Shown here one piece after another: positions 1 through 64,000 of a DNA stretch of 64,000 bases. Position numbers and translations under genes: made by a program. Within the stretch, counting starts at the first letter, position 1; each line of letters starts with the position of its first letter. The notes beneath the pieces were generated by a model. That model was not told the DNA's origin. It worked only from the letters and a program-made list of their open reading frames with translations, and did not search any database. The stretch lies in assembly GCA_004524445.1 (NCBI GenBank), contig SDNP01000008.1, positions 29,080 to 93,079 on the forward strand, in the 5' to 3' direction. Source of the DNA: Candidatus Thorarchaeota archaeon (GTDB lineage Archaea > Asgardarchaeota > Thorarchaeia > Thorarchaeales > Thorarchaeaceae).

Positions 1-600
1 GATGCAAAGAGCATTTCTCTCTTGGCGATTTTTTGCTCAATGGTTGTTTCATTGGAGGCGTTTCCGATCCTCGGGATTACCGATATCAAGGTACCCGGCT
101 TGAATTTCACGCTTGATTGGACTGGTATACCCATCGTTATCGTATTCATGAGTTTTGGTTTTGTATATTCCTTGATAGCAATCGCGATAATGTGGATATC
201 AATTGCATTCCGGAATTTTCCAGGTGCTGCATTCAAAGGATTTGCAGAAATCTTCAGAATACTAGGTATTGCAGTTGGGTGGGTTCTTCTCAGAAATAGA
301 GATGTTTCCCATGGAAAGAAACTGGTGGTTTATGCAGCTATATCCTCTATCTTCTGTGCTGTCGGAATGTATGTGGTGAATATACTCCTGCTCCCCCTTT
401 TCTATGGCATCCCATTAGAAATAGCAGTTGCCACATCAGCCCTATACATGCCATGGAATGTTCTTCAGGCAATTGTGAATGTAATTGGGGGCGGAGCCTT
501 CTATAAGATAATACCTGAGGATTTGCGTATAGCTGCTGGATTCAAAGACTACGAGAACTTGCACTCATCAGAAATTGATCCATCCAATGCTGATTCATAA
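1..600 (+). CDS. ECF transporter S component (5'-partial)
   Basis: Frame is open from base 1 (DAKSISLLAIF...). About 5-6 TM helices, with an 'FTLDWTGIP' motif like the LDxSxxP motif of ECF S components. Confidence 0.7.
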   Translation, partial: DAKSISLLAIFCSMVVSLEAFPILGITDIKVPGLNFTLDWTGIPIVIVFMSFGFVYSLIAIAIMWISIAFRNFPGAAFKGFAEIFRILGIAVGWVLLRNRDVSHGKKLVVYAAISSIFCAVGMYVVNILLLPLFYGIPLEIAVATSALYMPWNVLQAIVNVIGGGAFYKIIPEDLRIAAGFKDYENLHSSEIDPSNADS

Positions 601-656
601 TTCGCCATCCTATTGGTGTGTTTTACGCAATGCAACTGGAAAACGACTAAAATTGA

Positions 657-1244
657 CTAATTATCCATTAATGATATTTGTTCTTGAATAGTCTCGCTTT
701 CCCAGACCCCTTCGTGGTACATCCTGAAGTATCCTGTATCATCTATTATGACGATGGTGGGCGTGAATCGTATACTGAAATATGACGAAAAGACGCCATT
801 AGTATCTAGCCCATGGTACCAAGCTAGTGAGCGGTCTTCTTTGTAGTCCGCCATTTGATCTGCTGTCGCACTAGTATCCACATTCAGTGAAACCACATGT
901 ATATTATCGCCCATGTCCTCCATCAGAGTTTCAAATTCATCATTCTGCAGTTCGCATGCTGAGCAACCAAATGCCATGAGGTCGACCAGCAAAAATTTCC
1001 CTTCAAGCGATTCAAGTTCCAGTACTTCCCCGTCTGACATGATCAAGCCCCAGTTTGGCACTTCAAGCTCTTGGTCAATTAAGTCAACGTCAGTCTGGAT
1101 GTCCGGACTACCACCTGAATTTCCACCGGTATTCTGGTCACTAGGTGAAAACGAGGCTAGCGAAAATCCAATCAATAGCCCAACAATTACGATTGCCGCG
1201 ATTACACTTCCAATCATAATTTTCTCAGCATTCATTATCGCCAC
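657..1244 (-). CDS. Membrane-anchored TlpA/ResA-like thioredoxin-fold protein
   Basis: N-terminal TM helix, CSAC CxxC motif, 'FTPTIVIID' cis-Pro loop. Confidence 0.8.
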   Translation of the reverse strand: MAIMNAEKIMIGSVIAAIVIVGLLIGFSLASFSPSDQNTGGNSGGSPDIQTDVDLIDQELEVPNWGLIMSDGEVLELESLEGKFLLVDLMAFGCSACELQNDEFETLMEDMGDNIHVVSLNVDTSATADQMADYKEDRSLAWYHGLDTNGVFSSYFSIRFTPTIVIIDDTGYFRMYHEGVWESETIQEQISLMDN

Positions 1245-1311
1245 TCACACCTGTGCAAGGTTTTTGCACAATCGGATATAAAGTAATTGATTTGTCACAG
1301 TATTCGTAGCG

Positions 1312-1986
1312 TCATTCGGATGTACCAATATTCCCGAAATAGTGCTGATGATATTTTGAATTTGGCATACTAATCGTTTCGTCAGGCAGGGTGGAAATCT
1401 CTTTTCCCCACGGAGCCGATAGAAAAGTGATAGAGTGAGGCCGCGTGTTTCTATCAATATTAACATAGCCGTTCTTCATCAGTCCCTTTACATGCTTCCG
1501 AGTCTTACCAATTGATACTCCTGACTCCTCAGATACTTCTTTGTATGTTGTGTTTCCTAGAGCCCGGATTACTTCCAATATCCTGAACTGGGGCATAGAA
1601 AAGATGGCATCTCGTAGAAGAAGATTCTCTCTGAGAACTGCATTTTCATCCTGATGCATGTAGGTAGACAGTGTTGACCTCAAGCCGTTTATCTCTTCAA
1701 GGAGAGACGCCCGTTCTGCCTCAAATCGGCCAAATGCACCTGATGATGAATGAACGAGTTCGGTGCTGAGGTCATTAGCCAATCCGTCTAGGGCTTCTTT
1801 CGCTGCCATATGAGATTCATTGATAATCCCTGTCATATCCGAAACATCAAACCATTGTCCCTCAATTAGCTGATCCAGTCGGGAGAAGTAGGTATCGAGT
1901 CTAGAAACCCAAATGTCACGAACTTCTTGAAAAACTCCAGCCATCTTGAGTGTCAACTTTGCCGCTGTTTCATCTGGACTTCCCAT
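1312..1986 (-). CDS. Coiled-coil plus C-terminal winged-helix protein (putative regulator)
   Basis: Helical N-terminus, then 'FRILEVIRALGNTTYKEVSEESGVSIGKTRKHVKGLMKNGYV' wHTH. Start placed at ATG 1986; the ORF is open to 2016. Confidence 0.6.
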   Translation of the reverse strand: MGSPDETAAKLTLKMAGVFQEVRDIWVSRLDTYFSRLDQLIEGQWFDVSDMTGIINESHMAAKEALDGLANDLSTELVHSSSGAFGRFEAERASLLEEINGLRSTLSTYMHQDENAVLRENLLLRDAIFSMPQFRILEVIRALGNTTYKEVSEESGVSIGKTRKHVKGLMKNGYVNIDRNTRPHSITFLSAPWGKEISTLPDETISMPNSKYHQHYFGNIGTSE

Positions 1987-2126
1987 TAAAACCACATGAT
2001 ACCAAACTACACACAAAAGATTAGAGCTAGTGTTGCCCGCGTATGACTAACTATCATGGAAAGAAGGTGAAATTTTTTTATCACATATGCCTATGTTTTT
2101 GAGTGACAGCATATTCTTGCTGATTC

Positions 2127-3299
2127 ATGTCCCCGATTCGAGAAGCTCGCAACGAAGACAGAGAAGAAATCTATAAACTCTTCTGGAAATCGTTCAATGT
2201 CTTGGGCGAAGTAGAAGAGGTACCGTATTGGAATACGCCAGACAAGAAGAACTGGTCGTATGTCGCAGTCGAGGATGAGAAACCTGTAGCAACTGCATCA
2301 TTCTCACATTTTGATAATTCTATTCGAGGTGTTGAACTGCCAATCGCGGGAGTTTGGGGAGTGGCTACTGTGCCGCAATACAGGTATCAGGGGTTAGCAC
2401 GTAAATTGATGAATGCTGCATTTCAGCGAATGAAAAATGAAGAGATTGTATTCTCTATTCTTGACCCATTCTACATTCCATTCTATGAGAAATTTGGATA
2501 TGCTCAAGCTGAGGTATTTAGAAGACATCTGATGACTAGGGAATCACTAAGATTGGCACATGCAAACGAGAACATCACATTCCATCAAATCAAAGAAAAT
2601 GAGGACATCACAGATTTAATGACGGTTCAGCAGTCAATGGGCCGGTACGGCTCAAGAATATTTCATCCAAAGCGGTGGCTTCAGACATATACCAAGAAGA
2701 ACCATCTCTATGCCATTAAGGATATGAATGAAACCGTTGCAATGATACGATTTTCATTTAGTAAGTTACAGAACGGCAAGAGGAAACTGACTGCGGATAC
2801 AATTGGCTACACTCACGAGAAATACATCCTTTCATTGATGAATCTAATTTACAAATACGGAACAAATGCTAATCAAATTGAGATTATCAGTGATCCTTCA
2901 TTCCCAATCAGGAACTTCGTTGTTGATGATGATGATTTAGGCTCCACCATAGAAGGAAGAATGATGATTCGATTGATTGATTTCGAAAAGTATTGTGGCC
3001 GCATTGAAGTGCCCAAAGATGCTACTGAGAGCGTCGTGATCAAGCTCATAGATGGAAATTGTCCGTGGAACACCGGTGTCCACAAGATAACCCCTTCACG
3101 GGGCAAGCTTGAAGTTGAACATGTTGATGAAACTCCGGATATAGTTCTTAGCGATTTTGAATTATCGAAGGTAGTTTCAGGATTAAATTCCGTGAGCCAG
3201 TTGCATTCTTTGCAGGAGATATCTTGTTCTGAAGAAGTAGCTCAAAACCTTGAATCTATATTCCCTCTCGAACCACTGTTTTCCTATCCTCGTTTCTAG
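2127..3299 (+). CDS. Eis-family GNAT acetyltransferase with C-terminal SCP2-like domain
   Basis: 'GVATVPQYRYQGLA' acetyl-CoA motif, 'FYEKFGY', 'D.CPWN.G' typical of Eis proteins. Confidence 0.85.
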   Translation: MSPIREARNEDREEIYKLFWKSFNVLGEVEEVPYWNTPDKKNWSYVAVEDEKPVATASFSHFDNSIRGVELPIAGVWGVATVPQYRYQGLARKLMNAAFQRMKNEEIVFSILDPFYIPFYEKFGYAQAEVFRRHLMTRESLRLAHANENITFHQIKENEDITDLMTVQQSMGRYGSRIFHPKRWLQTYTKKNHLYAIKDMNETVAMIRFSFSKLQNGKRKLTADTIGYTHEKYILSLMNLIYKYGTNANQIEIISDPSFPIRNFVVDDDDLGSTIEGRMMIRLIDFEKYCGRIEVPKDATESVVIKLIDGNCPWNTGVHKITPSRGKLEVEHVDETPDIVLSDFELSKVVSGLNSVSQLHSLQEISCSEEVAQNLESIFPLEPLFSYPRF

Positions 3300-3841
3300 T
3301 ATGGAGCAATTCGGGTTTTCTCAATATGATTCCATGGGACAGGTTGCTCAATGGTCTCCTTGAATCTCAAAACAATCTCTCGAATTCCATAAGGGTTTTC
3401 GACAGCATCTAATGAGAGAGCTGGTTCACTCTCGCCTTCTGCATAGATTTCGATTTTTCCCTGGTCTGCTATTTCATCTTGGGCATCAGTTTGTACTTCG
3501 ACTGAATCAATATCGTCATAAAATACTCTGCGAGTTGTCTTGCTTAGATAGCCAGTCCTCATTCTCACGTTCCAGTCTGTCAAAATATATAATGTACTTC
3601 TCCTCTTTAGTTCCGTCCAGATCATCACTACAGAACCGAACAGAATTGCACCCAGTCCAAAAGTCCAAGCGATGAAGCTATATGCAATAAATCCTGCAGA
3701 ACTACCAATCATAAAGACTAACCCAACAGTGATGAAAATAGCCCCAGATATGTAGTTGAATAGCGAGGAAATCCTTTTCGGGCGAAAAGTAATGATTAGC
3801 TTTTCTCTTTGAATAGATTCAGGCTTTTCTACACCGCTCAT
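3296..3841 (-). CDS. Membrane protein with bacterial PH (bPH_2) domain
   Basis: Two TM helices followed by 'YILTDWNVRMRTGYLSKTTRRVFYDDIDSVEV'. Confidence 0.7.
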   Translation of the reverse strand: MSGVEKPESIQREKLIITFRPKRISSLFNYISGAIFITVGLVFMIGSSAGFIAYSFIAWTFGLGAILFGSVVMIWTELKRRSTLYILTDWNVRMRTGYLSKTTRRVFYDDIDSVEVQTDAQDEIADQGKIEIYAEGESEPALSLDAVENPYGIREIVLRFKETIEQPVPWNHIEKTRIAPY

Positions 3842-3924
3842 ATGTCACACATCATTGATTCAAATTATATTCCGTTCAGGACTTAATTGTCTATTTCATA
3901 AGCAAAACCATTGTGGCACATCAT

Positions 3925-4329
3925 CTATTCTGATGGATAAATCTTCCAGAGAGTATCACATGCGTTCACAACATGCCCGATTAGTATCTTGATTTCTTCA
4001 GCAGTTATGTCGGTATCGTTCGTTTCTGCTAGAACAATAATATCGTCTTCTTCATCAATAGCGAACTTTACGCCATTGGCTTTCCAAGACTCTCTCAGCA
4101 TATCAACTGCTAATTTTCCTCTATCATCCTCATCTACCTGATAGAAGTTTGTGAAGGGTGCAACTATATAGACCCATGATTCATCGGCATTCGCAACCAC
4201 CTTTATTTTCAAGTCTTGAAAGTGGTCGGTTCGCCACCGCATAGTTAGGACGTTTTCATCATGTGTGTACTTTATGTCGATTTCATCAAGAAGACCGGAA
4301 ATATGGTCAAGTACGCCCATTATCACCAC
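3925..4329 (-). CDS. YbjN-domain (type III chaperone-like fold) protein
   Basis: About 130 aa, acidic, 'VKFAIDEEDDI' pattern typical of YbjN. Confidence 0.6.
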   Translation of the reverse strand: MVIMGVLDHISGLLDEIDIKYTHDENVLTMRWRTDHFQDLKIKVVANADESWVYIVAPFTNFYQVDEDDRGKLAVDMLRESWKANGVKFAIDEEDDIIVLAETNDTDITAEEIKILIGHVVNACDTLWKIYPSE

Positions 4330-4482
4330 TGTATCTAGCCCATTCTACCCGACATATTAAGATGTCTGTTACTCGGGAGGAATGTGAACCCGCTCAGCCT
4401 CGTGCCGTTTGCAAACAGTCATTCCATTTAGAATTCAAGTATCATAAGCTTCATTACGTGTTCATCATTCGATGCATCAACC

Positions 4483-5292
4483 ATGAAGCTGGCAGTAGTT
4501 GGAAAAGGTGGCGTTGGAAAGACAACTGTGGCTGGAACACTTGCTAGATTGATAGGTCGCGATGGGAATAGTGTTCTCGCTGTTGATGCAGATCCTAACT
4601 ATAATCTCTGGTCCGCTATTGGCATACAACAGAGCCGTGCTTCGAAAATTGTACCACTACTAAATGACGAAAATTTGGTACACGATAGAACTCGTAGTAA
4701 GATTGTAAGAGTCCTAGGCGACTACTTTGCTTTGAATCCACGGGTAGATGACATTGCTGACAAATTCGCAGTTGACGGACCAGACAATGTCAGACTACTT
4801 GTTGCTGGAACTGTTACCATGGGTGATTCGGGATGCATGTGTCCCTCTGCAGCACTCCTTAAATCCCTAATTCAGCACCTTGCTCTCCAAGAAAATGAAA
4901 CTCTCATTATGGACATGGATGCAGGAATTGAGAATATGGGTAGAGGAACCACAAAAGGAATGGATGCGCTGTTGATTGTGGTAGAACCAGGGAAACGATC
5001 CCTAGAAACCCTTGGTAGGATAAAGAAGCTAGCCGCAGACATTGGGACCGATAGAGTATTTGCCGTTGCCAATAGAGTAGACGGAGAGTCTGATAGAAAA
5101 ATCATTGAAGAATACGCATCCGAACATGGAGTCAAGATTCTTGCATATATCCCGGTTGATCGAAAACTCAAGCTTGCCGATCTAAAGGGAATAGCCCCGC
5201 TGGATATGATGGAAACCGGCCCTGCAATTGAGGAACTAAAAGGCCTCAAGAAGAAACTAGACTCCGTACTCAATGATGACAATTTAAACTAG
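4483..5292 (+). CDS. cooC: CooC-type nickel-insertion ATPase
   Basis: Deviant Walker A 'GKGGVGKT', 'DADP', metal-binding 'GCMC', 'DMDAGIE.MGRG'. Confidence 0.85.
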   Translation: MKLAVVGKGGVGKTTVAGTLARLIGRDGNSVLAVDADPNYNLWSAIGIQQSRASKIVPLLNDENLVHDRTRSKIVRVLGDYFALNPRVDDIADKFAVDGPDNVRLLVAGTVTMGDSGCMCPSAALLKSLIQHLALQENETLIMDMDAGIENMGRGTTKGMDALLIVVEPGKRSLETLGRIKKLAADIGTDRVFAVANRVDGESDRKIIEEYASEHGVKILAYIPVDRKLKLADLKGIAPLDMMETGPAIEELKGLKKKLDSVLNDDNLN

Positions 5293-5414
5293 CATCCCTC
5301 AGCCAGCGATTCCGGTCCCAAAACAAGACGACAAGTATCAATCCTCGCGGGATGGCTTCAGTATTGATGGCGGATCCCAATGAATGCCTTATTCATCATG
5401 ATTGAGGTTAATTA

Positions 5415-5654
5415 CTACTTCTTGCGTTTCAGGAACCACACTAGCTTATCATCTTCTTCTCGCAATTCAAGGATTTCATTGCCTGTGCGGTCAGCCCAAG
5501 CTGGAAAATCTTTCTTTGTTCCGATATCTGTCGCAATTACCTTGAGAATTTCTCCAACTTCTATTTCCTTCATTTCTTTCTTTGTCTTTAAAACCGGCAT
5601 AGGGCATCGCAACCCACTGGCGTCAAACTCCCTAGCAACTTGATGTTCAGTCAT
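5415..5654 (-). CDS. tusA: TusA/SirA sulfur carrier
   Basis: 'DASGLRCPMP' CPxP motif, 79 aa. Confidence 0.9.
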   Translation of the reverse strand: MTEHQVAREFDASGLRCPMPVLKTKKEMKEIEVGEILKVIATDIGTKKDFPAWADRTGNEILELREEDDKLVWFLKRKK

Positions 5655-5732
5655 AGGTTATCAACTAGTACCAAAATGAATCTCGTTTCCATTTTTATGA
5701 GTTTTCATTTACCTATTCGTGCATGATTATGA

Positions 5733-5746
5733 ATTGTTATTACAAT
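5733..5746. promoter_or_regulatory. Possible operator palindrome between divergent tusA and membrane-protein/dsrE genes
   Basis: ATTGT-tatt-ACAAT inverted repeat in an AT-rich divergent intergenic region. Confidence 0.3.
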
Positions 5747-5816
5747 ATGAAACTCCTGGCATTTGTCTTTGCGACACATTTATCAATGCCATTGTCTATA
5801 GTTAACCTAAGTTTCG

Positions 5817-6224
5817 GTGAGTGATATGGCGGTATACCAGCTACTTCTCTTCGTACTCTTTGCACTGAATATCAGCAGTATGTTTTCAGGATTCTTGCTT
5901 GCGAGACGAATGGGTATGTATCTTATGACACAGGTAATGATGTTGATGTTAGCAATGTTTGCTGGACTGGTTGGACTGGCATTTGGTATACTTCTGTACC
6001 CTGCAGTACCAGTATTGTTTGACCTATTACATCTTATAGTATTGATTGACTTTGTGCTAGTTTTCCTGGCAGCTCTGATGGAATTCATCCAGGTCCTGCC
6101 AATTCTGATGAAAACTATGCAAGGGGCTCCAATACACAGTTCACACATCACTAATCTTCTGCTGACAATGTTCTTAGCTCTAGCCATGGTTATCTATTAT
6201 GTAGATATTGCAACGATAATGTGA
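5817..6224 (+). CDS. Four-TM membrane protein, unknown function
   Basis: Four hydrophobic segments. Lies 14 bp upstream of the dsrE-like gene, which has a GGAG RBS. Confidence 0.6.
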   Translation: MSDMAVYQLLLFVLFALNISSMFSGFLLARRMGMYLMTQVMMLMLAMFAGLVGLAFGILLYPAVPVLFDLLHLIVLIDFVLVFLAALMEFIQVLPILMKTMQGAPIHSSHITNLLLTMFLALAMVIYYVDIATIM

Positions 6225-6238
6225 GGAGATGAAAAATA

Positions 6239-6619
6239 ATGGAAACAAGCAATAACAACTCGAGCATATATATAATCGCACAATGGGGTCCTGAGGCTGC
6301 TGAACGCTGTTATGCACCGTTCGTCACGGGAACAACAGCTCAGGCTCAAGAAGTCGAAGCGAAAATCTTCTTGATGATGGATGCAGTTTGGCTCGTAAAA
6401 AAAGGCATTGCTGAGAAAGTCACAGCGCCTGGATTTCCACCGTTGCCCGATCTGATAGATACATTTCTTGAGGAAGGAGGCAAAATTGAGGTTTGCTCAA
6501 ATTCGGCTCAATTCAGGGGACTTACATCGGACCAGTTCCGCGATGACAGAATCACCATCGCTGGCGCAGCTACTATGGTCGATGATACTCTGAATTACGA
6601 TCGTACGATGTACTTCTAG
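6239..6619 (+). CDS. DsrE/DsrF-like sulfur-transfer protein
   Basis: 'IFLMMDAVWL', 'GGKIEVCSNS..FRG', 'IAGAA' DsrE hallmarks. Confidence 0.85.
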   Translation: METSNNNSSIYIIAQWGPEAAERCYAPFVTGTTAQAQEVEAKIFLMMDAVWLVKKGIAEKVTAPGFPPLPDLIDTFLEEGGKIEVCSNSAQFRGLTSDQFRDDRITIAGAATMVDDTLNYDRTMYF

Positions 6620-6620
6620 T

Positions 6621-6639
6621 AAGGAGGGGTTCCCTCCTT
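6621..6639. terminator. Hairpin between convergent genes
   Basis: AAGGAGGG-gtt-CCCTCCTT perfect 8-bp stem directly after the dsrE stop codon. Confidence 0.5.
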
Positions 6640-6655
6640 CTTGGAGTTTTGGGAG

Positions 6656-7603
6656 TCAAAGCTTCGACAAAACCTCCCGGCCCATCAGCTCAATTTGTTC
6701 TTCCTCTTGTTCGTGCGGAAACATGAATATCAATTGATCACACCCAAACTCAATATACTCATGTATAGTCTGAGAAATATGTTCAGGAGTTCCCCAGAAA
6801 GCTGATTTTACGCGTTCGCGATATTCTTTCTCACTAATCCCTCTCGACTTTGCGTTTTGTCTAATGGTTTCTTCCATCTGCTCGTCAGTTTCAAAAACAT
6901 GGGTCCAAAGGCCAACAGAATATTTGAATTCATCAGGATTTCTGTCATATTGTCGCAGTTTCTTGTCTAGTCGTTCAAAGATATCCTTGGTATCACCTGG
7001 AGTAAATGACCAAGCAATGTTGATTCCATCGCCAAATTCAGCTGCCACATCAAGCATTTTAGGACCCGCCTTCATCGTACCAACCCAAATCGTCGGATGC
7101 GGTTGCTGCACTGGCTTAGGATAAGAAACGACCTCTTTAACTTCATAATGGTCTCCATTCATCGAGAATTTTTCTTCGGTCCATATTCCTCTAATGATCT
7201 GAATGGCCTCAGCGAGCTGTGCTATTCTAACTGAATCATCGGGAAAGGGAATCCCATATGCCTGATATTCCAATTGCTTCCAGCCGGCACCGATACCGAA
7301 TTCAAGTCGTCCATCTGAAACATTGTCTAACGATGCACCCATCTTTGCATGTAACGGGGGATACCGGTAGCTATTACAGAATACAAGACTGCCCATTCTG
7401 ACTTCTTTATTGAGCTGGCTCAGTGCGGCCATAATAATCCAAGGATCAAGCAGAACCCGGTCGGCTGTATCCTGATTCAACATGAAATGATCAGAGAACC
7501 AAAGAGTAGCTAGCTTGTTCTCCACTGCTAGGTCAGCAAGTTTCACGATTTCATCGAGTTCGAAGCCAAATTGTGGTTCAATTTGAATGCCAAAGCCAGT
7601 CAT
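6656..7603 (-). CDS. LLM-class (probably F420-dependent) flavin oxidoreductase
   Basis: 'WFSDHF', 'SDGRLEFGIGAGW', 'PKPVQQPHPTIWVG'. Start placed at ATG 7603. Confidence 0.85.
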   Translation of the reverse strand: MTGFGIQIEPQFGFELDEIVKLADLAVENKLATLWFSDHFMLNQDTADRVLLDPWIIMAALSQLNKEVRMGSLVFCNSYRYPPLHAKMGASLDNVSDGRLEFGIGAGWKQLEYQAYGIPFPDDSVRIAQLAEAIQIIRGIWTEEKFSMNGDHYEVKEVVSYPKPVQQPHPTIWVGTMKAGPKMLDVAAEFGDGINIAWSFTPGDTKDIFERLDKKLRQYDRNPDEFKYSVGLWTHVFETDEQMEETIRQNAKSRGISEKEYRERVKSAFWGTPEHISQTIHEYIEFGCDQLIFMFPHEQEEEQIELMGREVLSKL

Positions 7604-7652
7604 TGCAATCAAGGATAATGATGTGGTTGAGCATGGATTAACTTTGTCACTA

Positions 7653-9437
7653 TTAGCAATGACTTGCCACCCGTGAGAATCTGGCACATCCTCTTATCAT
7701 CATCTCTGTTACTGCTTGACGAATTCTTGTTGCGTCTGTAAGACCAGCAATTTCTCGGTCACATATTCTTGTTACAGGCAACATTGGCAGGGCTTTCCTA
7801 TCTAAGTGAACAGATGGGTCATCGATATTTATGATCTCAATTGCAGAAGAGCTAATATCAAACAACTCTAAGACACCGACCAAAATATCCAAGGATGGAC
7901 CGCAAAATAAGCAATGGTCGGACATATAAAAGGCAATGCAGGAGTCCCGGCCACACTCTAAAGTCTCATCTTCCTTCCACAGGTCCAACTCGATAGCAAT
8001 ACGGGTTCCGAGAGAAGGTTTGCCTTCTACTCTATCTTCTACCCAAATTTCTCCCCCAATACTGTGAATAATCGTACGAACAAGGGTCAGACCTAATCCT
8101 CTTCCGCCGTTCCTACCTCCTAAAGACTGCGTTCTATTGAATATGATTCGCTTAAGACTATCAGGTATTCCTGGGCCTTGATCTTCAATCTCAATCCTAA
8201 CTCTGTCTTTGAAAGTCTTCTCGTTTACTTCTACTCTGATATTCGTCGCAGTACTGGGATCATGAACAATCGCATTCTCAAGTACATTAAAAAAAACATC
8301 TTCCAGGTTCTCGTTTGCAAAGACCTCCACGCCGTCAATACTACCCTCAAGAGTTATTTCTATATCCTTGTGAACTATCTGGTCTTCTATATGTGAAACC
8401 ACATTACGTATGCATGATGCTAGATTTACTGCTTCACGTTTGGGAGGGTGATCTCGAAGCTGATTGAGTTTGCGGAGATTGGATATCATTCTCGCTCCCC
8501 TCCTTATCTCCCAGTTCGCTTCTAGAAGCTTCGTCTTTGCGTCTTGGGGCAGTTTCACAGTTTCCAGAACATATCCGATGGAAAACAAAATACTCTGGTT
8601 CACATTATTCAAATCATGGGTCATTACTTCAGTCCACAGCGCTACTTGCTCTTGGGCAATATTCCTGCTTTCCTCTGCCGTTTTTCTGGCCGTAATATCG
8701 ACAGCCAGAATATCAATGACCGGCTTCTGTTCTAAATCAAAATATAGGGCGGTCAAGCTAACCCAAACCGACTCATTATCAGAATTTACAAGCTCGACCT
8801 CAATATCCTGAATTTTCTTACCCTGAAGCAATTCTCGGATGAGTTGAGACGTAATAGAGTTTTCATTGCCACCTGATCGCTTTATCAGAGGATCGAAGTG
8901 CCGTTTTAGAAGATCATCTCTTTTGTAACCCAATAGTTCAACTGCGGAGGCATTTATATCCTGAATGATCCCCCTCTTACTCAATCTAAAGCTCGGGACG
9001 AGGGAGTCGTATATTACGGTTTCATAATCGGACTTGGATTCTTGATAATCTCGCATGCCCCCACGGAGTTTGATTATGAAGCCATTGTTTGCGTTCAATG
9101 AAACAACGGAGCACTCTATATCATAAGGCGTAGACGTGCCCTTATACCTAATCATCCTAGCGGCGAGGACATTATCTTTTGATCTGGCAAGATTGGAGAG
9201 AAAAGATGCGCCACCTTGGTCATGTTTGATTTCCAAATCAATAACATCGAGAATTCTTTTTCCTACCAGTTCATCCCTGGGAACTTCAAGAAATCGCTCA
9301 GCAGCGTTATTACATGTGTCAATGGTATCTCCATTAATTATCAAAAGGGGTTCATTTGAAAGGTTGAGAATTTTTTGTACGAAGGATTCGCTCTCAAGAC
9401 TCCATTTCATTTCATGACAACCCCTAGCTAGGACCAA
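7653..9437 (-). CDS. PAS-PAS sensor histidine kinase with C-terminal CxxC thioredoxin-fold domain
   Basis: Two PAS domains, H-box 'MTHDLNN', N-box 'NVLENAI', 'DQGPGIP', 'GLGLT'. C-terminus 'FYMSDHCLFC...LPMLP'. ATG 9410 is an alternative start. Confidence 0.85.
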   Translation of the reverse strand: MVLARGCHEMKWSLESESFVQKILNLSNEPLLIINGDTIDTCNNAAERFLEVPRDELVGKRILDVIDLEIKHDQGGASFLSNLARSKDNVLAARMIRYKGTSTPYDIECSVVSLNANNGFIIKLRGGMRDYQESKSDYETVIYDSLVPSFRLSKRGIIQDINASAVELLGYKRDDLLKRHFDPLIKRSGGNENSITSQLIRELLQGKKIQDIEVELVNSDNESVWVSLTALYFDLEQKPVIDILAVDITARKTAEESRNIAQEQVALWTEVMTHDLNNVNQSILFSIGYVLETVKLPQDAKTKLLEANWEIRRGARMISNLRKLNQLRDHPPKREAVNLASCIRNVVSHIEDQIVHKDIEITLEGSIDGVEVFANENLEDVFFNVLENAIVHDPSTATNIRVEVNEKTFKDRVRIEIEDQGPGIPDSLKRIIFNRTQSLGGRNGGRGLGLTLVRTIIHSIGGEIWVEDRVEGKPSLGTRIAIELDLWKEDETLECGRDSCIAFYMSDHCLFCGPSLDILVGVLELFDISSSAIEIINIDDPSVHLDRKALPMLPVTRICDREIAGLTDATRIRQAVTEMMIRGCARFSRVASHC

Positions 9438-9559
9438 TCTCTACAGATGTAACCTGAAAAGGTGTTCAACGGGATTCCATCTTTGTTTCTAGTCCTATTC
9501 TTCCGCAGGTAATCTTTTCTGCAAAATCTATGGATATGATTTTTGCGTTAGGTCTATTG

Positions 9560-10198
9560 GTTTTCCTGACGCATGGATATGTTTATCATTACTCAATAAA
9601 TTGCATATGTGCTCAAGTATACAAGTATAAAACCAAAGAGGATGAGCGTTAGGGAACCCATCAATCTAAGCGAATCAGATATCGAGAATCTTACAAAGGC
9701 GTTTCAAATCTTGTCAGGCCCCTCAAGACCTCGTATCATAGAGATTCTAGCTCAAGATGAGAATATCACCGTGAGCGGGATAGCTAAAGGAGTTAACCTC
9801 AGTATTAGTAGTGTTAGTCATCAATTGAGTAAACTAAAGGAAAGAGGATTTGTGGGAGCCAAGAAAATAGGTCGAAAAGCAATCTATAGAATTGAAGATG
9901 AATGTATTCAGGCCATACTGAGGAGAGCCACCCCACATGTTAGATATCAGTGATACTGCGTGTCAGCACTGCGAAGCAGAGAGAGCTCAACAGCAGGAAA
10001 TAGACTTCAGGGTCAAGTATGCCTTGGCACTAATTTCGGACATACCACTTATTGGTGGAACATTGATACAAGTATTCACATCAATAGCATATGTTCCTCC
10101 AGTCCTATTTCTGATTTCAATATTCTCTGCAGGTAGATGGATAATTCCCAATGACATTAAGAGCATCATCAGGGTTCATTTGGGCATAACTTTCCTCA
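9560..10198 (+). repeat. Diverged direct-repeat copy of about 18215-18844 (promoter, arsR and 5' end of the ATPase gene)
   Basis: Long near-identical stretches, e.g. 'gaggatttgtgggagccaagaa' and 'gaaatagacttcag...caagtatgccttggcact'. Confidence 0.9.
9642..9953 (+). CDS. ArsR/SmtB-family regulator (duplicate copy, possibly degenerate)
   Basis: Paralog of 18297-18599. The original ATG reads AGG here, with an alternative in-frame ATG at 9642. The conserved DPxRL motif has become GPSRP. Confidence 0.75.
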   Translation: MSVREPINLSESDIENLTKAFQILSGPSRPRIIEILAQDENITVSGIAKGVNLSISSVSHQLSKLKERGFVGAKKIGRKAIYRIEDECIQAILRRATPHVRYQ

Positions 10199-10224
10199 GG
10201 CTTTCGGCCGCGAGCTCCGCTTGA
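9937..10224 (+). pseudogene. Truncated heavy-metal P1B ATPase (first about 87 aa only)
   Basis: Collinear with the N-terminus of 18583-20505 up to 'HLGITFL', then diverges and stops. Confidence 0.9.
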
Positions 10225-10603
10225 TGTAGCTGGGCCACTCACCTAGTACACTATTGTATGTGTCTTGGGCTATTTGATCTTCCACAGACTTCATGTTGGG
10301 ATCAGCTATGAGATAATCAGACAGGAATTGGACACTTTTGCTGGACAAATGAACTAGAAAAAGGAAGGTACTATGTTATTCCAGAAGGCGTACCTCTACG
10401 TCTTGCCGAATGATGGTCATATCGCATAGAATCTTGCTCTTACATGAGAAAACATGAGTCTTGGGAGTTGTCAGATTGCAGCACTCTATGGTGAGCTGAA
10501 TCGCATGTTGGAACCGGATGCCGATTCAGAGAGCGTCATCTACCTCAGCTCGGTGAGCTATGCGAGGAGAAAAAGCGAGAGTAACTGGTTTCTCAATCAA
10601 TGG

Positions 10604-13120
10604 TTACTCTTCTTGTTCGCCCTTCTCGATGATCGGAATAAGCCCCTTCCTCTTTAGAGGTGCTGAGATTCTATTCCTCGCCTTTTCATTCTCTTCCTTG
10701 ATCATGTCGATACCAATATCCTTGAGGCTCTGATTCAGCTCTTTCATTGTTCTTGCAAAGATGAGTCCCTCAGCAGCGGAGATCTCCTTCCATAGGAATC
10801 TCTCGGTGCTGATTCCTGCTCCTTCAAGCACCTTATGGTAGCGTTGGAACCTCTCATACGCGATAATATTTCCGCTGATGTAGTGACAGTCTGTGGGTCT
10901 GTGGCATGCACCCACCATGACTGCTCCGGCGCCAAGTCTGAAGGCCTCCGCGACAAAATCCGTGTCCACCCTGCCGGAGCACATCACTCTGATGATCCGT
11001 GAATTGGGGGGATAGGTGAACCTGCTTGTTCCTGCAAGATCAGACCCTCCATAACAGCACCAATTGCAGGCAAAGACCAGAATCTTTTCCTCGGCCTTGT
11101 CCTCCAGTGCTGCTCTGATCTGTGAGAAAATCATAGGGTCAGTGTAGTGCATCTGCTCAATAGCATCGTGGGGACAAGACGCAACACACGTGCCGCAACC
11201 ATGACAATTGGCTACGTTGACAACGGCAGCTTTACCGTCTATCGCTGTGATGGCAATGTAGGGGCATTTATCGACACAGATGCCACAGTCTCGCTCAAGA
11301 TTCTTGCATCTCTCGGGGTTAACAACGGCAACGATGGGTTCAATCTCGACAGTGTCTTTGGACAGAATGGTTGCAGCACGCGACGCTGCACCGCTGCCAG
11401 CTGATACTGAATAGGGTATATCTTTGAGACCCTGGCAGGCACCGGACAGGGTGATTCCATCCACAGGTGTATCGAGGGGCTTGAGCTTCGGATGTGCCTC
11501 CATGAAGAATCCGTCAGCGCTTCTAGTGATATGGAGTTTCGAGCCAAGCTCCCCAGTCCCAAAGCTTGGCTCACCAGCAGTTGCTAGGATTAGCAGGTCG
11601 ACCTCAACTTGGACCTCGCGTCCTAGCAGTATATCTTCAGAACGCACAATGAGATTCTTGGTTCTGGGGTCCTCGATGACCTCATATGGTCTGCCCTTTA
11701 TGAAGGTGAAGCCCGCTTCTCTTCCTCTTGTGTAAAATTCCTCATATCCCTTCCCAGTAGTCCTTATGTCGATGTACCATATGAATATCTCAGTGTCTGG
11801 GTAGTGTTCCTTGATCAAAGTAGAATTCTTTAAAGTGTACATGCAGCAAAAGTTGGAGCAATACTCGTATTTATTGACATCGCGAGACCCCACACATTGG
11901 ATGAAGCCCACGCGATGAGGGTGTTTACCATCAGACCTGCGAATTACTTCGCCTCCTGTGGGTCCTCCCGCACAAACGAGTCGCTCTACTTCAAGGGCGG
12001 TTATGACATTCTCGAATTTCCCGTAACCGTAATACCCTTCTTGCACAGCTTCAGATTCTCCTCCTCTGACAGGTTCGTACATGGAATGATAGCCCGTAGC
12101 CACGGTGATAGTTCCCACCTCAACTTCGATCTCTTCTGCTTCCTGTTCGAAGTCGATGGCTTGCCGTTCGCCGCAGACATCAACACACTTGTAACACTCG
12201 ATACAATGGTCACGGTTTATTGTGAACACGAGAGGTACTGCTTGTGCGAAGGGTACAGAGATGGCCTTTCGTGTTCCGAGATTCTGTTCCCACGCGTTGG
12301 GGTACTCGATTGGGCAGACCTCAGCGCACTCGCCACAGCCGGTGCAGTTATCTTGGATGACGTACCGGGGATTCTTTCGAATTCTGACCTTGAAGTTGCC
12401 GACGTATCCATCTACATGTAAAATGTCCGCAAACGAGAGGATTTCGATGTTGGGGTGTCGTCCCACCTCGACCATCTTTGGCCCCTCGATGCAGATTGAA
12501 CAGTCCAGTGTGGGGAAGGTCTTGTCGAGCTGAGCCATGTGACCACCAAGGCTCTCGTCATGTTCGACTAGATATGTCTTGTATCCCATATTGGCAAGGT
12601 CAAGAGCGGCATGGATTCCGGAGACTCCTCCTCCGATTACCATGGCTCTATCTGTCACAGGTACTTCGAACTTCTGCAAAGGCACGGTCAGTGCAGCCTT
12701 GACAACCGCCATTTTTATGATTTCTTTCGCTTTTTGCAGAGAGTCCTCCGTTTCCTCGTGACACCATGAGCAGTGTTCTCTGATATTCGCCATAATAAAA
12801 TTGAACGGATTCATTCCTGCCTCCGAAACCGTGACCCTAAAGGTGGGTTCGTGCATCCGAGGCGAACATGCGGCGACCACCACCTTGTTGAGATTGTGTT
12901 CCTTAATCCCCTCACGAATCTCCTTCTGACCAGGATCAGAACATGTGTATCGGTTCTGTTTTGCGTAGACAACCGAGTCCAGCGTTTTCACGTATTCTTC
13001 CAATGCGTCAATATCGAGAGTGCCAGCAATGTTGGAACCGCAATGACAGATGAAGACACCAATTCGGGGCTTTTCGGCTACGAGTGTCACGTGATTCTGT
13101 TCGGCCTGCGTGTCAGTCAA
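10604..13120 (-). CDS. hdrA: Heterodisulfide reductase subunit A fused to an MvhD domain
   Basis: 'RIGVFICHCGSNIAG', FAD motif GGGVSG, 'DKTFPTLDC', ferredoxin inserts. C-terminal MvhD motifs 'FACNWC..G.D', 'RVMCSGR', 'CH.P.DCHY'. Confidence 0.95.
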   Translation of the reverse strand: MTDTQAEQNHVTLVAEKPRIGVFICHCGSNIAGTLDIDALEEYVKTLDSVVYAKQNRYTCSDPGQKEIREGIKEHNLNKVVVAACSPRMHEPTFRVTVSEAGMNPFNFIMANIREHCSWCHEETEDSLQKAKEIIKMAVVKAALTVPLQKFEVPVTDRAMVIGGGVSGIHAALDLANMGYKTYLVEHDESLGGHMAQLDKTFPTLDCSICIEGPKMVEVGRHPNIEILSFADILHVDGYVGNFKVRIRKNPRYVIQDNCTGCGECAEVCPIEYPNAWEQNLGTRKAISVPFAQAVPLVFTINRDHCIECYKCVDVCGERQAIDFEQEAEEIEVEVGTITVATGYHSMYEPVRGGESEAVQEGYYGYGKFENVITALEVERLVCAGGPTGGEVIRRSDGKHPHRVGFIQCVGSRDVNKYEYCSNFCCMYTLKNSTLIKEHYPDTEIFIWYIDIRTTGKGYEEFYTRGREAGFTFIKGRPYEVIEDPRTKNLIVRSEDILLGREVQVEVDLLILATAGEPSFGTGELGSKLHITRSADGFFMEAHPKLKPLDTPVDGITLSGACQGLKDIPYSVSAGSGAASRAATILSKDTVEIEPIVAVVNPERCKNLERDCGICVDKCPYIAITAIDGKAAVVNVANCHGCGTCVASCPHDAIEQMHYTDPMIFSQIRAALEDKAEEKILVFACNWCCYGGSDLAGTSRFTYPPNSRIIRVMCSGRVDTDFVAEAFRLGAGAVMVGACHRPTDCHYISGNIIAYERFQRYHKVLEGAGISTERFLWKEISAAEGLIFARTMKELNQSLKDIGIDMIKEENEKARNRISAPLKRKGLIPIIEKGEQEE

Positions 13121-13126
13121 TGTTGA

Positions 13127-13993
13127 TCACTTTTCTCCACCCATGTTTCGTCGTTTCATGGCCTCGGCAACTTTGCTTGTTCTTTTCCTCCGAATTTCAC
13201 GATCGAAGGCATCAGAGGTTGCCAGTTTCTCCAACGCTTTGTTCCACGCCCCAGATTTGACAGGGGTATGTCGAACTGATGTCCGTGTAACAATCAACGC
13301 CTCCTCCGGCTTTGGGCAGACTTGGAGGCATGCCTCGCAGTAAACACAGTGCCTTCCTAGGGGATGAACATTCCCATCCTCGCTTAGTTCCAGAGCCTCT
13401 ACGGGACAAACATCTAGGCAGCTCTTGCAGCCTTCAGGACACTTCTCCTGATGGATGATGATGGAGCCCAAGAATACCGGACGAACAAGAATCGCCCCTT
13501 CTGTCCTGTCTTCACAATGTCTGCAACAGGGACATGATTTCTCATCGATGACTAGTTTTCCGTCTTCTACTGAGATTAGATTCAACGGACACAACTCGTC
13601 TGCCCTATCCAGATAAGGATTTATCCTCTCTTCATTGACCTTGATTTCGCGAACATAATGAGGGAAACTCTCCGTTTCCTGGACACACACGACTGGCTCA
13701 CCATTGACTGTATGTTCGATTGCCCCGAACGGACACATTGCTTCGCACATGCCGCAGTGGTCGCAGAGATGTTCGTCAATATTAAGAATCGACGCTTGCG
13801 CAACCTCTTCCCCGTCTACTATTGTCTTTTCTCTGTCGACAAGAGAAATTGCGCCTATATGACAGATTGTTTCACAAACGCCACATCCTCTACACTTTTC
13901 TCTGTCCACGATTAGCAGGAAGCGTTTTGTGTAAAGCCCCCGTTCGATGACCAAAGCATTGTGAGTTTCTGTCTTCTTCAGTCGTAATGGCAA
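13127..13993 (-). CDS. Polyferredoxin (FwdF/MvhB-like multi-[4Fe-4S] protein)
   Basis: Several CxxCxxCxxxC motifs. Lies 6 bp upstream of hdrA. Confidence 0.85.
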   Translation of the reverse strand: MPLRLKKTETHNALVIERGLYTKRFLLIVDREKCRGCGVCETICHIGAISLVDREKTIVDGEEVAQASILNIDEHLCDHCGMCEAMCPFGAIEHTVNGEPVVCVQETESFPHYVREIKVNEERINPYLDRADELCPLNLISVEDGKLVIDEKSCPCCRHCEDRTEGAILVRPVFLGSIIIHQEKCPEGCKSCLDVCPVEALELSEDGNVHPLGRHCVYCEACLQVCPKPEEALIVTRTSVRHTPVKSGAWNKALEKLATSDAFDREIRRKRTSKVAEAMKRRNMGGEK

Positions 13994-14316
13994 ATATCTA
14001 AACTTCCTCTATCGTCTTGCTACATTGTGACTAGGATGCGTCTTGCAATGTCACATATATTAAATCTATTTTTTAGGGAAACAAAAACTTGGTGGGAATC
14101 CTATGTTTGGATAGACCACGTCCATGTTTCTTTATTCAGAATAGAACCTGCCAGCTGCAAGTATTCGTGTCTTGTTCATAGATTCTATCGATCCGACTAC
14201 TCATCTTCTCTACTGTCCTAAGTCAATTCGTTTGGTCGTAGGTGGACAAGCCTCAATACTTTTATCACATGTTCATTCGTTCTGACGCGTAAATATGCAT
14301 TTCGAACTGGCCGAGA

Positions 14317-16233
14317 GTGGATAGCGTGAAAGGATACGCGAATAATATCTTGTACATCAACTTGAGCTCTGGAAAAACAAAGACCGAACCACTAGGGAAG
14401 GAGATGGCTAGAAATTTCCTTGGTGGTGCAGGATTCGGTATCAAAATGATTACAGATCATCAGCGACCCACCACAGATGCCTTTGATCCTGAGAATCCTA
14501 TAGTATACTCGTGTGGTACCTTTTCTGGTATGATGGTAGCCGGGAGCGGCAGCAAGTGGGGTGTCGCTGCAAAATCGCCTCAATCACAAGGACTTGGCGA
14601 GGCATATTCAACCGGATTCTTTGGCGCTGAACTACGGAGAGCTGGATATGACATCGTCATGGTGACGGGAAAGGCTGAGCGGCCGTCATATATCTACTTA
14701 GAGGATGACAGCGTCCAAATCCTCGACGCCAACCACTTGTGGGGGAAGCATAACTGGGACACTGAGGACACAATCAAATCAGACCTGGGAGATCCTGGGG
14801 TGAGAGTAGCATCGATAGGTCCAGCAGGAGAGAATCTCGTTCGCTTTTCAGCTATTATCAATGATAGGCTCAGAGCAGCCGGGCGCACAGGAATGGGCGC
14901 GGTGATGGGATCTAAGAACCTCAAGGCTGTCGCAGTTAGAGGCTTCAATGATGTAGAAGTTGCTGATGTTGATGGCTTCAAAGAGTTCGCGCTTGAGATC
15001 TATGAAAAGTCAAAAGGACCCGCCACAGAGAAGTACCGACTACTTGGTACCGCGGCCAACGTTCTGACACTAAACAAGCAGGCTGCCATGCCCACGAGAA
15101 ACTGGCAAGATGCAGTATTTGAGAACGCAGACAAGATAAGTGGAGAAGCTCTCAATGAAATGCATGTTGAGAAAATACAGGGTTGCGATAGCTGTGGAAT
15201 GCGCTGCGAGCATGTTGGTGTGGTAAGAGAAGGCCCATTCAAAGGTGCAATCGGTCGTGTCGAATATGAGCCAAGCTATGCTTTTGGATCGTGTACAGGT
15301 GTTGACAGACCCGATGCCATTATCCGGGCTGTACAGCTCTCTGACTTATACGGTACAGATGCGCTGTCAACAGGTGTTGTGGTTGCATTTGCTATGGAAG
15401 CATACGAGAAGGGAATCATCAGCAAGAAGGACACAGGTGGTATAGAGCTCGAGTTCGGTAACGCCGAGGGTATGTGTGACATGATAGAAAAGATTGCCCT
15501 CAGAGAAGACATAGGGGACCTCTTGGCTGAAGGTGTGGAACGTGCAGCCGCTAAACTAGGAAAAGGGGCAGAGAAATTCGCTATGCATATTAAAGGTGTG
15601 GAAATGACGGGTTATGATGTGCGGGGCCTCAAGACCTGTGCTCTAGGTTATGCCGTGTCGCGCAGAGGCGCCGACCATCAACGACATGGTGCCTACGGGC
15701 CCGATTTGAAAGGGCAGGTCGACCGTTTCAAGGCTGAGAAAGGAAGGGGTCAACTTGTCATCGATGGAGAAGACCTCTATAGCGTCATCGATTCGCTCAT
15801 AATTTGCAAGTTCTCAAGAGGGATATGGGACTACGACAGTTATGCCAAGATGTACACTCTGGCTACTGGAATTCCAATGACTGCAGAGGAAATGCGACGC
15901 TGTGGCGAGAGAATCAGCAATTTGGGCAAAATCTACAATCTCCGGGAGGGCATCGGTCGTGAAAGGGACACACTGCCCATCCGATGCATGACTGAACCGA
16001 TTAAGTCGGGAATTGCAAAGGGTTCTCTAGTCACTCGGGAGGAACTGGATCTTCTTCTTGATGACTATTATGAAACGCGGGGTTGGTCAGAAGATGGTAT
16101 CCCATCAGATGCCAAGCTCAAGGAGTTAGGACTCGAGGATTATGCCGAGCACCTGAGAGGCTTGAAGAGGACAGACACCAAGAGGAAGAGTGGGAAGAAA
16201 AAGACCACGAAGAAGATGACGAAGAAGGATTGA
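14317..16233 (+). CDS. aor: Tungsten-dependent aldehyde:ferredoxin oxidoreductase
   Basis: 'SIGPAGENLV', 'AAGRTGMGAVMGSKNLKA', 'CDSCGMRC', 'EYE', 'DSLIIC'. Lys-rich C-terminal tail. Confidence 0.92.
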   Translation: MDSVKGYANNILYINLSSGKTKTEPLGKEMARNFLGGAGFGIKMITDHQRPTTDAFDPENPIVYSCGTFSGMMVAGSGSKWGVAAKSPQSQGLGEAYSTGFFGAELRRAGYDIVMVTGKAERPSYIYLEDDSVQILDANHLWGKHNWDTEDTIKSDLGDPGVRVASIGPAGENLVRFSAIINDRLRAAGRTGMGAVMGSKNLKAVAVRGFNDVEVADVDGFKEFALEIYEKSKGPATEKYRLLGTAANVLTLNKQAAMPTRNWQDAVFENADKISGEALNEMHVEKIQGCDSCGMRCEHVGVVREGPFKGAIGRVEYEPSYAFGSCTGVDRPDAIIRAVQLSDLYGTDALSTGVVVAFAMEAYEKGIISKKDTGGIELEFGNAEGMCDMIEKIALREDIGDLLAEGVERAAAKLGKGAEKFAMHIKGVEMTGYDVRGLKTCALGYAVSRRGADHQRHGAYGPDLKGQVDRFKAEKGRGQLVIDGEDLYSVIDSLIICKFSRGIWDYDSYAKMYTLATGIPMTAEEMRRCGERISNLGKIYNLREGIGRERDTLPIRCMTEPIKSGIAKGSLVTREELDLLLDDYYETRGWSEDGIPSDAKLKELGLEDYAEHLRGLKRTDTKRKSGKKKTTKKMTKKD

Positions 16234-16246
16234 TGGAGACAACAGA

Positions 16247-16738
16247 ATGGCGAAAGGAAACAAGTTTGTGAGTTGTGACCCAGATCTCTGCACTGGTTGT
16301 ACTGTCTGTGAATATGCATGTTCCCTTGAGAAGGACAGGGTCTTCAACCCCATCAGGTCTCGGATTAGGGCCGTTCGTGTCTATCCGAGCAGCAATCTCG
16401 CAATAGCTTGCATAATGTGCGAAGACGCCCCCTGTGTCATCGCTTGCCCACGAGATGCTCTGCAACAGAGTGAGAAAGACGGTCATATCATCGTCAATGA
16501 AGACAAGTGCAATGGATGTGGTTGGTGCGTTGAAGCGTGCGATTTTGGAGCAATCACAGTAGGCACTGACAGAATTGCTATCGTCTGCGACCTTTGTGAT
16601 GGTGAGCCAAAATGTATAGAAGTCTGTCCAGTAGAAGCTCTCTCATTGCAGAGCCGTGAAACTGCAGCACGGAAGTCTCGAATAACTGCAACAGTCGCCC
16701 GAATGTTGGCAGCTGAAGCCTCAGAGGTCGACAAATAG
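16247..16738 (+). CDS. 4x[4Fe-4S] electron-transfer subunit of AOR
   Basis: Four ferredoxin-type Cys motifs (DmsB/HydN-like), directly after aor with a GGAG RBS. Confidence 0.9.
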   Translation: MAKGNKFVSCDPDLCTGCTVCEYACSLEKDRVFNPIRSRIRAVRVYPSSNLAIACIMCEDAPCVIACPRDALQQSEKDGHIIVNEDKCNGCGWCVEACDFGAITVGTDRIAIVCDLCDGEPKCIEVCPVEALSLQSRETAARKSRITATVARMLAAEASEVDK

Positions 16739-16755
16739 AACAAGTATGACAGAGC

Positions 16756-17277
16756 CTAGGTTTTGTTTCTCTCGTTTCTCATCTTCGCAGTCATGTTCTT
16801 GACCAAGCTCTTTACCTTTGCCTCTTCACCATGGACTATGACTGTGTCAGGGTCTTCCTCTTTGATTGAGAGGCCCAAATCTGAGGCCATTTCCTTTATC
16901 TCCCCCTCTCTAATTACCTCACCTATCGTAAGGCGGATCCAGTAGTCTGCTCGTGGAACCCCCGGAGAGAACGGTCTTGCCCGTGATATCTGAGGCTCAG
17001 ACTCTCTGGCCTGTTTGATTCTGGCTATCCATTTGTCCGCATATTCTGGACCCACCCTGTTTTCAGCAAGATAGACCAGTTGTCCCTCCAGATTGTTCAA
17101 CTGTTCCTCTACCTTTTGCATAGTCTCTTCATAGGTGGGGTCTGCTTTCAGGATGTTGATATTGCCGTGGACAGCCTTTAGTTTCCTCAAAAAGTCTGCA
17201 GGTATCTCGACATTTCTTTCCTTGAGATCGCCAAGCAATTCCTCTAAGACTCTCCAGACTGCGTAGTAATTCCACAT
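16756..17277 (-). CDS. DUF2096-like archaeal protein
   Basis: 'W.VL.ELL.DL....VEIP', 'F.PG.PR...WIR', 'IVHG....VK..VK' resemble DUF2096. GGAGG RBS. Confidence 0.65.
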   Translation of the reverse strand: MWNYYAVWRVLEELLGDLKERNVEIPADFLRKLKAVHGNINILKADPTYEETMQKVEEQLNNLEGQLVYLAENRVGPEYADKWIARIKQARESEPQISRARPFSPGVPRADYWIRLTIGEVIREGEIKEMASDLGLSIKEEDPDTVIVHGEEAKVKSLVKNMTAKMRNERNKT

Positions 17278-17289
17278 AGCCTAAGCCTC

Positions 17290-17406
17290 CTAGACTCCCT
17301 CTTCTTCCCTTCGCTCCAAGTTCGTGAAAACTTCGATAGTAGGGGCTTCGTAATTAAGAAGCCGAACTGGCGTCTTGCACCCAAGATAGAGCAAAATGTC
17401 ATTCAT
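17290..17406 (-). pseudogene. hdrB: Truncated hdrB remnant (38 aa)
   Basis: Manual translation MNDILLYLGCKTPVRLLNYEAPTIEVFTNLERREEEGV* aligns with the intact HdrB N-terminus MDEIMLYRGCTTPVRLPNYEAATIAVLEKLG. Same TAATG overlap with hdrC. Confidence 0.85.
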
Positions 17407-17942
17407 TATTCTTCTGCCTCGGGGAAGTATTTCTTCTTAATACGTTCTACGAATTTTTTGTTCCAATTCAACTCTGTTTCGAGACCCATATCGTCCCGAT
17501 CATCTTCAATAAAATCTGAGTAAGAATCTTCCAAAAGCCATCCATCTTCAAGAACTGTGTCAACAATTTGCCTGTAAGCGTGAGGAATATGCTTTTCTTT
17601 TGCAGCTATGCGTCGAACTGCGTTCAATATATCCGCAGGGCTAACCCCTTGTGGGCACACCTCCGTGCATGAATGACACTTACTACAGACCCATATTTCA
17701 GAGCTGGAGATAAGGTCTTCAACTAAGCCAAGCTGAACCATGCGTATCATTTTCCGAGGTCCTTGATATTCATCACTATATTGAGCGATAATGCATCCTG
17801 CAGTACACGTACCGCACTGGAAACACCGCCTTAGGCTTTCACCACCCGGTTCTCTCAACACCTTATGTTTGAACTCAGGGTCTACAATAACAGGCCTTCG
17901 ACGTGATACAGGTTCTTTGCTTTCTGTTGCTTCTTCAGTCAT
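17406..17942 (-). CDS. hdrC: Heterodisulfide reductase subunit C
   Basis: 'CFQCGTCTAGC' and 'WVCSKCHSCTEVCPQGV'. Its 3' half is highly similar to 38525-39022. Confidence 0.9.
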   Translation of the reverse strand: MTEEATESKEPVSRRRPVIVDPEFKHKVLREPGGESLRRCFQCGTCTAGCIIAQYSDEYQGPRKMIRMVQLGLVEDLISSSEIWVCSKCHSCTEVCPQGVSPADILNAVRRIAAKEKHIPHAYRQIVDTVLEDGWLLEDSYSDFIEDDRDDMGLETELNWNKKFVERIKKKYFPEAEE

Positions 17943-18246
17943 GTACTCCACTCACAAATATCTTTGCAGGATGACTTCTGTTTTCAAGCAAGCAGTCGGT
18001 ATTAACATTTCCCAATCACGAAATCTTGGAGATGAATTTACTACTGTAACCTGACATGCTCATCTCTATGTGTCTTCACCCTCAAACCAAACCAGTGGGC
18101 TTCATAACTTGTCACGTATTAATTGATATTCCTTTGTAAAAGTGCAGGAGATTGAGTTCCCAAAAGCCTGCTATCTGCTCGCGTATTGGCTTGATATGGC
18201 CCCTTCTTCTCCTACTGCACAGGAATATTTATCATGGCCAAAATAT

Positions 18247-18262
18247 TTGAATATATGCTCAA
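18247..18262. promoter_or_regulatory. Putative ArsR/SmtB operator
   Basis: Imperfect palindrome TTGA-ATATATGC-TCAA upstream of the arsR ATG. A degenerate copy (TTGC-ATATGTGC-TCAA) is at 9601-9616. Confidence 0.45.
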
Positions 18263-18296
18263 TCATTCACATATATCACCAGGGAAGAGGAAAGTC

Positions 18297-18599
18297 ATGG
18301 AACCCATCAACCTAACTGAATCAGATATAGAAGAGCTGTCGAAGGTGTTTCAAACGCTATCAGACCCATCGAGACTGCGCATTATAGAGATTCTGACACA
18401 AGATGAAAATATCACCGTAAGCGAAATAGCTGAAAGAGTGAATCTGAGTGTTAGCAGTGTTAGCCATCAATTGAGCAAACTAAAGGATAGAGGATTTGTG
18501 GGAGCCAAGAAGATAGGTCGAAAAGCAATCTATAGAGTCAAAGATGATTGTATTTATTCCATATTAAGGAGAGCAACTGTGCATGTTAGAGATCAGTGA
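18297..18599 (+). CDS. ArsR/SmtB-family metal-responsive regulator
   Basis: 'FQTLSDPSRLRII', 'SSVSHQLSKLK..G.V' HTH. Start placed at ATG 18297. Confidence 0.9.
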   Translation: MEPINLTESDIEELSKVFQTLSDPSRLRIIEILTQDENITVSEIAERVNLSVSSVSHQLSKLKDRGFVGAKKIGRKAIYRVKDDCIYSILRRATVHVRDQ

Positions 18600-20505
18600 A
18601 ACGGCGTGCCAGCATTGCGAAGCTGAGAGAGCTCAACGTGAAGAAATAGACTTCAGAGTCAAGTATGCCTTGGCACTGATATCGGGCATGTCACTCATTG
18701 GTGGTATATTGATAGATGTATTCACATCAATAGGATATGTTCCTGTGATCCTATTTCTGATTTCAATACTCTCCGCGGGCAGGTGGATAATTCCAAATGG
18801 TATAAGAAGTATCATCAAGGTCCATCTGGGCATAACTTTCCTCATGACTGTTGCGGCAATCGGGGCAGTTCTAATAGGAGAACCAGCAGAGGGTGCAGCT
18901 GTGATGTTTCTGTTTTATCTTGCTGAAATACTAGAAGAGAAAGCTGGGGATAGAGCTAGAACGGAAATACAAAGTCTAATGGAACTAGAACCCCCTTCAG
19001 TTACGGTTATGGAGGATGGTCAGGAAGTATACAAATCCCCAGATGGTGTGAAAATAGGAGAAAAAATCGTCATTAAACCGGGCGATAGAATTGGAATGGA
19101 CGGGGTGGTGGTAAAGGGAGAATCACATGTAAATCAAGCATCAATCACTGGCGAGTCCAAACCTGTGCGCAAAGTCGTCGGAAATCAAGCATATGCAGGC
19201 ACCCTAAATCAGGAAGGCTATTTGGAGATAAAAGTCACAAAAGAGGCAAAGAATACATTACTGGCAAAAATCGTCGAAACTGTCAAAGGTGCACGAGAGA
19301 AAAAGGCGAAAACAGAGAGATTTGTTTCAAGATTCTCGCACTATTATACTCCCGTAGTTGTTCTTGGTTCTTTTCTATTGGGGCTCGGAACATTCCTCCT
19401 TGGAGCTGGGATAGTAGCGGCTGTATACAGAGCACTAACACTGCTGGTGATTTCTTGTCCATGTGCATTTGCCCTATCAATTCCCGTTAGCATGGTGTCA
19501 ACAATAGCGGGATCTGCCCGTGAAGGAATTCTCGTGAAGGGTGGAGAGTACATAGAGGCAACAAGTAAAGCGAAAACTGTCGTCTTTGACAAAACTGGAA
19601 CACTAACAGAAGGTAAGCTTCGAGTCAGCAATATTTGTGTCCATAATCAAAATGATAAGACCGATGTCTTGAGAGTAGCATCGTCACTTGAGCAGTACTC
19701 TGAGCATCCAATTGCAAAAGCAATAATGGAAGAAACAGAGAATAGTCAAGCAAAAGTTCCACCTGCAGACACCTTTTCATCCGTGCCGGGAAAAGGCATA
19801 GTTGGAACATACAGTAGCTCAGATTACGCAGTGGGTAGTCGACAACTCATGGAAGATGAAGGGGTGGTCTTGGTCAATCAAGAAACTCATTCATGTGGAC
19901 AAGGTACCCTTGTGTATGTATCTCAAGATGGGAAGCACATTGGTACATTGGTCCTCAAGGACATCTTGCGACCCAGTGCTAAGGTGGCGATTGACCAGCT
20001 GAAAGGAAAGGGGATCAAGACAGTAATACTGACCGGAGATAACCAGGAAGTCGCTCAAAGCGTTTCAGCTGAGGTCGGAGCTGATGACTTCAAAGCTAAT
20101 ATGCTACCAAATGAGAAAGTTGAGGCTGTTAAGGAAATCAGAAGAAATGGTACGGTGATTATGGTCGGTGACGGCGTTAATGACGCGCCAGCTTTAGCCA
20201 CTGCGGATGTGGGCATAGCGATGGGCGCAATATCTAGTGATGTGGCCATAGAAACAGCTGATATTGCTTTGATGGATACTGATCTTACCAAGGTTCCTTT
20301 ACTCATTGAAAGAGCGAAACGGACCATGAGTATTGTTCGGAACAATGTTGGTCTATCAATTAGCTTGAAGGCAGTTCTGGGGTCTCTGTCCATATTGGGC
20401 TTAATGAGTCTCTGGCTTGCTATAGCACTGGGAGACATGGGCCTCACAATGCTAGTTATTGCTAATGCATTCAGGCTCACTATGAAGACGAAAAGCACTG
20501 CGTAA
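18583..20505 (+). CDS. cadA: Heavy-metal (Zn/Cd/Pb-type) P1B ATPase
   Basis: TGES, CPC, DKTGT, SEHP, GDGVNDAP motifs. N-terminal CQHC. Confidence 0.9.
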   Translation: MLEISETACQHCEAERAQREEIDFRVKYALALISGMSLIGGILIDVFTSIGYVPVILFLISILSAGRWIIPNGIRSIIKVHLGITFLMTVAAIGAVLIGEPAEGAAVMFLFYLAEILEEKAGDRARTEIQSLMELEPPSVTVMEDGQEVYKSPDGVKIGEKIVIKPGDRIGMDGVVVKGESHVNQASITGESKPVRKVVGNQAYAGTLNQEGYLEIKVTKEAKNTLLAKIVETVKGAREKKAKTERFVSRFSHYYTPVVVLGSFLLGLGTFLLGAGIVAAVYRALTLLVISCPCAFALSIPVSMVSTIAGSAREGILVKGGEYIEATSKAKTVVFDKTGTLTEGKLRVSNICVHNQNDKTDVLRVASSLEQYSEHPIAKAIMEETENSQAKVPPADTFSSVPGKGIVGTYSSSDYAVGSRQLMEDEGVVLVNQETHSCGQGTLVYVSQDGKHIGTLVLKDILRPSAKVAIDQLKGKGIKTVILTGDNQEVAQSVSAEVGADDFKANMLPNEKVEAVKEIRRNGTVIMVGDGVNDAPALATADVGIAMGAISSDVAIETADIALMDTDLTKVPLLIERAKRTMSIVRNNVGLSISLKAVLGSLSILGLMSLWLAIALGDMGLTMLVIANAFRLTMKTKSTA

Positions 20506-20513
20506 TTTTCGAT

Positions 20514-22100
20514 TTACTTGTATGAATTCAAAGCATTCATCGATAACCTGAGGAAGCCAAACACGAGAAATATGGTTAGGACTGGAAGAAGGAATAACAA
20601 CAAAACGCTCTCAGCGTAGTTAGATGCTACTACAGCAATAAGGACACCCAATCCTAGGTTAATCGCAGGAAAAGAGAAGGCGATAGGTACAGGCGGATTC
20701 TGCGGGTTGTTCGTAAAAACGGGGACGTATGCTCCTGTCATTACTCCAGTGGCTGCGAAAACTGCTATCATCGGTCCCGCGAGTGTAATTATAAATGCCG
20801 AACCCGGAGCTCTGAAGAAATAGAGCAAGAAACCAAGAATCGGCAATGCCGATAATCCAATTTCGAGAAGACTCAGTGTGTACTTCGCTAGTACGATATC
20901 ACTTGAACGGAATGGTGAAGCCTTCAAAAGGTAGATATTCTCCCTTTCATCAACGAATGCCAAGAGGGCCGGTAGTGAAACAAGCTGTGCAACAAGTGCC
21001 AGAACAAGGAGGAATGCAGGAGTCAAAGACTGGCTGAGTTCGGGAGGTAGCTGAAGAGGAGGAAGCCAGGTCGGCTGGAACAAATTAAGATAGATTGCGA
21101 AAGCTGAACCAATAATGACGTAGATGTACTTCCAAAACTGTATTGGGCTCCTCATCTTGCTCCAAAAATCCTTTAGTATTATCCATCCTAGAGGATCCTG
21201 AATGCTGGAATCAGAGAAATCAACATCCCCGCGTATTCTATTTGCAATCTTGCTTTCACTTCGTTGTCTTGTTACGGCACCAGCAAATACATCGTAGAAC
21301 TGTCTGTCAATTAAGTTGACTAAGAAGAGAAATGCGATTGAAGCACCAATCAGGATTAACACTAGGAAATTAGAGGGAGAAAGCCCAGGTGCATGAACAT
21401 AGCTCAGCTGCATCAGAAGTAAGCCGAATATGTTCGCAGGTATAGAGATCTGAATGAAAACATTGTCTGAAAGGAACGAGCTCGACGGAAGATACGCAAC
21501 AATGATCAGTGCTGCTAATGTGAGATGACGTACTCGGGTCTGAAACATGGAATTCAATTTCAGACGGATATATGAAGCAATGCCACCAAGGAAATAGTTG
21601 GTTTCTAGGAACAAAATTGTTCCAATTACAAAAAAAAGGGCAGCATTAACGAGAATGAGGGCTGATTCAACCAGGGGTAGAAAAACAACCAATGCCAATA
21701 ACACATATCCAATTTTTCGGATCACCCGTCGGATATACCTACTGATGAATAGTTGATAAGGATGGATGGGGGCAGGCATCGCGATGCTTTCATCTTCTTT
21801 TTCCCATACTGAAGCAGGGCCAACGCCGACATATCCCGAAACAATCGAAGATACCGTTATGAAGCCAAGAGCCGCAAAGATATCCGAAGGTGAAATCAAC
21901 TCTTCTATGGCTTCAGCCACCCCAACAAAAAGAGCGGAGAAACTGATCAGTGTTCCAAGAATACTCGTAATGATGAAACCACCAACAAACGTAATCAAAT
22001 AGAAACCGAGCATTGACGGAGAAGTGAGAGTTCTCTTAAACTGATTCCAGAGCATTCTAAACTCGTTCATAATAAGTGTAGGTAGCTGCACTCTGGACAT
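20514..22100 (-). CDS. ABC exporter permease (about 12-14 TM)
   Basis: Two halves of about 6-7 TM each, downstream of an ABC ATPase. Start placed at ATG 22100. Confidence 0.75.
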   Translation of the reverse strand: MSRVQLPTLIMNEFRMLWNQFKRTLTSPSMLGFYLITFVGGFIITSILGTLISFSALFVGVAEAIEELISPSDIFAALGFITVSSIVSGYVGVGPASVWEKEDESIAMPAPIHPYQLFISRYIRRVIRKIGYVLLALVVFLPLVESALILVNAALFFVIGTILFLETNYFLGGIASYIRLKLNSMFQTRVRHLTLAALIIVAYLPSSSFLSDNVFIQISIPANIFGLLLMQLSYVHAPGLSPSNFLVLILIGASIAFLFLVNLIDRQFYDVFAGAVTRQRSESKIANRIRGDVDFSDSSIQDPLGWIILKDFWSKMRSPIQFWKYIYVIIGSAFAIYLNLFQPTWLPPLQLPPELSQSLTPAFLLVLALVAQLVSLPALLAFVDERENIYLLKASPFRSSDIVLAKYTLSLLEIGLSALPILGFLLYFFRAPGSAFIITLAGPMIAVFAATGVMTGAYVPVFTNNPQNPPVPIAFSFPAINLGLGVLIAVVASNYAESVLLLFLLPVLTIFLVFGFLRLSMNALNSYK

Positions 22101-22107
22101 CACCTCC

Positions 22108-23019
22108 TCAAGTCTGTGGGATTCCACCTGTTAGCATCAAGAATATTTCCTCTAGAGTAGTTGCCTTATCAAAAAGAGAGCTCAATTTAGACAGGGTGCC
22201 CCTTCCAACTACGTTGCCATGGTTCATAATAATAAATCTATCACAAAGGCTTTCAGCTACCTCCAAAATGTGTGTGGAAACCAGAATTGCTGACCCTTCC
22301 TTCTTTAGACGTTTGAGAAGAGACTTCAGATTCCATGCGCCGCGCGGATCCAAACCGTAGATAGGCTCATCAAATGCCAGGATGTACGGAGGATCTCTGA
22401 TGAAAATGCCAGCAAGTAATGCCCGTTGCAGATTGCCTTTCGATAGTGTACCAATGTAGGAATCAACAAACTCGTTCAAGTGGAAGAGATCAATTTGTTC
22501 CCGAATCCTAAGAATTGTATTAACTTTCGAAACGCCATATATGCGTGCCATGAAGGTCAGATACTCCCTCACCTTCAAACTGGGATAGCAGGTTGGGCGC
22601 TCAGGAATGTAGCCCAGCACTCGCTTTCCTGGAATTGGCTTCTTGCACATATCATGCCCATTAACATGAACACTTCCACTGGTAGGACGGATTATTCCGG
22701 TCAGCACTCGAAGAGTTGTAGTTTTTCCTGCGCCATTAGGGCCTACTAACCCTACTATCTCTCCAGGATTAACCTTCAGATTCAAATCACGTACAGCAAC
22801 TTTCGGTCCAAATCGCTTGGTCATATTCTCAATTCGAATTGCTGGAGAAGTGAGAGGCTTAAGACCCTTTTTTTCGGTTTTCTCTAGTTCCGAAGCTATC
22901 CTATCAACTAGCTCATCCCTGATGATGCTTCGTTGTGTCAAAGGAATGTCTAGAGCAACAGCCATGCTTACCAGCTCATTGGATGTCATCCGTTGTAAGA
23001 TGTTAGTATCTGCGTCCAT
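22108..23019 (-). CDS. ABC transporter ATP-binding protein with N-terminal helical extension
   Basis: GPNGAGKT, LSKG, 'FDEP..GLD', H-loop 'STH'. Confidence 0.92.
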   Translation of the reverse strand: MDADTNILQRMTSNELVSMAVALDIPLTQRSIIRDELVDRIASELEKTEKKGLKPLTSPAIRIENMTKRFGPKVAVRDLNLKVNPGEIVGLVGPNGAGKTTTLRVLTGIIRPTSGSVHVNGHDMCKKPIPGKRVLGYIPERPTCYPSLKVREYLTFMARIYGVSKVNTILRIREQIDLFHLNEFVDSYIGTLSKGNLQRALLAGIFIRDPPYILAFDEPIYGLDPRGAWNLKSLLKRLKKEGSAILVSTHILEVAESLCDRFIIMNHGNVVGRGTLSKLSSLFDKATTLEEIFLMLTGGIPQT

Positions 23020-23129
23020 GTTAGTCGTTCTCCCTATGAAGTTGCCATTCAAAGTTTTGTAGTTGAACCAATATGCACTCTAACGAACATCCATAAAACG
23101 TGTCGTTCCTTTCATCCGGAATCAATTCC

Positions 23130-24137
23130 TCACTCCCTCCGTGATAGCATCTTTCTAATTTTTGATAGCACTAGATAAGTCACTGGGACCTTTACAAGAG
23201 CTTGCTCCTCTGGAGCCGAACTGGCAGGCGGCTCTTCAGAAATTTCAGTTGCAGCATGCTTGTTGTAAAAGTATGCAACAATCAGTATGATTGGCGTTGG
23301 AAACGAGATGTAAAAACCTACCCCAAACAGGAATTCCAGTATCAATGAAAATACTTCGAAAATAAATACAGAACTTGCCAGTAGTGCCGAGAGAACAAGT
23401 CTACGCCTGGAAGCATTTCCTCTCTTGAATTCCTGCAAAGTATAGATGAAATATGTTAGGGGGAATAGCACAAATATCGACAGCCATGCCACGGGGAACA
23501 TTCCTAGTCTATATTCGAATGATATTCCTCCTCCTTGGCTAGAGTATCGCGTTTCAAACCACGCTACAAAACCTATTGCTGCATAAATCATGGCAATAGA
23601 AAATGTGTCAGGTCCAACTCCCATAGAATAGAACATGGTGTAGATTGGAGCAAACACTAGGGAAACAAAGAAAACTATGGGCCAAATGTTTCGTGAATTT
23701 TTCTGGGGACTGTGCTTTGATCTAAAACGTCTTAGAACAGGTAATAATACCGCAAATATGAGTAGCATCGAACCATAGTTTGTCAAGAATCTAGAGGGGG
23801 AATCGGTATACCCACCTGGATACCAACCGTAGACTTGAGTTGGAACGATAATCCATAGAACGATGATGGTCAGGATATATACGTAGACTGCTAATTGGGC
23901 CATTTGGTCTTTGCTCTTTTCATCATTCATTCTGTACTTGAAATACGCACTGGGTAGCGTGATGAGTGCAAGATTGACCAGCTGAATGGCGAGCTGAGAA
24001 ACCAAGGAGGGATATCTTCCATAAAATAGGCCTTCAATGATAATTGGAGCTGAGGCATGGTATGAAATATTGTATGGAATAAGGAGTAAAATAAGGACTA
24101 TTCCTATGAAACTCAGCCAATACCTCCTATTGCTCAC
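23130..24137 (-). CDS. Multi-TM membrane protein, unknown function
   Basis: Long ORF with about 9 hydrophobic segments. Confidence 0.6.
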   Translation of the reverse strand: MSNRRYWLSFIGIVLILLLIPYNISYHASAPIIIEGLFYGRYPSLVSQLAIQLVNLALITLPSAYFKYRMNDEKSKDQMAQLAVYVYILTIIVLWIIVPTQVYGWYPGGYTDSPSRFLTNYGSMLLIFAVLLPVLRRFRSKHSPQKNSRNIWPIVFFVSLVFAPIYTMFYSMGVGPDTFSIAMIYAAIGFVAWFETRYSSQGGGISFEYRLGMFPVAWLSIFVLFPLTYFIYTLQEFKRGNASRRRLVLSALLASSVFIFEVFSLILEFLFGVGFYISFPTPIILIVAYFYNKHAATEISEEPPASSAPEEQALVKVPVTYLVLSKIRKMLSRRE

Positions 24138-24204
24138 CCCATGTCACTCCTGATATTCGATTCTCAAAATACATCGCGAAATAAAAAGGTTGATGGCTAA
24201 CGCG

Positions 24205-24912
24205 TCATATATATCTCTGGTACCTTATTTCAATTGGGACTTCATCTAAGAACTGAAGCTCCCAATCCGCAAGCTTTGTCCTCAATGCAAGTAAGCGGAC
24301 TCCTTTATCACTTGCGTCATCAAGAGCGGCTCCAAATTCAGGATCCATCTGCCAATTCGGTGAAAAGACATGAGCATCTGGTCGTTGAATAACGAACACT
24401 ACTGTAGCTTCATCGATAGCTTTTTCTTCCAGCAGAAGAGCCAAATGACGGACATGCCTTGCTCCACGGATGGTAGGCGCATCTGGAAACAATGCCCGTC
24501 CGTCTTGTACCAATGTACAAGACTTCACTTCTATCAGAATGCTTCTTTCACCCTCTAATCTAAAATCGAATCTTCCACTATGATATGATGGTTCACTTTT
24601 GACTACCTCATACCCTTCAAATTGTGGTAATTCATGATTTGAGAGCATCCGATACATGAATCTGTTTGGTTTGTTTGAATCGATAGAAATCAATACATCA
24701 TTATGTTTGACTGCAATGAGGTCATAGTCAGTCTTCCTTTGAGGGCCTGGCTTTTCTTCAATGTACATTTCTTTTCCTTTGACCATTAGCTCTTTCATGC
24801 GACCCGGATTTGGAATGAAAACATCGTTCTTCTGCCCGCTACAAATGACTGTACCTAGGAATCTATTTTTTCTTTCCAAAAACTGACACTGTTGGATTCT
24901 GTTCAGGAACAT
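24205..24912 (-). CDS. sfsA: SfsA DNA/RNA nuclease-family protein
   Basis: 'R.NRF', 'PNPGRMKEL', 'RFDF', 'IEVKSCTL', 'FPDAPT.RG.RH'. Confidence 0.92.
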   Translation of the reverse strand: MFLNRIQQCQFLERKNRFLGTVICSGQKNDVFIPNPGRMKELMVKGKEMYIEEKPGPQRKTDYDLIAVKHNDVLISIDSNKPNRFMYRMLSNHELPQFEGYEVVKSEPSYHSGRFDFRLEGERSILIEVKSCTLVQDGRALFPDAPTIRGARHVRHLALLLEEKAIDEATVVFVIQRPDAHVFSPNWQMDPEFGAALDDASDKGVRLLALRTKLADWELQFLDEVPIEIRYQRYI

Positions 24913-24982
24913 TACTTCCGTTTCGATTTTGGAATTTCAATGATTACCAGTCAATAAGCCTTCTGAAACAGCCCTCTACTCG

Positions 24983-26155
24983 CTAGATGAACTCCGTCAG
25001 AACCATTTGTAACTCATTTCTCGAGAGACTCGAAACCTTCACCCCGATCAGACGTAATTGTCTAGCAAAATCTAATTCTTCTTCCAGCAATGAGATAGCG
25101 GTCTTTTCCAACGCTATTCCGTCATTTGTATCGATAGGCAGGGAGCGGCTTCTTTGAATTGTTTCATAATCGGCATACCGTAGTTTGAGAGTAACAGTTC
25201 TGAACCAAAGTTTCTTTTCATGTAGTTTTCTCGTGATACGGGCACTGATTGAACGAATCTCAGATTTCAGAAAATCGAGATTTTCAGCATCAACATCTTG
25301 CATGAATGTTCTATCTTTACTGATTGACTTCCTTATTCTTGGACCATTGTCTATCAAGGAGCGTTCATCTATGCCTAAGGCGCGATTAAGTAACCATTCA
25401 GAACCTTTACCCATAATCGGATATAATTCGGTGATGGTCATTGCCTGCAATTGACGAATCTTTTCAATCCCATGGTCTCCGAGACGCTCTGAAGTTTTAG
25501 GCCCTATTCCGGGGATGGCTTGCAGTGGAAGTGGGGCAAGGAATTTAGCTCGCTCTTCCAAGCCTTGACCAACAACGGTTATGCCCTCAGGTTTCTCAAT
25601 GTCCGAGGCAATCTTGGCCAGAGTCATATTCGGTGCCACACCTATTGAACATGGAAGACTTGTTTCTTCCTTCACAGCTTTCTGTATCAACCTAGCCAAT
25701 TTCGCAGCATCTTCTTGAGTTCTACAGCTGTCTGTTGTTTCTATGTAGGCTTCGTCAATACTTGCTCTTCGCACACGTTCGCCATCAGCATATTGCCTGA
25801 GAACATCCATAAATTCATCAGAAGCCTCCGTATAACTCGAAAAGTCACCCTGAACAAAAATCGCATCTGGACATAGTTTATAGGCTTTTGAAACGGGCAT
25901 TCCTGATTTTATGCCAAATCTTCGAGCTTCATATGATGCTGCTCGTACCACACCTCGGCCTCTGCCTTTCTTTGGATCGTGTCCTACGCAGACAGGTTGA
26001 CCCACTAACTCAGGGTAATGGCGATATTGCTCAACCGAAGCGAAGAATGCATCCATATCAATATGCATTATCCACCTTTTCAATCCAGCACCCAAGGATA
26101 TGTCCCCTAGTAATCCTTTCTCAGTTTTGTGATTTAATGATTCACTTGAAACCAC
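24983..26155 (-). CDS. dinB: Y-family DNA polymerase IV
   Basis: 'HIDMDAFFASVE', 'ASYEAR.FG', 'SIDEAY', 'KPEG'. Confidence 0.95.
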   Translation of the reverse strand: MVSSESLNHKTEKGLLGDISLGAGLKRWIMHIDMDAFFASVEQYRHYPELVGQPVCVGHDPKKGRGRGVVRAASYEARRFGIKSGMPVSKAYKLCPDAIFVQGDFSSYTEASDEFMDVLRQYADGERVRRASIDEAYIETTDSCRTQEDAAKLARLIQKAVKEETSLPCSIGVAPNMTLAKIASDIEKPEGITVVGQGLEERAKFLAPLPLQAIPGIGPKTSERLGDHGIEKIRQLQAMTITELYPIMGKGSEWLLNRALGIDERSLIDNGPRIRKSISKDRTFMQDVDAENLDFLKSEIRSISARITRKLHEKKLWFRTVTLKLRYADYETIQRSRSLPIDTNDGIALEKTAISLLEEELDFARQLRLIGVKVSSLSRNELQMVLTEFI

Positions 26156-26195
26156 ATTAGGTGAGTGGAGAGTAGAGCGAATCTATTATGTCGGA

Positions 26196-27173
26196 TTATG
26201 AAGATTCGGAGTTAATCATGGCATAGTAGTTTTCGAAGAATGAGCTGAGATCCACATTTCCACCACTTAGAATCACTCCAATTCTCTGTTTTTGAAACCT
26301 TTTTCCTTCACTCAAGAGGGCAGCTAATGGCACTGCTCCTGACGGCTCAACTACTAGTTTCATTCTCTCCCACAGCAGTCGCATTGCATCTACAATCTCA
26401 GTTTCAGTAACAAGTACGATTTCATCGACATTTTCAGAAATGATATTAAAGGTGAGCTCAGCAAGGCTAGTTCGCAAGCCGTCTGCTATTGTATTGGGTT
26501 TGATGCTGGGGTAAATTTTACCATCCCTAATTGAACGGTATGCATCATCTGCCTGCTTCGGTTCCGCTCCTATTACTTTCGTGGATTCCGAAAGGCCCTT
26601 GACAGCAATACTAGTTCCGCTGATAAGACCACCTCCCCCTATTGGGCAGAATAATGCATCTAACTCCCCGTACTCTTGCACAAGCTCCAGAGCAGCAGTG
26701 CCTGCCCCCGCTATTATTTGCTCATTATCATAGGGATGTATCAAGAAATACCCATGCTGCTTTACAAGCTCATTTGCAGTATAGACCCTGCTTTCAACAG
26801 TAGGCTCGCAGAATACTATTGAAGCGCCATAGCCTCTGGTGGCATCAACCTTAACCTGTGGAGCATTACTTGGCATCACAATTGTAGCTTTCACGCCGAG
26901 CTTCGAGGCTGCCAGCGAAAGCGCCTGTGCATGATTACCTGAGGAATGCGTTACAACACCCCGTGTCTTTTGTTCTTCGTCTAATTGTGAAACAGCATTC
27001 AGGGCTCCTCTGAATTTGAAGGCGCCAACACGCTGGAAGTTTTCACATTTGAAGAATACTTCAGAGTTAGTCATTTCATTGATAGTATTCGATGTCATGA
27101 CAGGTGTCTTGATTACATGCTCCCTAATGCGTGAATGTGCCTCTTGTACATCTTGTAAGGAAATCATCTTCAT
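26196..27173 (-). CDS. PLP-dependent serine/threonine dehydratase or serine racemase family
   Basis: 'KCENFQRVGAFKFRGA', 'SSGNH', 'GGGGL', 'SGGN'. Confidence 0.9.
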   Translation of the reverse strand: MKMISLQDVQEAHSRIREHVIKTPVMTSNTINEMTNSEVFFKCENFQRVGAFKFRGALNAVSQLDEEQKTRGVVTHSSGNHAQALSLAASKLGVKATIVMPSNAPQVKVDATRGYGASIVFCEPTVESRVYTANELVKQHGYFLIHPYDNEQIIAGAGTAALELVQEYGELDALFCPIGGGGLISGTSIAVKGLSESTKVIGAEPKQADDAYRSIRDGKIYPSIKPNTIADGLRTSLAELTFNIISENVDEIVLVTETEIVDAMRLLWERMKLVVEPSGAVPLAALLSEGKRFQKQRIGVILSGGNVDLSSFFENYYAMINSESS

Positions 27174-27312
27174 CAGCTTTCTAGTCCCTGAATCTGATGC
27201 AATCAGTATGATTGCTTGGAAACAGCATCAATCACCTCTCATCATAAGACTATCCATCAGAAGATGCCCTCAATGCAGATCTACTTTCTGTTTTGTCACA
27301 GACTCAAACGAC

Positions 27313-27825
27313 CTATTCATCATCCCATAGGCCTACAGGCCCTGGGGGCGGGCTAAACTTGTAGATCAGAATAGAAGCTATGAATGGTATAGGCACAGGC
27401 ATTCCAAATGGAAAAATATCTCCAGCGGCAAGTCTTGATAAGAAAGAAATTGAAGCTGAAAAAGCTATTGGCATTTCACTCAATACCCCCAGCAGTGCTG
27501 TTGCCATTTTTGATGCCTTTGCACGATATAACCTATACATTTGCAGAGCGAGTAGAAACCTGAATGGAGAGAAGAACAGGAGATTAGGAATGATGATTGT
27601 CATTGGATAGATTTGAAAAATCGATTCCTGTGAGAAGGGGTTCCAAGATGAGAAAATCCAAAACATTGAGTATTCTATGCGGCCTGATATAAATACGAGA
27701 GTGACTTGTAAAGGCACCAACAAACCAAGAAATGCGATCAGCAGACCTATGCATAATGCATACCGGGAGTCATTTTTCATTCTATTTACCCTCGCTACAC
27801 ATTCTAATGAATTCGTTCCTTCCAA
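27313..27825 (-). CDS. Membrane protein, unknown function
   Basis: About 4 hydrophobic segments. The true start may be the internal ATG (MKNDSR). Confidence 0.55.
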   Translation of the reverse strand: MEGTNSLECVARVNRMKNDSRYALCIGLLIAFLGLLVPLQVTLVFISGRIEYSMFWIFSSWNPFSQESIFQIYPMTIIIPNLLFFSPFRFLLALQMYRLYRAKASKMATALLGVLSEMPIAFSASISFLSRLAAGDIFPFGMPVPIPFIASILIYKFSPPPGPVGLWDDE

Positions 27826-27882
27826 TATCCGACGCTATCGGAAAACCAGTCCTTTCAGTGTTGCACGGTTCTTTATCTGATT

Positions 27883-28395
27883 TTATTTTTCTTGACCATA
27901 TTTTCCGTAAGACACAATATCTTCAAGGGGTTTTCGCGTCTTTGTCGGCGTGGTGCGACTATATCCTAGTGAAACGCAGCAGATAACCCGATACTTGTCA
28001 GGAATATCCAACAACTGTTTGAATTTGGGTTCAATCGAGGTGTCTCTAACTCCCATCCAACATGTGCCAAGTCCTTGGGCATAAGCAGCCAATAGCATAT
28101 TCTGTACTGCATTGTGTGGGTCTGCGAGATGGTACTTGGGGTGGGATTCAGGGTCACCAAGCACAACAATAACAACCGGTGATTCTGCCATGAATCTGCC
28201 ATACGTGTGCTGATTAGCCATTGTATTCCGAGCACCAGGGTCCCTAACCACAATGAAATGCCAAGGTTGCTTGTTGGATGCTGACGGGGCCCATCTTCCT
28301 GCTTCTAAAACCTTCTCTAGCTTATCATCTTCAACAGGGGCATCCTTGTATTTCCTTATACTTCTTCGCTCTCGAATAGCCTCTAATACATCCAT
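27883..28395 (-). CDS. Nitroreductase family protein
   Basis: 'RRSIRKY', 'APSASNKQPW', 'GLGTCW'. Confidence 0.92.
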   Translation of the reverse strand: MDVLEAIRERRSIRKYKDAPVEDDKLEKVLEAGRWAPSASNKQPWHFIVVRDPGARNTMANQHTYGRFMAESPVVIVVLGDPESHPKYHLADPHNAVQNMLLAAYAQGLGTCWMGVRDTSIEPKFKQLLDIPDKYRVICCVSLGYSRTTPTKTRKPLEDIVSYGKYGQEK

Positions 28396-28531
28396 GGTTG
28401 GTCACATTATATGAATAAATTAGGCGTTTTAAATGACTGGTTAACTACTCGGTTCATTGACTGTACAGAACATAACACTCAAAATCAATACGAGCAAGCG
28501 TCGATTTAGCTATGACTCGGAGAACAATTCC

Positions 28532-29974
28532 ATGTTTGTGAAGACAGATAGAAAGGAACTAACGAGCATCGGTGTAGACATCGGGTCATCTACATCGCAT
28601 GTTGTCTTCAGTAAGATCATATTAGAAAAAGACATTAAAAGCCGCACCGAGAAATTCGAGATTGTAGACAAGGAAGTTATTTTCTCCGGACCAATACATT
28701 TGACACCATTCAAAGATGCTCACACTATTGACTATGTTGCGCTTCAGAATCTCCTATTGTCTGACTATAAGGCAGCGGGCATGTCTATAGGGGATATCGA
28801 CACAGGAGCGGTCATTATTACGGGAGAGAGTGCCAAGAAGCAAAATGCAGAACAAATTGTGGAGATGCTAGCAGGAGAAGCAGGCAAATTCGTTGCAGCA
28901 ACTGCGGGTCCGAATTTTGAGTCAGTGCTGGCAGCTCATGGTTCTGGAGCAATCGCCTTGTCGGAGGAGTCAGGTTTGACTGTGATGAATATAGACATTG
29001 GAGGTGGCTCTTCTAACATAGCTATTTGTAGAAACGGGAAAATAACTGATACTGGTGCCATCAATGTAGGAGGGCGACTTGTAGCTTTTGAAAAGGATGA
29101 CATCATTACACGATTGGAGGAAACCGGCAGAAAAATAGGAGAGGTCATAGGTGTTGATTTACAACTAGGCTCCAGACTTGATGACAGCCAAAAACGGCAT
29201 TTGGCGAAAACTCTCGCTGAGGCTCTTGTCGATACTCTTACGGGAAAACCCAATAACCCAGTTTCGGAAATGCTATTGATGACAGAACCTCTACCTGAGC
29301 ACAATCATGTCGATATCATCACATTTTCTGGCGGAGTAGCTGAATTCATCTACGGAAGGGAAAAGCAGGAATACAACGATATTGGAAAAGAGCTTGCAGA
29401 TGCGATCATTGGCCTCATGCAGGAGAAGGGTCTACAATATCAGGAGCCGGCACAACGCATTCGTGCAACAGTCATTGGAGCTGGTCAATTTAGTCTTAGA
29501 GTCAGTGGTTCAACAACTTTCCTATCCTCAGGCATTGAGTATCCGATTAGAAATCTACCAGCTGTTATTCCCTACGTTGAGAAAGGCACAACACGGAGGA
29601 ACGAAGTGACTAGAGCACTACGGCGCGCTTTTCAGCGCTTTGATTTGGTCGAGGGAGAGGACCCATTCATTTTGACTTTCAGAGATGCAGTTCGTCCATC
29701 CTATGATAATCTATGCGAATTTGCCCATGGCGTTGTGAATGCATTACCGAATACAGTAAGGAAAAATGAACCGATTATGATGTGTTTCGACACGGATGTG
29801 GGAAACAGCGTCGGAAATGTCATGAAACGTGAAACTGCCATTACCAACGAAATCTTGGCTATTGATGAAATTTCTCTTGAAGAGGGTGATTTTATTGATA
29901 TCGGAGAACCAATCATTGAAGGGGTCGTTGTACCGGTTATTGTGAAGACATTGATTTTCGATTCCAAGCAATGA
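28532..29974 (+). CDS. eutA: EutA-like B12-enzyme reactivating factor (ASKHA ATPase)
   Basis: 'SIGVDIGSSTSH', 'DTGAVIITGE', 'FVAATAGP..E..LA..GSG', 'DIGGG', 'IRATVIGAG', 'VPVIVKTL'. Start placed at ATG 28532. Confidence 0.85.
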   Translation: MFVKTDRKELTSIGVDIGSSTSHVVFSKIILEKDIKSRTEKFEIVDKEVIFSGPIHLTPFKDAHTIDYVALQNLLLSDYKAAGMSIGDIDTGAVIITGESAKKQNAEQIVEMLAGEAGKFVAATAGPNFESVLAAHGSGAIALSEESGLTVMNIDIGGGSSNIAICRNGKITDTGAINVGGRLVAFEKDDIITRLEETGRKIGEVIGVDLQLGSRLDDSQKRHLAKTLAEALVDTLTGKPNNPVSEMLLMTEPLPEHNHVDIITFSGGVAEFIYGREKQEYNDIGKELADAIIGLMQEKGLQYQEPAQRIRATVIGAGQFSLRVSGSTTFLSSGIEYPIRNLPAVIPYVEKGTTRRNEVTRALRRAFQRFDLVEGEDPFILTFRDAVRPSYDNLCEFAHGVVNALPNTVRKNEPIMMCFDTDVGNSVGNVMKRETAITNEILAIDEISLEEGDFIDIGEPIIEGVVVPVIVKTLIFDSKQ

Positions 29975-30029
29975 TTTAACTGGATGATTGATTTACGACC
30001 AACCAAATGGGTCAAGAGCTGATAGTAAG

Positions 30030-30896
30030 ATGGCTGTAATCCGTGACATTAGAAAAGATGACATGCCCGACATCTTGGAGATATCAAAGAATGTTTGGGG
30101 GGGACATGATTACCTACCTCGTCATATCAATGACTGGCTTAAAGATCCCGATTGCCATACCTTCGGTACAGAAGTGGATGGAAAACTCATTGCTATTGCC
30201 AATCTTCGGGTCATAGATGGCGGAAATACAGCTTGGTTTGAGGGATTGCGAGTTCATCCTAATCACCGAGAACAGGGGTACGCAAATAGGCTCACTGATC
30301 ATCTTGTCGAGGTTTCTCATGACATTGGAGTTGAGAGAGTAAGATATACAACAGCCAAGGATAATGTGGAGTCACTAGCACTCGCTAAGAGAATTGGCCT
30401 TGAGAAAATACTTGAGATGTACGTCTTCTGGAAGGGGGATTTGTTGGAGCTTGATTGGAGCTACTCGGAGAGAGAGGTACTACAAGTAAGCCCTCGTGAC
30501 GTACAAGAATTACTGGAAGAGAATGTTTTCGAATTCCTTCATCCTGTGATCATTCATGATTGGAAGGCTTGGGAGTTTACCGACCAATCTTTGCAGGATC
30601 TTGGGCAAAAGTGCTGTTACTATCTGAGCCGGGAGAAAGATGCTGTGACTGGACTCTCCGTTGGGGGAATCAGGAAGGAGGCAGATAGCGATCAATGGTC
30701 ATTTACAGTTTATGCTACAAATGAGGAGGCGTTTCTTTCGCATCTTTCTTTTCATCTTGATTTGGCCTGCGACCAACAATTTGATGCAGTAATGTGTATT
30801 GCTGAAAGTGCTTTTGAAAGCACAATTGAGAGTCTTCCTTGGTTTACTGACGATATTCATGGAACTAGGATTATTCTGTTTAACAAAGAGTTATAG
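30030..30896 (+). CDS. GNAT acetyltransferase (NAT16-like)
   Basis: 'WGGHDYLP', 'WFEGLRVHPNHREQGYA'. Start placed at ATG 30030. Confidence 0.8.
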   Translation: MAVIRDIRKDDMPDILEISKNVWGGHDYLPRHINDWLKDPDCHTFGTEVDGKLIAIANLRVIDGGNTAWFEGLRVHPNHREQGYANRLTDHLVEVSHDIGVERVRYTTAKDNVESLALAKRIGLEKILEMYVFWKGDLLELDWSYSEREVLQVSPRDVQELLEENVFEFLHPVIIHDWKAWEFTDQSLQDLGQKCCYYLSREKDAVTGLSVGGIRKEADSDQWSFTVYATNEEAFLSHLSFHLDLACDQQFDAVMCIAESAFESTIESLPWFTDDIHGTRIILFNKEL

Positions 30897-31046
30897 CGTA
30901 ATAGCCAATGACTGAGCGCTAACTGGAAATTCAGGGGGTATAACCTGATCTAACTTCAACAGAAAGATCGCAATGATGGCTAGATTACGATTATATTACT
31001 GGCATACTTCCGCAGACTTGACTCGATTTAGCGGCCTGTTGGACAA

Positions 31047-31502
31047 CTAGAAATTTGTTTCAGTATATCTAGGCTCAAGATCCTCAAACCATTCTGCAAC
31101 TTTGGCTTCATCTACTCTGTCAGATGTTGGCATGTAGGGTTTGATATCGACCACAGGGGTTTCATCGAATGCATCAATTTGGTCGATGACAAGATGTTTC
31201 TTTTCTTCGTCAACAGACAGCAGATTTACGATAGACAGGGCAATGGGTGTGGGACGGTGGCTGGATCTTGTGGCAAATACACCTGATTCTTTTGCCTCTG
31301 GAATGTGTGGAGGCTTTGCTCTCAGATGATTTCTTGCTTCTTCATTGTCATTCTCCGTAAGCCACCACAGCACGACAAGATGAGAAAATCTGTCGAGATT
31401 TTGGACTCCTGTCCAATATTTGTCAAAGACTCTGATGGCGGTATAGTCATCTTCACGAACAATTTTCCCTATGGCTGTTGCTTTCATGTCTTCTTTTATC
31501 AT
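31047..31502 (-). CDS. tsaA: TsaA/TrmO-family tRNA methyltransferase
   Basis: 'FSHLVVLWW', 'GVFATRS.HRP.PI', 'TPVVDIKPY'. Confidence 0.85.
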   Translation of the reverse strand: MIKEDMKATAIGKIVREDDYTAIRVFDKYWTGVQNLDRFSHLVVLWWLTENDNEEARNHLRAKPPHIPEAKESGVFATRSSHRPTPIALSIVNLLSVDEEKKHLVIDQIDAFDETPVVDIKPYMPTSDRVDEAKVAEWFEDLEPRYTETNF

Positions 31503-31566
31503 TCAAATCACTGGTCTGCAACAAAATTAGTAAAATCATTCTTAATTGTGCTTTCTGTAGCGGAAT

Positions 31567-33318
31567 TTATTCAGCTGCCATCATCATCAGTCTTACGATT
31601 TCCTGACGCATGTCCTGTTCAGGTACGTATCCCGCCAGTCTACGACTTCCCAATTGTATTGCGGGTAATGCCGGTAGGGCATCTTCTGAAATGCCTGCGT
31701 CTGGGTCTTCCACATCCACAACTCTGATGGTCGACCTACTGATGCCCATATCATCCAGAACTGATGTTAGAGTGTCCAATACTGGGTCACAGAATACACA
31801 ATGCTGGGATTTGTAAAATGTGATAGGCGGGATTTGTAGTTGTTCTTGCCATCGTGGCAGAACGAGAATAAACTTACTACCCTTTGATGAATCTCCTGGT
31901 ATCCGGTCTTCCACCCAGACCCTTCCTCCGAGGTCTGAAACATATCTATCAACAACTGTCAAACCCAAACCTTTTCCTGGGGAGCCAGCCTCAGCAATAC
32001 TTTCTCTCTTGAATACATGTGGCTTACGGTCATCAGGTATGCCGGGTCCTCGATCTGCGAATTCTAGACGTACTTCACGACCCATATCGACAATACTCGC
32101 ATTAACATCGACTCGTACTTTCTTGCTCGGGTCATATATCATGGCATTGTGAAGAATATTGAAGAAAATACTCCAGAGAAACATATCGCCAAGGACTTCC
32201 AAAGACTCCTCTCCAATATTTGTGCTGATATCTAGGTCCTTCCATTCAAAATCGCGGTCGACCTCAGTTGCTGCCCTGTTGAAGTGTGTACTTACTCTTG
32301 TCTTAACTCGGTCAGGAGGACTTCTTGCAAGTTTAAAGAGAACCTCCATATTGGCAATCATACGCGATGATCTTCGAATATCCCATGCCGTTTCGTTGAT
32401 GAGTTCGAGTTCTTCTTCAGGGAGATCCAAAGACACTTTCAGATTTTCAAGTGCAAAGAGAGCGCTTTGATTAATAATATTCAAGTCACTTGTCATAAGC
32501 CCAAGATAGAGGTCTGCTCTCTCTCTTTCTTCTCTGAGTCGATCCTCAGCTAGCTTTCTCCTAGTGATGTCTACTGCCATTAGGCCTATCTCACGAGGCT
32601 TTTCAGAGCCCGGGGTAAGTGAACTAGAGGAGATGGAAGCCCAAATGGGACGCTTATCCGAGCGGACCATCTCCACTTCTAGGGCATTCACCGTCCGCCC
32701 TCTGGAAACTTCTGTCAAGATGTCTCCAGCTGGGTCATATTCTTCCGTTTTCTCTAGGAAAAGGGTCGAAAAATTAGCCCCAATAAGCCTATCTGCCGTG
32801 TAACCAAAGAGTTCTTCTGCTGCTTTGTTTACCTGCTCGATTATACCTTCACGGTTCAATGTCAGGTAGGCAATGGGCGACAAGTCGTAAAGATTCGCAA
32901 ATCTGTTTTCTAATTCAAGAACAGTTTCCTCAAGAGCAATTTGTCCGGTTACATTATTTACAGAAATCAGAACAGCATCAGCACCATCGAAATTAACAAT
33001 GCGGGGGTTGATTTCTACATGTAACAAGTCGCCATGTTTTGTCCTTAACCGGGTATTAAACGCTTCAACATCATCCGCGTCCGCAAGGGCATCTAGTAGG
33101 TTCCTATGGTGCTTACGGGATAAAGAATCTACAAGATTTTCAAATGGCATGAAAATGAGGTCATCCTTCTGGTATCCTATCATTGCAGAGAAAACAGAAT
33201 TTGCATCAACTATCTCGTTGTCTTGCAACACGACAATTCCATCGGTTACAATCTCGAGAATGTTATGTAGCCATTCAGTTTCCTTCTCATCATCTGGCAA
33301 AGATAGACCTCTTGTCAC
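31567..33318 (-). CDS. PAS-PAS histidine-kinase-like protein lacking the phosphoacceptor His, with C-terminal CxxC thioredoxin-fold domain
   Basis: Paralog of 7653-9437. H-box reads 'MTSDLN'; N and G boxes are intact. C-terminus 'FYKSQHCVFC...LPALP'. Confidence 0.85.
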   Translation of the reverse strand: MTRGLSLPDDEKETEWLHNILEIVTDGIVVLQDNEIVDANSVFSAMIGYQKDDLIFMPFENLVDSLSRKHHRNLLDALADADDVEAFNTRLRTKHGDLLHVEINPRIVNFDGADAVLISVNNVTGQIALEETVLELENRFANLYDLSPIAYLTLNREGIIEQVNKAAEELFGYTADRLIGANFSTLFLEKTEEYDPAGDILTEVSRGRTVNALEVEMVRSDKRPIWASISSSSLTPGSEKPREIGLMAVDITRRKLAEDRLREERERADLYLGLMTSDLNIINQSALFALENLKVSLDLPEEELELINETAWDIRRSSRMIANMEVLFKLARSPPDRVKTRVSTHFNRAATEVDRDFEWKDLDISTNIGEESLEVLGDMFLWSIFFNILHNAMIYDPSKKVRVDVNASIVDMGREVRLEFADRGPGIPDDRKPHVFKRESIAEAGSPGKGLGLTVVDRYVSDLGGRVWVEDRIPGDSSKGSKFILVLPRWQEQLQIPPITFYKSQHCVFCDPVLDTLTSVLDDMGISRSTIRVVDVEDPDAGISEDALPALPAIQLGSRRLAGYVPEQDMRQEIVRLMMMAAE

Positions 33319-33575
33319 ATTTCTGGTTAAAAGATGTTGATAAAGAAACCCGTTACGAATACATAGCAGTTTTCAGCTGAAACACTATGGATTTGGAAAC
33401 AAATTCTTACATATCAATTTAGATTACTCGCTGGTATTTTTTGTGGAGGTCTCTTGAAAATCACCTTTACTGCTGAGTTGCTAAGGGATATTACAGATTT
33501 GGATGAAAAGCATTCGATAATTCCATAGGATAGCTATCCGTAATACCCACAAAAAAGGAGAACCAGTGAGAAATA

Positions 33576-33743
33576 ATGAAGCATCTCCTTGGTCTAATAT
33601 GGTCCTTTGCTGCAACCTCTCCAATTCTGGTCATAATTCTGGTTCCTGTTTGGCTCATTCAGCCGAAAAAGCTGATATATACAACATTCTTTGTATTGCT
33701 TGCAATAATGCCGCTGATTTTATGCACCGCGTCTAACAGATGA
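33576..33743 (+). CDS. Possible small two-TM protein or membrane-gene remnant (55 aa)
   Basis: MKHLLGLIWSFAATSPILVIILVPVWLIQPKKLIYTTFFVLLAIMPLILCTASNR* lies in an otherwise empty gap of about 570 bp. Confidence 0.3.
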   Translation: MKHLLGLIWSFAATSPILVIILVPVWLIQPKKLIYTTFFVLLAIMPLILCTASNR

Positions 33744-33887
33744 ATTGTTCTATTCAAGTAGCACTATCATGGAATTCTAGGATCTACAAATGATACTATT
33801 AAGATGGCATAGGTATTTAGATGGACGAGATTGTTATATAGGCCACAAGCTGGGTTCAGAATATGCTCTGGAGTCAACCTCAGTAGA

Positions 33888-34121
33888 CTATTCTTCCTTC
33901 AGGGAATAAACCAGCTCTTCGTTTTCATGACCTGTGACTTCAATTTGACCCCACCGCAGCATGCCCATAAGATTCCAGACAATCAAGTCTTTTGGATATT
34001 CCGTCCTTGAGGATAGCTGACTGACTGTGGCAGCTCCTTCTGTCAACATTTCTTGGATTTTCCGTCTTTGTCTGCGCACTTCGCCGCGTTTCTGGTCGAA
34101 GAATTGTCGGAACTTGGTCAT
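33888..34121 (-). CDS. Small winged-helix protein at the end of the hdr-mvhD operon
   Basis: ATGA overlap with the mvhD stop; 'ATVSQLS..T.YPK..IVW.L' wHTH pattern. Confidence 0.7.
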   Translation of the reverse strand: MTKFRQFFDQKRGEVRRQRRKIQEMLTEGAATVSQLSSRTEYPKDLIVWNLMGMLRWGQIEVTGHENEELVYSLKEE

Positions 34122-34567
34122 TTCCATTCTCTCCTAATTGGTCCGAGCTCTCTCACTTGTTCTGTCAATTTATTGACTCCATCTGCAAAGACTTGTGCCT
34201 CAGAAGCCGAGGCCCATTGCAGCCTTACTCTTCGTGGATTCAATCCAGATTGCTCAATGGCCTTTTCCATCAATGCCCATCTGGCTCGAGCCTTTAAGTT
34301 TCCGTTTGTGTAATGACAATCGCCTGGGTGGCAGCCTGAAACCAACACACCATCGGCACCCATTTCTAGGGCAGATAGTATGAACTCAGGTGTGATACGC
34401 CCAGTACAATTCACTCGGATGATCCGTGCGTTTGGGGCGTATTGTATTCGTGACGTGCCAGCAAGGTCCGCCCCAGCGTAGCTGCACCAATTACAACAGA
34501 ACGCAACTATCTGTGGCTCCCATTCCTTAGAATCCGACTGTGAAGGGGCTGTCTTCGCCTGTGTCAT
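34118..34567 (-). CDS. mvhD: [2Fe-2S] hydrogenase/Hdr adaptor subunit MvhD (Cys form)
   Basis: 'FCCNWCSYAGAD', 'RVNCTGR', 'GCHPGDCHY', 'WASASE'. TAATG overlap with the upstream gene. Confidence 0.95.
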   Translation of the reverse strand: MTQAKTAPSQSDSKEWEPQIVAFCCNWCSYAGADLAGTSRIQYAPNARIIRVNCTGRITPEFILSALEMGADGVLVSGCHPGDCHYTNGNLKARARWALMEKAIEQSGLNPRRVRLQWASASEAQVFADGVNKLTEQVRELGPIRREWK

Positions 34568-36315
34568 TACTTGGCACCTCCCTCTACAAGCTGTTCGGGG
34601 CAAAGATATGCTTCCACCATCGTCAATATCTGTTCATCGGTAGAGTGTCGCATTATTATCGCTCCACTTGGACATGCCGCAGCACAAGTACCACACCCGT
34701 GACATTTTGCCTCAGTCACTTTTGCGACTGCGGGTTCTTTTGTTTGATCAATAGCAATCGCCCCATATGGACAAGCTGAAACACAGGTATGGCATGAGGA
34801 ACATAGGTCCTCAATGACATGTGAAACTGTAGATTCGATTTCCACCTCGCCTCGAGCCATAAGGGCAACAGCCTTTGCTGCCGCACCACTTGCATCAACA
34901 ATAGATTCAGATGCACCTTTTGCAGCTTGGGCCGTTCCAGCAATCATGACACCGGCGGTGTGTGTGGTCAGCGGAGCCAGTTTGATATGCTCCGGGTTGA
35001 AGAATCCATCAGGACTACGGGTCAGACTAAATAGCTTTGCAACCTCTTGGGTGCCTTCAGCCGGTAGCATTGCAGATGCAAGAACAACCATATCTGGGAA
35101 AAACTCCAACCTATCACCCGAGAGCACATCGGTCCAGGTTATTGTAATCTGTCCATCTTTGTAGTGCACGACGGGTTTCTCATCGGTTGGAAACTTGCTG
35201 TATATAACATGTTTGCCCCGCGATTGTCTGTGAATTTCTTCATGATTCTTTCCATAAGTTCGTATGTCTTGGTAGAGGATTACTACCTCATCTAATTCAT
35301 CCCTAAGCTGAGATGCTGTATTTGCCACCGCAGTACAGCAATACCGTGAGCAGTGTTCGTGTCCCTTCGTATCAGGCTCTCGGGACCCGACACACCCAAT
35401 CATTGCAATCTTCTTCACCGGTCGTCCATCACTAGGTCTCTTGAGATCTCCGTCAGTCTTCATCTCCTCTAGTTCTGCCAAGGTAACGATGTCTGGAGAC
35501 CAGTCATATCCGTAGTAACCTTCGGGCTTGAAAGATTTGAAACCAGTCGCGATGACAGCTGTTCCGATATCCAGCTTCTCTTCCTTGTTTGTATCTTTAT
35601 TTTTGATTGTTACCTCAAAATTGCCGATGTATCCATCAAAGCCCACAACTTCGCTATTTGTGTAAACTTTGATGCGCTTATGTTTCAGAATTCTTTCCGA
35701 GAGTTCATCTACAATCTCCTCTCCAGACCTACCTGTCGGGTAAAGGCTGTGCCATTTTTTCACATGCCCCCCCAAATCTGGCTCACGTTCTACAAGGACA
35801 ACGTCGAACCCTCTGTCTGCGATGTCAAGCGCAGTGTGCATTCCAGTCACACCTCCACCCACTACCAGCGTTCGCGGAGTTACAGAAACGCTCTTGATGG
35901 GTAGGGATTCAAGCTTGGCGGCTCGAGCCACTGACATACGAACAAGATCTTTCGCCTTCTCTGTGGCTGCCTCTGGTTCTCTCATGTGGCACCAAGATAC
36001 GTGCTCTCGCAAATTAACCTGCTCGAAGAGATATCTGTTAAGACCCGCCTCTTCCACGACTCGTCTGAACGTTGGTTCATGCATTCTTGGAGAACAACTC
36101 GCAACCACAACCCGATTCAGGTTGTGTTCTGCTACTTTATCCTTGATTAGCTGTTGACCGCTGTCAGCACACATAAACATGTCATCAGTTGAGTAGACAA
36201 CATAGGGCAGATCCTGTGCCATCTCTGCCACTGACACGACATCCACTGTTCCTGCGATGTTGTGACCACAGTGACACACGAAGACGCCAATTCTTGGTTC
36301 TGCATCATCAGACAT
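34567..36315 (-). CDS. hdrA: HdrA-like subunit (N-terminal domain, FAD domain, C-terminal ferredoxin; QmoB-like)
   Basis: 'RIGVFVCHCGHNIAG', GGGVTG, 'CVGSR', C-terminal 2x[4Fe-4S]. Lacks DKTFPTLDC and the internal ferredoxin. Start ATG 36315 with GGAGG RBS. Confidence 0.9.
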   Translation of the reverse strand: MSDDAEPRIGVFVCHCGHNIAGTVDVVSVAEMAQDLPYVVYSTDDMFMCADSGQQLIKDKVAEHNLNRVVVASCSPRMHEPTFRRVVEEAGLNRYLFEQVNLREHVSWCHMREPEAATEKAKDLVRMSVARAAKLESLPIKSVSVTPRTLVVGGGVTGMHTALDIADRGFDVVLVEREPDLGGHVKKWHSLYPTGRSGEEIVDELSERILKHKRIKVYTNSEVVGFDGYIGNFEVTIKNKDTNKEEKLDIGTAVIATGFKSFKPEGYYGYDWSPDIVTLAELEEMKTDGDLKRPSDGRPVKKIAMIGCVGSREPDTKGHEHCSRYCCTAVANTASQLRDELDEVVILYQDIRTYGKNHEEIHRQSRGKHVIYSKFPTDEKPVVHYKDGQITITWTDVLSGDRLEFFPDMVVLASAMLPAEGTQEVAKLFSLTRSPDGFFNPEHIKLAPLTTHTAGVMIAGTAQAAKGASESIVDASGAAAKAVALMARGEVEIESTVSHVIEDLCSSCHTCVSACPYGAIAIDQTKEPAVAKVTEAKCHGCGTCAAACPSGAIIMRHSTDEQILTMVEAYLCPEQLVEGGAK

Positions 36316-36316
36316 C

Positions 36317-37648
36317 TCAGTCGCCTCCATCATTAAGGGAAATGGTTGCACGCATTGCCGCGGCGCTTCCCTCAGATACAGAATCGGGAATGTCTTTTGG
36401 TCCCTCTGCACATCCACAGACGTAAACTCCAGATATAGTAGTATCAACGGGAGTTGAAAGGGTGTCTCGGGCCTCGACATAGCCATTTTCGTCAACATCT
36501 AATCCTATCTTTTCTACGAGCTCTGCAAGTTCTGGCGGTGGTTGAATGCCAGGACTGAGAACAACTAAGTCATGTTCAACTTGAAGCACTTCACCGGTCT
36601 CCGTGTCTTCCACAGTTACAATCAAATTATTCGATTCAGGGTCTTCGACAACTTCTCCAACCCTGCCACGTATGAATTTCACGCCAAATCGCGTCTTCGC
36701 TCGCTCGTAGAACTGCTCGAAGTCTTTTCCAAATGCGCGGATGTCTAGATAGTAGACAGTCACATCTGTGTCGGGTTCGTGTTCTTTTGCCATTACGGCA
36801 TTCTTGATGCCGTACATGCAACAAATTCGCGAGCAAAGCGGAACGCCCTTGTTCACATCTCGAGCACCTACGCATTGAATAAAGGCGATGCTTTGGGGTA
36901 TCTTACCGTCACTCAATCGAATCATGTGTCCTGCAGTTGGACCTGCAGCATTGATTAAACGTTCATATTCCATTGCATGAATGACGTTGGGGAACTTGCT
37001 ATATCCAAAACGAGAGTATTCTGAAACATCAAAGAGATTGTATCCTGTTGCGATGATGATTGCTCCGACATTCAGCGTTATAGTTTCGTCTCTCTGGCTA
37101 TGGTTTATTGCCTCTCGCTCGCAGGCGGTGACACATCTGCTGCACTCGATACAGTTCTCCATATCTACCGTAACCACACTGGGAGTTGCTTGTGGAAAGG
37201 GCATATAGACCGCCTTTCTGAAACCCAGATTCTGGTCGAACTCATTTGGAACCTCGATAGGGCAGACTTCAATACACTGACCGCATCCTGAGCATAGTTC
37301 TTCTTCTACCATTCGTGCCTTCTTCAAGACCTCAACAGTGAAGTTTCCCTCTTCCCCTGTAACTTCCTTAACCTCCGAATATGTAAAAAGCTCGATGTCG
37401 GGATGACGTCCAACCTCACTCAGTTTCGGTGTGAGAATACATGCAGAGCAGTCCAATGTTGGAAACGTCTTGTCGATTTGAGCCATGCGTCCACCAATAG
37501 AGGGAGATTTTTCAACCAAATAGACATGGAAACCCTGATTTGCAATATCAAGGGCAGCTTGCATGCCAGAAACGCCTCCACCAATAATGAGTGCGTCTTT
37601 AGATGGTGATTTCTCCTTCATCTTTGTGGATGACTTTGTGATTGTCAC
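36317..37648 (-). CDS. hdrA: HdrA-like subunit (FAD domain with inserted ferredoxin, no N- or C-terminal domains; QmoA-like)
   Basis: GGGVSG, 'DKTFPTLDCSAC', two ferredoxin motifs, 'CSRICC', 'GPKDIP'. Confidence 0.9.
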   Translation of the reverse strand: MTITKSSTKMKEKSPSKDALIIGGGVSGMQAALDIANQGFHVYLVEKSPSIGGRMAQIDKTFPTLDCSACILTPKLSEVGRHPDIELFTYSEVKEVTGEEGNFTVEVLKKARMVEEELCSGCGQCIEVCPIEVPNEFDQNLGFRKAVYMPFPQATPSVVTVDMENCIECSRCVTACEREAINHSQRDETITLNVGAIIIATGYNLFDVSEYSRFGYSKFPNVIHAMEYERLINAAGPTAGHMIRLSDGKIPQSIAFIQCVGARDVNKGVPLCSRICCMYGIKNAVMAKEHEPDTDVTVYYLDIRAFGKDFEQFYERAKTRFGVKFIRGRVGEVVEDPESNNLIVTVEDTETGEVLQVEHDLVVLSPGIQPPPELAELVEKIGLDVDENGYVEARDTLSTPVDTTISGVYVCGCAEGPKDIPDSVSEGSAAAMRATISLNDGGD

Positions 37649-37652
37649 TTTC

Positions 37653-38525
37653 TTAACCTCCCAGAGTATTCATAATTGTTTCAGGACTGATTCGATTGAG
37701 CGCCAGGCCAAGAGCATCGTCCTCGATTCCTATTGCTGGCCCAAGCAGCTGTGGTAATGTGATTGTTGGCAAGAGTTGGCTTCTATCAATTTCACCAGAA
37801 AATTGTGCTTGAGTCAATTGGACATTACAAAATACACAGGCAGTTACAACACCCTGAGCTCCTGCCTTCTTGATGTTGGTAATCTTGTCCTGACCAATAG
37901 CTGTTGCGATGCCTTCATCCATCGCTAACATTGGACCTCCACAACATCGAGTCTTTCCAGTATAGTCAACAGGAGTTGCTCCTACAATGCTAATAAGGTC
38001 ATCAATAATCGTAGGCTCTTCGGGATCATCTACTTGAACAATATCGCCAGGTCGAGTCACATGGCATCCATAGTGTGCTGCAAGCTTCAGGCCATTATAT
38101 GGCCGAATAACTGCCGCCCCTATTTTCTCAAACCCAATATCTTCATTGAAAACCTGCAAGAGATGCCGCACTCTAGTTGTACCAGAATATTCAAGGTCTT
38201 CGTCGGCCAAAAGTTCATTGAGTTCATCCTTGGCTTCATCATTATTATCAAGATAATGCTTGTTTACTTTCAAAGACCCCGAGCAGGCCCCACAAATAGC
38301 TAACACATCTAGTCCCTCTTTTTCAGCAAGAGCTAATATTCTTCCACTCATTGCGGCGTAAGCGTTCCTTGATAGAGATTCTACGTATTGTGCGCCACAA
38401 CAATTAGCATCCTCCATTATTCGAACTTTCACACCTAATTTTTCTAATACTGCAATGGTAGCGGCTTCATAATTAGGAAGTCGAACTGGGGTCGTACAGC
38501 CGCGATAAAGCATAATCTCGTCCAT
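37653..38525 (-). CDS. hdrB: Heterodisulfide reductase subunit B
   Basis: Two CCG domains ('NCCGA', 'HYGCH..RP', 'CCGG', 'CVFC'). Confidence 0.93.
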   Translation of the reverse strand: MDEIMLYRGCTTPVRLPNYEAATIAVLEKLGVKVRIMEDANCCGAQYVESLSRNAYAAMSGRILALAEKEGLDVLAICGACSGSLKVNKHYLDNNDEAKDELNELLADEDLEYSGTTRVRHLLQVFNEDIGFEKIGAAVIRPYNGLKLAAHYGCHVTRPGDIVQVDDPEEPTIIDDLISIVGATPVDYTGKTRCCGGPMLAMDEGIATAIGQDKITNIKKAGAQGVVTACVFCNVQLTQAQFSGEIDRSQLLPTITLPQLLGPAIGIEDDALGLALNRISPETIMNTLGG

Positions 38526-39022
38526 TATTCTTCTACCTCGGGAAAGTATTTCTTCTTGACATGTTCTACGAATTTCTTATTCCATTTCAAATTCATTTCG
38601 AGACCCAAATCATCTCGGTCATCTTCAATGAAATCCGAGTAAGAATCTTCCAAAAGCCAACCATCTTTGAGAACTGTTTCAACGGTCTGCTTATAGGCAG
38701 ATGGAACATGGCCTTCTTTTGCAGCTATACGTCGAACTGCGTGGAATATATCTGAAGGACTAACTCCTTCTTGACATCTCTCCTCGCACATCATACAAGA
38801 CATGCATAGCCACGGCTGAAGACTTTTGAGAACTTCTTCACGTTCGCCTAGCAGTATCTTCTGTATGAGTTGACGGGGTCGATACTTGTCCGATTCGCGG
38901 GCAACCATGCAGGTTGCAGTGCAAATTCCGCATTGAACACATTTCTTTATTGCTTCGCCTCCGGGAACCTTTTCAAGCTCCTTAGCGAAGTCAGAGGATG
39001 GATGGTGAAGCTCGCCTTCCAA
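38525..39022 (-). CDS. hdrC: Heterodisulfide reductase subunit C
   Basis: 'CVQCGICTATC', 'WLCMSCMMCEERCQEGV'. Confidence 0.92.
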   Translation of the reverse strand: MEGELHHPSSDFAKELEKVPGGEAIKKCVQCGICTATCMVARESDKYRPRQLIQKILLGEREEVLKSLQPWLCMSCMMCEERCQEGVSPSDIFHAVRRIAAKEGHVPSAYKQTVETVLKDGWLLEDSYSDFIEDDRDDLGLEMNLKWNKKFVEHVKKKYFPEVEE

Positions 39023-39307
39023 TATTTTTCACACTCGGATATCGAATCTATCAAGTCAGAGGAGTTTCTGCCCCAGAGTTCTGACTGTTATTTTCAGGGA
39101 GATATCCGTGTGTGTCCCGTGTTAAAATATTATAGATGTAACGCTGTGTACAACTGACACTGAATTCAGTAGAATGATGCCATAACTAACACCAATGTCG
39201 GGAGAATGTAAGAAAATGAACATTTTGTGCTTTGGTGATGCAAACTGTATCTTTCGAGCGTATTATTTACATGCTAATACATTCTTGATAGACTGAGAAA
39301 TATTCTG

Positions 39308-40114
39308 GTGCTGAAAATGGATGAATTACGAAAAATACTCAAAGCAGATAAATGGCTAGAGTGGGAAACCCTGCGGACCCATCAGAAGCAGAAAAAAGAC
39401 CCGCCCCCGTTGCAGAAACCCGTGGAGGATGAATCGAAAATCATCAGCCTTCCAGACCTTGAGAAATTTCAGATAAGAGAGAATAACTTAGCAGCAATTA
39501 TCTCAGCTCGCAGAAGCCACAGAAAATTCACTGGAGGTGCACTTTCCTTGGATGAGCTCGGCTTTCTACTATGGAGCACACAAGGGATTCAGAAAGTAGT
39601 CGGAAATCAGGGAGCGAATCTTAGGACCGTTCCTTCTGGCGGAGGACGACACCCATTCGAAACCTATCTTGTTGTGTTCAATGTGAAAGACTTGCCTGCT
39701 GGAATCTACCGCTATATACCATTGAGTCATGCCCTTCTCCCGCTACAGCAGAAACAAAATGTAACTACCACTGATATGAAGAATGTGTGCAGAAACCAAC
39801 CCTATTTTCGAGATGCTTCTGTGGTCTTTGTCTGGAGTTGTATTCCATATCGTACTTTTTGGCGCTATTCGGATTTAGCAACAAAAGTTATTGCGCAGGA
39901 TTCAGGGCACCTCTGTCAGAATCTCTATCTTGCTTCAACTGCGATTGGAGCTGGGACTTGTGCGATTGGCGCATATTACCAAGAAGAAATGGATAACATG
40001 CTCGATCTTGATGGTGAAGAGGAGTTTGTGATATATCTAGCGCCAGTAGGCAGAATCGATATGACAAAGATACTCGACCATGACGATGTTTTTCATAAAA
40101 AGTACAGTACCTAA
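39308..40114 (+). CDS. SagB/ThcOx-family nitroreductase-like dehydrogenase
   Basis: 'RRSHRKF', 'RTVPSGGGRHPFETY', 'DSGHLCQN'. Confidence 0.88.
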   Translation: MLKMDELRKILKADKWLEWETLRTHQKQKKDPPPLQKPVEDESKIISLPDLEKFQIRENNLAAIISARRSHRKFTGGALSLDELGFLLWSTQGIQKVVGNQGANLRTVPSGGGRHPFETYLVVFNVKDLPAGIYRYIPLSHALLPLQQKQNVTTTDMKNVCRNQPYFRDASVVFVWSCIPYRTFWRYSDLATKVIAQDSGHLCQNLYLASTAIGAGTCAIGAYYQEEMDNMLDLDGEEEFVIYLAPVGRIDMTKILDHDDVFHKKYST

Positions 40115-40234
40115 ATCCCATGACTTCAATGGAATGGACTATATCACCTGCTCTCCATTATGTCATTATGGTTTGTGCTAGAATAGGATTCATATATGGG
40201 CCTTATCTATTGTTATCTCCAGGATTCGAAGACC

Positions 40235-41440
40235 ATGAATGGTATTAAAGTGGATTCATTTTGCCAGAAAACCTACGATACAATTAGTGACGACAAGTAT
40301 CTCTCTGATGCAATTCCAAAACTAAGGGAACAGGAACATCAGGCTCTCATTGTTGAAGATCAAAACGGAGATTATAATGGCGTCATAACCCGCAGACTGG
40401 CAAATAGAACGAGACAAAATAAGACTCAAACAAAAATCAAGACACTCGCTGCTAGACCTCCAAGAATCCAGTCAACGGAGGATGTAGCAGAGGCTGCCAG
40501 ACTAATTATAGAGAGTGGTAGTCCAGTGTTAATTGTGTATAGAGGAGAGAAGCTGGTGGGATTCATAACAAGAGATGCTATTCTTGAAAATGCAGCGGGC
40601 GATGATTGGGCATCAACCAGCGTGAAACAGGTAATGACGGAAAATCCTGTAACTGCTCGTCCAAATGATTCAATAGCGCACGTCTTGGAGTTGTTCAGAA
40701 CATATGGGTTTTCCCATGCACCAGTCACAGAAGATGGTAAGTTGGAGGGCATTGTCAGCATTCAAGATTTGATTGATGTGGTGTACAGAAGCCGTGATAG
40801 GCAAAAGGGCAGATATGGAGGTGCTGAGGATCATGGAGGTCAAGGTGAAAGGGCAGGAGAAAAATCCGACCTTGTTCACATGTCGATATCCTCAGTGATG
40901 TCATATCCAGTATATGCAGCAAAGCCCAGTGATTCTATTCAAGAAGCTGAAAATAAGATGCGTGAGAATGACATTTCCAGTTTAGTCGTCATAGAAGAGG
41001 ACAGACCTGTTGGAATCATAACAAAGAGAGATCTTCTTGAACCCATTGCTCAGAAAGCTATGGAAAAGAAGCGAATTAGTGTACAATTCTCAGTGAAACC
41101 AGGCATACGTATGTCTGAAGAAGAGAAAGCTGCAATGAGACGGGAATTCGACTCTTTCGTCAGACGTTACAAAGATGTAGTGGGTATAGGTGGTCTCTTC
41201 GCATACTTCAAGCAATACGGACCGGTTTCTAAAGGCAATCAGTTGATTCAATGTCGTCTTCAATTCAGAACGGCACATACGCAATACTATAGCACGGCAG
41301 AGGCATGGAGTGTCGAAGAGGCATACAAACTCGCACTCGATAGGTTGGAGAGAGAAGTCATAGAACATAAGGAAACAAAGCTCGACGAAGAGCATAGTCG
41401 TCGCCACATCGAGAACTTGTTAAAGTCGGAAGAGCTTTAG
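40235..41440 (+). CDS. Four-CBS-domain protein with C-terminal HPF/RaiA-like domain (candidate ribosome hibernation factor)
   Basis: Two CBS pairs, then 'CRLQFRT....YYSTAEAWSVEEAYKLALDRLEREV', resembling the HPF strand-helix end. Confidence 0.75.
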   Translation: MNGIKVDSFCQKTYDTISDDKYLSDAIPKLREQEHQALIVEDQNGDYNGVITRRLANRTRQNKTQTKIKTLAARPPRIQSTEDVAEAARLIIESGSPVLIVYRGEKLVGFITRDAILENAAGDDWASTSVKQVMTENPVTARPNDSIAHVLELFRTYGFSHAPVTEDGKLEGIVSIQDLIDVVYRSRDRQKGRYGGAEDHGGQGERAGEKSDLVHMSISSVMSYPVYAAKPSDSIQEAENKMRENDISSLVVIEEDRPVGIITKRDLLEPIAQKAMEKKRISVQFSVKPGIRMSEEEKAAMRREFDSFVRRYKDVVGIGGLFAYFKQYGPVSKGNQLIQCRLQFRTAHTQYYSTAEAWSVEEAYKLALDRLEREVIEHKETKLDEEHSRRHIENLLKSEEL

Positions 41441-41498
41441 CTTGTGCGATTGCTTCTTAGCTTAAGGCGTTAGCCTCCAGCACCATGGGAATGAATTC

Positions 41499-42242
41499 TC
41501 ATAGGTGAAAGAGACTTCGGACTAATAGGATAATAATAACTCCAAAAAGCAGAGCAATTGTATACCCCACTCGTTCCTTCAATGATTCGGCATGCTTAAC
41601 TTCAGGGATCAAGTCAGCTGCTGCAATATAAATGAAATTCCCAGCTGCAAATGGCAAAAGGAAGGCAATATTGATGGTTGATGCTAGATAAAAAGCAAAT
41701 AGTCCTCCGAGTACTACCGTAAGAGCAGAAAGAAAATTAAAAGTCAGAGCCTTCCGTTTCTCCCAGCCACCATGAATCAAGATTCCAAAATCACCTAATT
41801 CTTGTGGGATCTCATGAGCGGCGGCAGCAAACCAAGTAACAATACCAACGGGAATGCTCGCCAGAAAAGACCCAGCTATTGCAAGACCACCTATGAAATT
41901 ATGGAGACCGTCTGCCAGCAATACCAAATAAGTCACCACACCATAGTGTTCAGCTCCCGCTAAATGACAATGACGCCACTGAAGGAGTTGTTCAAGAATA
42001 AAGAATAGCAAAAATCCTGCTACCAGCCAGATAAATAATTGAATGTCCAAACCATAATCTGCAATGCTCTCTGGCAGAAGATGCAGAAATGCGCCTCCGA
42101 GCAGAGAGCCTGCTGCAAATGCGACCAATGGAAGTGCGATTCGATCAACGGTCTCTTCATTCAGAGATAAAGCAAAAAGTCCAACCCAAGCAATAAGACT
42201 CATTGCAAATGTGCTTCCGATTATCCAAAGAAATGTACTCAT
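41499..42242 (-). CDS. ZIP-family zinc/metal transporter
   Basis: 'AFLHLLPE', 'DGLHNF', 'HEIPQELGDF'. Confidence 0.92.
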   Translation of the reverse strand: MSTFLWIIGSTFAMSLIAWVGLFALSLNEETVDRIALPLVAFAAGSLLGGAFLHLLPESIADYGLDIQLFIWLVAGFLLFFILEQLLQWRHCHLAGAEHYGVVTYLVLLADGLHNFIGGLAIAGSFLASIPVGIVTWFAAAAHEIPQELGDFGILIHGGWEKRKALTFNFLSALTVVLGGLFAFYLASTINIAFLLPFAAGNFIYIAAADLIPEVKHAESLKERVGYTIALLFGVIIILLVRSLFHL

Positions 42243-42473
42243 ACTCTCTAGGCTCCAGGCACAAGCGAATGTTCATAGTATGGCGTTGCTCTAATGTAAA
42301 TCTAGCGAATTCACCTATTCATGTATACACAAGCCTGCTTACTCACTGACAGATCCACCAGGAGACGACAGCCAATTTCGAGCAATCCCTAAGCCAATGC
42401 TGCTTCTTCATGCTCAATTCAACTATATCAAACTCTAACAAGATTATATATGTCGGTCACGACATGATATAAG

Positions 42474-42743
42474 ATGGCTATGTCTAGGAGGATATACGTA
42501 ACAGGCAAAATCCAAGGAATGACAAAAAAGCATATCAAGACTTTTACTGAGTCACATGGCTTTGAGTATGGTTCATTCTCAGGGAAAACAGAATTGCTGA
42601 TACTTGGGGAGCGCCCTGGAGACAAGAAAATCCAAAGAGCACAGAATGAAGGGATTGAAACTCTTACTTGGAATCGGTTCTTGCAGAAATTCAATCTCAA
42701 GGGTCCATTCGAAGAGTTCCTAAAGAAAGTTCAAGACTCGTAG
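42474..42743 (+). CDS. Stand-alone BRCT-domain protein
   Basis: 'YVTGKI.GMT', 'SGKT.LLI.GE.PG..K..RA...GI..L.W..FL', like the NAD-ligase/RFC1 BRCT. Confidence 0.8.
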   Translation: MAMSRRIYVTGKIQGMTKKHIKTFTESHGFEYGSFSGKTELLILGERPGDKKIQRAQNEGIETLTWNRFLQKFNLKGPFEEFLKKVQDS

Positions 42744-42887
42744 AAACAAGCATGCTCAGTTTGGATTAATATACGAATATTGTACCAGGTATTGAAACGG
42801 AAAAAAAAGGAGTGGGGCAAATGCATAGGCACTATTTTCCATGCCTTTTTCTATGTCGCCCCTCAAAAGAATCGAGTTTTTTGATAT

Positions 42888-43376
42888 CTAGTAGCTTCTT
42901 TCTCGATTATCGCGACGACCTCTATTGTCTCGGCCGCCACCTGACCTTCCACCACGGTTTCCGCGATAGTTGCCTCCACCGCGGTTTCCTCGATAGCGAT
43001 CATCTTCGTGTTTCTCTGCCGACATGTCTACATCTTCGTTAACTTCATCTATGGGAGCCTCAGCTTCTGAGATTTCGCCATATTTGCCAATGTTTAGTTG
43101 TAGATTTCCTCGAAATAGCTTTGTATATCCATTCTTCAAATTGTAGGTCTGATCAACTTCAAGATTGTCAATTGAATCATCCCACAAAGGAACAGTCACG
43201 GTGCCAGTGGAATCTCCCACAACAGCATCCATAACTCGATGGTGTTCGCCACTTCCTCGAGTAGTCACTTCTCGCTCATCGCCCTTCTCTAAGACTCTAA
43301 AGGCGATAGATACGTTCTTCATTCCTGGCTTCAAGTTAGCCACTGTAGCCTCAACAGGCTCTCTGTCATAACTCAT
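42888..43376 (-). CDS. ssb: Single OB-fold ssDNA-binding protein with RGG-rich tail
   Basis: 'VGDSTGTV..LW', 'NGYTKLFRGNLQLNIGKYG', like crenarchaeal-type SSB. The tail is repetitive in R/G/N. Confidence 0.85.
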   Translation of the reverse strand: MSYDREPVEATVANLKPGMKNVSIAFRVLEKGDEREVTTRGSGEHHRVMDAVVGDSTGTVTVPLWDDSIDNLEVDQTYNLKNGYTKLFRGNLQLNIGKYGEISEAEAPIDEVNEDVDMSAEKHEDDRYRGNRGGGNYRGNRGGRSGGGRDNRGRRDNRERSY

Positions 43377-43584
43377 ATTATTTCTCTCGCGTATGCGGTT
43401 TGCAGGACTTGAAAAGTAGCGTAAATCTCTGAAGGAAGTGCATTGGTAGATCCAGTAACTGTCTCATCTGGAGTATGTGCGCATACGTTGTTGGTACCTG
43501 CATGTTGAGCGAAAACTAGTTTGCTTATTACCTTATGTGTCGAGCTAAATAGATTAAAAATGATTCAAGGAGGTTACCGGCGCC

Positions 43585-43642
43585 CCGGGCAGGGGTGTCC
43601 GATTCGGCTCACAACTTTACGCCGAACCTTCATCCGCCGCTG
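43585..43642 (-). promoter_or_regulatory. Eukaryote-type SECIS element
   Basis: mRNA reads AUGA(43633-43630)-A-GGUUCGGC-GU-AAA-GUUGUGA-GCCGAAUC-G-GA(43599-43598): kink-turn quartet, 8-bp helix, unpaired AAA. It lies about 80 nt downstream of the in-frame UGA. Confidence 0.85.
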
Positions 43643-43791
43643 GTCACAATCTCCTTCCTGGCTATCTCGCGACCCTCATCATCCACGATGGTTAGATGAG
43701 CGCCGCAGGATAGTCAGCAGTCATAGCAGCGGACTACCATCTCCAAGAGATTGAGTAGCCCTTCTGGTATATCATCTGTTATTTTTTTCAA
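43630..43791 (-). CDS. vhuU: Selenocysteine-containing hydrogenase small peptide VhuU (53 aa, Sec at UGA 43716-43714)
   Basis: Manual translation MKKITDDIPEGLLNLLEMVVRCYDCULSCGAHLTIVDDEGREIARKEIVTSGG* matches the hydrogenase L2 motif E...R.YD(P)CxxCxxH that is missing from the upstream large subunit. Start is uncertain (TTG 43791). Confidence 0.9.
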
Positions 43792-43800
43792 CTCCTTTTT

Positions 43801-45117
43801 TTAGGTCTTAACGAGTGGTTCTGGTAATTTGAGATCCTCATGGGCTTTGTCTTCAAAGATTTGCTTCGCTGCCACCATCAATGATTTCTCAATTCCAGCA
43901 ATATTGTTGTTGGTTGCCACGATTAGATTCGCCTTCACAACTATTCCCTCTTCGTCGCACTCGTAATTGTGGAGAAGGGTTCCTCGTGGTGCCTCAACTA
44001 TGCCAACGCCGTCTCCCGCCTTTGGTTCAACATCTGATAATTTGATATCTGTACTAACAATATCAGGGTCTTCAAGCAAGCTCTTGATCCATTCAGCAGC
44101 CTGAACCATCTCCACAACTCGAGCGTAGTGGAACGCGAATGTATGGTGTGAAGGCCGCCCAATCAATTCACGCATCTCCTCAAGGGCTTCTTGAGCCAAC
44201 GGAGTGGCCATCTTGTCAGCTACATTGCACCGAGCCAGAGTATTTGCACGCCAGATTCCATCGGGATAACCAGCTGGTTTGAAGTAGGTATGAGTGGCAT
44301 AGGAATGGTTGGGAACATGTTCACCGTAGTACTTTGTGTACTCGCTTGGTTCAAAGTCGGCTACTATTTTCCCGTCAGGATCCATCACTCGAACATTTCC
44401 TTCATAGATATCTAGAACACCATCATTGGTCAGCCCAAGATAGTATGTTGGAGTGACAGCAACCTTTGTCACAACATCTACATAGTCAGTGATTACCTTT
44501 TTGGCAAGGTCAACTGTCTTGTCTATATTCTCCAAGAGTTCTGGCACTTTTTCCACCCATTCGTCGCGCTCTTGTTCACTGAGGGGGGATAGCATGCCGC
44601 CAGGAATTGCGGTTGTTGGATGGATTGCCTTTGCTCCCACTGTTCTGCACATCTCTTGCCCAAACTCCATCAGCTTGATTGCTTGGACAGCAACATCAGG
44701 AAGATGCTTCAGTATTGCTGCCACATTTCGAACTGCAGGGTCAGCAAAAGGTCCAAATACAAAATCGGGTGCGGCAAGAGCATAGAAATGAATTGCATGC
44801 GAGGATAGCTGTTTTGCCTCCATCATTAGACGACGCAGTTTGATTGCCGGTTCGGGAGGTGTGATATCCCAAGCTGCTTCCACTGCCTTTGTAGAGGCTA
44901 AGTGGTGAGGGATTGGACAAATGCCGCAGATTCGTGGAGCAATCCGAATAGCCTCCTCCATTGGTCTGCCTTCAAGGAATTTTTCGAAAAATCGGGTGCT
45001 TCCAACGTTGAATTGAACATCTTTGACCTTCCCGTCTTCACTCAATTTGATAGTTAATGCACCGTGTCCTTCGAGCCTTGTTACTGGGTCTACTCTAATC
45101 GTCTTCTCTTTTGCCAT
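43801..45117 (-). CDS. vhuA: Group 3c [NiFe(Se)] hydrogenase large subunit lacking the C-terminal L2 motif (VhuA/MvhA)
   Basis: 'PVTRLEGH', L1 motif 'RICGICP..H', 'EAPRGTL.H', 'ANLIVAT'. Ends without DPCxxC. Confidence 0.92.
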   Translation of the reverse strand: MAKEKTIRVDPVTRLEGHGALTIKLSEDGKVKDVQFNVGSTRFFEKFLEGRPMEEAIRIAPRICGICPIPHHLASTKAVEAAWDITPPEPAIKLRRLMMEAKQLSSHAIHFYALAAPDFVFGPFADPAVRNVAAILKHLPDVAVQAIKLMEFGQEMCRTVGAKAIHPTTAIPGGMLSPLSEQERDEWVEKVPELLENIDKTVDLAKKVITDYVDVVTKVAVTPTYYLGLTNDGVLDIYEGNVRVMDPDGKIVADFEPSEYTKYYGEHVPNHSYATHTYFKPAGYPDGIWRANTLARCNVADKMATPLAQEALEEMRELIGRPSHHTFAFHYARVVEMVQAAEWIKSLLEDPDIVSTDIKLSDVEPKAGDGVGIVEAPRGTLLHNYECDEEGIVVKANLIVATNNNIAGIEKSLMVAAKQIFEDKAHEDLKLPEPLVKT

Positions 45118-46037
45118 TATTTCTTCGCCTCCTCGCGTTTCTGCCTGATTCTACCAAGATGACTAGTTGCATAGGTGAATCTGTAGAAAGTGGCAAGGGG
45201 ATCCTTTACCTTCTCAAGGAGCTTCTCCGGTTCGATAGGGGCATATGTACCAAGCATTGACATTGAAGCGGCGCCTTGGTCAGACATGATTGGTGGCGGT
45301 GGGCCAAAACAACCTCGACAGGTTGAGCCCTTGTTGACACACTGTCCCTCACAGAGACCCCATGTTGCAGATCCTAGACAGACGTATCCTTGTTCCAGAA
45401 GGCAGCTATCGGGATCAGCTTTCCCTTCATATGGACGCAGAACCTCTGGAATTGGAGTTTCTTTCTTCTCGCGATTACAATAGTGACAAACGGTATGAGG
45501 AGGTAGATTAATCTCCTCTCCGTTTAGCAATGCAGTCAAAGCAGTGAGAATGAGTTCTGATGTGGGCGGGCAACCAGGCAAGTAGATGTCAAAATCCACA
45601 ATGTCTTTGTTCGGTCTTACTGTTGGCTCAATTGCAGGCAAGTTCTCTGTTGGCACTTTTCCTCCAGAAACGGTCTTATTGTTTCTGAATTTCACTTCTA
45701 GTGCATCATCGATATCGTAGAAGTTCGCGAGACCAGGAATACCTCCAAAACATGAACATGTTCCAAAGGCAATTAGGGTCTCACACTTATCACGCATAAC
45801 CTTTAGCAGATGAACGTCTTCTTCTGTTCTTGCCATTCCCTCATATAGTCCAATCTTGATTGATTTATTGGGATAATTTTCCAAGTCTTCAAGCTTGTAA
45901 TCGACAACTCCTGCCCAGAATTTGATGTCCAGGAGAGGCAGGACATCAGCTAACTTGAGATGGATGTCAACCAGACTTTGGAAACAACCCCAGCACGAAC
46001 TTCCCTGTGCCATTGCTACGGGTACTGGATGACTCAT
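45117..46037 (-). CDS. vhuG: Group 3c hydrogenase small subunit (VhuG/MvhG)
   Basis: 'SSCWGC', 'GTCSCFGGIPGL', 'LPGCPP', 'CLG.AT...C...C......CRGCFGP'. GGAGG RBS and TAATG coupling to the large subunit. Confidence 0.92.
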   Translation of the reverse strand: MSHPVPVAMAQGSSCWGCFQSLVDIHLKLADVLPLLDIKFWAGVVDYKLEDLENYPNKSIKIGLYEGMARTEEDVHLLKVMRDKCETLIAFGTCSCFGGIPGLANFYDIDDALEVKFRNNKTVSGGKVPTENLPAIEPTVRPNKDIVDFDIYLPGCPPTSELILTALTALLNGEEINLPPHTVCHYCNREKKETPIPEVLRPYEGKADPDSCLLEQGYVCLGSATWGLCEGQCVNKGSTCRGCFGPPPPIMSDQGAASMSMLGTYAPIEPEKLLEKVKDPLATFYRFTYATSHLGRIRQKREEAKK

Positions 46038-46426
46038 TATCTGGCCTCCTCAAAGCGGGATACAATTACATTATTTCTGGATGATTTGGTTTTATTCGCA
46101 ATTTCCAATTTAGCTTGGTTTAAGCCATTTTTGCGATATTGGTCTAAGAAAATTGAAGACTGATTCATTTCCAGCTCTCCATCATGGGACATTTGCCTTC
46201 TATCTTGTGAATGTGTCTGGTAGGCCTATCAGTAAGAAACAGTTCCTCAGAAGCTGATGCCCACTGTGGTTTCATGGTTCGTGTGACGAAACATACATGC
46301 TTAATAGCTTTCTCCAATAGGACTTAGCTTCAGCGCCCGAATTTGTTGAAATAGCATATATTATCAGCATTTCCAGTACCAAGTGATTTAAAAATTGGTA
46401 GACAATATTAACTATAGTGATGATTT

Positions 46427-47782
46427 ATGCGCGCCTTCACAAATAAAATAGTGACTGCATGGATTATAATAGCGCTCGTTACTCCCTTTGTTTTTTTTCC
46501 GTCAATTTCAGCTTACCAGCCAGGTGACGAAGAAGAGATTTTCGGGCATACATTTGATGAGGAGTATTGGACAAATGATTCGATTTCTGTTGAAACAAGC
46601 GGCGGAAATGCTAGTTTCACCACATCCTATGTGAATCAGGATAACTTCTCTGCGTTTCTCATTGCATTCAATCGAATTGTAACAAACGATAGCACAGAGA
46701 TAATTTTGCCATATCAGCTATTCGGAATGAATTACTTGACGCCAGAAGGCAAAGAGGTCTTCATCGGGTCAATCTTTGCGTTCCTTCTTGTGCATAATGA
46801 AACATATGGAGACAATAACTTACCAGATATCGGAAATGAGAATGCATGGTATGTTGTGCCTATGTCAACTGGCAACCCATGGGAGGACGTTTCTCCTGAT
46901 GTTGAATCTATACCTGTCGAAAAAATCGAAGAGGGTCATTACCGGTTTGGTATGAGATACATAAACATGACAGCTAGGGTGGTATCAACCGGAGGAGGGT
47001 TCCTTCTGAGCTTGCTATTGCCATTCATGACTGTTCTGTTTAGCGAGATTGTTGTAGAATATGACATTCAAATTGACCAGACAACCGGTGAGGTTCACGC
47101 TGAAACAATATACACCATAGGCCAGGTGAAACGAGCACGAGTTGGCTTGCAGGAAAAGGACCCCTCTGAAGTCATCACCGATAATATGGAGATAAGTGCC
47201 GTCCATTATCTATCCACTTTTGAGAGCAACTATAATTTAACGCAATCATCCAGCGGAAATAGCATTCAACCGCCAACAAGCACCGACCTATTAGATGATA
47301 ATCTAACTATCACAATTGGTGATAACCAAGAACGGGCATTCGATATCGGATTAGGCAGAGACTATGACCTCATCAATGAAACTACGGATGAGGTAATACT
47401 AGAAAATCAGGATGCTCTTAATGCATTGCTTGCCACTCAGCCAGGGGACTTTCTTCTAATTGCATGGCAGGCCCCTCTCTCTGCTTTTCTCTTTGCGCAC
47501 ATGGCATATGGGCTTTCAGCAACAGTTCGAGATAGATATGATAATCCAGGAAAACTCGCGGCTAACGCAACGAATGCATTCCACAGTAGTCAGTGGTGGT
47601 ATTCAGTGACATTCCCCGAATGGAATGGATTGAGAGTCCAACAGGATCCAGTCTATACCGCATATACGAATCTGGGATTGGGTATCCTCCCTGGACCCTC
47701 CGAGGGAAATAATTTCCTTCTTTTTATAGGAATTGGCCTTGTTGCAATAATCGCTGTCGTCTGGGTTCTAAGAAGAAGATAA
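46427..47782 (+). CDS. Secreted, C-terminally membrane-anchored surface protein
   Basis: Signal peptide, several N-x-S/T sequons, C-terminal TM followed by RRR. Confidence 0.7.
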   Translation: MRAFTNKIVTAWIIIALVTPFVFFPSISAYQPGDEEEIFGHTFDEEYWTNDSISVETSGGNASFTTSYVNQDNFSAFLIAFNRIVTNDSTEIILPYQLFGMNYLTPEGKEVFIGSIFAFLLVHNETYGDNNLPDIGNENAWYVVPMSTGNPWEDVSPDVESIPVEKIEEGHYRFGMRYINMTARVVSTGGGFLLSLLLPFMTVLFSEIVVEYDIQIDQTTGEVHAETIYTIGQVKRARVGLQEKDPSEVITDNMEISAVHYLSTFESNYNLTQSSSGNSIQPPTSTDLLDDNLTITIGDNQERAFDIGLGRDYDLINETTDEVILENQDALNALLATQPGDFLLIAWQAPLSAFLFAHMAYGLSATVRDRYDNPGKLAANATNAFHSSQWWYSVTFPEWNGLRVQQDPVYTAYTNLGLGILPGPSEGNNFLLFIGIGLVAIIAVVWVLRRR

Positions 47783-47793
47783 TGAAAAACACC

Positions 47794-47838
47794 ACTTCGG
47801 ACCCCGTTTCTGGGGTTCGGAGTCAGATTCTTTTTTTT
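47794..47838 (+). terminator. Hairpin plus T-tract between convergent genes
   Basis: ACTTCGGACCCC-gtttct-GGGGTTCGGAGT stem with G-U pairs, followed by T8. Confidence 0.6.
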
Positions 47839-47869
47839 GTTAATTTTAATTCTATCAGGTATTAGGCCA

Positions 47870-48436
47870 TCAATCATCAATCATGGTACCAGGCGGATAT
47901 TCCTTCATGAACTCATCTCGAAGAATATCCATATACAGCAGTCCCTTGTATTCGCCATCCACAAACTCAGTTTCTCGGAAGACTCCAACCTTCTTGAATC
48001 CCGCTTTCTCAGCCACATGTATTGCACGGGTGTTATCGTCCATAGTATCCAGATAGATGCTATGGAGTCCTAGTACATGAAATCCAAACCAAAGCATAAG
48101 CCGAGTGGTATCCGTCCCATAACCCATTGAGCGTTTATCTGGAACATAGATTGATACTCCGATAGAGGCACGCATATGAGGGACTTTGACGTCATAGAAA
48201 CGAGCTATACCCAAGAAGCTGCGGCTTTCTTTACCGAGTACTGCAAAATACACTCTTCCGTCACGCCAGGGGTCCAGCCTGATACTTTTCTCAAGCCATT
48301 CCCTCATGACCTCCCGAGACTTCGGAATAGGAACACCCATCCATCTTCTCAATTCCCACTGATTATACGATTCCATAATTGGGTCTAAATCGGATATTGC
48401 CAATGCTCGGAGATAGACAAGTCTTCCATTATACAT
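47870..48436 (-). CDS. RimJ/RimL-type GNAT acetyltransferase
   Basis: 'RSMGYGT', 'N.RAI...EKAGF...G..RE'. Start placed at ATG 48436 (MYNGRLVYLR). Confidence 0.85.
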   Translation of the reverse strand: MYNGRLVYLRALAISDLDPIMESYNQWELRRWMGVPIPKSREVMREWLEKSIRLDPWRDGRVYFAVLGKESRSFLGIARFYDVKVPHMRASIGVSIYVPDKRSMGYGTDTTRLMLWFGFHVLGLHSIYLDTMDDNTRAIHVAEKAGFKKVGVFRETEFVDGEYKGLLYMDILRDEFMKEYPPGTMIDD

Positions 48437-48762
48437 AGGCTGATGAAGGTCTGGGCATTGATAAATCTCGTCAAAAACGGTTCTGAGTCCCTTTTTCCCG
48501 ATGAATTGCACTCTGCTCCATCCACTTTTTCAGAATCGAGCTCACAGGCAAATTATCCAACCAAGATGTGTCCTAATAGAATCCATTATGCCTGATTGTG
48601 GTATATTCATCTAATACATCGCAACGATCCTCAGTGATATCACCAAAGAAAAGGTGTACCAAGAAGTTGTAGCTGGATACCAGCTCTGCAAATTCTTCAT
48701 GTTTCAATTCAGAGAAAGTGAGACCGGACAATATAGCCTGATCAATGACGATAACGTATTTT

Positions 48763-49446
48763 TCATTCTATCTCATCTATGGGCTTGATAGCAAGGGGTC
48801 CTTCGTTGCTCGGATCATTGACGTATGTTGACACCTCGAAACTTGTCATGAATTCATCAGGATGAGGGTCCAGAATATCCAGGAGGTCAGCCTCTTTTGC
48901 TTCTGGGTCGAGCCACAATTCCTCCTCTCCCTCCGCAAGTATGACTGGCATCCTAGTGTGCACTCTCTCGACAGTTTGGTTTGGCGTTGTGGTGGCAAAT
49001 GTAACGCTGTATATTCTACTCTGCTCATCTTCTGAAACCCATTTCTCATAAATGCCGGGAAAGGAAAATAGATTTCTCTCATTCAAATGAAAGTAGTAGG
49101 GGGTTTTTGAACCGGGATCTCCCTTCCATTCATAGAAACCACTTGCCGGAACTAGACACCTGCGTTTCTGAAAAGCATATTTGAACATTCGTTTCTCGAT
49201 TATGGTTTCAGCCCTAACATTTATTGGTGAATAATCGGGCTCATCAGGATTCTCTGTCCAGAATGGAATCAACCCCCACCGCATAGACATCATTACTCGG
49301 GAGCCATCATCTCCGTGAAGAATCACCGCTATTTTCTGTTCTGGAGATATGTTGTATTGAGGCTGTGGAGTATATTCAAATCGGTCAATCTCAAATCGTT
49401 CTCGCAATAGCTCCTGATGAGCCAGTAGTGAGAATCGACCACACAT
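48763..49446 (-). CDS. SRAP/HMCES abasic-site protection protein
   Basis: N-terminal MCGR (catalytic Cys2, which fixes the start), 'WGLIP', 'RRCLVPASGFYEW', 'H.RMPVIL'. Confidence 0.92.
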   Translation of the reverse strand: MCGRFSLLAHQELLRERFEIDRFEYTPQPQYNISPEQKIAVILHGDDGSRVMMSMRWGLIPFWTENPDEPDYSPINVRAETIIEKRMFKYAFQKRRCLVPASGFYEWKGDPGSKTPYYFHLNERNLFSFPGIYEKWVSEDEQSRIYSVTFATTTPNQTVERVHTRMPVILAEGEEELWLDPEAKEADLLDILDPHPDEFMTSFEVSTYVNDPSNEGPLAIKPIDEIE

Positions 49447-49610
49447 ACCAGAATCATCGTATTTTCCGGCAAAAAGCATTGACATACGGTAGCAAAGACC
49501 TGCTTAATGCCACATGATTAACCGTGGTTTACGCATCGATGAGTGGTCTGTCATTATAGAGCAGGCGTATAGATCTGTTAGCATACTATGCTTACTTGCC
49601 TAGTCAATTA

Positions 49611-50573
49611 CTACCGTCGGTAGATTACGACTACAGCTGCAATGATCGCAAGGAGAATTCCCGTGCCAATAAGCACGAAATATTCTAGGTTGGGGATTAG
49701 CGTATCTTGACCGCTACTTGAGTCGTTATCATTTGTGTGCCCTGTTGTTGGTTGATCTTCATCCGCCAACGCAGCTGCAAGGCACCAAAAAGCCCGTGCC
49801 TTTTGCTCACAGCTGGAATAGGTGGTATGACCAGCCTCGTTTCCATTGAAATTTTCATGTTCAAGAGGGATAGTGTATGATTCGTTCCCGTCAGAATACT
49901 CGTATGTATTTTGTTCTCCTTCAGACCAACTATCCAAGTCAGCAAAATCAAAAAGCACTTTGTCATAATTGCGGCAAAATTCTCTAATAATCTCATTATT
50001 TTGCCATCGATTGAATCCTTCTGCTCCCCTGGCCTGTGCATTACAGGTCATGTATACATAGACCACATCGGGATTGTCAGCTTCCAAAGATTGTATGGCC
50101 TCAGGATATTCCTCAAGCTGTGATTCGTCATAGTAGTTTAGTTGCATACACCAAGACCACAATGAAACCGTGATAGAAGGACTAGCATCAAGAGTATCTT
50201 GCGTAAGAAGAAGCCCCTCTCTAGTCTGCCAATGAAGGTCAGGCATTATATATATGTGCGGTGGATTTCCGTCTAGAATGCAAAGAGAATCATTAGTCGT
50301 GGGTAGTTGGTCTGAGCGTTGCTCTTGAGAATATTTTGAGTCTGAGTTTTCCAGTCTGTCAAGACCAGTTGTAATTTGTGATCCATGACTAGTTTGGCAA
50401 TAGTGAATCTTAACCTCATCTGTAGCCACCGATAGCGAATTGACCGAAATCGACTCAATATCCAAACAAGAGTGGTCGATAATTAGCTCTCCCTCGAATT
50501 GAGGTGCAGCATATTGACCATTGGCTTGCAACCAATAATGGCTGGAATTGCTGCTAATGGGTGCTAATAGCAT
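49611..50573 (-). CDS. Secreted protein with C-terminal TM anchor (5' end possibly frameshifted)
   Basis: 'TSHGSQI..G', 'WSWC', 'LFDFAD', C-terminal TM followed by RR. The upstream signal-like sequence is out of frame. Confidence 0.6.
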   Translation of the reverse strand: MLLAPISSNSSHYWLQANGQYAAPQFEGELIIDHSCLDIESISVNSLSVATDEVKIHYCQTSHGSQITTGLDRLENSDSKYSQEQRSDQLPTTNDSLCILDGNPPHIYIMPDLHWQTREGLLLTQDTLDASPSITVSLWSWCMQLNYYDESQLEEYPEAIQSLEADNPDVVYVYMTCNAQARGAEGFNRWQNNEIIREFCRNYDKVLFDFADLDSWSEGEQNTYEYSDGNESYTIPLEHENFNGNEAGHTTYSSCEQKARAFWCLAAALADEDQPTTGHTNDNDSSSGQDTLIPNLEYFVLIGTGILLAIIAAVVVIYRR

Positions 50574-50690
50574 CAGAGTCAGAAGTCAGTGCAAAGAAGG
50601 TGACACGCGTCTTGATAAATACACTATCGTAAACCTAATTCTATCTTTCTTGTTCCTATTTTGGACATTCACATTTGGGGCATCAACGAA

Positions 50691-52550
50691 TCATAGGAAC
50701 TGGACGGGAGAGATGATGTCCCCGAATTTCGCCCTTGCCTGTTCGAGCCGTTCCTGTTGCTCGTCCAATAGTCGGTAGAGAATATCAGGCACATTTTCTA
50801 CGCTGTCCTGATATATCTCCCGAATACGAACTATTTTTGCAATCAACTCTGGAACTCTTACCGCAAACTGTGTTTCATAGTCCTCTTCCGAATACACTTT
50901 GCCCAAGTGTGTTTCAAACAGCCGCTTGAGGTCGGAGTACAGAGGAATATAACCTGTGGGAGTTCTTATGGCGTCTGCTTCCTTATGAATTCTCAAATCC
51001 ATCCACTGTAACCAGACACGTTTGTCCTCCTTTGCATTCAGATAGTTTCCGCCATCGTCCTTTAAGAAATAATTCACTGCAAAAATCCTAGGAGCTTTGG
51101 GTACGAATTCACCAAAGTGAAGATGATTCTGAATATAATCACCCAAGGGAATCGACACAAAATCCATATTTGAGAACGGCTGGAATTTTCTTACGCCGCT
51201 CTTCCCAAGAGTGGCAGCTGTTGTTTCTGATTCCAAGGAAGCACCCATCGTGATGACACCATGAGCCCAACTGAATGATTGTTGAACAGGCACCCAAGTG
51301 TCAGGGTCTCTGCCTCCATAGATAATCCCGCCTATCGGTACGCCATTGGGTTTGTCTAAACCATCGTCCAAATTTGGCAAGCCTTCAAGCTTGATTGTGT
51401 AGCGGGCATTCTTATGAGATGGTAAAATCTCCTCACCATTAGCATCGACTTTGCCCTCATACCATATTCCGGAGTGATTTACTCCTCGTTTGGGGGTTTC
51501 CCTGCCGTCATCAAGCCAATACGGCACCCCATCGTGAACAAGCACGTTGGAGAATATGGCAGGCCGGTCTGAATGTAAGACATTCCAGATAATCGGATCA
51601 CTCTCTTGTGAAACCGACCGTATGATTCCAAATATACCGCTTTCGACGTTTACTCCCCTGATTTCATCATCTATGGTCTTCAGATAAGCAATGTCATCGC
51701 CTACTATTGTTGCACCGGGAACCATGGATGTACTCGTCTTTCCACAGCCGCTCGGGAAAGCTCCTGTGAAGTATGTCTTCCTCTCGTCTGGCCCATGAAC
51801 CGCCATCAAGAACATGTGCTCTGCGAGCCAATCCTCTCGGTCTGCCTTTCGGATTGCAAGTCGGAGTGCCAATTTCTTTAGACCGATGGTGTTACCGGCA
51901 TATTGAGTATTTACGCTATAGACGGTATTCTCCTTATAGTCAATAGCAACCCCCCGCTTATCCCAATCAATACTTGTCGCATGAACCAATTTTCCTGAGG
52001 AGTGGAGCATCCAGAAAATCTCAGCGTCATTTGGCAGTTTCTTGAAATACTCGTAGCCCTGTCGGTAGAGAAGATCTTCACTATGCGCAACATAAAACGA
52101 GTCTGTAATCTGAACACAGGGAACAGAAAATGGCGAGTCAACCGGACCCAAACAGAAGAAACGAACTACCAGTTTCTTGTTATGCATACTTCCCTTTAGG
52201 CGTCTCTTGACCATGTCCAAACCTTCTTGGCGGTCCATTTGGAACAGCTGGTCTCCCAGGCTTTCACTCTTCGGGACTAGATAGACGGTCCGTTCTTTGT
52301 CCCGTGCCTGGTCATAGAAACCATCAAAGTGAACTGTATGATTAGGATTAGCAAGCTCAGTTTCTTCTCCGCGAGCTACGGCGGTTTTCCGAATATAACT
52401 GATATCTTCTTCTTTATCACTACATACGAAGACCTTCATGGGTTCACAGAGGTCGATAGCATTAGCAACAAAATCGTGAACCCGATGATTTCGGATCTTC
52501 ATCAGTTTTCTAAAATTGGAATCATTAAGAGACCGGTCCAGAATCTCCAT
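50691..52550 (-). CDS. pckG: GTP-dependent phosphoenolpyruvate carboxykinase
   Basis: 'YAGN..GLKK', 'WLAEHM', 'AFPSGCGKTS', 'VGDDIA', 'H.NARY', 'YGGR'. Start placed at ATG 52550. Confidence 0.93.
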   Translation of the reverse strand: MEILDRSLNDSNFRKLMKIRNHRVHDFVANAIDLCEPMKVFVCSDKEEDISYIRKTAVARGEETELANPNHTVHFDGFYDQARDKERTVYLVPKSESLGDQLFQMDRQEGLDMVKRRLKGSMHNKKLVVRFFCLGPVDSPFSVPCVQITDSFYVAHSEDLLYRQGYEYFKKLPNDAEIFWMLHSSGKLVHATSIDWDKRGVAIDYKENTVYSVNTQYAGNTIGLKKLALRLAIRKADREDWLAEHMFLMAVHGPDERKTYFTGAFPSGCGKTSTSMVPGATIVGDDIAYLKTIDDEIRGVNVESGIFGIIRSVSQESDPIIWNVLHSDRPAIFSNVLVHDGVPYWLDDGRETPKRGVNHSGIWYEGKVDANGEEILPSHKNARYTIKLEGLPNLDDGLDKPNGVPIGGIIYGGRDPDTWVPVQQSFSWAHGVITMGASLESETTAATLGKSGVRKFQPFSNMDFVSIPLGDYIQNHLHFGEFVPKAPRIFAVNYFLKDDGGNYLNAKEDKRVWLQWMDLRIHKEADAIRTPTGYIPLYSDLKRLFETHLGKVYSEEDYETQFAVRVPELIAKIVRIREIYQDSVENVPDILYRLLDEQQERLEQARAKFGDIISPVQFL

Positions 52551-52811
52551 GGTATCAAGCAGTTTGCACACCTCAACAGGACGGTATAGCCCTGACATAT
52601 TGTGCTTCAGAAGTGTGTTTATAATTTCACCGTCAGTTGCAAAAGATTTACGATGATTTGCAGTAGCTTTGGAGCAAGGAGTGACCACGTCCAATATGTT
52701 CAATCATGCAGGTCGGCTAAAGCAAGACTGATTAAGCACATCGTTTGAGTCGAGTTGTAGGGCATCACCTTGTTGATGCCTAGTTGTACTCAAGCCAACT
52801 GGTGACAAATA

Positions 52812-54995
52812 TTGACTATCAAGGAATTCGAATACGAAATCCCCAAGTTAGAGCACGGCTACAATAATCAGACGCTCTACGTCAACCTGTCTGACAATTC
52901 TATCGAAATCAAGCCGGTTGATGGAAAAATGAAAGAGGCATTTACCGGAGGTAAGGGTTTCGACCTTTGGTTAATGTGGAACAGCCTACCTAATGACAGG
53001 ATTGTAAAATGGAATGACGAAGAGAATGTTCTCTGCATCGCTTGCGGTCCGCTAGGCGGGGTGACGATGTATCCAGGTGCAGGTAAATCTATAGTTACAA
53101 CAATCTCACCCGCAACTGGCATTCCCATTGACAGCAATGTCGGAGGCTATTTTGGACCTAACCTGAAATTTGCTGGGTTTGATGCCATGCAGATTCAGGG
53201 CAAAGCAAAGAACGACATCTACATTTTCATCGATGGCGATAAGGGCAAAATCGAGATACATGACGCAAGTGACCTTCCAGACACTGCTTACGAAATCACA
53301 CGAATCCTGAGTGAGCGACATACTGAGAAAAAAGGAAAAGATATGTCTGTTGTCGCCGCTGGCCCTGCTGCAGACCATGCCTGGATGGGCTGCCTCAATT
53401 TTTCGTGGTGGGACATGAGGCGAAACCTCCCACGTTACAAGCAAGCTGGAAGGGGAGGAACTGGAACGGTTTTCCGCAATAAGAAAATCAAAGCCCTTGT
53501 TGCGAAACTGGACAGGATCACTCTTGACATGAATAACCCAGCTGACCCTGATGAGTTGAAAGATGTTGGCAGGAGCCACTCTCGGGAGATACTTCAGCTT
53601 GACGAAAAACAGAACCGCATGAGAGAGATTGGAACTGCTCATCTACCATCTATCATGAATGAGTTCGATTTACTCCCGACTAGAAATTTCAGAACTGGTA
53701 GCGACCCCGAAGCCAAGAACCTGTTTGGAAATGTTTGGGAGAAGAGCTATACCAATGAAGGTAAGGGATGGGACGGCTGTTGGAGACCCTGTGCCATCAA
53801 TTGTTCTCATTGTATTGAGGACTTCGAGATTCGTACCGGTGATTTTGCCGGCCAGAAGGTTGTTGTCGATGGTCCGGAATATGAAACAATCGCGGGTTGC
53901 GGTTCTAACATTGGTGTCTTCGACCCAAAGTGGGTAGCGGAGATAAACTTCTATTGCGATGCGTACGGCATCGATACTATCAGCTTTGGCACAACCATGG
54001 GATTTGTCATGGAGCTGTTCGAGGGAGGACATATCGATGAGGAAGCAACCGGTGGTCATACCTTGAATTGGGGTGCCGCAGAGGAGGCTCTTGCAGTGCT
54101 ACATGAGATGGCATCTGGAGAAAGCTTTGGTGGAAATCATTTTGGAAAGGGTGTTCGATATCTGAAGAAATACTTCGGTATTGAATTTGGCGTTGACCAA
54201 GACCTCATGCATGACATTGGGATGGAACACAAGGGCCTCGAATACAGCGAGTATGTGACTAAGGAGAGCTTGGCTCAGCAGGGTGGTTACGGGCTTACAC
54301 TGAAAGGGCCACAGCATGACGAAGCATGGCTCATCTTTCTTGATATGGTTCATAACTATATGCCAACTTTCGAAGACAAAGCAGAGGCACTCTATTGGTT
54401 CCCGATGTGGAGAACATGGTTCGGCTTGAATGGGCTTTGCAAACTGCCATGGAATGACGTTGTACCTGCAGATAATGCGGAGACCGATGAACCATCGAAG
54501 GTCCCGAAGCACTTGGAATACTACGCTCGCTTCTTCCAATCCATGACCGGCAGGGAAACGGAACCAGATGACCTCATCAAGATGTCAGAAAAGGTCTACA
54601 ACTTCCAGCGCATTTTCAACATCAGGCAGGGTAAGGGTCTGAGACTGCATGACTCCTACATACCCTATAGAAGCATGGGGCCAGTAACCGATTCGGAATA
54701 TGAGAGTCGTCAAGAACGTTATGACGAGCAGCTGAAGGAATTGGGCATTGATATTAAAGACATGACTATCACTGAGAGAAAAGACAGGCTCCGTGAGCAT
54801 CGAGAAGAGATGTATCGGCAGCTGACTGATGCAGCCTACAAGCGAAGAGGCTGGACACGTAATGGTGTACCAACCATGGAGAAGGTCGAAGAGCTCGGTA
54901 TTGACTTTCCATCTGTTGTTGAATGGGTCAAGAAGTTTGAGGATTCTAAACCTCCCGAGGATACATTGCCTGAGAGCAACGAGGCCTGGAAGTAA
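52812..54995 (+). CDS. aor: Second AOR-family tungsten oxidoreductase
   Basis: 'AGRGGTG.V', 'C..PCAINC', 'DGPEYET', 'CDAYGIDTIS', 'GLCKLPW'. Confidence 0.9.
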   Translation: MTIKEFEYEIPKLEHGYNNQTLYVNLSDNSIEIKPVDGKMKEAFTGGKGFDLWLMWNSLPNDRIVKWNDEENVLCIACGPLGGVTMYPGAGKSIVTTISPATGIPIDSNVGGYFGPNLKFAGFDAMQIQGKAKNDIYIFIDGDKGKIEIHDASDLPDTAYEITRILSERHTEKKGKDMSVVAAGPAADHAWMGCLNFSWWDMRRNLPRYKQAGRGGTGTVFRNKKIKALVAKLDRITLDMNNPADPDELKDVGRSHSREILQLDEKQNRMREIGTAHLPSIMNEFDLLPTRNFRTGSDPEAKNLFGNVWEKSYTNEGKGWDGCWRPCAINCSHCIEDFEIRTGDFAGQKVVVDGPEYETIAGCGSNIGVFDPKWVAEINFYCDAYGIDTISFGTTMGFVMELFEGGHIDEEATGGHTLNWGAAEEALAVLHEMASGESFGGNHFGKGVRYLKKYFGIEFGVDQDLMHDIGMEHKGLEYSEYVTKESLAQQGGYGLTLKGPQHDEAWLIFLDMVHNYMPTFEDKAEALYWFPMWRTWFGLNGLCKLPWNDVVPADNAETDEPSKVPKHLEYYARFFQSMTGRETEPDDLIKMSEKVYNFQRIFNIRQGKGLRLHDSYIPYRSMGPVTDSEYESRQERYDEQLKELGIDIKDMTITERKDRLREHREEMYRQLTDAAYKRRGWTRNGVPTMEKVEELGIDFPSVVEWVKKFEDSKPPEDTLPESNEAWK

Positions 54996-55006
54996 GCTGT
55001 AACCAG

Positions 55007-55048
55007 CAAGGAAGGTTTCAGCTGATGCCTTCCTGCGTCTCCCTTTTT
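55007..55048 (+). terminator. Hairpin plus T-run after the second AOR gene
   Basis: AGGAAGG...CCTTCCT stem followed by a TTTTT run. Confidence 0.45.
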
Positions 55049-55095
55049 CGCTGAATACATCCACAGATTTAGATTACGATTTTTGCGCTCTTAGG

Positions 55096-56256
55096 TCACA
55101 CCATCTGTCCTATTGCATTTCTTGCCCTGTTTTCCATTTGCTCCACCCGGCGTAGATGCCACCCATCAATTCCCTGCTTGAGCAAGTCAACATTATTCAA
55201 GATTTCAATCGAAGGTCGGGTTCTGATATATCGCAGTATTCTATACCGACTATAATGGGTGTTGCTTACGCACATTTCCGAGAGCCGCGTTGTCACACTC
55301 TCTCCGGCCAGCGTACTCATGGCTTTGAGAGCGCTTGCACCCCAATTCCTACCTTTGCTTACAAATGGTAAGAGGACATCAAGAGATTCCTCGAGTCCAA
55401 TCGCTCCAAGAACCCGGAATATTTTCACTGCAGTATAGTAGTATTTGGTTTGTGATAGGAACTCATGAAGATACGGTGCTACAACCGAATGGGCATGTTT
55501 CTCCAGAAACGCTGCAGATTTCCTCACAGTCTGCTTTCCCTTGTATGTCTTTAGTTTAAGCAGATGCCAAAGCAATTCTCGTGTTCGCTTGGAGCAATTC
55601 TTGAAACCTGAAATACTCCCGCCAAGCTGGAGGGGTGACGAGTCAATCTCAAGGTCGCAACCGATATTTCCAGCAACATCAGACATAACTTCACGCAAAC
55701 TCTTGTGATCGGGGCTTCGTCGAGAAGTCAGTACACCCCCACTACTAAAAACGTAATAGCCGTATGCGGTCTGAACAGCATCCCAGATACTCACGGGGGA
55801 CTTCAGATCATCGATTTCTTCTTTTCTGGCGTTGAGGACGGATTTGGTCAATAGTACAAACGGACCTAATGCCATTTCCTTCACGTCTAGAAAGAACGTA
55901 TTTCTCACGCTGATCATGTTTTCAAGGACTTCTAATGCTTTTTCACTTCCAATACGCTTCAACTCAGAAGCTTTATCTCCCGCTACTTCTTTCTGGCGAA
56001 TCCATTCAAGTGGGTCGATTTCAATACCACGGACCGTGTCCAGGCCCAGAATGTGAAGAAGACCATCTCTCAATCTGCTGGCTGGCAAATCGCCCGTCTT
56101 ACTCAGTAAGATTTTCCTAAGGCACGGCCAGCCCCATTCTGCAAGTTCATCGTCAACGAGATTGTCTAGAAGACCATAGTCACGCCAATATATTGCATCT
56201 TTGATGCCCGCTTCTTGGTTCATAAGTCTCCCACGATTGTGTAGTGGAGTATCCAT
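55096..56256 (-). CDS. Hypothetical protein with C-terminal HEAT-like repeats
   Basis: 'VLGAIGLEESLDVLL', 'ALKAMSTLAGE' helical repeats. Confidence 0.55.
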   Translation of the reverse strand: MDTPLHNRGRLMNQEAGIKDAIYWRDYGLLDNLVDDELAEWGWPCLRKILLSKTGDLPASRLRDGLLHILGLDTVRGIEIDPLEWIRQKEVAGDKASELKRIGSEKALEVLENMISVRNTFFLDVKEMALGPFVLLTKSVLNARKEEIDDLKSPVSIWDAVQTAYGYYVFSSGGVLTSRRSPDHKSLREVMSDVAGNIGCDLEIDSSPLQLGGSISGFKNCSKRTRELLWHLLKLKTYKGKQTVRKSAAFLEKHAHSVVAPYLHEFLSQTKYYYTAVKIFRVLGAIGLEESLDVLLPFVSKGRNWGASALKAMSTLAGESVTTRLSEMCVSNTHYSRYRILRYIRTRPSIEILNNVDLLKQGIDGWHLRRVEQMENRARNAIGQMV

Positions 56257-56443
56257 AAAAACTACACTAGGCTCTTAGGATTCATGAAAGCAGATGAATA
56301 CGAAGAGCAAAATCTGAATTATGTGGATAGCAGAATCATTTCGTAGATAGTAAGAGAGAATCAGGTGCTAGCAAGGAAGTTCAATAAATGGGAGCCTGCT
56401 GGAGGACTTTGCTTCCAGCCGTGCTAATATTGCAGAACAACAA

Positions 56444-57136
56444 TCACACAGTGCTTCGATGCGGCCTTGGGCTAAGCCTCAACGTTTCAGCGCGTGGATC
56501 TTTTGGTTCATGACGGCTACTTACTTGCCGCTTCACTTTTTCATATTCATCTTCACAAGTGGATTCCAGCTGGAACTTGCTATACTTCAACTGAATTTTC
56601 TCTTTCGAGATGTTTTCAATGAATGCCATGGGCACAAGCAGGTCGATGTCAGGTTGTACACCAACCTTCTCAAGCGTTTCTTCAATGAATCCGCCACCAA
56701 GCACTAACCACGGTTTCCCCTCTATATCATACCAAATATCAATGACCGTGCCAATTCTAAAGCCGTCAGAATCATATACCCGAATCTTCGCGAGTTTGGA
56801 TAAGCGCATTTCATTCTCGCCCACTGCACCCTCATCAAGTGTATTTTTGAGGGAATTGGCAGGTACACTGAGATTTACTTCTTCATCAATGCTGCTAATG
56901 CAGTCCATTTGAAAAATCGGATCTTTATCTGGCTTGATTCCTATTGATTCCATAATCTCCTCGATTCTTCCACCGGCTATGACAACTGATTTCAAAACTA
57001 CTTCCTTCTCCGAAATCTCAACAATAAAATCGTCAACCTTGCCAATCTTAGTACCTTCTGAATCCAAAACTGGTTTGTGCTTTAATTGACTGAATCTCAT
57101 TCCACAGCATTTGTACATCTTACTCACCCATGACAT
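56444..57136 (-). CDS. Tandem PRC-barrel domain protein
   Basis: Two repeats 'V.DS.G..IG.V.D' with an internal duplication. The likely start is MRFSQL. Confidence 0.85.
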   Translation of the reverse strand: MSWVSKMYKCCGMRFSQLKHKPVLDSEGTKIGKVDDFIVEISEKEVVLKSVVIAGGRIEEIMESIGIKPDKDPIFQMDCISSIDEEVNLSVPANSLKNTLDEGAVGENEMRLSKLAKIRVYDSDGFRIGTVIDIWYDIEGKPWLVLGGGFIEETLEKVGVQPDIDLLVPMAFIENISKEKIQLKYSKFQLESTCEDEYEKVKRQVSSRHEPKDPRAETLRLSPRPHRSTV

Positions 57137-57258
57137 TAACTATTGTTAATATAGAACCGGGTTTGCCATATAAGCTTACCTAACCCGTTCTACTTCGGTT
57201 GTTGACCACGCTGTAATAAAGGATTGTGTTAGACTTGGAAGTAATCGTAATGTAGTTT

Positions 57259-57561
57259 CTAATACACTTCACGCGGACTTTGCCGTAGCCTATCTGGCAG
57301 CTGCCCTCCCTCGCCATCAATCTCCAGCCTGTAGCCACGTCCGATTCTCTCACCTGATCGTGACAAATATCCGCTCTTGGAGATTCCACGGGCTTGCCGT
57401 TCTGCTGCTCGCCGAATAATCATGCTTTCATTGGCTGGAACATTCATTATCAGTTTCTTCTGTGTATCATCGATAGAGAGTGAAATCCCTTCATCAGGCA
57501 TTTCTCCAAAGCTCTCTCTCCACTGAGACTCATTCTTATCAAATAGAAGGTAGTTACCCAT
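57259..57561 (-). CDS. Small protein, candidate single-domain gelsolin-like fold
   Basis: Strand-'DD'-strand-loop-long helix (RRAAERQARGI)-strand-'GEG' pattern. Tentative. Confidence 0.45.
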   Translation of the reverse strand: MGNYLLFDKNESQWRESFGEMPDEGISLSIDDTQKKLIMNVPANESMIIRRAAERQARGISKSGYLSRSGERIGRGYRLEIDGEGGQLPDRLRQSPREVY

Positions 57562-57654
57562 ATGCAGCTCTCCGAAGTTTATTCGAAATAACAGTGAAAT
57601 TAATACATATATCTAATTTGCCTATCTATATTCCTCACCAATATGCATGAATAC

Positions 57655-58344
57655 TCATACGGGCAATAGGTGAGCAGTTCCACAATGTTCACAGACCACT
57701 GCTTCTTCCCACGCCTCCGGCAAGGGCAACGGGGCTCCACAATTCTGGCACGATAGACTTTTTATTTCAGAACGCTTTTCTGCCGGAATCTCAAGGCGGA
57801 ATACCTTACTCGCTATGTCCTTTGTAGTCTTGCCAATCCTATTGGCGGCTCTTGCAACTGCGCTTGTTTCATTCTCTGTCAATGATCCTAGCCCGACTGC
57901 TCTGAAGAAGCTATCCAGTGCCTTGCCTATTTTTCCAAAGACGGAGCCAGCCTTCCAGGCGAAGACATCGGTAACCCTCAGTTCTATCAGTTTATCATCA
58001 GAGTGTCCTGGAATTTGATAGCCATCCTTCCACTTTGTGCGTTCGTCGCGCATTGGCGAGAGGGTTTCACCACACGAAGGACATTCAAGCTGCCATCTAG
58101 TAGGGCCGAACCAACCGTCTTTGTGCTTTTTTTCTCCGACATCATACCAGCATCTCTTATGGGCTATTTTGTTGCAGTTTGGACACTGAAAAAGGTAATA
58201 GCGTTCTGGCTGTGCTTTTACTTGTCGCCCAGTATGAACTGGTGCATAGGCCAGGTCCGATGGCTTATTGTTAAGGAGGTAGGAGCCGCAAATGAAACAG
58301 AGTTTTCCATCAAAAGCACCAATTCTCTCAGGTTGTACACGCAC
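57655..58344 (-). CDS. Zinc-finger protein: N-terminal C4HC3 (PHD/RINGv-like) finger and C-terminal zinc ribbon
   Basis: CFIC...CPNC-x4-H-x2-C...CPSC, then CQNC...CEHC. Confidence 0.65.
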   Translation of the reverse strand: MRVQPERIGAFDGKLCFICGSYLLNNKPSDLAYAPVHTGRQVKAQPERYYLFQCPNCNKIAHKRCWYDVGEKKHKDGWFGPTRWQLECPSCGETLSPMRDERTKWKDGYQIPGHSDDKLIELRVTDVFAWKAGSVFGKIGKALDSFFRAVGLGSLTENETSAVARAANRIGKTTKDIASKVFRLEIPAEKRSEIKSLSCQNCGAPLPLPEAWEEAVVCEHCGTAHLLPV

Positions 58345-58465
58345 TTACAATGACCTCGCATCCCGTCTTCATTATTCGCTCTTAAAATGTGCCATTGGAC
58401 ATATGAGAACCTGAAAATTTGTAGAAACTCTAGAATGAGTTTAACTCCTCTATATGGTACCACGT

Positions 58466-59107
58466 TTAGGAGCCTTTTCTTCGAATTTCTAATCCATGGC
58501 GAACCAATACCGCCTCTAGGTTCCGAATATCGTATCCCTCCACCTTGTTCTTCTTCCAAAACTCTTTCAGAGACCTAGTGGGGTGCCCGGTGTCAGAGAT
58601 TATGCCCAAATCTCTAGCAGCTTTTACTTCGATATCAGTGAGCTTGGGGTCTGCATTCTGCCAAACGCCTCGTAATTCCCTCAAAAATATTCGAGTGGTA
58701 ATCGGGCCAATGCCTTGAAAAAGTTCTAGCTTATTCTCAAGCTCTTCCGGAGAGTCACTCTGCTCATCGAGCTTGGTTACGTTTCCGCCATATTCATTCA
58801 ACAGCCTTTGAGATATCGCCTTCATGTAATCAGCAGTTATTCCATCATACCTGGTATATCCGCCCTCTCCATGAGCTTTTACCAACGTGTGATGCCAAGC
58901 AGAATCAATTGCCTCAGGGGTAACAAGTCCTCTATCCTCATAGACCCTGTATGTCTGTTTTGCTATATTGACTGATATACGTCCGCCAAAGAGAATTGAT
59001 GCGATTAACCACTTGAATGGATCCCTCTCGACATCAATACCGAGCTCCTCTGAGAAGAGCTCCCCCTTTCTCTTAAGCAGATTCCGAAGGTCAGAAGTTC
59101 TCTCCAA
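58466..59107 (-). CDS. HhH-GPD / endonuclease III-like fold protein
   Basis: 'FKWLIASILFG.RIS..IA', 'GGY.RYD', HhH 'FQGIGP....IFLRE'. Start placed at TTG 59107. Confidence 0.75.
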   Translation of the reverse strand: MERTSDLRNLLKRKGELFSEELGIDVERDPFKWLIASILFGGRISVNIAKQTYRVYEDRGLVTPEAIDSAWHHTLVKAHGEGGYTRYDGITADYMKAISQRLLNEYGGNVTKLDEQSDSPEELENKLELFQGIGPITTRIFLRELRGVWQNADPKLTDIEVKAARDLGIISDTGHPTRSLKEFWKKNKVEGYDIRNLEAVLVRHGLEIRRKGS

Positions 59108-59354
59108 TTCGTCCCTTCTCCTCACGTTCGAATTTCTCCCAAGAACTTGCCACTGAGTCATGACCTCTGTTACGCAGTTCCTCTAAAACGTAATCACGAA
59201 TCGCAGAGCTTTCTATTGTACCAGTAAAATGAGTACCGGTTGATTGGGCAATCTTTTCTGCAACCTCAGGGGGTGCTCCAGCCTTTGCCACGCTGGCGGC
59301 TACCTTGTTGGGTGCAAATGATTCTCGTCTACCATTTCTCTTTTTCACATCCAT
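59091..59354 (-). CDS. Stand-alone ATP-cone domain protein
   Basis: 'VKKRNGRRESF...KV..S..KAG', 'I.S..IRD.V...L'. GGAGGTG RBS. Confidence 0.88.
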   Translation of the reverse strand: MDVKKRNGRRESFAPNKVAASVAKAGAPPEVAEKIAQSTGTHFTGTIESSAIRDYVLEELRNRGHDSVASSWEKFEREEKGRIGENF

Positions 59355-59535
59355 TATCGTTTCACCTCCATCTCTTCATGAATTAACTATTGATTATTCC
59401 CTTTTGTTGCTTTTGGATTGTAAGCTTGCCCAAGGGGGCAAGAATACGACAGGCGGCTATTGCGAAGTCGGCAAAACGCTAAAAAGTAGGATAAGATGTC
59501 AACAAGAGAAGTGCCTTATCAGGGAGCAAAGTGCG

Positions 59536-62211
59536 GTGGCTGAAAATAGACGAATCAGAAAAATTGCTGAGATAAAAGAACCTGAAACCCAGCGTTATGG
59601 CTCCAAGGCTTGTAACCTAGCTCGGCTTGCAAAAATGGGATTGAACGTTCCAAGTGCATTTGTGGTGGATACTGAAACATTCGATTATATTGTGGAAACA
59701 AATGGATGGAGAGATTTCATAAACGAGGCACTAAGCGACTGCGACCTATCAGATCCCAGTCAATTGAATGATGTATCAACCAAGATTCGCAGACAGATGC
59801 TGAAGGGGCAACTGCCTTCAGACCTTATAGTCAGTATCACTTCCACGGTAGAAGCAATGGATGCGGATGTACTGGTAGTTCGTTCGTCTGCCACAGCTGA
59901 GGACCTTCCCGATGCCTCATTCGCTGGACAATACGATACATTTCTGAACATCACAACACAAGACGAGGTAATCCAGAAGATAGTGGCTTGCTACGCCTCT
60001 CTTTGGACCCCACGAGCCATCACTTATAGAAAAGAACTTGAAATTCCTCATGACAAAATCAAGCTAGCTGTGATTGTCCAGAATCAAGTTGATGCAAAGA
60101 GTGCCGGTGTATTGTTTACTAGAGACCCGGTATCACCATTCCACGATTATGCAGTCATCGAGTCGACAGCAGGTTTGGGGGAGAGCGTCGTATCAGGCGA
60201 CGTTACTCCAGATCGTTTCTATATATCAAGAGAGATGCAGGGCAGCCGCACTGATTTCACAATCATCAGAACAGAACTGAATGGGCACGAGCAGTCATCA
60301 GCGAGGAGCTCCCCTAGGAATGGAGAGTATGTATCTGCATCGATTAATAAAAACCAGGCAAAGAAAATAGCAGCGATTGGTGAAAGGATAGAACAGGAAT
60401 TTGGTCTCTATCAAGATGTCGAGTGGGCAATCGACAAGAAAGGCTCAATTCACATCCTCCAGACACGACCAATCACGACGCTAGCAATTGCAGAAGATGA
60501 CGCCTATTGGACTAGAGGGTATGCCGACGATTACTGGAATGACAATGTCACGCCCTTATTTTTCGACCTGTTAGGCGATCAGTTAACCTACATTGTAAAT
60601 AATGAATTGAATGCGATAATGGGATACGAGCAAATGTCTTCGGAGCTTTTACGATTTCACAAGGCACATGCATATTTCAACCTCGATGTGCTCAAGCGAA
60701 AGGTAATCAATGAGATACCACCATTCTTGCGTTCGGAGGATGTGCTAAATTATTTCCCAGAGGGCACAGGCATCTATGGGAAGGAAACAATGAAAAACTT
60801 GCCCTTTAATCTCAAAAGCCGCTTGATGGCGGAGATACGGGTTATGCTATTTGATGGTCAAGGAAGTATGACCAAGACTGCAGATGTCTATCAAGAGTGG
60901 AATGATGAGGTGTTTGTTCCCTATTGCAAATATTTCGACAAGGAACTACAGTCTTTGCGAATGAATGGGTCAGATAAGGATCTCATGAATCTGGCCGATG
61001 AACTGGACAAGTTGATGATGGATCATTTCAGATTGGTGCGCTATGGCATACCTGTACATAACATAGGCATGAACCTAATGTCAAGCTATTTACTGCGGAG
61101 GTTCTTAGGAGAAGATAGGGCTTCAAGGGTGTATCCCATTCTGATTTCCGGGCTAGACCATAAAACAAGTGAAACAAATGAGGCACTCTACCAACTGGTT
61201 GAATTCGCGGCAAAGAAACCCTTGGTGCGGAGAATAATCTTAGAATCCAAACCGGACCGCGTTCTAAACAATCTTCGTCAAGATGAGAGCATCGAGTCCA
61301 GCCAATTTATTGAGGAATTTGATGATTTCATTGATGAATATGGAGTAAGAGGTTTCACTCGTGAGCCGTTTTATCCACGATGGAAGGAAGATCCCGGTCT
61401 AGTCTTTAATGTCATGAAGAGCCTATTACGTGGTCAGTCAGAAGTCAGGTCCCGGGATAGACAGCAACTCCGATATGAGAGAGAGAAGATAGAGAAGGAG
61501 GTTAGAAAATCCATCCTCAATCAAAGGTTTGGACAGGTTAAGTGGATCTTGTTCTCCACCATCCTTGGGTTTGCTAGACGTTATATCTGCTTCCGGGAGG
61601 ATCAAAGATTCAATTTGGATAGATGGATAACTAGAAACAGAGAGTTGTTTCTTGAGTTGGGAAGCAGATTCATGCAGTTGGGGATTCTTGAAACGCCATC
61701 AGACATATTCTTCCTTAGAAGGAAAGAGATACGCAATTTAATTCGTGATGAGCCAGATTCTGAAGCAATCAAACATGTCCGCTCGGTAATGCTTGAGAGA
61801 AAAGAGGATTTCCAAGAAAATGAAGATAGCACACCGCCGAAATTTCTGGTAGCCAGTTCTGAATATGATGACATTGAGGTAGATATCGAAGATGGAGTAT
61901 TGAGAGGAATTCCAGCAAGTCAGGGAAAAGCAACAGGGACAATTCGGGTGTTGCACTCAATTCATGAAATTTCCGAAGTTTTAGAGGGTGAAATTCTTGT
62001 GGTTCCCAAGACCGACCCTGGTTGGACACCCGTATTTGCCAAGATAGGTGGATTGATCACTGAAACCGGAGGAATTCTGAGCCATGGCGCAGTAGTATCG
62101 AGAGAATATGATATCCCGGCAATCACGAATATTAGACATGCTTGTGAAACCTTTCAAACTGGGCAGAAGGTATCAATTGATGGTACAAAGGGGCATATAC
62201 ATATTCATTGA
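59536..62211 (+). CDS. PEP-synthase-like phosphotransferase with rifampin-phosphotransferase domain order
   Basis: ATP-grasp ('G.KA.NL', 'VRSSA..ED....SFAGQY', 'LQTRPIT'), central helical domain, C-terminal His-swivel 'GGILSHGAVVSREY'. Start placed at GTG 59536. Confidence 0.88.
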   Translation: MAENRRIRKIAEIKEPETQRYGSKACNLARLAKMGLNVPSAFVVDTETFDYIVETNGWRDFINEALSDCDLSDPSQLNDVSTKIRRQMLKGQLPSDLIVSITSTVEAMDADVLVVRSSATAEDLPDASFAGQYDTFLNITTQDEVIQKIVACYASLWTPRAITYRKELEIPHDKIKLAVIVQNQVDAKSAGVLFTRDPVSPFHDYAVIESTAGLGESVVSGDVTPDRFYISREMQGSRTDFTIIRTELNGHEQSSARSSPRNGEYVSASINKNQAKKIAAIGERIEQEFGLYQDVEWAIDKKGSIHILQTRPITTLAIAEDDAYWTRGYADDYWNDNVTPLFFDLLGDQLTYIVNNELNAIMGYEQMSSELLRFHKAHAYFNLDVLKRKVINEIPPFLRSEDVLNYFPEGTGIYGKETMKNLPFNLKSRLMAEIRVMLFDGQGSMTKTADVYQEWNDEVFVPYCKYFDKELQSLRMNGSDKDLMNLADELDKLMMDHFRLVRYGIPVHNIGMNLMSSYLLRRFLGEDRASRVYPILISGLDHKTSETNEALYQLVEFAAKKPLVRRIILESKPDRVLNNLRQDESIESSQFIEEFDDFIDEYGVRGFTREPFYPRWKEDPGLVFNVMKSLLRGQSEVRSRDRQQLRYEREKIEKEVRKSILNQRFGQVKWILFSTILGFARRYICFREDQRFNLDRWITRNRELFLELGSRFMQLGILETPSDIFFLRRKEIRNLIRDEPDSEAIKHVRSVMLERKEDFQENEDSTPPKFLVASSEYDDIEVDIEDGVLRGIPASQGKATGTIRVLHSIHEISEVLEGEILVVPKTDPGWTPVFAKIGGLITETGGILSHGAVVSREYDIPAITNIRHACETFQTGQKVSIDGTKGHIHIH

Positions 62212-62226
62212 GAGGGAACGATTCTG

Positions 62227-63192
62227 ATGGAGCAATTGACACACGATATTGGCAATACTGACGAAAATTGGAATGAGAGCTACTACTTGGTTTTCTATGA
62301 CAAAGAAAACGAGATTGGTGGGATGAGTAGAGTTGGTTTCAAGCCAAATAAACCAGAAGGCATGACTTTCTTCTTTATCTTTCTCCCAGATGGTTCGGTT
62401 GGCGCATATCATTTGGAAGATAATGCAGGGAACTATCCTGAGAACCTAGCTGTTGGTGGCGTAACTCACAAGCCATTGAGAAATGGTAGCTGGAAGTTCC
62501 TCTTCGAGGGGCCGCTAATCATTCTAGATGATTCGAGAAATTTGCCAAAAGTAAGTAAGAGCCCAGAAGTTATCACAGATCTTCTTGGAGGAAAAATCGA
62601 ACTACAATTTTCTCCCATAAATGAGCCCTATGAATATAGCGAGCATATGACAACGAAATCACTAGAGCTTGGCAAGAAGTCAGGAGATAAGCACTGGGAA
62701 CAGATTGCACAGGTTAGCGGCAATATCAGAATCGGTGAAAAAGAATACATCGTCGAAAAGGCCATGGCACAGAGAGATCATACGCATGGAATAAGAGACT
62801 GGACCGGAGTGGGAAACTGGTTCTATTTCGTAGTCTGGTTTGGTCCTAATCTGGCAATCAATCCCGCTGCTATCGTGACGGATGACGGAGAGCTTGGTTC
62901 GGGTGGTTTTCTATTCAGGGATGGAAAAAACATACCTCTTATCGAGATAACACTCAAAGAGCACAAGTTCGAGGAAGATGGAGCCTATCCCATCAAAACT
63001 GTGCTTGAACTGACTGACGCTAATGGTAATTATCATATTTTGGAAGCTGAACCAGGACGGATTATTCCCGTTCCATTTACCGAAAGAGATGGAAGAGAGT
63101 CAATTCTGATTCAATCGTTCGGAAAATTCAAACTTGATGAGATAACTGGTGGTTATGGCTCTTACGAAATCCTTCGCAGATTAGACTCGTAA
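62227..63192 (+). CDS. AttH/CrtC/tocopherol-cyclase-like beta-barrel protein
   Basis: 'WNESYY..FYD', 'HWEQ...V.G', 'RDHTHG.RDW'. Confidence 0.65.
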   Translation: MEQLTHDIGNTDENWNESYYLVFYDKENEIGGMSRVGFKPNKPEGMTFFFIFLPDGSVGAYHLEDNAGNYPENLAVGGVTHKPLRNGSWKFLFEGPLIILDDSRNLPKVSKSPEVITDLLGGKIELQFSPINEPYEYSEHMTTKSLELGKKSGDKHWEQIAQVSGNIRIGEKEYIVEKAMAQRDHTHGIRDWTGVGNWFYFVVWFGPNLAINPAAIVTDDGELGSGGFLFRDGKNIPLIEITLKEHKFEEDGAYPIKTVLELTDANGNYHILEAEPGRIIPVPFTERDGRESILIQSFGKFKLDEITGGYGSYEILRRLDS

Positions 63193-63250
63193 TTGGAATA
63201 TGCGACGGATATTAATACCCAACAAGGCAAACAGGAGATGGAGAATATAG

Positions 63251-63892
63251 ATGTTTGAGATGGTGCAGGAGCCGGGCATCGAACAAACAATGTCAAAGAC
63301 AATCGTCTATGTGGTCAATACGGCGGAGCCTAATCCCGAAGGAGAAGCATTGACAGACAGGGGGAAAGAACAAAGTCATGAGTTATTTCGTTCTCGTTTA
63401 ATAACAGGACCCGAATCTATCTATTCGGGCATATCTGGCCCAGTTATGCAGACCGCCGATATTGTATCATCTGATTTTGGTATCCCTTCAATCATGGTTG
63501 AGTGTCTAAGCAACGCCAATTTGGGAAAATCAGATGGTTCTCTTGAGGATAAAAAGAGGAAAATTTTAGAGATGTGGGATGACCTTGACCGCTCACCTGA
63601 AAACGGAGAGTCTATGCGGGAAATTCAGTCAATATTGTCGAATTGTGTAAATGAGTTGGCGGTAAATCACTCAGGACAAAGCATAGTCGTTGTGTGTGAA
63701 TCCATACCCTTCATTCTATTTTACAGACTAGTTGTTGGGGGAGTTCCCACAAAGGATGAATGGCTGAATCTCGGATACTGCAGCTGTGCATCGTACGAGT
63801 ATTCTAACAATGGCTGGGCACTTCTACTGCCACCAGATAATACGTATCTCAGTGAGCCGAGTACAGTATCTGATGTATTCTCCAGCGAGTAG
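63251..63892 (+). CDS. Histidine-phosphatase-fold protein lacking catalytic residues
   Basis: 'LT..GKEQ', 'IYS', 'QTA', 'PENGES', 'IVVVC' framework is present, but RHG is replaced by NTA. Confidence 0.7.
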   Translation: MFEMVQEPGIEQTMSKTIVYVVNTAEPNPEGEALTDRGKEQSHELFRSRLITGPESIYSGISGPVMQTADIVSSDFGIPSIMVECLSNANLGKSDGSLEDKKRKILEMWDDLDRSPENGESMREIQSILSNCVNELAVNHSGQSIVVVCESIPFILFYRLVVGGVPTKDEWLNLGYCSCASYEYSNNGWALLLPPDNTYLSEPSTVSDVFSSE

Positions 63893-63908
63893 ATTCAAAA
63901 AAGGAAAG

Positions 63909-63928
63909 AAGGGATGTTGCCATCCCTT
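63909..63928 (-). terminator. Hairpin plus T-run between convergent genes
   Basis: AAGGGATG-ttgc-CATCCCTT, preceded on the + strand by an A-run (a T-run on the minus strand). Confidence 0.55.
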
Positions 63929-63934
63929 GATAGT

Positions 63935-64000
63935 TTACCTTCTACGACGCAATAGAACCAATATGATGACAATAACAGCCACTAGGCCGCCTACCAAAAC
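63935..64000 (-). CDS. 3' end of a membrane-anchored protein (partial)
   Basis: Translates VLVGGLVAVIVIILVLLRRRR*. Confidence 0.65.
   Translation of the reverse strand, partial: VLVGGLVAVIVIILVLLRRRR

Follow-up and report, generated by a model that had tools for sequence, protein, structure and literature searches.

A conserved kinase of Thorarchaeota with a six-cysteine thioredoxin-fold tail

The stretch of Candidatus Thorarchaeota DNA analysed here (the window; 64,000 nucleotides) carries two related open reading frames, both present as first described and both on the minus strand: HK1 (7653-9437) and HK2 (31567-33318; 583 residues). The two proteins are 33% identical across 446 residues, tails included, and databases label such tailed kinases merely as "PAS domain protein". 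Read from a TTG at 9437, HK1 is 594 residues long, and from an ATG at 9410 it is 585; the ATG is the likely start, as in the database record (P0005) and the orthologues. Pfam finds two PAS domains and a HATPase_c domain in each kinase, the latter at 72 and 65 bits. A HisKA domain had also been predicted, and this part of the PAS-PAS-HisKA-HATPase layout could be recovered in only some respects: no Pfam HisKA-family model matches HK1 or HK2 at E<=1, but the NCBIfam whole-kinase models AtoS, PnpS and PhoR align over the DHp region, and an H-box is visible in HK1 (VMTHDLNNVNQS). Its phospho-acceptor, His274 (codon 8616-8618, minus strand; H-box THDLNN), is a histidine in all 26 live tailed kinases. 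The HATPase_c domain of HK1 (residues 377-486; 7980-8309, minus strand) has intact N, G1 (DxGxG) and G2 (GxGxG) boxes, and HK1-type proteins retain the H, D, N, G1 and G2 motifs. HK1 thus has the acceptor histidine and N/G1/G2 boxes of a class I sensor histidine kinase, and no hydrophobic segment resembling a membrane span (maximum KD19 of 1.77). It is best explained as a soluble, cytoplasmic orphan sensor histidine kinase of PAS-PAS-DHp-HATPase order.

Behind the catalytic domain of each protein lies a tail of about 95 residues. In HK1 it covers residues 492-594 (7656-7964, minus strand), with a folded core at about 501-583; in HK2 it lies at 31570-31836 (minus strand). The linker in HK1 is short, as HATPase_c ends at residue 486 and the first strand begins at 501, with two cysteines between them. 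The isolated tails match no Pfam or NCBIfam model even at E<=10. A custom profile of the tail family, however, matches PDB entries 1nho (3e-6) and 1fo5 (1.3e-5) with CxxC and cis-Pro aligned, and the thioredoxin link is also made by two paralogues, L004 and L005, that pass PF13192. AlphaFold2 modelled a single tail sequence poorly (pLDDT 50), and a model from a 40-sequence alignment was used instead; this reached a pLDDT of 86.5 with elements in the order b1-a1-b2 ... b3-b4-a3. The best Foldseek matches of this model are all Trx, Grx or NrdH proteins, and VIA-align places it against thioredoxins at Z 9.3-8.0. Collectively, profile, model and fold searches give good support to the tail being a minimal thioredoxin fold. 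The original prediction of a thioredoxin/glutaredoxin-type module shared by both paralogues, in the C-terminal slot where hybrid kinases hold a receiver, is thereby borne out. Response_reg, the receiver that would mark a hybrid kinase, is absent from this C-terminal domain.

The CxxC motif of HK1 sits at exactly the predicted position (7902-7913, minus strand) and reads C509-L-F-C512, preceded by His508. Tailed kinases are merely about 30-40% identical overall, and yet the CxxC and the cis-Pro (Pro554 in HK1, at 7776-7778 on the minus strand, placed by alignment to 1nho and 1fo5) are each invariant in the 32 examined; 31 have histidine at the -1 position of the motif and none has proline inside it. 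Two of the three outcomes that had been named as refutations, a tail that does not model as a thioredoxin fold and a CxxC that homologues fail to keep, were looked for and did not occur. We know of no counterpart to the L/V-F dipeptide of the CxxC among characterised redox-active thioredoxins. The earlier focus on CxxC alone was correct but incomplete, as HK1-type tails hold six conserved cysteines. In HK1 the other four are Cys495 and Cys500, just ahead of strand b1 (CGRDSC, 7938-7955), Cys559 at the end of strand b3 (7761-7763) and Cys584 just past helix a3 (7686-7688), all on the minus strand. These accessory cysteines are all present in 29 of the kinases, all absent in three and never kept in part, which suggests that the four act as one unit. 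Fold topology and the secondary structure of the model would place them at the pole opposite the CxxC, beside the linker. The HK2 tail has only the two cysteines of its CVFC motif (31789-31800) and lacks the accessory four.

If the tail does no thiol chemistry, then it might be a redox-inert knob, stabilised by zinc or an Fe-S cluster, that serves dimerisation or partner binding much as SasA docks on KaiC. The fold is compatible with this, because the SasA N-terminal domain (1t4z, Z 8.3) and KaiB (Z 8.1) tie with many thioredoxins in VIA-align. The six cysteines, together with the extra GCxCGC inserts of stand-alone relatives of the tail, suggest metal binding, and the Pro-less CxxC dipeptide is atypical. 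Human Grx2, a glutaredoxin with a Pro-less CSYC motif, is among the tail-profile matches; Grx2 is an Fe-S-bridged glutaredoxin. A weaker, two-cysteine paralogue of the tail also lies 17 nt upstream of a KaiC-family ATPase gene. Nevertheless, SasA and KaiB have no CxxC and the SasA domain is N-terminal, Pfam KaiB gives the tails no score, and no KaiC gene lies near HK1 or HK2, the KaiC-family genes being on other contigs. Moreover, the CxxC, the cis-Pro and the preceding histidine are the most constrained positions, even where the four accessory cysteines are missing. We regard the docking role as unlikely. Of the KaiB-like binding that had been entertained, then, the fold similarity stands, tied with that to thioredoxins, and position, CxxC and cis-Pro speak against the rest; with both the CxxC and the cis-Pro invariant, chemistry on thiols or metals is a more probable function than KaiB/SasA-like binding. 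Membership of the SasA/KaiB clock-output group was ruled out by position, CxxC and the null Pfam KaiB result, the fold comparison being tied.

The tail family is small, with 114 representatives in a set of 1.8 billion proteins. Stand-alone and kinase-fused forms both occur in all 76 sampled genomes of the archaeal family, and the kinase-tail fusion itself is retained in 76 of 76. This distribution bears on whether an ordinary catalytic thioredoxin was fused to a kinase by chance, or persists as a decaying remnant with no part in signalling. The closest solved relatives of the tail are indeed true small thioredoxins, and each genome of the family also has stand-alone forms. Against this, the fusion has been kept in every sampled genome across such divergent kinases, frameshifts and decay are absent, and the active-site dipeptide is atypical. 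The genome also has classical thioredoxins of its own, with the motifs WCGPC and CPYC, as well as two TrxR-like genes; the housekeeping reductant is thus something other than the tail. A chance fusion or remnant is therefore very improbable. The thioredoxin-tailed sensor kinase is instead a lineage-wide design of Thorarchaeota, and our literature search, in keeping with the original statement that no characterised kinase has this layout, found no published description of it. Trx_3-like modules are also fused to other Asgard signalling proteins, in the arrangements PAS-Trx-PAS-HK, Ras-like GTPase-Trx and Trx-V4R.

Both copies had been taken for histidine kinases, and for HK2 this does not hold. 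As Ser277 (codon 32488-32490, minus strand) takes the place of the phospho-accepting histidine, HK2 does not qualify as a functional histidine kinase of the ordinary kind. It belongs to a sister clade (support 1.0) in which the acceptor position is S, S, S, K or Q, plus H in one member. The D, N and G1 boxes and the CxxC are retained throughout this clade, and the G2 motif is intact in four of its six members, its first glycine being replaced in the other two (L011 and L021); HK2 itself has intact N, G1 and G2 boxes. Because ATP-binding motifs and CxxC are kept and the acceptor histidine is gone, HK2 is probably a pseudo-kinase, with possible roles in binding or heterodimerisation, or in phosphorylating a different substrate.

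The window was said to hold no receiver-domain gene, and we find none on its entire contig; four REC proteins occur elsewhere in the genome, against nine kinase-like genes, and might supply a cognate regulator. Within about 9 kb of 20 related loci there is one weak receiver match, 7 kb away. Other genes do accompany HK1. About 50 nt downstream is a luciferase-like oxidoreductase of the F420-type LLM group (6656-7603, minus strand), a probable operon partner. Beyond it lie genes for a DsrE-family sulfur-carrier-like protein (6239-6619, plus strand), a small DUF5400 membrane protein whose gene invariably accompanies that for DsrE (5817-6224, plus strand) and a TusA sulfurtransferase-like protein with a CPxP motif (RCPMP; 5415-5654, minus strand). 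Divergent from HK1 is an ArsR/SmtB-family regulator (9609-9953, plus strand) whose best PDB matches are of the SmtB/CzrA type (1r22 and 1r1u, E about 2e-11). Its D-x-C...H motif, which is invariant, occupies the metal-site positions of alpha5 and aligns with D104/H106/H117 of SmtB and D84/H86/H97 of CzrA, the cysteine falling on SmtB H106 and CzrA H86. A search of the HK1-ArsR intergenic region for an ArsR-type inverted repeat found none. In a synteny sample drawn from one archaeal family, where neighbourhoods are partly inherited and each neighbour is seen in about half of the genera, 9 of the 16 genera have the regulator next to a live tailed kinase, 9 have the TusA-DUF5400-DsrE cluster nearby and 7 have the LLM gene downstream of the kinase; in a further genus (L015) the LLM gene lies 4 kb upstream. 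DsrE copies 66-79% identical stand beside the kinase in eight other genera.

Hdr genes lie 0.8-1.2 kb from both HK1 and HK2, as had been noted. As a conserved trait the association failed, with no Hdr/MvhD homologue within about 7-9 kb at any of 20 loci in 15 other genera, and the link is thus local to this genome.

These neighbours invite a reading in which the tail is an output: the ATP or phosphorylation state of the core would control access to the CxxC, which would then trade thiols, disulfides or sulfane sulfur with a partner (the lone invariant cysteine of the ArsR protein, for example, or TusA/DsrE), in place of phosphotransfer to a receiver. The tail does sit where hybrid kinases hold that receiver, the locus has no receiver gene and the genome has few, the invariant-cysteine regulator stands divergent beside the live kinase in over half of the genera sampled, and HK2-clade proteins drop the histidine but never the CxxC. 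Live kinases, however, keep the acceptor histidine and all catalytic boxes, implying ordinary phosphotransfer. Adjacency of the regulator is not universal, and its cysteine occupies a classical alpha5 metal-ligand position, for which metal sensing is the simpler account. To our knowledge such an output is without precedent, and we consider it quite unlikely.

The best overall explanation, to which we would give an even chance, is that the tail gates the HK1 kinase in response to thiols and sulfane sulfur or to metals. Around the domain order, fold, conservation, phyletic range and neighbourhood observed here, we infer the chemistry and signalling steps as follows. A very short linker joins the catalytic domain to the six-cysteine tail, which would act as a regulatory sensor module. 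The exposed H-C-x-F-C site would change state, by forming a disulfide, persulfide or polysulfide or by binding or losing a metal or Fe-S cluster, and the second, four-cysteine site at the opposite pole beside the linker would probably do likewise. Such a change may shift the packing of the tail on the ATP-binding or dimerisation domains and so tune autophosphorylation. As the kinase stays beside TusA/DsrE carriers and a SmtB/CzrA-like ArsR protein with an invariant cysteine, the signal would most likely be the state of thiols, sulfane sulfur or thiophilic metals inside the cell. Sensor domains are usually N-terminal. The position of the tail, C-terminal to the catalytic domain, and the presence of two PAS domains that already provide sensing are observations that weigh against a sensory role. 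The atypical CxxC dipeptide, the lack of any score from Pfam and NCBIfam thioredoxin models and the incomplete, partly inherited synteny also count against this explanation. For the archaeal kinase RdmS, published redox-dependent autophosphorylation turned out to be an artefact and was withdrawn (PMC11784639), which calls for caution with claims of this kind.

A bolder scheme, which we treat as a long shot, joins these elements into a receiver-less route particular to Thorarchaeota. The tail would sense sulfane sulfur or a thiophilic metal, and either thiol chemistry or a direct contact would carry the signal to the adjacent cysteine-bearing SmtB-like regulator and on to the TusA-DsrE genes under its control, with HK2 as a modulator. 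If true, this would give histidine-kinase scaffolds a new type of output. Asgard archaea are the closest prokaryotic relatives of eukaryotes and their signal transduction has hardly been studied; for most archaeal kinases neither partner nor signal is known. Here, a six-cysteine thioredoxin module is welded to the catalytic domain as a family-wide kinase design, beside sulfur-carrier and metalloregulator genes. The tailed kinases offer a testable handle on how the thiol, sulfur or metal status of the cell might be sensed in these anaerobic archaea, and the live and histidine-less pair is a natural experiment in kinase versus pseudo-kinase function. With the tail comes a small thioredoxin family, rich in cysteine and so far unannotated, and related Trx_3-like modules recur in Asgard signalling, including the fusion to a Ras-like GTPase.

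Among solved proteins, the closest relatives of the tail are the small archaeal thioredoxins or glutaredoxin-like proteins MTH895 (1nho) and MJ0307 (1fo5); with them stands the Pfam family Thioredoxin_3 (PF13192). Like MTH895 and MJ0307, the tail has a minimal b-a-b...b-b-a fold of about 80 residues, and its CxxC, which caps the N-terminus of helix 1, and its cis-Pro, ahead of strand 3, align position by position with their CPYC/CPHC and AVP. Unlike them, it is fused to a kinase, has L/V-F rather than P-Y or P-H between its cysteines, a histidine before the CxxC and four extra cysteines, and in the AlphaFold2 model its helix 2 has shrunk to a loop. Unlike PF13192 members, the HK1 and HK2 tails score nothing against that model, whereas the weaker paralogues of this genome pass its threshold. 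SasA of Synechococcus was the sole histidine kinase with a thioredoxin-like domain in our literature search; its fold similarity is comparable, but its domain is N-terminal, lacks CxxC and binds KaiC, whereas the tail follows the catalytic domain, has an invariant CxxC and is encoded with no KaiC gene in the vicinity.

ArcB, RegB/PrrB and SrrB are disulfide-switched kinases, and NreB and AirS are Fe-S sensors; all sense in the cytoplasm, through cysteines in the linker, DHp, CA or PAS domains. Control of a kinase by cysteine oxidation or an Fe-S centre is the likeness we propose, although we know of none among them with a dedicated thioredoxin-fold domain after the catalytic domain. Compared with SmtB and CzrA, the neighbouring ArsR protein has cysteine for the first histidine ligand and a fourth ligand position that is not conserved, and its pairing with a kinase is unusual for the family. 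The HK2 clade, for its part, recalls the bacterial pseudo-kinase DivL and the H-box-less archaeal kinases RdmS and MsmS of Methanosarcina acetivorans (MA_type 2; PMC11784639). As in RdmS and MsmS, the acceptor histidine is missing and the ATP-binding motifs are kept in orphan, cytoplasmic, PAS-containing proteins, in a setting where kinases outnumber receivers. In RdmS and MsmS, however, the H-box is missing altogether and sensing relies on heme and GAF domains, whereas HK2 keeps the H-box frame, with the histidine exchanged for S, K or Q in its clade, and carries a thioredoxin tail.

The two tailed PAS-PAS-HATPase proteins of the window are HK1 (7653-9437, minus strand), whose ORF encodes 594 aa if the TTG start is used, and HK2 (31567-33318, minus strand; 583 aa). 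The database record and orthologues place the HK1 start at an ATG at 9410, giving 585 aa. By Pfam, each has two PAS domains and one HATPase_c domain. No Pfam HisKA model scores in either protein, and alignments to NCBIfam whole-kinase models cover the dimerization region. Neither contains a hydrophobic stretch of the kind that spans membranes. Across 446 residues, among them the last ~95 that form the tail, the two share 33% identity. The CxxC of HK1 (C509-L-F-C512) lies on the minus strand at 7902-7913, exactly as originally predicted, and that of HK2 (C507-V-F-C510) at 31789-31800, also on the minus strand.

No model in Pfam or NCBIfam recognised the isolated tails, even with the cutoff relaxed to E<=10, and a search of the PDB with a single sequence found only a weak match to one thioredoxin (E 0.68). 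When 1.84 billion representative proteins were searched exhaustively with a profile, only 114 tail relatives reached E<=1e-3; about 17 are kinases of 450-590 aa with the domain at the C-terminus, and the remainder mostly stand alone at 100-120 aa. Used as a profile, a 40-sequence family alignment matched two small archaeal thioredoxins, MTH895 (1nho, 3e-6) and MJ0307 (1fo5, 1.3e-5), as well as the glutaredoxin 7c10, with the tail CxxC and cis-Pro aligned to theirs. The AF2 model built from this alignment is confident (pLDDT 86.5; b1 10-14, a1 21-34, b2 42-46, b3 64-67, b4 70-73, a3 78-91). The top matches from Foldseek, and independently from VIA-align (Z 9.3-8.0), were all thioredoxins or glutaredoxins. 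Profile, model and both structural searches thus agree on the thioredoxin-fold tail proposed in the original prediction. Two weaker stand-alone paralogues in the same genome (L004 and L005) score above the Pfam Thioredoxin_3 threshold, tying the tail family to that clan.

HK1-type tails carry six cysteines rather than the two first noticed: the CxxC pair and four accessory ones, which most stand-alone members also keep. In HK1, C495 and C500 immediately precede b1 (CGRxxC), C559 closes b3, and C584, usually as C-F/Y, directly follows a3. Of the 32 tailed kinases compared, which represent 16 genera, all four are present in 29 and none in three, with no intermediates, a pattern that identifies them as one functional unit. 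In the thioredoxin fold, b1 runs antiparallel beside b3, and the start of b1 and the ends of b3 and a3 lie at the pole opposite the CxxC. Given this topology and the AF2 secondary structure, the four cysteines are predicted to sit together, adjoining the short linker from the catalytic domain. The active site, H-C-[LVIF]-[FW]-C, is atypical, with a His before the CxxC in 31/32 tailed kinases and a Pro inside the motif in none of the 32.

A docking domain like those of SasA and KaiB, redox-inert and stabilised by metal, would look much the same in overall shape: the SasA N-domain ties with thioredoxins at Z 8.3, as does KaiB at Z 8.1, so the fold alone does not discriminate against a KaiB-like role. 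However, the strongest constraint falls on the H-CxxC and cis-Pro, the thioredoxin active site, which points to thiol or metal chemistry more than to docking alone, and we consider the docking reading unlikely. The genome also encodes classical thioredoxins (WCGPC, CPYC), a two-unit PDO-like protein and two near-threshold thioredoxin reductases, and thus the tail is not the cell's general reductant; that it is an ordinary fused thioredoxin is highly improbable.

HK1 lies in the order TusA (5415-5654, minus; CPxP motif), DUF5400 membrane protein (5817-6224, plus), DsrE (6239-6619, plus), a luciferase-like F420-type oxidoreductase (LLM; 6656-7603, minus, ~50 nt after HK1), HK1, a divergent ArsR/SmtB regulator (9609-9953, plus) and, beyond it, HdrA-MvhD (10604-13120, minus). 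HK2 comes after an hdrC-hdrB-pyr_redox-hdrA-mvhD cluster and is itself followed by a TrmO-like gene. With the window's neighbours as queries, we searched 20 further tailed-kinase loci, ~18 kb each, drawn from 15 other genera. The original prediction had noted that both kinases lie near Hdr clusters. This is true here, but none of the 20 loci held an Hdr or MvhD homologue; the proximity is local to this genome, and we reject a conserved Hdr link. The two Hdr-type clusters are themselves separate: that at 10604-13120 (minus) has a polyferredoxin gene besides its fused HdrA-MvhD of 838 aa, and the hdrC-to-mvhD cluster at 34118-39022 (minus) is followed by a 79-aa ORF without a family match and contains HdrA-like ORFs (34567-36498 and 36317-37648) that overlap by ~180 nt in different frames.

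Other neighbours are conserved. Counting the window, live six-Cys kinases (those keeping the acceptor His) have an ArsR gene beside them in 9/16 genera, the TusA-DUF5400-DsrE trio in 9/16 and LLM immediately downstream in 7/16 (in one more, at locus L015, it is 4 kb upstream). At least one of the three occurs in every one of the 16 genera, on all branches of the kinase tree, even though the kinases are only ~30-40% identical. One reading of such neighbours is as targets: the tail's output would be thiol-based and directed at ArsR or the sulfur carriers, which we regard as rather improbable. We favour a regulatory module, whose state would be set by thiol, sulfane-sulfur or thiophilic-metal status and would gate the kinase, on three grounds: its tether to the catalytic domain is short, a four-Cys site that is kept or lost as a whole is predicted at their junction, and its sulfur-carrier and SmtB-like neighbours are conserved. 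We give this gating role roughly an even chance. The withdrawal of the redox-kinase claim for RdmS, an H-box-less kinase of Methanosarcina acetivorans, shows that care is needed in redox-kinase assays (PMC11784639).

The tail-family profile matches 60/61 sampled genomes of the window's GTDB family (23/23 of high quality), with 3-8 copies per matching genome, as stand-alone genes and ORFs of ~590-610 aa. In a phylum sample of 301 genomes, all 76 of this family match (listed matches E<1e-25; two fragmentary genomes ~1e-13 to 1e-15), and matches in other families are weak (1e-9 to 1e-17). Among five genomes inspected from other families, the sister family has the module stand-alone only, and one other family has it inside long ORFs, not as a kinase tail. 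In distant Trx_3-like members (P0093, P0120 and P0088), Pfam shows fusion to signalling modules of other kinds: one is a 282-aa Ras/Arf-like small GTPase ending in a Trx, another a 485-aa Trx-V4R protein and the third a 660-aa PAS-Trx-PAS-kinase. ORFs of matching sizes are present in another Asgard family. By structure, the tail belongs in the ESM Atlas to a cluster of 91 kinases whose commonest source is Candidatus Thorarchaeota and whose only annotations are PAS and HATPase_c; source records name tailed kinases "PAS domain S-box-containing protein" or "hypothetical protein".

HK2 is probably a pseudo-kinase, judging from its residues. Its clade (support 1.0) has lost the acceptor His in all but one member; the residue there is Ser in HK2 (codon 32488-32490, minus strand) and two others, Lys in one and Gln in one. 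The clade keeps the adjacent Asp, N and G1 boxes, CxxC and cis-Pro; G2 is intact in HK2 and 3/5 other members, and the four accessory cysteines are gone from HK2 and two members. An ArsR gene is never found beside its members, two of which share the window's TrmO or GNAT neighbours. All 26 kinases outside the clade keep the His, Asp, N box, six cysteines, Pro, the first and last G1 residues and the first two G2 glycines, with exceptions limited to Ser at the middle G1 glycine (one) or the last G2 glycine (two). The H-box-less M. acetivorans kinases RdmS and MsmS bind and hydrolyse ATP and do not autophosphorylate (PMC11784639).

The genome has nine kinase-like genes and four receiver domains, none on the window's contig. 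Three receivers stand alone (~125-130 aa) and the fourth ends a 206-aa ORF with a hydrophobic-looking N-terminal part; beside related loci, the sole receiver is one weak match 7 kb away. Archaeal kinases are usually orphans in this way; the ratio of kinases to receivers in M. acetivorans, for example, is about 3:1 (PMC11784639).

Stand-alone relatives occur elsewhere in the genome. A 109-aa six-Cys member (L003:1453-1779, plus; C41:15164-15493) lies just downstream of a putative flavodoxin-like ORF (L003:877-1353). In other genera, a homologue of this ORF lies ~0.1-2.5 kb from the stand-alone gene at 8/16 loci, and a convergent 151-aa gene is nearby at 11/16; the flavodoxin-like protein could be a redox partner. 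A second six-Cys member (111 aa; C1:83369-83704, plus; L006:1459-1791) is flanked by putative ATP-grasp and proteasome alpha-subunit genes, with a kinase gene (C1:85749-87200) ~2 kb away. The two-Cys L005 paralogue (L005:1447-1770, plus; C19:89619-89945) reaches 23.6 bits against Pfam KaiB, below threshold, and a KaiC-family ATPase match begins 17 nt after it and runs off the contig end. They may be an archaeal KaiB-like/KaiC pair that retains the CxxC.

A census of archaeal two-component systems does not list a kinase-thioredoxin fusion (PMC5847659), and in a full-text literature search on thioredoxin-like domains in histidine kinases, SasA was the sole relevant case. To this we add that the ArsR, LLM and TusA-DsrE neighbours are conserved, that the Hdr link is rejected, that the accessory cysteines are kept or lost together, that a His precedes the CxxC and that the adjoining ArsR regulator has an alpha5 Cys. 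The ArsR neighbours share an invariant D-x-C...H motif that aligns with the alpha5 ligands of SmtB (D104/H106/H117) and CzrA (D84/H86/H97), and the fourth ligand position is unconserved. Where the zinc site of SmtB and CzrA has its first His, the window's regulator and 10/10 orthologues beside tailed kinases have Cys; the protein may be a thiophilic-metal or thiol-sensing variant.

Follow-up and report, generated by a model that had tools for sequence, protein, structure and literature searches.

Evidence for a selenocysteine-containing VhuU completing the split large subunit of a [NiFeSe] hydrogenase in a Thorarchaeota archaeon

The Vhu hydrogenase of Methanococcales (M. voltae, M. maripaludis) has a large subunit split into VhuA and VhuU and works with VhuG, VhuD and Hdr. 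In the solved Methanococcus maripaludis structure 9SFI, VhuA and VhuU are separate chains (PMC13518236). The VhuU selenoprotein of Asgard archaea and its type of SECIS element have already been published (PMC4989117, PMC11227280 and PMC11291895). Mariotti et al. 2016 (PMC4989117) noted that the AUGA of VhuU.1 doubles as the stop codon, and the Asgard selenoproteome paper (ISME J 2024, PMC11227280) names the family FrhA/MvhA/VhuU and reports G[U/G]AAA SECIS loops in most frhA/vhuU genes of Thorarchaeia.

We analyzed a stretch of 64,000 nt (the window) from the genome of a Candidatus Thorarchaeota archaeon, whose assembly is a MAG of 2.79 Mb in 64 contigs with 90% completeness and 5% contamination. 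The window was compared with 52 distinct vhuA-vhuU loci, mostly from Thorarchaeota MAGs, with some from Promethearchaeota (Loki) and one labeled Hermodarchaeota. Its vhuU resembles the published Asgard genes in every essential respect: a gene of about 50 codons follows a truncated vhuA, its only UGA falls on the Ni-ligand site, the AUGA core coincides with the stop codon, the SECIS loop is GUAAA as in Thorarchaeia, and the same Sec gene cluster is present. As in Methanococcales, the large subunit is split, Sec falls on the same aligned residue and the motif ends in SCxAH. The differences from Methanococcales lie in the residues before Sec (RAYDP-U in Methanococcus, RCYDC-U in this lineage), in the SECIS (the archaeal GAA_A type in methanogens, a eukaryote-like type here), and in the host, which is not a methanogen and has neither vhuD nor vhuB adjoining the operon. 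What is left as new is a hairpin in the coding sequence, a three-helix junction and a Cys-Sec pair; we found no mention of a Sec-codon hairpin, a three-helix junction or a Cys beside Sec in the three Asgard papers as far as they were searched.

Layout of the vhuGAU locus

The genes and coding features of the locus are listed below in window coordinates.

45117..46037, minus strand: vhuG, hydrogenase small subunit, 306 aa (PF01058 Oxidored_q6, E 3.9e-20)
43801..45117, minus strand: vhuA, [NiFe(Se)] hydrogenase large subunit, 438 aa (PF00374, Pfam NiFeSe_Hases)
43630..43791, minus strand: vhuU, 53 codons from TTG to a TGA stop (43630-43632); start uncertain, either TTG 43789-43791 or ATA 43780-43782
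43714..43716, minus strand: in-frame UGA at the first (Ni-ligand) position of D-x-[C/U]-x-x-C-x-x-H, predicted to encode selenocysteine
43633..43695, minus strand: C-terminal extension of 21 codons after the His, presumed from [NiFe] hydrogenase maturation to be removed

The initial annotation had placed a hidden vhuU behind a large-subunit gene lacking its C-terminal ligands, and its coordinates and layout of vhuA and vhuU were reproduced base for base on the minus strand. The stop codon of vhuG overlaps the start of vhuA. VhuA harbors the N-terminal ligand motif RICGICPIPHH and ends with ...PEPLVKT before the TAA at 43801-43803; DPCxxCxxH was absent from the C-terminus of the 438-aa product read from the minus strand. 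The TTG of vhuU (43789-43791) is located 9 nt past this TAA in the same frame as vhuA, and the peptide surrounding the UGA reads ...EMVVRCYDC-U-LSCGAH-LTIV.... The 21-codon extension is conserved, yet more variable than the ligand motif. Upstream of vhuG, neither vhuD nor a TGA-interrupted ORF was found. A 51-codon ORF at 46037-46192 shows only weak conservation in the genus and is unlikely to be a gene. Rfam and ARAGORN gave no matches in the window itself.

The start codon of vhuU is less certain than its reading frame. In 44 of the 52 relatives the gene starts with an ATG 22 codons before Sec; this position is ATA in the window and in its congener, and both retain a TTG three codons upstream. 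This TTG is the only canonical start upstream, and a GGAG box abuts it with no spacer. Initiation is uncertain because ATA replaces the usual ATG and the GGAG box lies directly against the TTG. The initial annotation had estimated a mature VhuU of about 32 aa, which holds if TTG is the start; a start corresponding to the ATG of the relatives would give 29 aa. Either length presupposes cleavage after the His, which presumably occurs by analogy with [NiFe] hydrogenases, and a gene for a HycI-family protease (endopeptidase) is present in the genome. We also observed a CUCCUU tract at ~43562-43572 (minus strand), which lies beyond the SECIS junction, is complementary to the AAGGAG box preceding vhuU and is kept at the same place in most related loci.

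Conservation of the UGA codon and the selenocysteine machinery

TGA was found at the same vhuU codon in 52/52 loci, well beyond chance expectation, within RC[YF]DC-U-L[SA]C[GA]AH. Since this codon is conserved across related loci, a sequencing error at 43714-43716 was excluded. Conservation of the VhuU peptide extends to either side of the TGA, and differences are concentrated at third codon positions. For codon positions 1/2/3, the fractions of sites that differ from the window were 0.11/0.03/0.51 upstream of the TGA and 0.19/0.11/0.32 downstream of it. As the initial annotation had anticipated, homologs are thus conserved beyond the UGA, and the codon periodicity persists past it.

To align the locus to solved structures, vhuA and vhuU were joined in translation across the TAA, purely as a search device. 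The closest solved proteins to VhuA were M. maripaludis VhuA (9SFI_g, E 3e-133, 418 aa) and MvhA (5ODC_F, E 1e-119). The read-through product is collinear with 5ODC_F, residues 7-414 corresponding to 4-411 and 442-475 to 417-450, and the ligand motifs align. In contrast to the split enzyme, MvhA is one polypeptide with Cys in place of Sec and without about 22 residues of the VhuA/VhuU junction. The VhuU peptide alone matched the 27-residue chain 9SFI_M (...RAYDP-X-YSCAAHM), in which X (Sec) aligns to the UGA of the window. The assignment of this UGA to the first position of the C-terminal ligand motif was thus borne out by the sequence, by the Sec of 9SFI_M and by the Cys of MvhA.

Among split relatives, a protein search yielded one Thorarchaeota protein (P0002, 50 aa, RCYDCCLSCSAH) with Cys (TGT) at the Sec position, which completes the UGA/Cys alignment called for by the initial annotation. 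Two unsplit Cys-type hydrogenases with DPC are also encoded in the same genome. The residues RCYDC-U (43714-43731, minus strand) form a C-x-x-C directly before Sec, which is invariant in 52/52 Asgard loci, and the Cys beside Sec is retained in the Cys-type relative as DCC. Methanogen VhuU and MvhA read RAYDP-[U/C] at this place.

The genome also encodes the means to decode UGA. A tRNA-Sec scored 54.7 bits against the Rfam cut-off of 47 and was called by ARAGORN as tRNA-SeC with the anticodon TCA. Genes for SepSecS (480 bits) and an EFSec/SelB-like GTPase (279 bits) are located on the same contig, and a PSTK-like gene lies in the cluster beside the tRNA, with 142 bits under the family cut-off of 290. 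The selD gene is located elsewhere in the genome and carries one in-frame TGA. Every component sought was found, PSTK at this sub-cut-off score, in agreement with the earlier statement that Asgard archaea encode Sec.

Elsewhere in the genome we noticed an 80-codon ORF (G000:C52:53092-53334; L136:1093-1335, plus strand) that begins with a hydrophobic helix and is interrupted once by an in-frame TGA, within PDNRT-U-EEYEYID. Lying 30 nt past the ORF, at C52:53365, is a hairpin resembling a SECIS (AUGA, stem, GUAAAG loop), and the TGA, the motif and the hairpin are kept in three other Thorarchaeota genomes (L138-L140). The ORF matched no Pfam family and falls outside the seven published Asgard selenoprotein families. 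We regard it as a candidate new small selenoprotein.

RNA structures around the Sec codon and the stop codon

Three RNA structures were delineated on the minus strand.

43597..43633, minus strand: eukaryote-like (Loki-type, type I) SECIS, with AUGA at 43630-43633, an 8-bp stem, a GUAAAG... loop and a 3′ GA
43656..43719, minus strand: SRE-like coding hairpin of ~23 bp starting at the Sec codon (MFE fold)
43575..43645, minus strand: three-helix junction, comprising a lower stem (43639-43645 with 43575-43581), the SECIS stem and a side hairpin (43583-43595)

The putative SECIS displays the features of lokiSECIS, an AUGA...GA core around an upper stem of ~8-9 bp whose loop begins with unpaired A's. 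Its 3′ side reads G-GA-C, its loop opens with GUAAAG, and its AUGA core overlaps the stop codon of vhuU. ATGA ends 50/52 vhuU genes. All eight upper-stem pairs covary, and 93% of the cells pair compared with 14-54% in slid controls. The GUAAA loop agrees with the loops reported for Thorarchaeia frhA genes in PMC11227280. The single Cys-type relative examined lacks an element of this type, and its gene ends in GUGA. The vhuA stop codon is never TGA (28 TAG and 24 TAA among the 52 loci), in keeping with the view in the literature that a nearby SECIS would cause read-through of a UGA stop. Folded by itself with plain MFE, the 3′ region did not outperform shuffled sequences; the signal emerged only from the comparative analysis. 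The element probably directs the recoding of UGA in vhuU. A covariance model derived from it (R1) had no genomic hits beyond the two vhuU copies and was rejected as an inventory of other selenoprotein genes, being too gene-specific.

The hairpin in the coding sequence recalls the eukaryotic SRE of SEPN1/SELENON, a stem-loop just 3′ of the UGA in a gene that also has a 3′ SECIS. The likeness is positional only, and the hairpin of the window is seen in Thorarchaeia but not in Loki sequences. Among 42 distinct sequences, 84% of the cells pair versus 34-50% in slid controls, and six pairs show double changes, one of which sets a Gly/Ala-changing base opposite a synonymous third position. The Loki rows appear by eye to pair poorly, in line with the failure of RNAz to find extra structure in Loki vhuU. 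For the single Cys-type relative that we folded, the long hairpin was not predicted. We consider the hairpin moderately supported as a conserved structure, because the structure was derived from the window sequence and coding constraint confounds the comparison.

In the three-helix junction, 87% of the cells pair and 16 of the 19 pairs are changed on both sides, while the window itself forms 5/7 pairs of the lower stem. RNAalifold with default settings on a wider alignment gave a different lower pairing; by simple count of pairs the three-helix model did better. We tentatively propose, with the odds somewhat against the proposal as a whole, that decoding of vhuU in Thorarchaeia goes beyond the published SECIS: the Sec-codon hairpin may be an SRE-like signal, the SECIS may sit in a three-helix junction, and the redox-active Cys that the Asgard-wide C-x-x-C-U would place next to Sec could form a protective selenenylsulfide with the Ni-bound Sec.

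Hydrogenase class, second locus and alternative readings

The window also contains a module of heterodisulfide reductase-type genes.

34118..39022, minus strand: hdrC, hdrB, an HdrA-like gene, hdrA and mvhD (Pfam CCG, Fer4, Pyr_redox_2, FlpD)

This module is located about 4.6 kb downstream of vhuU on the same strand and does not adjoin vhuGAU. The hdrCBA-mvhD genes likely encode the electron-accepting partner of the Vhu hydrogenase. The large subunit is nearest to MvhA/VhuA, the small subunit is of the VhuG type, and MvhD and HdrABC are encoded in the window. The PDB ranking, the hdrCBA-mvhD genes and the HycI-family gene together support an Hdr-linked enzyme of group 3c, the class to which the initial annotation had assigned it. 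Within the part of the module at 34118-37648 (minus strand), hdrA (643 aa) overlaps mvhD by 37 nt, and the longest hdrA ORF shares 182 nt, read in a different frame, with the upstream HdrA-like 443-aa ORF. No in-frame TGA interrupts hdrA or mvhD, so both appear to be of the Cys type here.

A second locus, mvhD-vhuG-vhuA-vhuU, lies on another contig (G000:C23:2850-5680, minus strand). Its VhuA is 67% identical to that of the window, and its vhuU starts with ATG and encodes a peptide identical to the window VhuU from T5 onward, T5 being the codon that follows the usual start. At the DNA level, the identity between the two loci is 65% for the vhuA 3′ ends, 100% from the Sec codon to the stop and 87% in the SECIS region, and the same contrast between vhuA and vhuU was observed for paired loci in two other genomes. 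Gene conversion, our first reading of this near-identity, was set aside because constraint on the RNA structure accounts for some of it at least; concerted evolution, constraint at the RNA level or a combination of the two could be responsible. We also encountered many truncated paralogs of vhuA, with ends reading ...LPDPMIK or ...PDPWIK (L087-L096, L102, L105, L106, L108, L111, L119, L121), and no vhuU was found within ~350 nt downstream of them. These paralogs may borrow VhuU from another locus.

We considered whether vhuU might be something other than a selenoprotein gene. The vhuA and vhuU frames of the window match and lie only 9 nt apart, and the usual vhuU ATG is ATA, as might be expected if a nonsense mutation had cut a whole large-subunit gene and the downstream frame with its UGA were an untranslated remnant. 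Such decay is very improbable, since 52 loci share the split and the TGA and keep the peptide under purifying selection, the frame relation of the two genes varies among loci, VhuA is intact and shares 94% identity with its counterpart in the congener, and the second locus encodes the same VhuU from T5 to the end. The matching frames would equally suit read-through of the vhuA TAA into a fused full-length large subunit, the split being merely apparent. This is the least credible of the alternatives: 36/52 loci are out of frame, a fusion would be about 22 residues longer than MvhA, and 9SFI shows the M. maripaludis VhuA and VhuU as two distinct chains. A third possibility is that the UGA really terminates translation, or that it is decoded without tRNA-Sec, for example through Cys/Trp misreading or a changed genetic code; in a related assembly, one gene caller did put W for TGA in a small ORF of no relation to vhuU. 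This is improbable too, if not quite to the degree of gene decay, because TGA also terminates vhuU and many other genes, which means that the code has not been changed, because the genome has a full Sec pathway and vhuU a covarying SECIS, and because the SECIS is missing as well from the one examined relative with a switch to Cys.

The same frame comparison bears on the origin of the split. The initial annotation had taken the in-frame arrangement as a sign that a stop codon arose within a once-continuous gene. This suggestion did not stand: vhuU is in frame with vhuA in 16/52 loci (31%), which is the chance value of one in three, and the VhuA tail and vhuU leader add about 22 residues beyond unsplit MvhA, so that the in-frame layout of the window says nothing on how the split originated. 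The split is shared with Methanococcales, which indicates that it predates this lineage.

The best explanation, to which we assign a probability of about 0.93 on sequence grounds, is that vhuGAU is a Vhu-type, group 3c, Hdr-linked [NiFeSe] hydrogenase operon in which a Sec-containing VhuU completes the split large subunit. The central proposal of the initial annotation is supported by the anatomy of the locus, the TGA in 52/52 loci, the Sec/Cys alignment, the SECIS covariation and the Sec machinery. The large subunit would be made in two pieces, VhuA with the N-terminal Ni/Fe ligands and VhuU with the C-terminal ones. The first C-terminal ligand would be Sec, inserted at the UGA by tRNA-Sec and the EFSec-like factor under the direction of the eukaryote-like SECIS, whose AUGA core would at the same time supply the vhuU stop codon, and the hairpin beginning at the UGA would probably assist. 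VhuU would then dock onto VhuA, with its 21-residue tail presumably cut off after the His. We infer Sec insertion itself, the start codon, the processing and the coupling to Hdr.

As vhuU is missed by standard gene calling, the hydrogenase appears broken in annotations, though it is probably a functional [NiFeSe] enzyme. The present analysis provides a correct annotation of vhuU together with supporting data for two less-described RNA features. It points to a probable [NiFeSe] hydrogenase that would feed electron bifurcation of the heterodisulfide-reductase type in an Asgard archaeon, and the annotation of vhuU bears on the metabolic reconstruction of the Asgard relatives of eukaryotes.

Follow-up and report, generated by a model that had tools for sequence, protein, structure and literature searches.

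The structure that closes the vhuU gene in the window (the whole 64,000-nucleotide stretch that was analysed) is, judging from sequence comparison, very probably the SECIS element of this gene of a split [NiFeSe] hydrogenase; its AUGA core shares the UGA of the vhuU stop codon, and its K-turn arm appears to be set in a conserved three-way junction. By its sequence, the element belongs, as an ordinary case, to the Asgard eukaryote-like SECIS class (lokiSECIS, or eSECIS-like type I). The AUGA/stop overlap and its minimal-distance reading are already known for Asgard archaea, and our finding of the overlap is a rediscovery, because both the observation and the reading have been described in PMC4989117 and PMC11227280. 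Specifically, Mariotti et al. 2016 reported that the AUGA of Loki VhuU.1 also serves as the stop codon and proposed a minimal-distance rule (PMC4989117), and Huang, Xiao & Zhang 2024, who surveyed more than 400 Asgard genomes, observed that UGA stops often overlap AUGA (PMC11227280). The junction with its conserved second hairpin may be the sole part of our finding that is new: the text of PMC4989117, PMC11227280 with its supplement, and a 2026 review make no mention of hairpin 2 or of a junction, although their figures could differ.

Three co-directional genes on the minus strand form a split [NiFeSe]-hydrogenase operon, which the element closes. The genes are a vhuG/mvhG-like gene for a hydrogenase small subunit of 306 aa (45117..46037; Pfam Oxidored_q6, E 3.9e-20), a vhuA-like gene for a [NiFeSe] hydrogenase large subunit of 438 aa (43801..45117; Pfam NiFeSe_Hases, E 1.5e-29) and vhuU itself (43630..43791), delimited by translation and orthologue comparison. 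The vhuA product, as translated in the window, ends before the C-terminal metal-binding motif (orthologues of VhuA in Thorarchaeota MAGs show 77-94% identity), and vhuU follows the TAA stop of vhuA as a small ORF in the same frame, with 53 codons (43791-43633) plus the stop. A read-through fusion of vhuA with vhuU was considered for the window copy and set aside, the vhuA stop being TAA. Translation of vhuU probably starts at TTG 43791-43789, the ATG start kept in its relatives reading ATA here (43782-43780). With TGA translated as U, the product reads ...PEGLLNLLEMVVRCYDC-U-LSCGAH-LTIVDDEGREIARKEIVTSGG-stop, that is, a C-terminal Ni-ligand motif D-C-U-L-S-C-G-A-H followed by a 21-residue tail that ends in SGG directly before the UGA. 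The Sec codon (UGA, 43714..43716, minus strand; located by translation and orthologue comparison) aligns with the first Cys of DPCxxCxxH in fused Cys-type large subunits, and by these sequence features vhuU is assigned as the detached C-terminal piece of a hydrogenase large subunit. The first in-frame stop in the translation is UGA 43632-43630, which bears out the original prediction that the UGA of the AUGA is the terminal codon of vhuU; the recoded UGA, placed there about 80 nt upstream, lies 84 nt away.

The core motif described in that prediction is likewise present to the base, reading AUGA-A-GGUUCGGC-GUAAAGUUGUGA-GCCGAAUC-G-GA on the minus strand. The AUGA (43630..43633), whose UGA 43632-43630 doubles as the vhuU stop on the evidence of sequence, frame and orthologues, is followed by a single A (43629) and by the 5' strand of helix II, GGUUCGGC (43628-43621). 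This strand would pair with the 3' strand GCCGAAUC (43608-43601), both being assigned from the sequence and RNAalifold, to give in this copy 8 standard pairs, one of them G-U, with a flanking A.G. The 12-nt apical loop GUAAAGUUGUGA (43620-43609) contains the AA that is invariant in the alignment. A single G (43600) then leads to the 3' half of the core (43597..43599), which consists of GA 43599-43598 and a C at 43597 found to be invariant in the alignment.

The published type I eSECIS-like elements have a 5'-AUGA_GA-3' core, an upper stem of 7-15 bp and a loop of 8-20 nt, and the loop of Thorarchaeia frhA/vhuU elements is given as G[U/G]AAA (PMC11227280). The window element shares this core, these stem and loop ranges and the stop overlap: AUGA stands 5' and GA 3' of an 8-bp stem (7-15 bp with at most 2 mismatches in the class), and the 12-nt loop fits G[U/G]AAA. 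It is located at the 3' end of a gene with an in-frame UGA at a Cys/Sec position and begins within the last codons; the orthologues carry compensatory changes, and the Sec machinery is encoded in the genome. The published lokiSECIS has an AUGA followed by a stem of 9 bp, an A-rich loop of 11 nt and GA, which is AA in VhuU (PMC4989117), and its VhuU.1 representative resembles the present case in both gene and element, which are orthologous, and in the AUGA, a stem of about 9 positions, the A-rich loop and the GA/AA thereafter. In contrast to the lokiSECIS, the Thor element is G+C-rich, its 12-nt loop starts with GUAAA rather than AAAAA, and GA rather than AA follows the stem. Figures aside, the text of the lokiSECIS paper (PMC4989117) describes a stem-loop only, with neither helix I nor a second hairpin, and the text on type I eSECIS-like elements (PMC11227280) has no hairpin between the core and the lower stem. 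With eukaryotic SECIS form 1 the element shares the non-Watson-Crick AUGA/GA core, unpaired apical adenines and a lower helix I, as well as a presumed action at a distance on an upstream UGA with a proposed minimal spacing; on the other hand, helix II is shorter here, an extra hairpin occupies the 3' strand, and the element overlaps the ORF, while eukaryotic SECIS elements lie far out in the 3'UTR. Like the present element, the SECIS of Methanococcales and Methanopyrus is archaeal, lies 3' and serves genes of the vhuU family. Its GAA/A asymmetric bulge and its 3-bp GC upper stem are both missing from the sequence of 43560-43660, where the core is AUGA/GA. The original assignment to a eukaryote-like AUGA...AAA...GA SECIS rather than to the methanococcal GAA_A type is supported, the element being both conserved and covarying across Thor- and Lokiarchaeia-type loci.

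The genome, a Thorarchaeota MAG, encodes tRNA-Sec, EFSec, SepSecS, PSTK and a SelD with an in-frame UGA. The genes for EFSec, SepSecS and PSTK are located within ~4 kb on one contig; PSTK scores 142 bits against an NCBIfam cut-off of 290 and adjoins SepSecS and EFSec. To our knowledge, no protein that binds Asgard SECIS elements has been described. No SBP2 homologue was detected in Lokiarchaeota by Mariotti et al. 2016 (PMC4989117).

For the comparison of orthologous loci, the VhuA protein was used to gather sequences from 40 relatives and from GTDB genomes (Thorarchaeota and some 'Promethearchaeota'/Loki-type MAGs). Of 64 distinct Sec-type vhuU loci, 60 have the UGA of an AUGA core as their first in-frame stop. 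Among the 64 loci the distance from Sec to stop is 84 nt in 52 and 96 nt in 10, the longer spacing being found in some Thor loci. Core and stop therefore overlap in nearly all Sec-type vhuU genes of the sampled Asgard lineages. In the 59 sequences that were aligned, AUGA has an invariant A, U and G and a last A conserved to at least 90%; the two apical-loop adenines are invariant; and in the 3' core the A and C are invariant, with the G at least 90% conserved and replaced by A in a few sequences that resemble the published AUGA_AA variants. Conservation and covariation across vhuU loci had been proposed as a check of the original prediction, which passed it: the AUGA/GA core is kept, and compensatory changes are seen at 7 of the 8 pairs of helix II, with 91% of cells paired, albeit these counts, coming from related sequences of which many belong to one family, overstate the number of independent events.

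On the whole, comparison of the sequences speaks for a three-way junction, to which a helix I formed over a long range and a second hairpin contribute. Besides helix II, RNAalifold applied to the 59 sequences predicts helix I, which joins coding sequence upstream of the AUGA (the last ~9 codons) to a segment ~50-70 nt downstream, and hairpin 2, which falls between the GA and this segment. The predicted pairs number 19 in helix I, 8 in the K-turn arm (helix II) and 4 in hairpin 2. Helix I consists of two blocks, GGAAGGAG(C) with (G)CUCCUUCC and GUGACNGGCG with CGCNNGUCRC. In the window its coding 5' arm (43638..43656, minus strand) would comprise AAGGAG 43656-43651 and GUGACCAGCG 43647-43638, and its non-coding 3' arm (43567..43582) would comprise CGCCGGUAAC 43582-43573 and CUCCUU 43572-43567; both arms were assigned from RNAalifold, pair counts and arm energies, the 3' arm also from MFE folds. 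Hairpin 2 (43583..43595; RNAalifold, pair counts), CCCC-UGCCC-GGGG, is placed on the non-bulged strand, after the GA and before the 3' arm of helix I. Its closing pair covaries (AU/GC/CG), and its inner C-G pairs are near-invariant.

Several measures separate the junction from controls in which the partners were slid. Under the junction 86% of cells are paired, compared with 41-48% for slid partners (59 sequences), the covariation score is 0.346 versus 0.09-0.18, and double-change cells number 143 versus 30-62. Compensatory changes occur in 22 of the 31 junction pairs, including 14 of the 19 pairs of helix I, for example in replacements of GUGAC/GUCRC by GUGCU/(A)GCAC, CAGAC/GUCUG or GGCAGGC/GCCUGCC, and in the Loki-type replacements of GUUGGCUU/AAGCCAAC versus GUUGGUUU/AAACCAA. 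In an alignment-free test, cognate helix I arms reached a mean of -28.7 kcal/mol versus -24.1 kcal/mol for swapped arms, and none of 5000 permutations was as low. Free single-sequence MFE folding returned a helix I of at least 8 bp in 58 of the 59 sequences and the full junction in 42. By arm energy, the helix I of the window copy is among the weakest of the set, at -17.3 kcal/mol (rank 53 of 59), and in the consensus register it has 2 mismatches within the inner 10 pairs. The published lower-stem logos, [U/C]GG_C[C/U][A/G] for frhA and G[A/U]G_C[U/A]C for selD (PMC11227280), match parts of helix I.

The same architecture recurs beyond the orthologous loci. In this genome a covariance model of the junction matches only the two vhuU copies. 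Among 151 sampled Asgard genomes it matches 53, with the matches concentrated in five families (22 of 26, 23 of 25, 5 of 6, 1 of 3 and 1 of 2 genomes) and none in the remaining families. All 31 pairs show compensatory changes among the 31 distinct non-Thor matches, in an alignment that was fitted to the model and thereby favours the structure; free MFE folds of these matches, which are A+T-rich or otherwise very different, give the same three branches. The Loki-type loci align to the window element over the full model. In most non-Thor vhuU genes the core UGA is the stop and lies 84 nt past Sec, and in one Asgard family the core is CUGA or UUGA. Full-length matches in other genomes were also found after Prx-like (Redoxin/AhpC-TSA) genes and after MvhD/VhuD (FlpD) genes; the MvhD/VhuD genes of this genome are all Cys forms with no in-frame stop and so provide no third in-genome example. 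After selD, the architecture is present in this genome and in 17 relatives, and in this genome's copy the selD stop is the UGA of the AUGA core. RNAalifold on the 18 Thor selD loci predicts a helix I GAGACCG/CGGUCUC with three compensatory columns, a hairpin 2 adjoining the helix I 3' strand, and a textbook K-turn (UCC, a 3-nt bulge CRU, GA ... GA, GGA). Of 84 vhuU-type sequences, 83 have GC in the loop of hairpin 2, and most vhuU and selD loops read (C/U)GC(A/G)A.

The lower stem drawn in the original prediction engages part of the same sequence in another way. In the window copy this proximal stem pairs GCGG.GG (43640-43634) with CC.CCUGC (43594-43588), consuming the 5' strand and the loop of hairpin 2, and it is incompatible with hairpin 2 and with the inner three pairs of helix I. 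Should the active form be a simple eukaryote-type rod on this stem, with the inner part of helix I, like hairpin 2, incidental or belonging to an inactive state, several observations would fit: the rod is the unconstrained MFE fold of the window's own sequence, where the two folds are isoenergetic (-34.3 vs -34.5 kcal/mol); the stem, GCGG.GG with CC.CYGC across the loci, can be formed in 95.5% of cells of the 59 sequences, its partners being near-invariant; and the near-invariant GC in the loop of vhuU hairpin 2 would be accounted for. We nevertheless regard this alternative as unlikely. The proximal stem shows hardly any covariation, most of its 6 pairs never varying or changing on one side only, and its double changes (27-78, 28-77, 31-75) are single cells save for three Loki-type rows at 28-77. 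In constrained folding the junction is more stable than the proximal stem in 52 of the 59 sequences, by a median of 4.5 kcal/mol (the three Loki-type rows are misaligned in the 59-sequence alignment, and free MFE folds instead of constrained ones were used for them). The rod also leaves unexplained the covarying closing pair and the invariant GGG 3' strand of hairpin 2, as well as the covarying inner pairs of helix I. Finally, selD elements have a YGCRA-type loop too, without complementary GC upstream, so that the conservation of the loop needs another cause; that selD loops are equally conserved without an upstream complement argues that the hairpin 2 loop has a role of its own.

The originally proposed lower stem accordingly holds as a widely conserved pairing potential, but it hardly covaries and is the less stable fold in 52 of 59 sequences. 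The claim that the 5' lower stem lies within coding sequence fared similarly, in that the coding part is conserved, but the simple two-helix picture is incomplete and the stem drawn there corresponds to the competing pairing. Since the alternative stem can be formed in 95% of cells, the junction may be, as modelled, one of two states of the vhuU element. We give about even chances to a broader reading of the sequence data, by which the functional Asgard SECIS would be a junction of ~90-100 nt common to vhuU, selD, Prx-like and vhuD genes of several Asgard families, with hairpin 2 obligatory and bearing a near-invariant YGC(R)A loop, this hairpin acting as a further recognition or docking determinant in organisms from which SBP2 has not been reported, and being lost toward the eukaryotic two-helix SECIS; the competing pairing in vhuU could then represent a two-state switch. 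Asgard SECIS elements serve as a 'missing link' that joins Sec decoding in archaea to that in eukaryotes; the window locus adds one clearly annotated Thorarchaeota example to the published class. If the junction is true, the search models, evolutionary scenarios and constructs need to include ~25 nt of coding sequence and ~65 nt past the stop, the evolutionary question becomes which helix is homologous to the eukaryotic helix I, and the hairpin 2 loop offers a concrete, mutable target for studying recognition of Asgard SECIS.

In its predicted secondary structure the three-way junction may also resemble a k-junction. Such junctions are known in TPP riboswitches and DUF-3268 (PMC4005666, PMC10573300; defined in the latter). 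The likeness would consist in tandem G.A/A.G pairs beside a loop and a third helix on the opposite, non-bulged strand: the bulged strand of the vhuU element runs through helix I, GCGG-AU, G-A and helix II, and the non-bulged strand through helix II, G-A, C, 1-3 nt, hairpin 2 and helix I. Differences are a 5' linker of 6 nt where k-junctions have 3, an unrelated function and, here, a competing fold. The invariant G (43635) and C (43597) could, as a structural hypothesis, form a pair adjoining the bulge. The selD version has a C stem of 3 bp between the K-turn and the junction, which points to an ordinary K-turn beside a junction. L7Ae does not fold k-junctions (PMC10573300), which would bear on what binds Asgard SECIS elements.

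By analogy with known SECIS elements, the vhuU element would function in Sec insertion at the upstream UGA; termination at the second UGA and the three-dimensional fold are likewise inferred. A ribosome decoding a codon covers roughly 12-15 nt downstream. Helix I begins 58-60 nt past the Sec UGA, at 43658-43656, and given this coverage a ribosome at the Sec UGA leaves the whole element folded. The folded SECIS would there recruit EFSec with Sec-tRNA. A ribosome that has reached the terminal UGA is past the whole 5' arm of helix I and holds the AUGA and most of the helix II 5' strand in its channel; with the SECIS unwound and none left, a release factor would read this codon. The mechanism, intact at Sec and unwound at the stop, which we infer from geometry, is the published minimal-distance idea; in the sequence data, a spacing that stays near-constant at 84 nt and an overlap of near-universal occurrence fit this idea without proving it.

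A position rule would not be needed if the terminal UGA were itself partly recoded as Sec, giving leaky termination with the tail removed in maturation. In [NiFe] hydrogenases the maturation proceeds by C-terminal cleavage after the His of CxxCxxH. Such cleavage of the tail past the conserved His, being general for these enzymes, would tolerate leaky termination, and the apical loop of the window copy does carry another in-frame UGA (43611-43609), 7 codons past the vhuU stop. However, no back-up stop is conserved past the vhuU stop, several orthologues reading on for >20 codons; the selD of this genome has the same core/stop overlap with no removable tail known; and a ribosome sitting at the terminal UGA physically encloses the 5' strand of the structure. 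Partial recoding is therefore a very unlikely explanation. Still less credible, to the point that we give it hardly any weight, is a structure concerned with the 3' end, stability or termination of the transcript and unrelated to Sec decoding. Its position would suit such a role, as the element stands at the operon end and is followed by pyrimidine-rich sequence and a T5 tract (43556..43560, minus strand, 6 nt past helix I), possibly an archaeal oligo-T termination signal by its sequence; in most vhuU orthologues, too, the sequence after the element is rich in pyrimidines and T. This role does not account for AUGA, AA and GA(C) being invariant or nearly so, or for the occurrence of the element after Sec-containing genes of four unrelated families. 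The element was not found after Cys-type homologues (among the loci compared, no comparable element lies past the stops of Cys-type fused large subunits), and its distribution tracks the Sec-using Asgard families. The SECIS of vhuU with a core shared by the stop codon is thus the reading that we retain.

Within the genome, the bare SECIS-like motif is not rare. A loose descriptor (AUGA, stem, AA loop, GA) finds 185 sites in 2.8 Mb, ~70 of them with stems of at least 8 bp, and is far too unspecific. With hairpin 2 and helix I added, it returns 71 genome matches, among which both vhuU copies, a further candidate (C52) and selD rank high, the ranking being noisy. The second-best descriptor match was dropped, as it lies inside an ordinary FGGY kinase ORF. 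Single-sequence folding of the window copy gives z = -0.92 against shuffles, that is, no unusual stability. The element also escaped the covariance-model search by which the original prediction was to be checked: the Rfam models matched no SECIS family in the whole window at the gathering score, nor in 43400-43850 even at E<=10, and the Rfam matches to mir-767, Bp1_684 and sR30 were judged to be due to chance. SECISearch3, according to Huang et al. (PMC11227280), fails on Asgard elements. The significance of the element therefore stems from its position and from the comparison of loci, not from the bare motif or a single fold. As a minor observation, the vhuU paralogue on contig C23 has a clean junction fold; its in-frame UGA arrangement, which bears on a vhuA-vhuU read-through fusion, is not preserved in the orthologue from the same genus, whose frame is displaced by a 1-nt difference.

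The ATG that most relatives retain as the vhuU start reads ATA in the window (43782-43780, minus strand), and the same replacement is found in the same-genus orthologue. The sole canonical vhuU start in the window is a TTG (43791-43789, minus strand), which is immediately abutted by a Shine-Dalgarno-like AAGGAG (43797-43792, minus strand). The gene lies in the same frame as vhuA, from which it is separated by a TAA stop. Downstream of the vhuU stop, a third UGA in the vhuU frame (43609-43611, minus strand) falls seven codons further on, in the apical loop of the SECIS; close relatives share it, but its conservation extends no further. In several vhuU orthologues the frame stays open beyond the AUGA for over 20 codons. 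The opposite strand carries a 77-codon ORF (43521-43754, plus strand) antisense to both vhuU and the SECIS, which is probably an artefact of this G+C-rich structured region.

The same genome encodes a second, paralogous vhuA-vhuU pair on another contig (C23:2821-2927, minus strand; loci L041 and L170), and the SECIS junction of this copy is better paired than that of the window. Its vhuA terminates near C23:3061-3063 at a UGA that is in frame with vhuU. In the same-genus orthologue (L040) an A-run is 1 nt shorter, which shifts the frame and places vhuA and vhuU out of register; a read-through fusion of the two genes is therefore not conserved.

In the Asgard family f19 (L201-L204; genomes G068, G103, G050 and G083) the core of the vhuU SECIS reads CUGA or UUGA rather than AUGA, and the arm carries a type II-like ministem. 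Here too, vhuU terminates at the core UGA, and 84 nt separate this stop from the Sec codon. The second VhuA paralogue is found in relatives (L031, L034, L036-L038, L043 and others) at 67-70% identity, and no recognisable vhuU was detected within ~800 nt downstream of several truncated paralogous vhuA genes at these loci.

The genome also has a compact Sec cluster of ~4 kb (C49:35951-40184) comprising EFSec, SepSecS and a convergent PSTK. The tRNA-Sec, which ARAGORN placed at 39356-39446 in an output line giving no contig name, appears to be situated between SepSecS and PSTK of this cluster.

An 80-codon ORF on a further contig (C52:53092-53334, equivalent to L129:2228-2470, plus strand) contains a single in-frame UGA (...DNRT-U-EEYEY...) and a hydrophobic N-terminus; a Pfam search of it returned no match. 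Situated 30 nt after its UAG stop is a SECIS-like AUGA (L129:2501), part of an element resembling that of vhuU (AUGA-A-GCUGUUGC-GUAAAG...-GCAAUAGU-G-GA), also with a second hairpin and helix I (-19.5 kcal/mol). The ORF may represent an unannotated small selenoprotein.
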